A DNA stretch of 64,000 bases from Octopus vulgaris. Its lineage: Eukaryota. Shown in pieces: positions 1-64,000 of the stretch (position 1 is its first letter; every line of letters starts with the position of its first letter). The stretch is taken from the NCBI GenBank assembly GCA_951406725.2, contig OX597825.1, forward strand, positions 89,094,001-89,158,000. Reading direction: 5' to 3'. The notes under the pieces were generated by a model that was not told the DNA's origin, ran no database searches, and worked only from the letters and a program-made list of their open reading frames with translations. The position numbers and the translations under genes are program-made.

Positions 1-876
1 TATTGTGTGTTAATTGTACAGAAAACGATGTGGACTCCGCTACATTGTGACGGATCAGCACTGAGTTTGAATATTAATTTTTGGATTTATGTGTATAGCA
101 ATGTGTATAGATTCTGTATACAGTTCCTTGTGGTTCATATATATGAACAACTGATAAACAGATTACAATATCCGTAGTTTAACGTCGGGTGAATTTGCTC
201 AATATTCGTTAATGCATCACATTTCAATAATTATACCAGCCGGTGCTTCAAATTACACATACACAAACACACAAGTCAGATGTAATCATTTTCCTTACAG
301 ATTCACGCTTCTAGGAAATCTTCAACTGGAATTCACTGGGAGATATAATTTCCATACAGTCGATGGTTTCATAGATTCTGGGATTTCAGTTTTGAGATGT
401 ACTCACCGATTTTCAGACATCATAATCTGAAACCTGATCAACATATAACATAAAGCTGCTCAGTTGATTCATATCGTTTATAGTAAATAAAATTCTAGGA
501 AATTTGTTAGTGAACGGATTGTATATAATCTGTCTAATTGCATAGCGTCGACCGAGTCACGAAATAATATAAATTTATTTCATTAGAGGATAGTGGACCA
601 AAGCAGGATACCTGAAGATATAGATAAAGAGTAATAATTTTATTCCATGCACTCTAAGAATAAACAGCATTCACTTACGGCAGCGCTCGAACGGTCGATT
701 CTAATTCCCCTCTTTCGCATTTCAGTTATAAATATATATATCTTCGTTACAATATCATACATCAGGAAAAGACCATACCCTATAAGAGCAGTTGTTTGTT
801 TTTGTATGTGTATATAAATATATATGCATGTGTATAAATATCTACATGTATGCATATTTATATATGAATGTGTGCT

Positions 877-1136
<260 letters not shown>

Positions 1137-1166
1137 AGCAAATGTGTTGTTGAAAATGCACCTAAA

Positions 1167-2400
1167 TTTGAAAAACTCGTAATTGTTTAAAATACATTTA
1201 TTTACATATATACCAAACTAGTGTCAACAATACTTTTTGTTTATCAATGGTAAAACTTTAAAATTATGAATGAGCAAAAACATCTTTAAAAGTTTCAATA
1301 TTGACAAATTAAAATGTTTCAATGTCAACGAATTGAAATGTTCAAAACAGATAAATTTAGTATTGTGATGGGAACCAGGATAACCACCACTTTTGCCAAC
1401 CTTGTCATTGCATGCTTGGGAGTGCAAATAAACGAACACGCTAGACTGAAATTTGGAGGCAACTTCCAAAAATACTTACTCACCAACTGGAAACGCTACC
1501 TGGATGACTGTTTCATCCTATGGTCACACAACCTTAAACAACTCTCAAAATTTAAAAAACTTAATCAACAGCATTGACAACAGTACCCAGTTTACAATGG
1601 GATACTGCCACAAACAATTACTCTTCCAAGACATCTTAATCATAAAGAAAGATACTGAAATTGAAACCGACATCTTCTTCAAACCAACGGACTCAAAACA
1701 ATATGTTCTATTCTCCCAAAACATACTAAATTGAATATACCCTTCAACTTAGCGAGGAGAATGTGTACGGCCAATCAAAACCGAACTTCATCAAATAAAA
1801 CGAGATAACCCTTTAAGAGGATCAACCAACTGGAATGACTGATGACTGTCTCCACAAGGAGGCCAACCAGGCAGAACGACAAGCTTGACCACCGGAAAGC
1901 AAGACGTCACCAATATTTTAACTAATCAAAAATCAGATCTGCTCTCAGGAGAAATTATAAATACATCTGATCCCAAAACATACTACCACAAGCAAAATTT
2001 TCTACGGAAAGAGGATCATAGAAACTGTAAACCAAATTCCCTTTCTTTAATATTTCATTTCTCCTTTGGTTTTTCCCTCTTAACTCAGTATGAAAAATTA
2101 ATGAGCCTTGTACATTCAAACAAATTGATATACAGTTTTTACATTATTGACTGCCATGAACATTTTAACTTGAACCTGTCCTTCTAATTCATAATGCTAA
2201 ATTTATCTATTTTGAACATTTTAATTTGTCAAAATTGAAACTTTTAAAGACGTTTTTCTCATTCATAATTTTTAAGTTTTATAATTGATAAACAAAAAAA
2301 TATTGTTGACACTAGTTTGGAATATATGTAAATAAATGTATTTTAAACAATTACGAGTTTTTCAAAAACACATTTTCCTATATTTTTTCTTGCGTAGAAA
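1167..2400 (+). mobile_element. Penelope-like element (PLE) relic: degraded RT fragment with an inverted 5' copy of its 3' terminal repeat
   Basis: Frameshifted translation 1368-1760 gives MGTRITTTFANL...WKRYLDDCFILW...FTM...LLFQDILI...TDIFFKPTDSKQYV, typical of PLE RT (YLDD core, TDxxxKPTD thumb). 1167-1368 is a reverse-complement copy of 2189-2366. Confidence 0.8.
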
Positions 2401-2415
2401 CACCCCCTCTTTTGA

Positions 2416-2558
<143 letters not shown>

Positions 2559-4986
2559 GAAGATATACATAATTACAGTACAAACATATACATGTGCATG
2601 TGTGCCTTTATATCTTTGCATGTGTCTGTGATTGACTGTGTGTAAGTGTGTATGAGCTTGCTGAAATTTTCCAAGTATTATTTGTAATACTATTTTGTGA
2701 TTTGATTAAACCATAAAACACGTCCATACTTCTGAGATTGCAATTGATATGAGGCATCCAATATGATTAAATAGAAAAAAAAAGGGCAACGAATGATATT
2801 TATATTTCTCTTACATTCCGGAAATTGCTTTAATTTCCGTTCTTTCATATGTGATATCTCATCGCAGTTTTGATGAATAAATATCGATGAAGTTGTAATG
2901 TGGTGACTTCCAAAATACAAACATTCGGCAATGATAAAGCAATGATTCGAATACTTGAGAAAATAATATCGGTCTATTGTCTCTTTTGGTGTAGCAAATA
3001 ACAAGTTGTAGTGAAATCTAAACATGTTTGAATTGGGAAATAATCTTTCATTTAGATTTAGTTGTTTTTAATTTCGCAGGTCGACATTATGTATGTGTCA
3101 GTGAGCAGGCCCGTATGTTTAGTATCGCAGACTAGATTAAAAATTAAAGATTGGCTATGCTCTTGAACCTTAATAAACGAAACATATTTATATTCTGTAG
3201 GAAGAATTGGTATTATTGGCGATGTTATGATTTTTCTTATATGAACAACAGCTGTGTCTTACCACAACAATTTGCCTGGAATCCTTTGTTCGGTTTATTA
3301 TTTAACTAAAGATAAAGTGGTCTTCTTCAAAAAGCGCGTCAAAGCGAAGTATGTGTAACGGACCATGCACATAATTATAATTATTGATATAAATGGAAAG
3401 TACCATAAATCAGAATCTAATCTCCCTGGGGTCTAGCTATTTACAACTATAGAAGATAATTTATATGGAGAATAATTAAAATATAGAGGAACAGTTTTCA
3501 ACATTAATGAGCAAGATTTCATATTCTGCCCTGCCTATTTGTTGGACTAAGACGAAAGCTATTGAGGTGCATAACAATTACATATCTGTTACAATACAAA
3601 GCCGGCGCTATCAACTAGTTTGGAAAATGTTCAAACTGAAGGTACCTGTAATATTTTGGGGTGAAGAACAAATGCTTCCAACACTTCAAAACTAGATGTA
3701 CATCGATGAAGAATGTTCTTTTGTATTTTGTTCATTATCCTGAATCAGTTTAAGAAATAAAATTGGTACGAATTCACGTGCTGCTAAACAATTCAGTATA
3801 TGTTAATCTGGAAAATATTTAGCAAACCAGAAACTATTTGTATCATGAAAATAAAATAACCATTGAATTTCTTAGTATATTATTGATATTTTGTAAATCT
3901 ACTTTCGAAAGCGTAGTATTTACAGGAACATTCTATTCCTGTTTAATGTAATTTTTGAAAATTGCTGTTGCAAAAAGGAATATGTCAACATGGAAAATAC
4001 TTTGATTAAATAGAATGCATTAGGATAAATTGATATATCGTGTACGACAGATAAAAATGATTATGTTAAACGAAATCTCTGATATCGAAAAACTATACAA
4101 AAAGACCATCAAAACTAATGCAGGATCAACGTGTAATATTCATAAGTTAAAATGAAAATAATGCATTCCTTTCATTGAAGTCAATGGGAGGAAGACATGC
4201 AGTGTGTGTGGCTTTGTTCCTAAGCTTCCCATTGCGATTTTCCGCACGCACCGTCAGAAATAGTGTCCCATAGCAATTTGAAATTGTGTTGTATGTTATC
4301 AGTTCATTTCACATGTTACGTTTGGGAGTTGAATGTGTCTTTTGAATGATAGATGTATATTATTAAATACTGGACGCTCCAAATATCAATACTGAAATTG
4401 TATGTAATACCGTTGATTTAGAAAAGTCAATAATACGGTGACCGATTTTACTTATGAAAAAACAGGTATTAATTCAGTGACTGGATGCGCGTATTGCGGA
4501 AATGGAGAATTTTTGAATAAAATTAGAATTAGTTGAATGATCTGACTTCGTCATTATACATCAAGAATTGAAATACTGCTGCCGGCAAATTTCATTGCAT
4601 TTGCGTTATTTTTTTTCTGTTACACATTATTATTTCAGTCACTGAAGTCATACGAAAAACTATTCTGGGTTTATTGCTGATATCATGTTTTAAACTTGTA
4701 ATAAAACAGATCACATCAAATTTTATTTGAAAGGAATATATCGGCAGACACTGATAAAAGGTAGATTAACTGCTTTAAACTTTTATCTTTTATATATTTT
4801 GATATCCAAGTTCAAATACAGTCTGTGTTGTCTTCGCTTTTCTATTTTAAATCGATAAAATATGCACACGGTGTTTAATAACCTTCATTTAAGAGATTAT
4901 TACAACAAAATTGCATTGCTAAAATTCAGTGTAATAAAGCAACATGGTATTGCTTATGGTACGGTGTATAGAGAATAGAATGGTGT

Positions 4987-5426
4987 TGATTTTTTATTAC
5001 CCACAAGGGGCCAACAAAGAGGGGACAATACAATCTGATTTTGGGGTCAGATGAGCGAATGATTATACAAAATAAAACGACATTAAAATTTTTTTAAAAA
5101 TAAGAAAATATGATAAAATCGAATGGTAGGACAGACCGGAAGACATTACGGATGGAGTGGGGGCGGGTTTAATTCGGACCCCACGAGCCCCGCCTCGCCA
5201 CTGATACCTGAGTTACATCCTGTGTCGCATTCACGCAACATCCATGCTACATTCTTCTATCGATTTTCAAACATTTTCACAGTCAGGCATTTTCTCTCTA
5301 GCCCTATTTTCCTTTTAAGGTGAAAGATGAAGTAATTCACCAATTCAGGGCCAGAAATGAAATTGCCTGACTTTAACCCTTTCAGCCTCGTTCTCCAAAT
5401 AACATCACTCGCAATTGCTACTACAG
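4987..5426 (-). mobile_element. 5'-truncated Tx1/L1-like LINE (ORF2 C-terminus + 3' UTR) with 16-bp target-site duplication
   Basis: Minus translation VIWRTRLKGLKSGNFISGPELVNYFIFHLKRKIGLE matches IVWWTRLKGL...SLINFLRFH at 11669-11941. GAGAATAGAATGGTGT is repeated at 4971-4986 and 5427-5442. Confidence 0.85.
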
Positions 5427-5699
5427 GAGAATAGAATGGTGTACTGGATTGAACGTCATTCGTTAGTTATATCTTTACTGGCGCATGAAACGCTTGCTCG
5501 TAATCGTTTGGAGGTGGATCTAATAATAGCATGATGTTAATTTGCATGGATATTTTATTTATATTCAGGTGGAATATTTTGCATTGTTCCACCCAACTCT
5601 CTGAAACTTTATTTCAAATCCCACTGAGATTAATTTGAGATTGATAAATATGAAACCAGAATTTCGGATTTTGTACTTCTTGTGGGTAGACTAATTGAT

Positions 5700-5990
5700 A
5701 ACGGGTAGATATACGTCAAGCTAAACACTTCTATCCATGACAAACTCCGCCCAAAAAGATACATCATAGAGAGAGCAGATAGCTTGATACGGGTGGGGAA
5801 TTGGTCAGCTCAGATGACTAGAAAGTTTTCAGTTATACTTGGCGGCTGTTCTTACAATTGATGGTTTATAATCCCGTAGTCAGGAACTCTATCGCTGCAA
5901 TGGACACTGATATAGGCTAGTTGGTTAGAGGGAATGTCCCGCCCTTCAGATACATTCAGATGCATGGATCTTCAAGGTTGTACACTTGCG
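5700..5990 (+). mobile_element. Highly degraded Tx1/L1-like RT fragment
   Basis: ATACTTGGCGGCTGTTCTTA...ATCGCTGCAATG aligns with 10415-10485 of the large LINE copy. Confidence 0.5.
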
Positions 5991-6409
5991 TATCTTGCGT
6001 TTGTACTGTCCTTTGAGCTGCTACTGTGAACCATTGAGGCGTTGAGAAGCATCACGGGCGAACTAAGGTGACCAGCAGTATATGTTCCGGGTTCACACGT
6101 TTTATTTATGTAATTTCTCCCTGTATCTTCCCGCACTTACTTCGGTTTTTGTTTCATCCCTAAACTTTTTATTAAGAAATTACTATAATTATTATTCCAG
6201 AGCTATTATATATAATGCTTTCGTCTTCTCGCCTGTATTCTTCTGCCTCTAGTTTTAGGTTTCAGTCAGACATAATCAGTATATTTTACTTCCAACATCT
6301 ACGGTCTGTTGAATGAATTCCTCATTCAATTCCTTCTCTTTCAAAGTATTTGTCTTACGATCAGAATATAACTTTCGTTCACTCTTTATAATTAACAGTA
6401 TCTACAAAT

Positions 6410-6610
6410 TCGCAACAAACTGCATAGCAATATCCTTGCTGAATATTCTCCCCGTTTGGATTAGATAATCCAACATTTCATCTTGATATGTAATTTGACG
6501 TCTTCCATATATAGCAGATGATTTATTTCCACCCTGGATTTTGCAAACTCGTAGACAGACGAGGATTGTTTTTCAGAGTGTTTTTTCAGAAGAGTTAACA
6601 TAAGGATGAA
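6410..6610 (-). mobile_element. R4/Dong-type RT fragment
   Basis: Minus translation EINHLLYMEDVKL...RIFSKDIAMQF parallels DHLLFMENVKLF...CSKDLGMEF at 26170-26285 (decayed YMDD region). Confidence 0.55.
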
Positions 6611-6695
6611 ATGCATTAAAGAAAGCGAGGATCCTCATAGAATTTCCTACATATTCCACATATCCTATCGTAGTTAGTTTAAATTCTCACACGCT

Positions 6696-6701
6696 TATTA
6701 C

Positions 6702-6758
<57 letters not shown>
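6696..6758. repeat. (ATT)n microsatellite
   Basis: Direct. Confidence 0.95.
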
Positions 6759-7357
6759 GTTTTTTCCTTCTTTCTTCAAATTTTCTTCCGTTTCTCGCCG
6801 AGTGTTTTCCATACACCTAGGGCAGAGAAGCTCATTGTATGCATTCCCATATTACACACGCAAATTCACAGATAAATATGTATTTAAAAATTAATAAATA
6901 AATAAATAAATTCATGGATGGGTGTTGTTTTCATAGCGATAATGCTCTTCTCAGTACATGAGCCGTTCCAGTTAATAGGATTTTTTGACCTTCCTGTAGG
7001 GATGGTAAGCCTGGAATCATTTTCAAATAGGTTTCAGTACCTTTTTTAATCATTCCTAGAGATCCTACAATTACTGGTACTGTAGTCGCCTTGAGATGCC
7101 ACATTTTTTCAATTTCTATTAGCAGGTCTTTATATTTACTAATCTTGTCAAATTCTTTCACCGATATATATTGTGATCGCAAGGGATACTCATGTCAATT
7201 AATAAACACATCGTTTTTGTCTGATCTTTTATAATAATATCCGGTTTATTAGCTTTTATAGTCTTGTCGGTATTTACGGGGAAGTCCCATAGAATCGACA
7301 CATTTTCTCCCTCAGTCACAGACATTTGTCAGCGGTTTTGATTTTATAATACCGACA
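6759..7357 (-). mobile_element. 5'-truncated R4/Dong-clade non-LTR retrotransposon (restriction-like endonuclease end + 3' UTR)
   Basis: Minus translation ILWDFPVNTDKTIKANKPDIIIKD...CLLIDMSIPCDHNISVKEFDKISKYKDL...VPVIVGSLG...QKILLTGTAHVLRRAL contains the PD...D RLE motif and K..KY. Flanked by (ATT)n on both sides. Confidence 0.85.

Positions 7358-7420
<63 letters not shown>
7358..7420. repeat. (ATT)n microsatellite
   Basis: Direct. Confidence 0.95.
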
Positions 7421-7421
<1 letters not shown>

Positions 7422-10400
7422 TCTCTATCGACACAGTTTGCTCATCGTTGCCTAAGTTTTGCTGTTATTCATATTGTCATACATTGTTTTACATCGTACA
7501 TTTGTTATTGCTACTTATTTAAACAAACCAGGATCTCGGGGAACTAGTTAGTTCCTCTCCATCTGTAGACCTTAGGAGTTATTTTGGTTTTTGTTTGGGT
7601 TACGGTGCCGCTTATTGTTTTGCCAAAATCAAATGTGGCGAACGAAAATCGTCCATCCACTGAAAAGAAGAGAAGGTTATCCACAATAGAGACCAGCCAA
7701 GTCGTAAAACGTAGCGACTGCTGTAGCAACTGCAGCAACATCAGAACAACGCACATGGAACGTCTGACAGTGAATTCCCCTTCACCATCGCAGGAACAGG
7801 AGGAAATTACAAACACCAACAGCACACGCGAAAAAAACCACTACCTCCACAGCCATCACTGGAGCCAGCAGCGGTCCCACATCACCACCACCACGACCAT
7901 TACCAACATAACAATAAAAACGTAATTGACACATGCAAATCCAATCAGAAAGGTTTCGACTTCGCGCAAGCAACCCGGCAAGTGAGAAAAGATAGAAATG
8001 TCTTCAAGAAGGCTAAATGCATGCTAAATAAATGGCAGAAATGTAGCTCTAAACATTTCTAGAACTGTTCAGCATGAAATCGGTTTACGGACTGTTCTAT
8101 ATAAAACAAATTGCACGAGAAGTAGAAGAGTTTTTTCAGGTGACACAACTGCAATTAGAGAAAAGCCTATGTCCGGTGTGGAAGAGTAAAGAATTATGGG
8201 ACTGTCGAGGTAAGGTTCAACTCAAAGGAGGAAGCAAAAATTACTGGACAGCTACCGTGAAAAGTGAAGAAAAAAATAACTTGTAACTACCTACCTGGGG
8301 TGTAGAGTATACAGGATCAGAATACTCAATATTCCACCAGAAATTAACATCTTCGGGTTAGTAGCTGCAATTATCCTAGACATAGAGGAGAAAACCAAGA
8401 CTCTGAAAATCCACAAGGTTCGCAATCAGAAATGGATTCTGCAAATGGATCTTGAAAAAACCTTATGGGTTCTGCGATCAGAAATGGTTAGCTCAGGAAA
8501 TGCAGCTGCTTATACAAACTAATCAGCAAACTATCAAAATGTCCCGGATTATATCAGCCTACCGGATTGGTCAAAACTACACGTGGCTGTCGAGGGTAGA
8601 AAGCCAAGATGTCAACTGTGCGAGGACACAAACCATCTAAAGTCTTTCTGCCCACAACCAAAGAAAGAAGAGTGACCTGTACTTATGCCACCACCACCAC
8701 CTCAATCAACACTACCAATACAACAACAATAGCAACAACAGAAACAGCAGTAGCAGAATTAGCAGCACCTGCGATCCTAGAAGCACTGACAATAGTAACA
8801 GTAGCAACTCCAAGAACAATAGTGGAAACGACAACAACAGAGAAAGAACCAGCATCGACAGCAGTAAGAACAAGAACATCAGGATCGCTTAAAACAACAA
8901 CACAAAAATTTATAAACAGAAAAACCACAAAAAGCTCCGCAAGACTTGTTCCTCACGTGTTCGGAACAATCAGGAAATCCCAGAACAACTACAACATCAA
9001 TTTCAATAAAGAATCAAAAACTACCGCAAAACATCCCTCTCCCTTTTTCGGACCACGAAAATGAAGGGGATTGTGAGGAACAGAATTGGGAAACATTTAA
9101 CCCCCACCCCAGACACACACACATACCTAAAAGAAAGAAAAGAAGACAGAAAAACACATCAACTAGAACAGAGAAACAGATAGGTTTGAACTCATGGAGA
9201 TGAATAGCAGTAGCAGGATCAATAACACAGCACACCCAACCACATTTCCACCGCCAACAATCACATCCCCATCACTACCTCTGCAACCATCGCTATTTAA
9301 TTTAGACACAGAGAACAGTGAAACTCTACGCCATCAGGCAAAAAAGGACCAGAAATCATAAACTCTACTGCCCTAAACACAGAAGATATTAATACAAGAC
9401 ATTCAATATTACAGAGACATTACCCAGACCACTCGCGTTGCACCAACACTCAACAATTACATAGGACAACACATAAAATTAATCAAAACAATAGAAAGCT
9501 CTTACAACATATTCAAAAATAAATCTTCTAACACTGTAGGTGATTTCTCAAAAGTTATGTAATAAAAGCCATCAGCGAAACCATTAAGAAGCACTTAGTA
9601 AAAGCATAGCGATATACGCGCTGGCGGCGAGATTGGCACATGACCGATTCTTCAAAGCTAAACATGTAGGTTGCGTTGCCAGACCTATGGCACATGCTCT
9701 AAAATATGCGGCATCGAAAGCTGTTCGATGGTCCCGGATGACTGAGGCACAACGGGAGAACAAAACCACAATTCGGTCTTTGACGTTGCAGGACGGGCGT
9801 ATAACAGATGAGTCCAAGCAGACGTGTGCGAAATTTCGGTAGCACAACGCTGAACAGTTCGGGGCATGTGGCGACACGAAGACGGAATTGGATTTCACCA
9901 CCTACCTTGGCGGCCTGCCGCACCTTTCAGCCAGGAATGCTGATCTACGAAATGCTGGTAATTGCCGAAGATATTCATGAGTCTAGCTGCACAAAGGACA
10001 GGTCTCCGAGTTTGGATGGTCTGCTTTTCGTGTTTTGTACCCATATACCAGATTTGTTCGGTGAGCTCTTGGTACCTGTCTACTGCAATTTGCAACAGAA
10101 TGAGAGAATTCCCAGTTACGTGAGCCAAGGTGTGGTGATGCCGTTGTGAAAGGATCCGAACAAGGGGGATGTCATCGATAACTTTAGAGCCCTAGTTCTA
10201 CTAAGCACAGATTAAAAGATATTGGCCAAGTTGCTAGAGAAGAGGATGACACTTGTCTTTGCTAAAAGTGGTCAGTGATGCGCTATTCCAAACAGGTCTA
10301 CCCGCGACAACCTCCACCTCACGCGTATATCATGGAGAGGATAGGCAAATATCCCTGCATGAGCGGGCCCCAGACAATTCACATCAAACGAAAGATTTTG

Positions 10401-12177
10401 GTAGGGTCGACCATCAATACTTGGCGGCTGTCCTAAGGCAGCTAGTTTGGGTTCCGTTTTCAGAGGCTGGATCGCTGCAATGTATAGCGACATCTGCTCG
10501 GTGGTCAAAGATAATGGCCACCTTTCAGAATCGTTTAGCATCGAGCGTTCGGTACATCAAGCATGCCCACTCTCACCCCATCTACATGAGCTGGCTCTCG
10601 AGCCATTACTCTAGATACTGGATATCACGAGATGCGGAGTTTTCGTGTCAGCATATTCGGACGTAGTCACAGTAATAGTGTCAGACGTCATGGAAATCGG
10701 GGCGATTGGTACAACACTTAAGGAATGCGAAGCGGTGACAAGACTAAAGATTAACCAGGAGAAGTCAGTGGGCCTGCAGCTCGGCACCTGGAGGGACAGG
10801 ACCATATCGAACGACAGTGTTGTTGGACGCTGAACAGAAGGACCAGTTAAACTTCTTGGTGTCTGATTTGGTCCAAATCTCCCAGTGCACAAGAACTACG
10901 AGATCACAAGCAGAGTGGCCAATCTCATCCAGAATTTGGGCGAGAGAAAACTGTGCTTGAAAGGTCGGGCGGAGGTAGAAAATGCGTACATAGCATCCGT
11001 ATTCTATTACCGCCTAACCTTTGCTCCTTGCCCTGCTTCGTGTTTGATTATCCTGGAGCGCTTTCTCCTCCACTTTCTGTGGAAAGGACAGGTTCCGCTT
11101 GTCAGACGTTTCATTTGATGTCAGCATCTACTGCGTGGACGTATGGAGATGCCGTGGCTAATGAAGCCCAGGCATACGCTGAGGCGAGCGACATCTCCAG
11201 CGATACCTTCTCGGTGAATAGGTATGCTCGCCGTTTGTTAAAAGTGCTTTCCTGCTACTCGTCTCTTTGACTGAGCGATATTCATGGATGAAGCGTAGAC
11301 CGAAATAGGGGGCTTGGCATTTAGAGTGTCTCCAAGCGCTCACAGCTCTGAGTCAGCGGGACAATGCGGCCATGAACGACGAATCTCTCGGCATTGCAGA
11401 TGAACAATTGGCTGGTATATTTCAGAGAAAATTTGGGCCGCGGCCTATGAATGATTTTCAGAGGACTGTGGCCTGGCAGGGGCTCTGCAGGTTCGAGACA
11501 AGCTCTACAAGCATGGAAGTGCGGTCAGCCGGTATTGTCAGAGATTTGCGCAGAGCAGTGAAAACGTCCTGCACACACTCGTACAGTGTCCGGGCATTGC
11601 TGACCTGTGGAGCTTTGTCGAACTGCTGTTGTCGTGTGTGGAACTGATCTGACTATCGTTCGAGACCATTGTGGACTTCTCCCCGCCACCTTTCTTTGGC
11701 CGGAAAGTTCAGGCAGCTTCTCTGTCTGGCAGTTCTGGTGAAAGAGATTGTGTGGTGGACGCGTCTGAAAGGGTTGTACATTCCTTTCGGCCAAAGTCTC
11801 ATTAACTTTCTGAGGTTCCACTCGATAAGGAACCTAAGGGTGGAGGGAGAAGCAGTGTCGCCCAGTCAGTTCGTTGAGAGGTGGGTGAATGTGGCGAAAA
11901 TGTCCCTTGTGAATGGGCCTTCACTTGGTACGCGCTTGTAGGCTGGGGAGGGTGAAGAGAAGAGAGCTATTTGCCTGAGGCTGCCTGTTTAATCAGGGTA
12001 TCTATAGTGTGTTGGGTTTCTTGGTCGCCCTTATTGGACCCCCTCATATTTGAGAATTTAATTGCTTGATTTCTATTGCTTTTGAATATTGTTCACACGC
12101 ATCGTCTAAACCCCTTCGTCCCTTGCTAGTTTTGAGTAATGCCCCTTTGTGCTTTTTGGGTCCTTGTGGCCAATAAA
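7421..12177 (+). mobile_element. Degraded, internally deleted Tx1/L1-like LINE (ORF1 with CCHC zinc knuckle; ORF2 RT to 3' end; APE domain missing)
   Basis: 8578-8652 translates LHVAVEGRKPRCQLCEDTNHLKSFCP (CX2CX4HX4C). ORF2 remnants: SPSLDGL, KDPNKGDVIDNFRALVLL, KDFGRVDHQYL, SAYSDVVT (decayed YADD), LKINQEKS, WWTRLKGL. Ends AATAAA + (ATT)n. Confidence 0.8.
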
Positions 12178-12486
<309 letters not shown>

Positions 12487-12512
12487 TTATTATTACTATT
12501 ATTATCGTTTTT

Positions 12513-12728
12513 AAGGCAACGTGCACTCAGAATGGCTGGCACAGCAGGCGAAATTCTTAGTGGCATTTTGTCTGCTTTTATCTCCGAAGCTCGAATTTTG
12601 CCACGGTCGTCTTTGCATTTCTTCCTTTCGGGGTCGATGAAAATTAGTACCAGTTGGTCACTAGAGTCGATGCAATCGCCTTACCCTTTGCCCGTAAATT
12701 ACTGGCCTTGTGCCAAAATTTAAATCAA
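12513..12728 (+). mobile_element. tRNA-derived SINE, family A, copy 2
   Basis: Aligns to copy 1; ends GGCCTTGTGCCAAAATTT then ATT repeats. Confidence 0.7.
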
Positions 12729-12756
12729 TTATTATTATATTTTTAAATTACTATCA

Positions 12757-12906
12757 AAGCGCGAGCTGGAAGAACCGTTAGAGCACAGCGAAAAATGCAT
12801 AGCGACATTTCGTCCGTCTTCACCTTTGGAGTTCGAATTCTGTTCAGGCTAACTTTGCCATTCATCATTTCGGTGTCGATAAGAGAAGTACAAGTTGAGC
12901 ACTGTG
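12757..12906 (+). mobile_element. tRNA-derived SINE, family A, copy 3 (3'-truncated)
   Basis: GCGAGCTGGAAGAACCGTTAG head, GAGTTCGAATTC B-box, TTTCGGTGTCGATAA core. Confidence 0.7.
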
Positions 12907-13603
12907 CATAAAAATCATTAACAGTAGGAGTAAGCATTAGTATATTTCTATAATGAAAATAATATATTTGTTTCTTATCAAGACTAACATAGTAATCATT
13001 TTCATTTTATATATATATGTATATTTATATATATATATATATTATATTTTAGATATATTATTTCATTGCAGCAAAAAATATGTAAATACTTTCTGCATTC
13101 AATGTATGAATTTGAAAAGGAGGACTTTTTCGTTTAAAATTTCCTTTCTAATTGAAAACCCAATATTTGATGTTTTGTAGGTTTTCGTTTGTACTTTGAC
13201 ATGTACAGCTAATCTTCAAACAAAGCGTTTCAACTATAATCGATATGTCTCTTTTCCTAGCACAACTTTACATTACCCAAAGGAAGCAAAAAAATAATTG
13301 CCCAAATCAATGATCCAATTTAGTACAAGAAAGATTATTATGTATTGATTTGCAATCCTTTTATCGCTTTACGTTTGATCTGTTGCATATTCAATGAGCG
13401 TATTAATGGCTCATGTTCGCTTCATGCACGCTACAGAATCAGTAAATAAAACAGGTTAATTTTTCTCAACATTTGCTCTCACTTGTAAGTAAACTGTCTG
13501 TCCCTCACCCTCACTCTATCACTTGCTCTATTTCTCTCAATATATATATATATATATATATATACACTCACACGCACGCACACACACACACACACTCACA
13601 CAC

Positions 13604-13660
<57 letters not shown>

Positions 13661-13782
13661 CATGCATACATACATATATACAAACATACATATATACATA
13701 CATATATACATACAAACATGGATGCATACATACATACATATAAATCTCTGAGCAAGATATAAACAGTAGCTGCACGACATCG

Positions 13783-25439: not shown

Positions 25440-27710
25440 GAGTGAAATTAAGTTTGAACAGTTAGAAGATGTCAAACTGCCAAACTGAAGAACGGCAGGA
25501 CCACACGGAATTCAAGTCTACTGGCTCAAGTAGTTAAGGTCAACACACAAGAGAATTGCGTTGCAATTAGACAATTGCCTACAGAGCGTTGCAGTTCCAG
25601 AATGGATGGTAGAGGGGAAACTAGCATTGTTTATGAAAGGTCGGTCAAAGAGCAATGAGGTTGGCAATTACCAACCCATTGCTTGTCTTAACCTCCTATG
25701 GAAAATTTTAACAGGTATCCTCGCTGGGAAAATATCTACGTTCCTTACGGAAGACAATCTACTGCCAGTACAACAAAAATGATGCCGAAAAGGATCCAAG
25801 AGCACCAAGAACCACCTTCTGATAGGCTAAGTTATAATGAAGGACTGTAAATGGTACCAGAACAAAATTTATGCATGGCTTGTACAGAATTCAAAAAGGC
25901 TTATGACATGTTGCCATATTCGTGTATTTTGGAAACACTCGACATTTGTGGAAAAGCTGAGAAGGTGTGTACATTGATTAAGAACAGCATACGTAGTTGG
26001 AAAATACGTCTTCCCTGTAACAATCAGCAGTTAGCCGAGCTAACAGTCATAAGAAGTATCTTACAAGCAGACTCTTCTTCACCTCTGTCATTTGTTTATG
26101 GCTCTGTTCACACTTTCTGCAGTCCTACGCAAAGTCACGACTATGATCTGAGAAAGAATGAACCTCGTCCCGACCACCTTCTCTTCATGGAGAATGTAAA
26201 ACTGTTCGCTAAAACAGAGCCTGGAATGGAGAGGCTGGTCGAGACTGTGTAAATGTGCAGCAAGGATCTAGGGATGGAATTCCGTGTCTCGAAGTGTGCG
26301 GGCTTACTTTGAAGCAGGGAAAAGAGTAAATCATAGGGGCATAGAGCTGTCAAACGGAGAGAGAATGGAAAACCCAGATGGTGATGGCTACAAGTACCTT
26401 GGGATCCAGTAGTTGGACAATATCTTGCACAGAGAAATTAAAGACAAGGTCATCACTGCATATTTCAAGTGCCTGAAACTTCTCTTGAAATCAAAGGTCA
26501 ACTCAAGGAACCTTGTGACTGCCATCAACATTAGGGTGGCTGCTGCAGTTCGCTATAGTGCACCCATTCTGAGATGGCCACAAGCGGAGATTGACCTACT
26601 TGATCGCTCTGCCCGAAAGACAATGACAATGTATGGTTCCCTCCACCCTAAGACGAATGCACACAGGATCTACATGAAGAGAGGTAAAGGTGGACGTGGA
26701 GTGATTAGCGTACGAGAGTGAATGAACAAGGAAAGAAGAAACATGGCAGAAAATTTAGTAAACTGCAAACAAGATCTGCTACACTATGCTGTTATTGAAG
26801 AAGGATTTAACGAGAATGGACTCGAGATTGCTCATGAATTCCAATTAAGGAGAGCCAACGAGAGAGAAGAAACCCTACTCTGCATGAAATTAGATGGTAC
26901 GTTTCACCGTGAAACCAACAAATTAGGCGTCATGCAGGTGTCTTAACAAGGGTGACCTAAAAGGGAATACTGAAAGCCTAATCATCGCTGCACAGGCCAG
27001 GCATTGAATAGCAACTCAGTGAAAAAGAATCTATGCCACACAAGTGCAACGGACCTCTGCAGAATGGGAAGAGGATCGAAAGCGTGACCCACATTGTTAG
27101 TGCTTGTGAAAGCTTTGCGCAGAAATAGTACAAGAGCAAACGCAAGGCAGCTCCAAATCTCCACTGCCTACTATGTCGTTAGTACGAATATGAGATTATG
27201 GGTGCTTGGTACCAACATGCACCGGAAAATGTAATGGACGAAAAGGGGAAGGCAAAAATCCTTTGTGACTTTGACTTCCAGACAGACAAGGTATTAGATC
27301 ACCGATGCCTTGATATAGTAAGCTTTAGGAGGGAGAAAAACGATTGCCTAATAATTGACGCGGCAGTGCCAGGTGATCCACACATCATCATGAAAGAAAA
27401 AGAAACGATTGGTAAATATGGAGACCTGAGAATTGAGATCGCTTAGATGTGTCAGCTACGAGAGACAAACATAAAAGTTATCCCTATTGTCATCGGAGCA
27501 CTGGGTTCAATACCACCCAATGTGAAAAAAACATCTGAAAGCTCTAGAATCTAGGATTATTGCAAAAGTCAGCATTGCTCGGAACTGCACGCATATTTCG
27601 TAAAGTGTTGTCTGTCTCAAGTCCTTGTTGTGCCTTGACAAACACACAAACCCCCGGCAGACACAATATCTTCAATCAACAACCTCACGATATTATATAC
27701 TGTGCGACGT
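25440..27710 (+). mobile_element. Degraded R4/Dong-clade non-LTR retrotransposon (RT, zinc-finger remnant, RLE, 3' UTR)
   Basis: GPHGIQVYWLK, NYQPIACLNLLWKILT, FKKAYD, ILQADSSSPL, HLLFMENVKLF, YKYLG, RIYMKRGKGGRG, DFDFQTDKVLDHRCLDI...IIDAAVPGD, KYGDL, QKSALLGTARIFRKVL. Confidence 0.9.
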
Positions 27711-27747
27711 CTATGATGATGATGATGATTATAATAATGTTTATAAT

Positions 27748-27968
27748 ATTGGTTTCAAATTTTGTCACAAGGGCAGCAATTTTGATGGGGAGAGGATTAG
27801 TCGATTACATCGAGCGCGGTGTTCAACCGGTACTTTTTTTATCGATCCCGAAATGGATGAAAAGCAAAGTCAACCTCAGCGTAATTTGATCTCAGAATCT
27901 AGCAACGGACGAAATACTGCCAAGCATTTCGTTTAGCATGATAACGATTCTGACAGAGTGCTGCCCTA
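27748..27968 (-). mobile_element. tRNA-derived SINE, family A
   Basis: Reverse complement aligns with the 12288/12513 copies; ends CCCTTGTGACAAAATTTGAAACC + ATT. Confidence 0.7.
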
Positions 27969-27980
27969 ATAATAACAATA

Positions 27981-28184
27981 ATGGTTTCAAATTTCGCTAC
28001 AAGAGTCGCTGGAGCTAGTCGATTACATCAAGCCTAGCGTTTCACTAGAACTTAATTTATCGACTCCGAAAGGATGAAAGGCAACATCGACCACGGCAGA
28101 ATTTGAACTCAAAATGGACCGACATGCGAAATACCACTAAGCATTTTGTCCAGCGCGCAAATGATTCTGACAGCTCGCTGTCCT
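27981..28184 (-). mobile_element. tRNA-derived SINE, family A
   Basis: GCGAGCTGTCAGAATC head, GAGTTCAAATTC B-box, TTGCCTTTCATCCTTTCGGAGTCGATAAA core. Confidence 0.75.
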
Positions 28185-28220
28185 AATACTACTACTACTG
28201 CTACTACTACTAATACTAAT

Positions 28221-31000
28221 ATTTTCTTTATTGGCCACAAGGGCCCACACAAAAAACAAAAGGACATTACACAAAACAAACAAGGGAGGCGGGGTTTAGA
28301 CGATGCGTGAAAACAGTAAATAAACAAAAACAATTAACAATATAATTCAAGCAATTAAATTCCCGAAAAGGAGGAAATCGGAAGAGGATCATCCAAGAAA
28401 ACCTACACATCATGGACACCCCAATCACCCAGTGCACTTCAGGAAAGCACTCCTCTTCTCTTCACCCTCCTCAGGCTACAAGTGCATACTAATTGTAGGC
28501 CCCTTCACATGGGACATCCTCACCACATTCACCACCTTTCGACGAATTTCCTGGGTGACAGCACCTTCCTCTCGATCTTCAGGTTCCTTTTCAAGCGGAA
28601 CCTGAGAAAGTTAATGAGACTTTGGCGGAAGAGGAAAGTGCCTATCTTTAACCTTTTCAGACGCGTCCACACACATCTTTCAACAAAGCCACCAGACAGA
28701 GAAAAACTTTCTGATCATCTCGGCCAATGGAAGATGGTGGAGCGATCTTCACGATGGTCTCAGACGATAGTAGGATCCATCCCACATGCAACAACTGCAC
28801 TTCGACAAAGCTTCACATGTCAGCAATTATTAGTGCGTGCAGGACGGTTTCACCGCTCTGCGCGGATCCCATGCCTGTAGAGCTTGTATCGAACCTGCAG
28901 AGCTCCCTGTCAGGCCAGAAATCATCCATGGGCCCCGGCTCATACGTTCCTCGGAATGGACCAGCCAACTGATCGTTCGCAATGCCAGAGATTCGCCCAG
29001 CACGTCGTCAATCGTGCCCCCACGCCCACTGGAGTTTACACCGACCGCATTGCCTGACTGGTTGGAGGCTATAAACATTTGGAGACACAATAAGTACCAT
29101 GCACCCTCTCTCGGTGTACATTTCAATCAGGACTGTCGCTCCGTCAAAGAGACGAACAGTGGAAAGGTATCGCTAGAGATATCGCAGCCTCAGCGCGTGC
29201 CTGCGCATCATTAGCTACAGCATTTCCAGATCTCAACGCAGCGGATGCGGATGGCAAATGGACCATTTGACAAGCGGGACCAGTCCTTTCCACAGAGAGT
29301 GGAAGAGTAAACTCTCCAGCTTACACAAACACGAAACAGGGCAAGGAAGAACGATTAGGCGGTAATAAAATACCGATGCAACCTAAATCATTCAGGATGT
29401 TTCTCGTAAAATCCAGCCTCCGCAGTAATGGCTCCAGAGCCAGTATGGACAGAAGTGGTGAGGGTTGGCATCCTTGACGAACAGATGTCCCTATATATTG
29501 CAGCGATCCAGCCTCTGAAAATGGGACCCAAACCAGCCGCCTTCAGGACAACCACGGCTTATCGATGCTCGACCCTACCAAAACCTTTCGATTAATCCGA
29601 ATTGATTAGGGCTCCACTCATGCAAGGTTCTTTACCAGCCCTCTCTATGATATATCGTGTTAGGTGGAAGTTGTGGATAGATCTGTTGGGGATAGCGCAA
29701 GTCTGCGCTGCACCCACTAGTCTGTCACCAATATCCTCCAAAAGCTAACTGAAGAATTCTGGCATATGAGTATAAAGCTCGAAGGGCAGACAATCCAAAG
29801 CCGGGGACCTGTCTCTTGTAAGCGAGACATCGCCTCTCAAACATCTTCGGCTATCATAAGTGCCAATCTTGCCGCCAGCTCGTCTATCGCTTTGCTTTTA
29901 TTAAGTGCTTCTTCTAGTTTCCTAAGTAGGTCACAATTTACTCTAGTCTCCTCTATTGCTATGTCCTTGCTAGACCCTAACACTTCTACTTTAATCGTAC
30001 TTTTTAACGCCACCCATCATCGGTTGTTGACGACATCACCCATCAACTTTCGATGAATGAATTTGCTAAGCCGGTTTCTAAAAGCGACGGGAAGGACATG
30101 TTTAGCTTCTAGTATCCGGGGCCCTGCCTCTGAAGCCTATCTAGATCGACCGTACAGATCACAAAATTGTGGTTTGCGTTGACGGCAACTTTAAATTGTG
30201 GACACCCTATGCTATTCTTATCTATTGGCCTACAGAACAACCTATATAAATATGACCGTGATGATCCGATGCGAGTTGCCCAAGTCCTTATTGGCGTATC
30301 CAAGAAATCCTGTCTGTACATGTCAACCTGTTGGAAGTGACTGTACAAGTTTACGAGGCTTTTGCAGCCGCCTCTGCTATCGGTTACACCCCACTGGACC
30401 AGACGTGCATACAAAATAGCGTTCAAATCACCCACTAATATTTATGAGCGAGACGTTCCCAGGAAAACCTCCAGGTTTTTGAAAATTTCTAGCTGCCCCG
30501 TCCCCGTCTGGACATCGACAGCAACCAGTCTAAAAGCACTACTATTCACTTTTCACGGTAGCTCTCCAGTAATTTTTGCTTCCTCCTTTGATTTGAACCT
30601 TACCTCGACAGTCCCTTAATTCTTCCCCCTGGCCACGTAGGTTTTACTCTTCCACACCGGACATAGGCTTTTCTCTAATTGAAGTTGTCACCTGAAAAAA
30701 CTCTTCTACTTCTCGTGCAATTTGTTTTATATAGAACAGTCCGTAAACCGATTTCATGCTGAACAGTTCTAGAAATGTTTAGAGCTACATTTCTGCCACA
30801 TTTATTTAGCATGCATTTAGCATTCCTGAACTAATTTTTATCTAAAAAATATATCATCACTCACTTGCCGTGTTTCTTGCACGAAATCGAAACCGTTCCG
30901 ACTGGATTTGCTTCTGTCGATTTCGATGTTTTTACGTCACTCATGTCGGTGATGGTGGTGGCGATGTGGGACCTGCAGCTGGCAGTGGAGGCGCAAGTTT
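28221..31000 (-). mobile_element. Degraded, internally deleted Tx1/L1-like LINE (ORF1 part, APE endonuclease, RT parts, 3' end); same family as 7421-12177
   Basis: APE motifs GDLNA, TW, SRSYL, NHNFV at 30109-30435. RT segments align to 10270-10620. The 3' end CCCTTGTGGCCAATAAA matches 12160-12177; 30545-30821 matches 8012-8268. Confidence 0.8.
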
Positions 31001-31321
31001 TTTTCTCTTGTATTGTTAGAGTTTTGATTTTCTTTTATTTCTCTGGTGGCAAAGGGGGAGGGGGGAGGAATGAGGCAAAGGGAAGTCGTTCCCATGCGTA
31101 TTATTCCCGGTATTACATACAGTTTCGGTATTGATATTTGGGGCGGCCAATATTTTGTAATATACATCTATAATCCAGAAGAAACTTACAAAATGGAACA
31201 TGAACTGATAATATACAACACACACTTTCCAATTGCTATCGGACTATTTCTAACTGTGGATAATTACAATTAGTCAAAACTAAATGCAGTCATGTAGGGA
31301 AAATGTTGTTGTTTCACTGCT

Positions 31322-31700
31322 ATCTATCTATCCGCTCAGTCGAAGTCGACTCTCGGTTACTCGTTGGATCAGTGTCCTCCAGTCAGTTTTATCCTGGGCC
31401 GCTTCTTTCAGATTGGCTATGTTCATTCTGGTATCCCTCTTGATGGTGTCAAGCCAGCGGGTTCTTGGTCGGCCTCTTCCTCTCTTGCCACTGACCATTC
31501 CGAGCATGATGTCCTTCTCCAGGGATTTTCTCCGCATAATATGACCGAAATATGCCAATCTATGCTTGGTGATCCTAGCTTCTAGCGACATTTTCGGCCT
31601 GATCTGCTTAAGAAAATCTCCATTGGTGAGCCTCGCTGTCCATGGAATGCGTAAAAGTCTTCTCCAACACCAAAGCTCGAATGCATTAATTCTCTTCTTA
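31322..31700 (-). mobile_element. RTE/BovB-like LINE 3' end
   Basis: Open frame KRINAFELWCWRRLLRIPWTAR...RLAYFGHIMRRKSLEKDIMLGMVSGKRGRGRPRTRWLDTIK...VTESRLRL, followed by a short (ATAG)n tail. Confidence 0.9.
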
Positions 31701-33521
31701 GAAACAGTAATATATTAAGTAGAACATAAAATTTGGTCCACAAAATTTGCTGTTACGAATTTCTGTATTTTCAATCAGTCTGAGAAATAAAAACTGAAAA
31801 TAGTATGAAAAAATATTACAGACGAAGATTATTGGTTTGATTTAGGGTTTTTAACTGTCCATCAGTGTCTAGATGTAACATTGTCTAGCTTTTCAGAAAT
31901 CTGTATAATATCACCTAACAATATTTTCTTCCTTCTATTGCTTTTATTTATTTCGTGAATTCCTTTTTAAATCTGTGTAGGAATTATTTGCCTAAATGTT
32001 ATAGTTTTCGCCTAGCAGAAGTTACATAACATTTGGGAGACTTTATTTGAAAATACTCCGCATTAGTTCGCTATTTTGGATGCTGAGAATGTTACAGAAT
32101 GCTATGAAATCAAAGTGAAGAAGTGAATCTGCGTATGAATTGTAAAGTCAATCCTGTTTCAGACTGGACACCCCTGACAGTTATTAGCTGGCATTGAAGG
32201 GTGGCAAACAAATGTAGTTTATCCACCAAATATAGCTGACGAGAATTCTTGTAGAAGGAAGGTTAGCTTTTTCAGAATGTTACAAATGAAAAATTATTAG
32301 TTTTAGTCAGGCGGTCGTGCGGATGAAAGGTGATGAGGCCTGGGTTAATAATTATTCTGAGTGATATCTATTTATATAACAGCAATTCCATCTAAATTTT
32401 TAAGCAAGGAACTCAACGAATCGCAAAATCGTATTTGGATTTTTCCTTTTTTTTATATACGGTATAAATAACTCGATTTATAGTTCGGGTTAATTTGAGA
32501 TATAAAGCGATATCTGCTTTAGTATATTGTAATTTATAGGGTGCTACACTGAAAGTCGTTTTGTCTAAATGATTTACAAAACGTTATGTTTTGGAGAATA
32601 CTTTTGGCCATCAGGTGGAGAAAAACCAATTAAGGCAAAGCGAGAAAGAACTGTTGAAAGAATTGATTTCTCCTGCGTGTTTGTAGGTGACAGAATTGCA
32701 TGCGTTTCCGTACAAAATTCATTCAATAATTGCAAATTTTCTTTACATCTTCAACTTGTTGTTTAATGAAATTAGTCTTTCTAATAGAAATAAGGTTTAC
32801 GCAATCGACTTCTTTCTTTAAATATGAGAAAAATATTAGGGTACTTGTCTTACACTGGATGGGAAACTGTTCAAGGGCCACAATGATATTCAATTCAGTT
32901 TTCTCGTAACATGCTAAATAAATATTATCAATGGCATATATAAATACATTTATATTTATAGTTGCTCAAACTATTTGGGTAGATTTATGGAATTCAATTC
33001 CCAAACTGACAAGAGAGAAAATGTTATTGGATTTTTGTACAACACGAAATGTTTATGTTGTCGAAGAAGCACTGAATGAATTTCGGAAGAGAAAATATTC
33101 TTATAAAGTATTATTTCCAAAACTGCTTATGAAATAACCAATGATTTATGTGAGTTGAATATAAAGTTCAGCACATAAATCTATAAATTCCATTTTTAAG
33201 GTATCATGACAAATTGTACGTGTCAATGGAAACGCGCATAATTATTTATGGCCACATAATTGTTCCTAAAATAGAAGAAAATTAATGAATGAATTCAATA
33301 ATTTTAAATTGAATTTCTGTGGGATTAATGATCGGTTTCATATTTAACATAGAATAATTTTTAATCCTGTTAAGGATAGTAAATATCAATTCTATGAAAC
33401 TGATCATATATACATATAAACTTTAAATGATTATTTTGACGCTTTCGAGTGAATATAATAATAGAAAATTTGGAAGGGTTTTATCTTATTTAGATATAAG
33501 TAATGTTCTTTATTTTATTTC

Positions 33522-33841
33522 CATCTTGGGCAAGTGTCTTCTGCTATAGCCCCGGGCCGACCAATGCCTTGTGAGTGGATTTGGTAGACGGAAACTGAAA
33601 GAAACCTGTCGTATATATGTATATATGTGTATGTGTTTGTGTGTCTGTGTTTGTCCCCCTAGCATTGCTTGACAACCGATGCTGGTGTGTTTACGTCCCC
33701 GTCACTTAGCGGTTCGGCAAAAGAGACCGATAGAATAAGTACTGGGCTTACAAAGAATAATTCCCGGGGTCGATTTGCTCGACTTAAGGCGGTGCTCCAG
33801 CATGGCCGCAGTCAGATGACTGAAACAAGTAAAAGAGTAAA
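33522..33841 (+). mobile_element. SINE family B (5'-truncated) with internal microsatellite
   Basis: TTGGGCAAGTGTCTTCT...GCCTTGTGAGTGGATTTGGTAGACGGAAA, TA/TG tract, ...GAGACCGATAGAATAAGTAC...GTGCTCCAGCATGGCCGCAGTC. Homologous to 49883-50327 and 60967-61165. Confidence 0.8.
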
Positions 33842-34559
33842 CATAGATCGGGCAATTCTATTCATTATAACAACAGATGTTACCGTATGCTTAATAACTC
33901 TATTTTAAATTTTCTATTTCGTAAACTGATTTCAATATCTCAGTTTCATAATCTGAGAGGTAGTGGCTTATATAAATCTAAGTTAAAGAGAGAAAATTAG
34001 AATTCACGTTTTAATTTTTTAATATAGTTAAGTGGTCAAAGAATAACAGAACTTTTAGTTTCTGCTTGCAGGGTTTTTATTGTTTATGTAAATATATATA
34101 CGTAATGGATTTAGTGCAAATTCAAGTATTGATACGTAGACTAAGAAAACAGCCTTAATCGACTTTAGAACCTTTTCCGCTTGTGATCAGACGTGTGTAC
34201 ATTGATTTTATCAGTTCTAGAGACGCAACTAGCCAATCTGTAGGCATTCAGTTGCTCCAGTTTGCAAATTTGTATCTTGAGAGAATTGGAGCTACTAAAA
34301 TGCCGTGAGTGTTTAACATACGATTGAACTGTTGCCATTGATTTTTAAAAATATATTTTGTAAAATACTTCCTTATATTTTCAATCGTTTTCGCTTTATT
34401 GATAATCAAACGGAAAATTTTTCCAGTAATGTCTTCCTGTCACCTCTTCACTCCCCATATTTCTGTTTGTATCCAGTTTCACGTGCTTTTCGACATCAAA
34501 CTTTAAAAAACAAAAACACAATGATGTTTATAAATGAAAATTATTTTGTTGCCCGTCTT

Positions 34560-35060
34560 CATCTACTTTAACTTGGCCCTCAACTTCATCTACACGTCAG
34601 AAAAAAAGCTTCCATAGTAGAGACTAAATGCTGTGTTTGAAGCAGTTTATCTTTCTTCAATTATGTTTTATTAGACCTTCATCTGCAAAACACTCGTTTC
34701 TTCACCAATATTTCTTTCTGTAAAGTTGCAAGGTTATCTGCTGAACATTTATCAACCGTTCTCGCATTAATGCATGTTTAATCGTTTCCAAAACCTGTCA
34801 AAGGATCTCTGATTCCAGTAAAGGCTTCCTTAGTTTCCTTCATCAATTTACTTTTGTTTCTTTCCGCTTTCTTTAGATTTAAACTGACAGCTTTAGCTTT
34901 GATGGTAGTTTGATAAGAATATATAACTTTTGATTGCCAGCATTGACTTAGATTGATAAAAATTTCAATTATTTTTCGTGTTCCTGCAGTTGTTGAGAAT
35001 TCAGTGATGAAGCTGCACTTTGTCCACGCTGGTTATAAATCTTGCATTTCCTATTACTAA
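34560..35060 (-). mobile_element. Possible highly decayed pogo/Tigger transposase relic
   Basis: Minus translation TIKAKAVSL...EAFTG...F...INARTVDKCSAD loosely resembles the Tigger CENP-B HTH segment (IxxKAxxL...FxASxGWFxxF...GExxSAD). Confidence 0.3.
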
Positions 35061-35277
35061 ACATCATTGATTTCCCGACGGCATTGTTCCGGCATTTATT
35101 TCGATTTTTTTTTCTCTTAGCAGATTCAGCCTTTACTGCATGAAAACGATTACAATAATTTGAGAAGTTGTAAATATAATTAACTTAGTAACACAGCTCC
35201 TAGTAGCATAATTTTTTTTTAAACGTTGACTCTATATCTTGACACGGTGAAAGTGTACGTACAGAGAACCTGGTCCG

Positions 35278-35311
<34 letters not shown>

Positions 35312-35510
35312 CTATCATGTCTGTAATAGATTTGTGACTATTCGGTGGTACAGAAGTATTTTTTGACTTCTATCTTTAGCGATATAGGTACCCATGTAGT
35401 ACCCTTGTGTATATATGTACATATCTAATATTTTATGTATATATTTTCTTAATTTGCCTGTACGGCTGATAATTCGCTTACCACTTGTGATTGTATTTTA
35501 ATAATACCAT

Positions 35511-35592
<82 letters not shown>

Positions 35593-36848
35593 ATATATAG
35601 CACAAATTTAATGTATGAAGTATTACTAATGCAGAATATTGAAGCGAGAATTAAGTACCTGCACAATTTTAAAACTATTGATATTGGTTCAGAGCAATAA
35701 TTCATATTAGCTACAGCCACAATCACCGACGTTATTATTACCTTAATGAGTTAACATCTAGTATTGGCTGTTCGGAAAGTTCTACCAAACATTGAAACAT
35801 ATATGTGAAGGGTAGAACACATTGATATTGCAGAGGAGACAGTGATAGCGCTCCAACCATACATAATTCTTCTATCTAGAAGCACCAAAGAAATCAATGT
35901 GGTAGAATTTATACTGGCCCAGAAACAAAGATTTTCATATCTTCAACTAATGAAGAATGCCAAATGCCAAGGCTTGTTGTCATCTCAAAATATAGAATAC
36001 GCCCATATTGTCCGAAAATTGAGCGATTGCAATTCCTCTACAACACCAAAAAAATATTTTTCGAGAAAATTAATTCGGAACCAAAACAACTTATGAGTCC
36101 ATCAACAAAATAGCCATATCCGCTGAGAACATTTTAGTATGGATCTGATTGAGAAGAGCCAAGAAATATAATCGGGATGTATATGTGATGACTATTTCAG
36201 CCATCACTTGCACACTGAAACGAAGTCTTAAGGCAAACGGACAAAATATTCGAGTCGCTGAGACAAGACCTGAAAATATAGAAAGGTTGCCAAATCTGTG
36301 AAAACTCTGGTCACCATCAGATTAACTGGAAATCCCTTTTATAAAACCTCTACAGTTTCTGTTTGGGACTAAGCAGCTCGTTATTCATTTCAGCTATTTC
36401 GCTTTGACTACATTGCATTATTGCATACATAATTGTATTGCATAGAGAATTCCGCTTAAATTGTTAGCAGCCAAAATAATTGAGTTTACCACATGGTATA
36501 AATACACACACATTCACATACACACACGAGCACGCACACACACACACACACACAAAGAACACTAACATATACTTTGTGTATGTGGAATTGCATTCAGCAT
36601 ATTGAAGGATTTTTAGTTATTTTTCAAAATAATTTTTATTTCATAATCACATTTTATACACCCTAGCTCTATAGTACCAAATATAAATTACAAGGATGTT
36701 AAACATTTTGCACTGAAGTTTTAATGTATACAGTTATATTTATAACGCAAAATAAAATAGAACACATGTTTATAAACACTTTCTGTGCGCGCATATAAGT
36801 AACATGTATAATATATAGACATATATGTATTTCAGATGTGTATGCAGC

Positions 36849-36884
<36 letters not shown>

Positions 36885-37206
36885 GTAACATGTATGCAGC
36901 GTGTGTATATATCTATATACGTGCATGCATATACAAATGTATGCAATATATATATAATTACACATAAACATATATACGTATATATGCTAAATGTATACAT
37001 GGCCATTTGCAAATATGCTTATGTCAAGAGGTATAGATAAATGTGTGTGCATGTATTATACATGCACACTACATATAAACGTCCACATGATATATACACA
37101 CAATTTTACAAATTTAATAAATAAGAATTTTATATACATGCAAATTTAATACAAATTATAAAATATATATTTTGATATATATTGTGTGTATGTATATAAG
37201 TATAAC

Positions 37207-37264
<58 letters not shown>

Positions 37265-38690
37265 CGGGCGCGTTTCAACACATTGATAAAATGGCACAAT
37301 ATATAATAGGAAAGTTTTTACCTGTATACTTTTTTCTAAAGCATCGTTTTCGTAAATTTAATTAAATGAAATCTATCCATTAGGTATAATAACCGGTCGA
37401 ATTTGTTTTTTTCCTGCTATAACTTACGCCACATTTGCGCGTGCGTGATTTCTCTTGAAAGCAGATTGCCTAGTGGCGATCGTATGAGGTTTTTGATCGT
37501 TAGGAGACTCACCGTGGTGTCGTTTCCATAAAACGGGGCTCGCGTTGAGTCCTTAATCAGGGTACTTCATTTTGTAATGCTCCCACCTACCCTGATGAAT
37601 ATGCGTCCCAACTGACCGCTTGTGCAAATCTCTGTCTCGAGCAGTCACCGCACACAAATCCGCCACTGGGTTAAATGTAAGATTGTGGAAGGTGCCCGAT
37701 TCCTTCAGATATCTAAAACAACTAGCGAAAGTAAAACAGGGTATTTCAGTAATGTAAACTATATTTAATGGGAATTAGTTTTTCACTCTCGTTATTCAAT
37801 TTATCGACAAAAGTAAAATATTTCTCTCGGTTTATTGGCGGCCCCTTATTGATCTATAATTGCAGTCGCATATTCGAAGCTTAAATGTTCGGCATTTGAA
37901 ATACTAAGTAGAAACATAATCATTTAACTCAAAACATTTTGTCAAATATCCTTCCTACATAATATGCTCTTCAATCGTCCAAATATAATATATTAGCATT
38001 GCCGTTGTGTAATACAATACACACTTCATGAATACATTTCTATAGTAGCGTATGCGGAACAACCATGCTGAGTTGTAGAATCAGATAAAGTACATACGCA
38101 TACAAGCGCACACATTATGAATCAATGTTAAGATCTAATTGTATTCATACATCCATTGAAAATTATGCATTTGTACTTACATAATTCTGTGTAAATAATT
38201 TATATAATTATTTGAGTGTATCTTCCTATATAAGTGTATACAAATGTGTTTATATATATATATGTACATATATATGTGTGTGTATACTGTTTACTTATGT
38301 ATATTATATATGCATTTATACATTGTTACATATGTACTGAAATATATATGTAGTTATGGAATGAGACACACACGCACACATATCTAAGGACAGATTCTGT
38401 TTGTATATACATAGGCAAAAACATGTTTATGTACACAAATAATTCAAGATTTTACATCATGTACTTAAATAGACAAACAGGTATAATTGCGTCCATACAC
38501 ACTCACACAGATTGACTTCCTCATTGAAGCACGTCCAAATTTGGTGATCAACTCATTGAGTGATGCTTATTTTCTTGACCTGTGACACTGAAAGGCAATG
38601 CTGACACCGGTTAAATATGAAGTAGAAATTGAAATGTTTGAAGCTATTTCCTTGAATGTTTCGTGTGCATTCTTTAACCAATTCACCTCA

Positions 38691-38758
38691 TTATATAATA
38701 CAATATACTGCATACTGTATTGTACTTTATATAATACAATATACTGCATACTGTATTG
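38691..38758 (+). repeat. 36-bp tandem duplication
   Basis: TTATATAATACAATATACTGCATACTGTATTG twice, 36 bp apart. Confidence 0.9.
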
Positions 38759-53877: not shown

Positions 53878-55138
53878 CTATGGCCAGCCAAACAGCAAAC
53901 CGTAACCAAGCAGATTGTGGTAAGGACGTTATTAGATAAGCATTGAGTGTGAAAGATGCGAGGGGAACTACAGGAACATAGGGAGTTGTTGCAAGCAGAT
54001 TGATTTTATTCTTTGGTTGCCGTGCGATTACCACAAGGCACGTTATCATGGTGAAGAGAGATGCAGCCAATATGATGATTGCCCACCAACTTTGAGCGTA
54101 GACATAGTGACGTCCATGAATTGTCAACACACATAGAACTACAGATGATATTATGTAGACAATCAATGAAATACTGAATTTACGCCAAGACCTTTCGCTC
54201 GGTTCACAACAGTCATTGGAAAATTGAAATAAGCTTCCGAAGCTGCTTCCGCTTACGATACTCGATATCCGTTGGTACGTGGTGCTGTGGTTACTTCCAC
54301 TGACGGATATCATGGGAGATGTGTCTTGTAATTCAGTGCAGATAACCGATTTGGATTTTTGTGTTGCAAATGTCTCTTTAGCTTCTACATTCTGTTGATG
54401 AACATTGTTAATATATGAATTAGAATCTCCTTGTTTTGTAAATGAATCAATGCTTGAATAAAAATGTGGATCATGTCTATTTAGACGATAGTTTTTGTAA
54501 GTTCTATATCCAGTGTTATTAATAAAATCTGTAGATGCCATGCGCAATGTTCTGATGTCACTTATATCTTCATATTCTTTATACAGTCCAACAATTTCAG
54601 AATCGTACCGAAGGCAAAGGACAGAGATGCTAACCACGGTGTAGGCAGCCAGTGTTCCAATAGCCATCGTGTCGATTAAAGTTTCAAGCTTGAAAACCAT
54701 TGCAATTGTTCCTGAGGTTAGACCCCCCATGAAAACTGCAATGGCTGGTGATCTAGTTAGTTTAGTTACAAATGATAAACATTTGAATAATATATGGTCA
54801 TCTGCCATAGAATATATTATCCGTGATATTGAATAAAGGCATCCGAACAAAGCAGCAGACAGGCCTAACATACCACCGATTCCTATAACGTAGTTCGAAC
54901 CAAATATCTGCCGGGCTTCGTAAGCCTTTGGTAAAGCAGCGCGATCTTGTAGCTGATACCAAGGGTAGGCAAGAGTGATAGCCATGGCTACACCGAAATA
55001 TAATACGAAGCAAATGATGAGTGTTGTCACAATACTGACTGGCACCACTCTGCTGGGATCTTTGCATTCTTCACTGGTAGTTGCTACAGCATCAAATCCA
55101 AGAAATGCGACGAATAAAGTCGCTGCACCAGCTAGAAT
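53878..55138 (-). CDS. Cationic amino-acid transporter (SLC7A1-4/SLC7A14-like, APC superfamily), large internal exon
   Basis: Acceptor TTTATTCTTTACAG|ATT (phase 0), donor G|GTAAG, 1261 bp open. ILAGAATLFVAFLGFDAVATTSEECKDPSRVVPVSI, SRIIYSMADD, MAIGTLAAYTVV, ARQP...PYVPVVP...LNAYLI...WLRFAVWLAIG are hallmark CAT motifs. Confidence 0.95.
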
Positions 55139-57636
55139 CTGTAAAGAATAAAAAATAAGTGAATTTCATTAAAAATAGAAATGAGAGCTGGAAAAGCAAA
55201 CAGGTTTATTGAATTTAAACTCAGTTCTTTTTAAAGGAGCCGAAAATGCATCGAAATACAACGTTCAAAGTGAAATATTTTGTGTTTATATAATAAACTT
55301 CTTTGTGAGAAGTGAGACAATTAGCATTTGATTGTTGAGGGCCAGCAAAGGTGTGCTTCTCAGTCACTGAACTTGCTATAAATAGCAGCCAAGTTCCCAC
55401 AAGCTAACAGTCTATATCCTTTAAAAGTGAACTGATGCATTATCTTATAGATCTGAAAAGACGGGTTGGTCACATCTAGAATACATTTGGTAATGCTTCA
55501 TCTAAACCGGAAATGACGTGCTATTGACTGAAAATAGCGGCCAATCACCCATGCATTACTTACTCCCGTCTATAATAAAGATGGATGCATTACACAACGT
55601 AGACCTCAAAACAAAACAAAAAAACTTGGAATTGTCACAACAAGAAATCTTTTATGGAAGCTCTATAGGATCAACCAAGGGAAGGAATAACGGCTGCAAC
55701 ATCAACTCCAGCTCACGTAAAATCAAGGAGATGGAGACGGTGCGTTGATGCTAATCTTCGTCTCAAAATTCGCCGTTTCGGATGATTTTTAGGTGAAGCA
55801 TTATGGTTAGATTTAGGAATCAGCTGCTGAACGCCTGCATTTCCTTTTGACAGTACAGAGAGAATAATATATGACTACTTTGCTTCCATGTTATTCCTGT
55901 CAAAACGTGCCAGCCATTTGGCTTATGTTGTAGAAAACAAATCAAGATGTCTTTCTGGCGACGTTCCCTTTGAAGGAGAATCGGTGAATCGCTTTTCTTG
56001 TCTCTGGAGTTGAAAAGTGCGAACGAAATGTTTGAGGCTATATTTTCTCGTTTTAAACTGAAAGCAAGGCACTGGCTGTCGTATAGTCGTGACGTTAGCA
56101 TCGGCAGATAAAGATATATTTAATATATTTATAGAATATTTGGGGGTGGGGGGTGTTAGAAAGTTTATCGTGGTTACAATGCAGAAACCAGTGTACTCTC
56201 CTCAATGGGATGAATACCTTTTTTCTAGAATTGCAGAACATTGCTCTGATACTAATTTTGGAAGAAGGAAAGCTATTTCATAGCAGGGGAGAAATGATAC
56301 TTAGAACACTAGTTCTATGACGAAATATCAAGAGAAGTCTCAAGTGAGTTAAGGAAACACTTGCAACATTAAGTATATCAACTAACGATAACATCAATAT
56401 AAAAATCACATGAATATTTGTTTCGGGGACAAATGTTACAAGGAACAATGGAATGAAATAGCATTTAGGGCACGTCAGCAAGTAAATGAACATGCATAAA
56501 AGCGGACATGAATATTTAACTGCGGTGGAGTTCCATCAATTAAATAAGTCGCAAAGCGAAATGTTAAGCAAGAAGTGATGTTACCCATTACAAGGCATCA
56601 ACATTGCGAAAGTTAAAAAAGCGATAAAAGAAGCAAATCTGCACATAATGTCTGAAAAACCTGAAATCTATTTATCAACCTCATATTCACTAAACATAAA
56701 TCATTTCCCGGTGCAAAGCCTGCGTGTGCCAGGGCCAGAAATAGTTATACTTTCTTTTTTTCTGATGATGTTTTTCTTTTCTGTCTAAGTACAGCAAATT
56801 TTAGATAATCAAACAAACTTTTTGTTTTTTTCTCATTGAGTGTAAATCACGCTGGACGCTTAATATATAAGTTATTCTTTATTTAATAGAATATTTACCA
56901 GATGTTATACATATTTTAGAAATCTTTATTCAAGTTTGGGTTGGTTTTATCGTTGAAATGTAGCATATGTTAGGCATTTATGCATTATATGATTTAGAAT
57001 TATATCAAGATAAATGCTATTACAAAACTCTTCAATCCGGAAACAATGTTTAGACTTGTCATCGGCAATTTAACAGCGCAACAAATTGCGATAAAACATT
57101 CAATTATCAAATCCATTGCATACTAGTTTCAAGACTGACAATTATTTTAACAAATCTGTCAGTAACAGACATACAAAATAAAAGTTTTCAAATTTTGAGA
57201 TTTTGTTTTTCATCTTCGTTTGAGTTATATTATAATATGGCGGTTTGTCACTGTGTTTCTAGGATACTACCTGACATTATTTTCTGAAATACTCAGGAAT
57301 GCAAGATGTTTTCCAATGTTTATATTCCACTTAATGTTTTATTTCACATATGGCAACAGAACCAAATGCTTGCTAATTTGACGCATGGAGGTGCAAGAGT
57401 TTTGCAGGAACTGTAAATGGGAAGGTAAAATGTTAAGAGAGCAAACACGGACAATATAGGACGTTGTGTGCTGGCATATCACGAAAATCCACTTGGCTCG
57501 TCAGCACTTCATTTAGTGAATGATAAAATATAAACACAATTTCATATTTCACATTCCCCAAGACCGAGAGCTCTATTTAGAAATGACAGACCCCAAAACA
57601 TAACAATAATGCATATTTGAAACTATATGGCAAGCG

Positions 57637-57679
<43 letters not shown>

Positions 57680-57680
<1 letters not shown>

Positions 57681-57802
57681 CTTCTTCCCGCCACTGATTG
57701 GAGCAACATGAAATAAATTGCCTTGCTGAAGAATACAACACAGCCCGGTCCGGGAATCGAACTCACTATCTCATTATTGTGAAACGGACTCTAACAACGG
57801 AG

Positions 57803-57803
<1 letters not shown>
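57680..57803 (-). mobile_element. tRNA-headed SINE 5' fragment between TA tracts
   Basis: Minus GAGTTCGATTCCCGGACCGGGCTGTGTTGT...AGCAAGGCAATTTATTTCA; similar to 62232-62390. Confidence 0.55.
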
Positions 57804-57861
<58 letters not shown>

Positions 57862-58089
57862 CAGTAATGCAATACAAAGTATTGCCTTCCAGTAAAAAGT
57901 AGCCCATTTTCCGGGTGTTTCATCTTTCAGATGTTCTCCCTGGAGGTAGGACGGTTTTTTTCTCTATTTTGTTGCACACACGCATTTTTGCTAATACATA
58001 CGCGGTGAAGCTACACATTAGCGTCGTATTTTTACGTTCGCTATTTCCAGTAAATATCGGTACTTAGTTGTGCCATTTATTTACTAATT

Positions 58090-58129
<40 letters not shown>

Positions 58130-58692
58130 TATCTGTGCATTTATTTGTATGCAGGTCTCTATATGTTTATATATGTGTGTGTGCGTGTATATATATATAT
58201 GCTAATTATATACATATTTATATTCTGTTTATGAATGTGTGTATGTGTGTACGTATCTGTGTGCAGTGTGTGTGGTTTTGTATCTGCGTACTATTTTTCG
58301 AGCTTGTGTAAATATAGATTCACTTGAAGACAAAATTGCCTTTTGGACATTCTTTACATACATCAGTAATACCGTTCTCACTGGTAATGCTATCCCTGCA
58401 TATTTAAAAAAAAAAGTAATTGTTTTTTTCTCCCAAATAAATTGCACTTCTTATTTGAAGATTCGTTAAAACTATAGGATGTCATTCATGCACTCAAATA
58501 AGAGCCGACAGCATCTTTTAGCTGAAACAGCTGTCAACTAATGAAGTTCATTACATAACTATTTCTTTTGTCATGTGATATCATTTTCTTCTTACCGTTC
58601 TGTCCTCCTCAAACACTTTGTTCGGAAACATACGTATACTGAGTACTACAAGTTATGTGCCTCGCAATGCCTAAGCTATATATTAAGACTTC

Positions 58693-59260
<568 letters not shown>

Positions 59261-59859
59261 CGTCCAATGTTACATTTTGCATCATTTGCAAACATTGTGG
59301 TAACCTTTATATTGGGAAAACAGGCCAATGCCTTGCTGGACGCTTTCAAGATGACATTGGAAACATGTATGCCGGGGCGACCTGCCTCCACCCAATTCAA
59401 GACGGTAGGTTATTGCATTACTCACCTGTGTACACTACCTCCTGTTACCAAGGATCCAACGAAATGGAATGGATAACGTTACATATTTGAAACTGGCACC
59501 ACCATGTCACCGACATTTTCCTTCCTGCTGCTACACCCACTCTTAGATCATGAAACTCCTTTTTAGCCTCAAACTCTCTTCTCACCGAATTTTTCTCTTC
59601 ACCTCGCTTTCGTTTTTGTTAAAATTTCCTCTTCCTCAATTTCTGTTCCCTTCTATTCATCTCACTCAGTATCTGTCTTCTACTACTTCTTTACCGTGTA
59701 TGAAGGTGCCACGATCCTGCGTTCCTCATCAGTTGCAGCAGTTTTTTTTAAGGGGATTTGAAATCTACTGATTCTTTTAACAATTTTAAATTTTCCATGA
59801 AGAGCGACTCTGTCAGCAATAATATTTTTCTCGATTTTATTATCTACCAGCTTAAAAAG

Positions 59860-60474
59860 CTAGCTGCTGCGGAGGAGGGCTAACTGGGCCTGCGGCACAT
59901 AACTAAAGAGAGAAATAAGTATAAAGCGTTTATTGGTACACTACCATATCGGATTTATATCACAGTGTATCACATTTGGAGAATTTCGTATCACTGTGAC
60001 ATTCGGAAATGACTATAAAACATTAGGATAAAAAAATATTCTTAGTTTTACCATTTGGCGTGAGTATGAAGAGATTGTTGTCATTTCCAACTCTGAAGCA
60101 ACCAAGATAGAGCTGGCCATAGAAAAAGCACCGCTGCATGAGGTGAAGTGCAACAATTTTGAGTGATTGTCCTTGACTCTTGTTAATTGACATTGCAACA
60201 TTAACTCTTACTGGAAATTGAAGTCACTTGAATTTATAGGGCATGTCTGCTGGAATCAGTGGAATTCTTGGACCAAACACATTTTCATTCTTTCCTTGTC
60301 CAGTGAAGATTGTTGCTTCCAAATATGTGGATGCATTTCCCTGACAATCAGTCGTGTTCCATTGCACAGCTTTGAGAGATCTAAATTTCTCAAAAGCATG
60401 ATTGGAACTCCTTTCTTCGATCTCAGTTTGTGAGAAGGCATTCCAGGAGGATTGAAAGAGTTGAGAAACTCAGT
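59860..60474 (-). mobile_element. Helitron 3' fragment (PIF1-family helicase C-terminus)
   Basis: EFLNSFNPPGMPSHKL...GVPIMLLRNLD...LCNGTRLIV...PRIPL...LQFPV...AMSINKSQGQSL...GQLY...TKNIFYPNVL*. The lower boundary is uncertain. Confidence 0.9.
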
Positions 60475-60506
60475 AGTTATTCTTATATATATTATATGTG
60501 TTATAT

Positions 60507-60922
60507 AGTTCTATATTCAAGAGATGAGGAATTATGTACATTGTTTACATTATTTACATTTGACAGATATTTGTCTTTATCTTTTTTGTTGTTAACACAA
60601 TGTTTCAGTTGATATACGCCCCAGCCTTCGTGTGTCTTGGGGAAATTTGGAACATGGGTTCTCATTCCTAAGGTATTTTAACCATTACACCACATACCAC
60701 GGGAATATGGTGTAGTGGTTAAGAGCGCGGGTTACTAACTACAAGCTTTCGAGTTCGATTCCAAGCAGTGACCTGAATAATAACAATAATAATAATATCG
60801 AAAAATACCTTAGGAATTTGAAGCCAGTTTTGAAATTTCTCAAGACACTTGATGAAGGCTGGAAGGTATATCAGCTAAAACGTGTTGACAACAAAGATGA
60901 GAACAAATATCCGTCAAATGTA

Positions 60923-60928
<6 letters not shown>
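60507..60928 (+). mobile_element. tRNA-headed element with a hammerhead-like 3' region, preceded by an inverted copy of that region
   Basis: 60549-60679 is the reverse complement of 60802-60928. A-box TGGTGTAGTGG at 60708-60718, B-box GAGTTCGATTCC at 60751-60762, TTGATGA-A-GGCTG...CAGCT-AAAACG at 60849-60882. Confidence 0.7.
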
Positions 60929-60966
<38 letters not shown>

Positions 60967-60969
<3 letters not shown>

Positions 60970-61165
60970 ATCTGTTTGTCCCCTACCACCGCTTGATAAC
61001 TTGTGTTGGTCTGTTTACGTTCACGTTAGTTAGCAGTTCGGAAAAAGAGACCAGTAGATAAGTACCAGACATAAAAAAACAGAACTGGTGTCGATTTGCT
61101 CGATTAGTAATCTTGAAGGCGATGCCCCAGCATGGGCGTAACCTAATGACTGAAAAAAATAAAAG
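60967..61165 (+). mobile_element. SINE family B 3' half
   Basis: TGTTTGTCCCC...GCTTGA.AAC...TTAGCAGTTCGG.AAAAGAGACC...GTCGATTTGCTCGA...CCAGCATGG aligns with 33648-33835. Confidence 0.75.
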
Positions 61166-62231
61166 AACCACGAAATTCCTAACTAAAACTTTGAGCTAAG
61201 GGAGGTAAATCTTGCGCACTTATCTCACGAATACTATAGCGCGCAGACCTCTCGAGGCCGCTGTACCTGCTAGAAATAACAATCCAAATGCTTTTAAATC
61301 AGATATCAGCGTTGGATGTTGAAGAACAAAACGAAGGGCAAATTTTCAATCCTGAATCAGTCTCATTTTCAAATAAGATATATATCTATGTAGAGCAAAT
61401 GTAGACTGAGATGCAGGAACCTCAGACGAACGGACAGAATTTCGCTTTTATCACACACACACACACACACATATATATAATGTGTGTGTGCGCGCGCGCG
61501 TGCGTCGGTGCGCCTATGTATGCATAGACACACATATCTATACAATATATGGAAGTGTATATAATGTGGTTGAGTGTGAGTCTGTGTGTTGTCGTGCCAA
61601 TCAGATGTGCGTATTGGTATGAAAACCACAAAGTGTACGTGGAATCCGATATTGAAAGAAGTATTTCAATATGGAGCTGACAATTTGTTGTAAGATAAAC
61701 ACGGAAGCCATATTGTCAAAAGCAGAAGAAAATGCGGGGATTAACACAGACGCGTCATTATGTTAATAGAAATGAAATGCTTCTAGTATTTGCTCTGTTC
61801 GAGTATTACTTATCAGTAAATATAAATAGCAGCTACACTTTTAACTTGGCGATAAATTTCTACAAGATTTCTATGAGTTGCTGTATTTAGACGAGGCCTG
61901 TAAGAAAACGAAACCTACAGAGACTGTAGATTATTGAATGCTATACAGGAACCAAGATTGTCTGTGTTCAGTTATTCCTGCACTTTAGAGAGTTCCAGAG
62001 ATGGGTGTTTCTTCACATATAGTTTTACTTTTAAATTACCAGACACTTTAATTAAACTCACGTATGATAGAGGTATTTCATTTTTCAGACATGTAACGAC
62101 ACAGGTGCTTTTTTGCGTACCCCCTTTCGCGTATCTTTGCAATTTCTCCTCTGGACGTTCTCTTCTTCCCCTGATTTTTCCAATCATAAATTTTCTCCGA
62201 GCGTCAATCTGATACATTCACTGTGTAATTC

Positions 62232-62385
62232 GTGGTTTCAATTCCTATACCGGGTGAGGCGTTGCCTTCTTGAGCAAAACACTTCATCCCACGATTCGTC
62301 GCGATACCTTCGACACCGTGCACCTGTTCGGTAAACGTCGATTTGAGGGACAGAGTGAGCCTATGTGCGGCACAAACATTTAATC

Positions 62386-62390
<5 letters not shown>
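62232..62390 (+). mobile_element. Degenerate tRNA-headed SINE fragment
   Basis: GTTTCAATTCCTATACCGGG...TTCTTGAGCAAAACACTTCAT parallels the 57680-57803 head. Confidence 0.45.
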
Positions 62391-62417
<27 letters not shown>

Positions 62418-62508
62418 AAGGTTCAAGGTGCAGGAAGTTGTTCAGAAGTTCTGCTAGCTAGGAAGCATATGTAGCCTTGGTTTTATCAGCTCCATTCCCT
62501 AATTTTGG

Positions 62509-62539
<31 letters not shown>

Positions 62540-62558
<19 letters not shown>

Positions 62559-62790
62559 AATGTCTGTCTGTCTGTGTGTTTCCCTAAAACGTGAGAACTA
62601 CACAACCAATTTCATTCAAATTTTACACATACCTTACTTAGGGTCCATGTAGTTTCATGGGCAAAAGAAATGTTCAACTTCTTGCCTAGAGCGAGCCCAT
62701 AGCAATATCATATCTTCTACACTATTTCAGTATTACGTGTTAAAAGTGAAACAAAAATATTTCTCAGATGGTTTCACTTTAACAATAAAA
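62540..62790 (+). mobile_element. Probable non-autonomous Helitron 5' region
   Basis: TATATATAAA.CTGAGAATGTCTGTCTGTCTG...AACCAATTTCATTCAAATTTT resembles invertebrate Helitron 5' ends with (GTCT)n; the TC start is obscured by (TA)n. Confidence 0.4.
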
Positions 62791-63229
62791 ATAATAATAA
62801 CAATTGAATTATATGTAGTAAGTGATAATTAAAATCAAACTAAAGTATGATATAATCGTAACATACAAAAGTAAAAAAGCAATTGGTATAAAATTGCATC
62901 AATGATTTGAACTTGAATAAATGGTTTCACATGAATGGGAATGAATTAAAAATAAAATTAGCGTGCAGAAATGGAATAATCCAGATGGATAATAAAAAAC
63001 TAAATCAAAGAAAAGACTATTGTCTATAAAGTATGCAATGTAGAGAAAAAAGAAGAACTAACAATTCCAGTCTGTTAATTGTCCGGGTGTTGTTAGTTGT
63101 GATAAGACGGTGAATTTCTTTCTCTCTCTCTCTCTGTGAGAGAGAGAGAGAGAGAGAGAAGAAAGAAAGAATGAATTGATATGATTTCGCGCGAGGCGTT
63201 TGCCTCCACGTGTTGAAACCTTTTGAAGA

Positions 63230-64000
63230 AGGTGAATTGACACTCTAGTCAAAAAAGCGATTCGTCGCTAATTGTAAGGGAGGTGTTCTTTGAGGAGAAA
63301 CTCAAAGAATATGAAAAGCTTTTCAAAAGGGAGGGTGATAGCGTGAAGCTAATCCCCCCTCCCGCGAAAACAAAAGAGGATAAAGAAAGCAAGACGGTGG
63401 CATATAGAACCCAAGACAGGAGTACAAGGAAACTGGCAAGAATAGAGATAGACGAAATTGAGAAATGTCTGGGAGACATAATGGGAAAAATAACTTATGT
63501 GAGTGAGGTAAGAAATTTGGTACGGTGGAGGTGAGATGTGCAACGGAGGAAATTGCAGCCTCACTGGCTACCACCGTACTAAGAGCCGAAAAATTCACAA
63601 TGTGGCCCTCATACAAGGGAAGAAGAGGGGTTCGAGTTAAAATCCCGAACATACCCCCAGAAGTTAAAACAGAATGGCTGGCAAAAGCCATTCTAGGAGC
63701 AGCAGAAGAGGAAGTGGAGGTGGAATCGAAAGGGGTCAAACGTGGTGAACTGGAAAGGATATGGGGTGGAATTGTGGATGTTGGCCACAACAGAAGACAT
63801 TGAAAGGCTTCCCTACAGAATAGAGGTGGAAGACGAAAAGACCCTCAGCGTAATCGTAGAGGGGAGAAAACCCAATTGTTACTTGTGTGGGACAAAGGGG
63901 CACATTAAAAAGGAGTGCCCGTTATATGAATTCGTAGCAGAGTGTGAGCAGGAAAAGGAACTTGAAGAAAAGAATAATACATTAAATGAGAAAGAAAGCA
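63230..64000 (+). mobile_element. Tx1/L1-like LINE ORF1 (gag-like), frameshifted, continues beyond the window
   Basis: KTVAYRTQ...EKCLG...GTVEVRC is homologous to 8088-8270; RVKIPNIPPEV; LSVIVEGRKPNCYLCGTKGHIKKECP (CCHC knuckle, ~63844-63921). Confidence 0.85.

Follow-up and report, generated by a model that had tools for sequence, protein, structure and literature searches.

On balance, we favour the interpretation that the insertion described here is a solo pLTR fold-back, the pLTR being the terminal repeat of an autonomous retrotransposon of Penelope/Poseidon type, and that this pLTR starts with a tRNA-derived cassette of A and B boxes which is likely to be the element's Pol III promoter. 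To a wider proposal we give about even chances: that an autonomous protein-coding retrotransposon is read end to end (about 2.9 kb) by Pol III from a captured tRNA promoter, that terminators have been purged from its ORF, that thousands of SINE-like by-products record its transcription start, and that it bridges, as a living intermediate, the Penelope elements and the SINEs that bear a hammerhead, such as Sm-alpha. The insertion lies in a 64-kb stretch of octopus DNA (the window, to which all window positions refer) and occupies 60504-60931 when compared with the family majority sequence. It is a dead, ordinary family member. Its features are collected in Table 1, where family positions are numbered from the first base of the tRNA-like head (+1).

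Table 1. Features of the insertion and its junctions, in window coordinates.
Feature	Position	Strand	Remarks
pLTR copy, inverted, 5'-truncated	60504..60679	-	family +102..+271; 85% to family majority
optional PLE tail, ~30 nt	60504-60536		on the left (inverted) arm of the window copy
head piece, inverted, short (inner part of the fold-back)	60678..60698	-	family +2..+22
pLTR copy, forward	60697..60931	+	about -4 to +238; 88% to family majority
tRNA-like head	60701..60773	+	acceptor stem decayed
Pol III A box (predicted)	60708..60718	+	fits promoter pattern quoted in PMC8969392
Pol III B box (predicted)	60753..60762	+	sequence pattern
(AAT)n linker	60776..60796	+	length differs among copies
place of the PLE's first in-frame ATG (+113 in pLTR-body tandems)	60816..60818	+	ATT in the window copy
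minimal type I hammerhead motif	60844..60886	+	C3>T, G12>A, no cleavage triplet
(TA)n microsatellite, right junction	60927..60966	.	flank or target, not family tail
neighbour outside the element: broken Pif1-type helicase frame	60026..60498	-	probable Helitron relic

An initial annotation, made from the letters of the window, had described a tRNA-like head with A and B boxes, an (AAT)n linker and hammerhead words, followed by an arm with an inverted copy upstream. All of these are present at the positions in Table 1, and the two arms are identical in 107 of 127 aligned columns. The inverted head piece is a weak match alone (E 0.68), yet it is contiguous with both arms, and its presence on the left side makes the insertion one fold-back centred at 60699-60700. 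About 80 nt are absent from the inverted copy, whose hammerhead core is short by 3 nt; of the two 3' ends common in the family, the forward copy has the inner one, and it carries no tail. A shortened A-box/B-box pattern gives 1 match in the 64-kb window, against 0.01 expected. ARAGORN reported 0 tRNAs in the window, and Rfam gave no tRNA or hammerhead match in window 55000-64000 or in 13 loci, with only microsatellite-driven miRNA matches. As neither motif is called at the insertion by these programs, the tRNA-like head and the hammerhead are both degenerate.

At the right junction, the annotation had ended the repeated region in (TA)n. This microsatellite is not the family's tail, since it is present in just 1 of the 30 best copies, the window copy itself; the family's true 3' end is the ~30-nt extension, which at this insertion lies on the left arm (Table 1). 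Any target duplication at the window copy is obscured by its TA-rich flanks. At the left junction, the annotation's Helitron relic stands as a helicase relic (Pif1 2B domain, E 4.5e-18), while the Helitron label is drawn from known Helitron anatomy; the relic looks like a chance neighbour. Elsewhere in the window there is a broken frame at 58810-59260 (minus strand), which resembles a mariner-type transposase, and a broken frame with a CCHC zinc knuckle at 63200-64000 (plus strand), presumably like ORF1 of a LINE. A decayed RT fragment at 1362-1713 (plus strand) belongs to another PLE family and has 32-39% identity to the ORF of the PLE studied here, and an interspersed repeat at 60967-61166, directly after the (TA)n, is 74% identical to window 33642-33836.

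The linkage of head and arm that the annotation had proposed holds across a large family. A head-plus-arm query gave 4,906 candidates in the 2.8-Gb genome, of which 40 were scored. A random sample of 58 x 10 kb (580 kb) contained 6 insertion loci, none extending to the ORF and too small a number for mapping copy ends, and extrapolation from these 6 loci gives about 29,000 insertions genome-wide (95% interval 11,000-63,000). Mean divergence of copies from the majority is 6.9% (n=114).

An autonomous PLE carrying the same arm was found by following copies upstream. Four of the first 30 loci extend upstream of the head into a 3' UTR, two of them (L026 and L028) further into a reading frame. Thirty loci were fetched with an ORF fragment, one of them the query's own, and without exception these continue into the 3' UTR and into the pLTR or some part of it, many with deletions. 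The majority unit assembled by this upstream extension is 2,652 nt long, with a 783-codon frame that is open from its first base and a stop codon 33 nt before +1, and the pLTR is 271 nt. A pLTR piece lies directly 5' of the body in 16 of 30 loci, and in the pLTR-body tandem the frame reaches 848 codons, with its first ATG at +113, and passes through the hammerhead. The annotation's view of a tRNA promoter fused to a PLE-type ribozyme end is thereby replaced: the head belongs to the autonomous PLE's own pLTR, a short distance behind the stop codon of its ORF. The ORF contains an RT (Pfam RVT_1, E 2.5e-10; PDB matches were weak RT matches only). For its C-terminal part, GIY-YIG/HTH_animal look-alike clusters at 0.96-0.97 provide a lead, borne by 12-21% of cluster members; Pfam had no match for this endonuclease piece itself or on four shorter frames, and the phage collection searched had no match to the element. 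By every feature tested, the family is a member of the EN+ PLEs, with a single ORF of RT and C-terminal GIY-YIG, pLTRs in partial tandem, an inverted 5'-truncated copy and a 30-40-bp tail at one end. Domain order and the lack of a zinc-finger linker, rather than a tree, suggest placement in the Penelope/Poseidon clade.

The insertion footprint of the family was examined in 120 entries, of which 6 were dropped (duplicates or short flanks); two insertions are entered twice among the 114 that were left. An inverted arm is present in 77 of the 114. The tail is on one arm in 52 of 57 cases, on neither in 5 and on both in none (0/57), and the family's 3' ends fall at +238/+244 or at +269/+271 of the pLTR. 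Direct repeats of at least 8 nt (mode 12 nt) flank 59 of 114 insertions, compared with 32 of 600 mismatched pairs. The annotation had counted an absence of target duplications as support for its reading, and the opposite is observed. It had also named tandem or inverted arrangements as support; the inverted ones predominate, and the copies, being solo or inverted, are not tandem arrays of retrozyme type. An inverted arm, a tail on one arm and target duplications are together in agreement with the accounts of PLE insertion in the portions of PMC8557442 and PMC3846280 available to us. A DNA transposon (MITE), with the arms as its terminal inverted repeats, might also be suggested by the inverted arms and target duplications. 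We rejected this explanation and regard its probability as negligible, because copies differ in the length of the arms, in the inner junction and in the position at which the inverted arm begins, because the inverted arm is lacking altogether in 37 of 114 entries, and because the sequence constitutes the 3' end of an RT ORF. A tandem retrozyme was likewise rejected, head-to-tail short units being rare among 90 head-anchored matches (L142/L143 is an example).

The family majority has all features of a minimal type I hammerhead as these are set out in the available text of PMC4209133: an extra nucleotide between 9 and 10.1, G10.1-C11.1, and a palindromic 15.2-16.2. Its core is intact, CTGA(T/A)GA...GAAAC, as the annotation had anticipated for a consensus, and the whole core with its triplet is retained in 36 of 114 copies. 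With the two substitutions and the missing triplet listed in Table 1, the right arm of the window copy is predicted to be inactive. The hammerhead fold was not obtained on free folding of the arms, and the imposed majority fold has -11.2 kcal/mol against a minimum of -12.6 kcal/mol. The cleavage triplet (+183..+185; window 60881/60882) is missing from 28 of 114 copies, short and ORF-linked alike, through an exact in-frame deletion of 3 nt, which may reflect slippage or an active non-cleaving variant. Hammerhead position N7 (+154; window 60853) is T or A in 81 and 29 of 114 copies respectively, also a conservative Asp/Glu change in the overlapping frame. As a separator of short from ORF-linked copies this site was dropped, as the difference did not hold in a comparison of 72 with 69 copies.

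In a comparison with 25 distinct host tRNA hits of six isotypes, two tRNA-Arg match the head best, being identical to the family majority at 49 of 73 positions. The A and B boxes of the majority fit the pattern of PMC8969392 with a spacing of 33 nt, and the cloverleaf is decayed. It is plausible that the head derives from an old tRNA-SINE inserted behind the ORF. A separate set of many slightly diverged tRNA-Lys(TTT)-like copies (L337-L360) is found among the top Rfam tRNA matches and is possibly a tRNA-Lys-derived repeat.

Most copies begin at the head. Exact 27-mers are counted 559 times at -143, 707 times at -43, 4,126 times at +14 and 5,346 times at +103, so that loss amounts to 21-23% per 90-100 nt on either side, compared with 83% over the 57 nt that hold the head's start; the head pattern has 4 degenerate positions and the others none, which inflates the head count somewhat. 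Among head-anchored matches, mapped for the first 90 of the 4,126 and all from contig C1 (L121-L150, L211-L270), 72 of 90 end in -8..+12, with a mode at -7 and a hard edge at about -6. The class running past the head consists of 15 matches assigned by script and 3 reassigned by eye, and a few of the 90 are near-duplicates or the same insertion taken twice. The density of ends is about 7% per nt in -8..+12, against about 0.25% per nt on either side. Where the end is scored at -7, T is found at -9 in 18 of 18 copies and A at -8 in 17 of 18. These are the letters that a fold-back would add and not those of the template, implying that copying of the template ceased at about -6. The base at -6 is a G after a pyrimidine, 13 nt 5' of the A box, which presumably fits the usual start sites of Pol III.

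The same edge is seen in templates that run from pLTR into ORF, where it fits a transcription start and an RT stop alike. The tail-body junction has 112 exact matches, which resolve into 90 loci with 92 crossing copies (L369-L458); 8 of these copies reach the head's start, and 7 of the 8 stop there. Most enter the body by just 10-300 nt, and as such some cDNAs were primed downstream of the tail. Upstream pLTRs running past the head, seen in 3 of 16 in one set and 1 of 92 in another, require multimeric templates or template jumps. In L273 the upstream pLTR runs from +4.

A hairpin of 9-10 bp at -14..+10 (-9.6 kcal/mol) coincides with the site of copy ends and could stop RT. The head might then be a passive fragment of an old SINE, and the short copies ordinary 5'-truncated PLE copies, made by RT stalling or folding back at this hairpin of a long RNA. 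We judge this distinctly unlikely. Palindromes at pLTR 5' junctions are known from PLEs without tRNA heads (in the part of PMC3846280 available), deletions within the head are seen in many ORF-linked copies, and diagnostic differences between short and ORF-linked copies are lacking: between 72 and 69 copies, respectively, no site differs at p<0.001, and weaker flags lie within the anchoring pattern or near the 3' end. However, the ends pile up on the far (5') side of the hairpin with their hard limit at about -6, and the letters at -8 and -9 come from the fold-back. Stalling would also leave unexplained why the A and B boxes match the consensus exactly though the cloverleaf has decayed, and why the unit is depleted of TTTT. 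The element's own bases just before the head, at -14..+10, resemble the fossil of a head fold-back that has a 2-nt insertion, which hints at a short, folded-back copy as the source from which the head was captured.

The sense strand of the majority unit contains 0 TTTT, the Pol III terminator, in its 2,652 nt. The number expected is 2.6 under a synonymous shuffle (p 0.036) or a first-order Markov model (p 0.08), 4.95 under a third-position model (p 0.002) and 4.6 under a base shuffle (p 0.007). A second PLE family of the same genome has 9 TTTT in 2,370 nt at a T content of 22.7% vs 21.8% (p 0.001), and in single copies the counts are 18 per 48.6 kb against 187 per 52.8 kb in the second family (0.37 vs 3.5 per kb). 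In eight distant PLE frames taken from metagenome contigs, TTTT occurs 50 times in 10.4 kb, near their own expectation. Besides the second family, which is Neptune-like, the controls are these eight fragments, whose T content is higher; no close sister family is among them. The deficit is suggestive rather than conclusive, and is modest against the strictest nulls. The second family (L301-L330; seed L078:5100-5900, minus strand) is younger, with about 97% identity, and has a zinc-finger linker; a simple scan of its 3' region did not find the canonical hammerhead pattern.

If two promoters were at work, Pol III would make short head-initiated RNAs and hence the short copies, and Pol II, from an internal or a host promoter, the full-length translated RNA. 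We consider this unlikely, if by no means far-fetched. It accounts equally well for the 5' edge, needs no translation of uncapped RNA, and is consistent with the few upstream pLTRs that run past the head and with the Penelope of D. virilis, for which PMC2377424 describes a TATA-less, LINE-like internal promoter. In contrast, it leaves unexplained that TTTT is absent from the whole ORF and not just from its start. Transcription of the whole unit by Pol III, which we prefer, has in turn to be weighed against the fly Penelope promoter, the hairpin, the few upstream pLTRs that extend beyond the head, and the argument, made in the sections of PMC10886601 available, that Pol III is not processive enough to serve autonomous elements; the translation of uncapped RNA that it calls for also counts against it. 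Contigs of four sequencing runs with two organism labels cover an ORF-end-plus-pLTR copy; they carry no information on start, strand or level and were left out of the evidence.

In the mechanism that we propose, transcription by Pol III would begin in an upstream pLTR, at the G at -6, and continue across the whole 2.65-kb unit, which is free of terminators, and on into the next pLTR. AT-rich DNA would be nicked by the element's own RT/endonuclease, and cDNA would begin inside the RNA, at +238/+244 or +271. In vitro, the Poseidon protein of the anole primes cDNA at two RNA-internal sites early in the ORF that bound the tail, requires RNA 3' of the priming sites, to ORF nt 172, and assists a hammerhead cleavage that is dispensable for insertion (PMC11167929, in the text available). 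Priming in the upstream pLTR would give copies of ~250-280 nt that end at the RNA's 5' end, where the cDNA may fold back on a 4-5-bp palindrome to form the inverted arm. Copies that bear the ORF, which are rarer and randomly truncated, would come from priming in the downstream pLTR, and a complete run from there would restore the promoter, as L273 may exemplify. The SINE-like copies would as such be by-products that mark the element's transcription start.

The initial annotation had instead seen an independent, self-propagating tRNA-SINE with a PLE end, copied in trans. About 80% of head-bearing copies do resemble SINEs of 250-280 nt with A and B boxes and target duplications, and a tRNA-SINE that bears a hammerhead has its precedent in Sm-alpha and Sj-alpha (PMC2770079 and PMC6765202, as far as their text was available). 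Such a SINE may even be the ancestor of the pLTR, given that PLE bases -14..-3 look like a fossil fold-back. Yet the same head is carried by an autonomous element, the comparison of 72 short with 69 ORF-linked copies reveals no diagnostic bases and no SINE-specific sublineage, and the 3' end is neither LINE-derived nor a simple repeat, lying at one of the family's pLTR ends. The tail ends at ORF nt 159, and if the requirement for RNA to ORF nt 172 reported in the available text for the anole also holds here, short copies could not be templates. We regard a separate tRNA-SINE as very unlikely. A SINE mobilised by a LINE was rejected on the grounds that the head is shared with an autonomous PLE and that the 3' end is not of LINE type. 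The octopus family is SINE-like solely in its short by-products.

The accepted view is that an autonomous retroelement depends on Pol I or Pol II, whereas the elements known to have Pol III promoters are short and non-autonomous. If true, transcription of a Penelope from a tRNA promoter would break this rule and raise the testable question of how an uncapped, hammerhead-bearing RNA is translated. The element would also fix the transcription start of a PLE, such that the in vitro model of internal priming becomes checkable against thousands of genomic copies, and suggests one route for the origin of hammerhead-bearing tRNA-SINEs. For annotation, repeat libraries would call these copies SINE and miss the PLE link. 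In the literature searched, no PLE with a tRNA promoter in its pLTR was found; Dfam, Repbase and SINEBase were outside the scope of this search, and a SINE entry for the short form may already exist. The accessible text of PMC13282606 reports many unclassified SINE and Penelope families, and its supplements may bear on the octopus family.

Among described elements, Poseidon_Ac (PAc) of the green anole, from the Penelope/Poseidon clade, is similar in its single ORF of RT and C-terminal GIY-YIG, which starts in the pLTR near the hammerhead, in two 3' ends separated by the tail, and in AT-rich targets; the sections of PMC11167929 available mention no tRNA-like promoter. The ATG of the octopus element lies ~35 nt before the hammerhead core, making the whole motif coding, unlike in Poseidon_Ac. 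Pen2a of Adineta vaga and its relatives share direct and inverted pLTRs, a tail on one arm, target duplications of 8-10 bp, an ORF start within the pLTR and palindromes at the inverted junction. For these a TATA/Inr-like promoter was proposed, and the word "tRNA" is absent from the main text of PMC3846280 as available.

Both a tRNA head joined to a hammerhead and Pol III promoters in the terminal repeats of non-autonomous TRIMs are already known. The former is found in Sm-alpha and Sj-alpha of schistosomes, which have a tRNA-derived Pol III head followed by a hammerhead and a high copy number; in contrast to the octopus element they are non-autonomous, SINE-like tandem repeats, for which the available parts of PMC2770079 and PMC6765202 name no autonomous partner sharing the head. 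Animal non-LTR retrozymes also have a type I hammerhead and a proposed link to PLEs (PMC7229834 and bioRxiv 10.64898/2026.07.22.740005, in the text available), and differ in consisting of tandem hammerhead units, whereas the octopus copies represent the pLTR of the PLE itself, either solo or head-to-head. In Cassandra, Helenus and Ajax (TRIMp3), a small-RNA-derived Pol III promoter lies within the terminal repeat and is thus regenerated in each round. These are non-autonomous LTR elements of at most 1.3 kb, and their autonomous partners are expected by the author, in the sections of PMC10886601 available, to use Pol II and not to share the repeat. In the octopus, it is the autonomous element itself that carries the promoter repeat.
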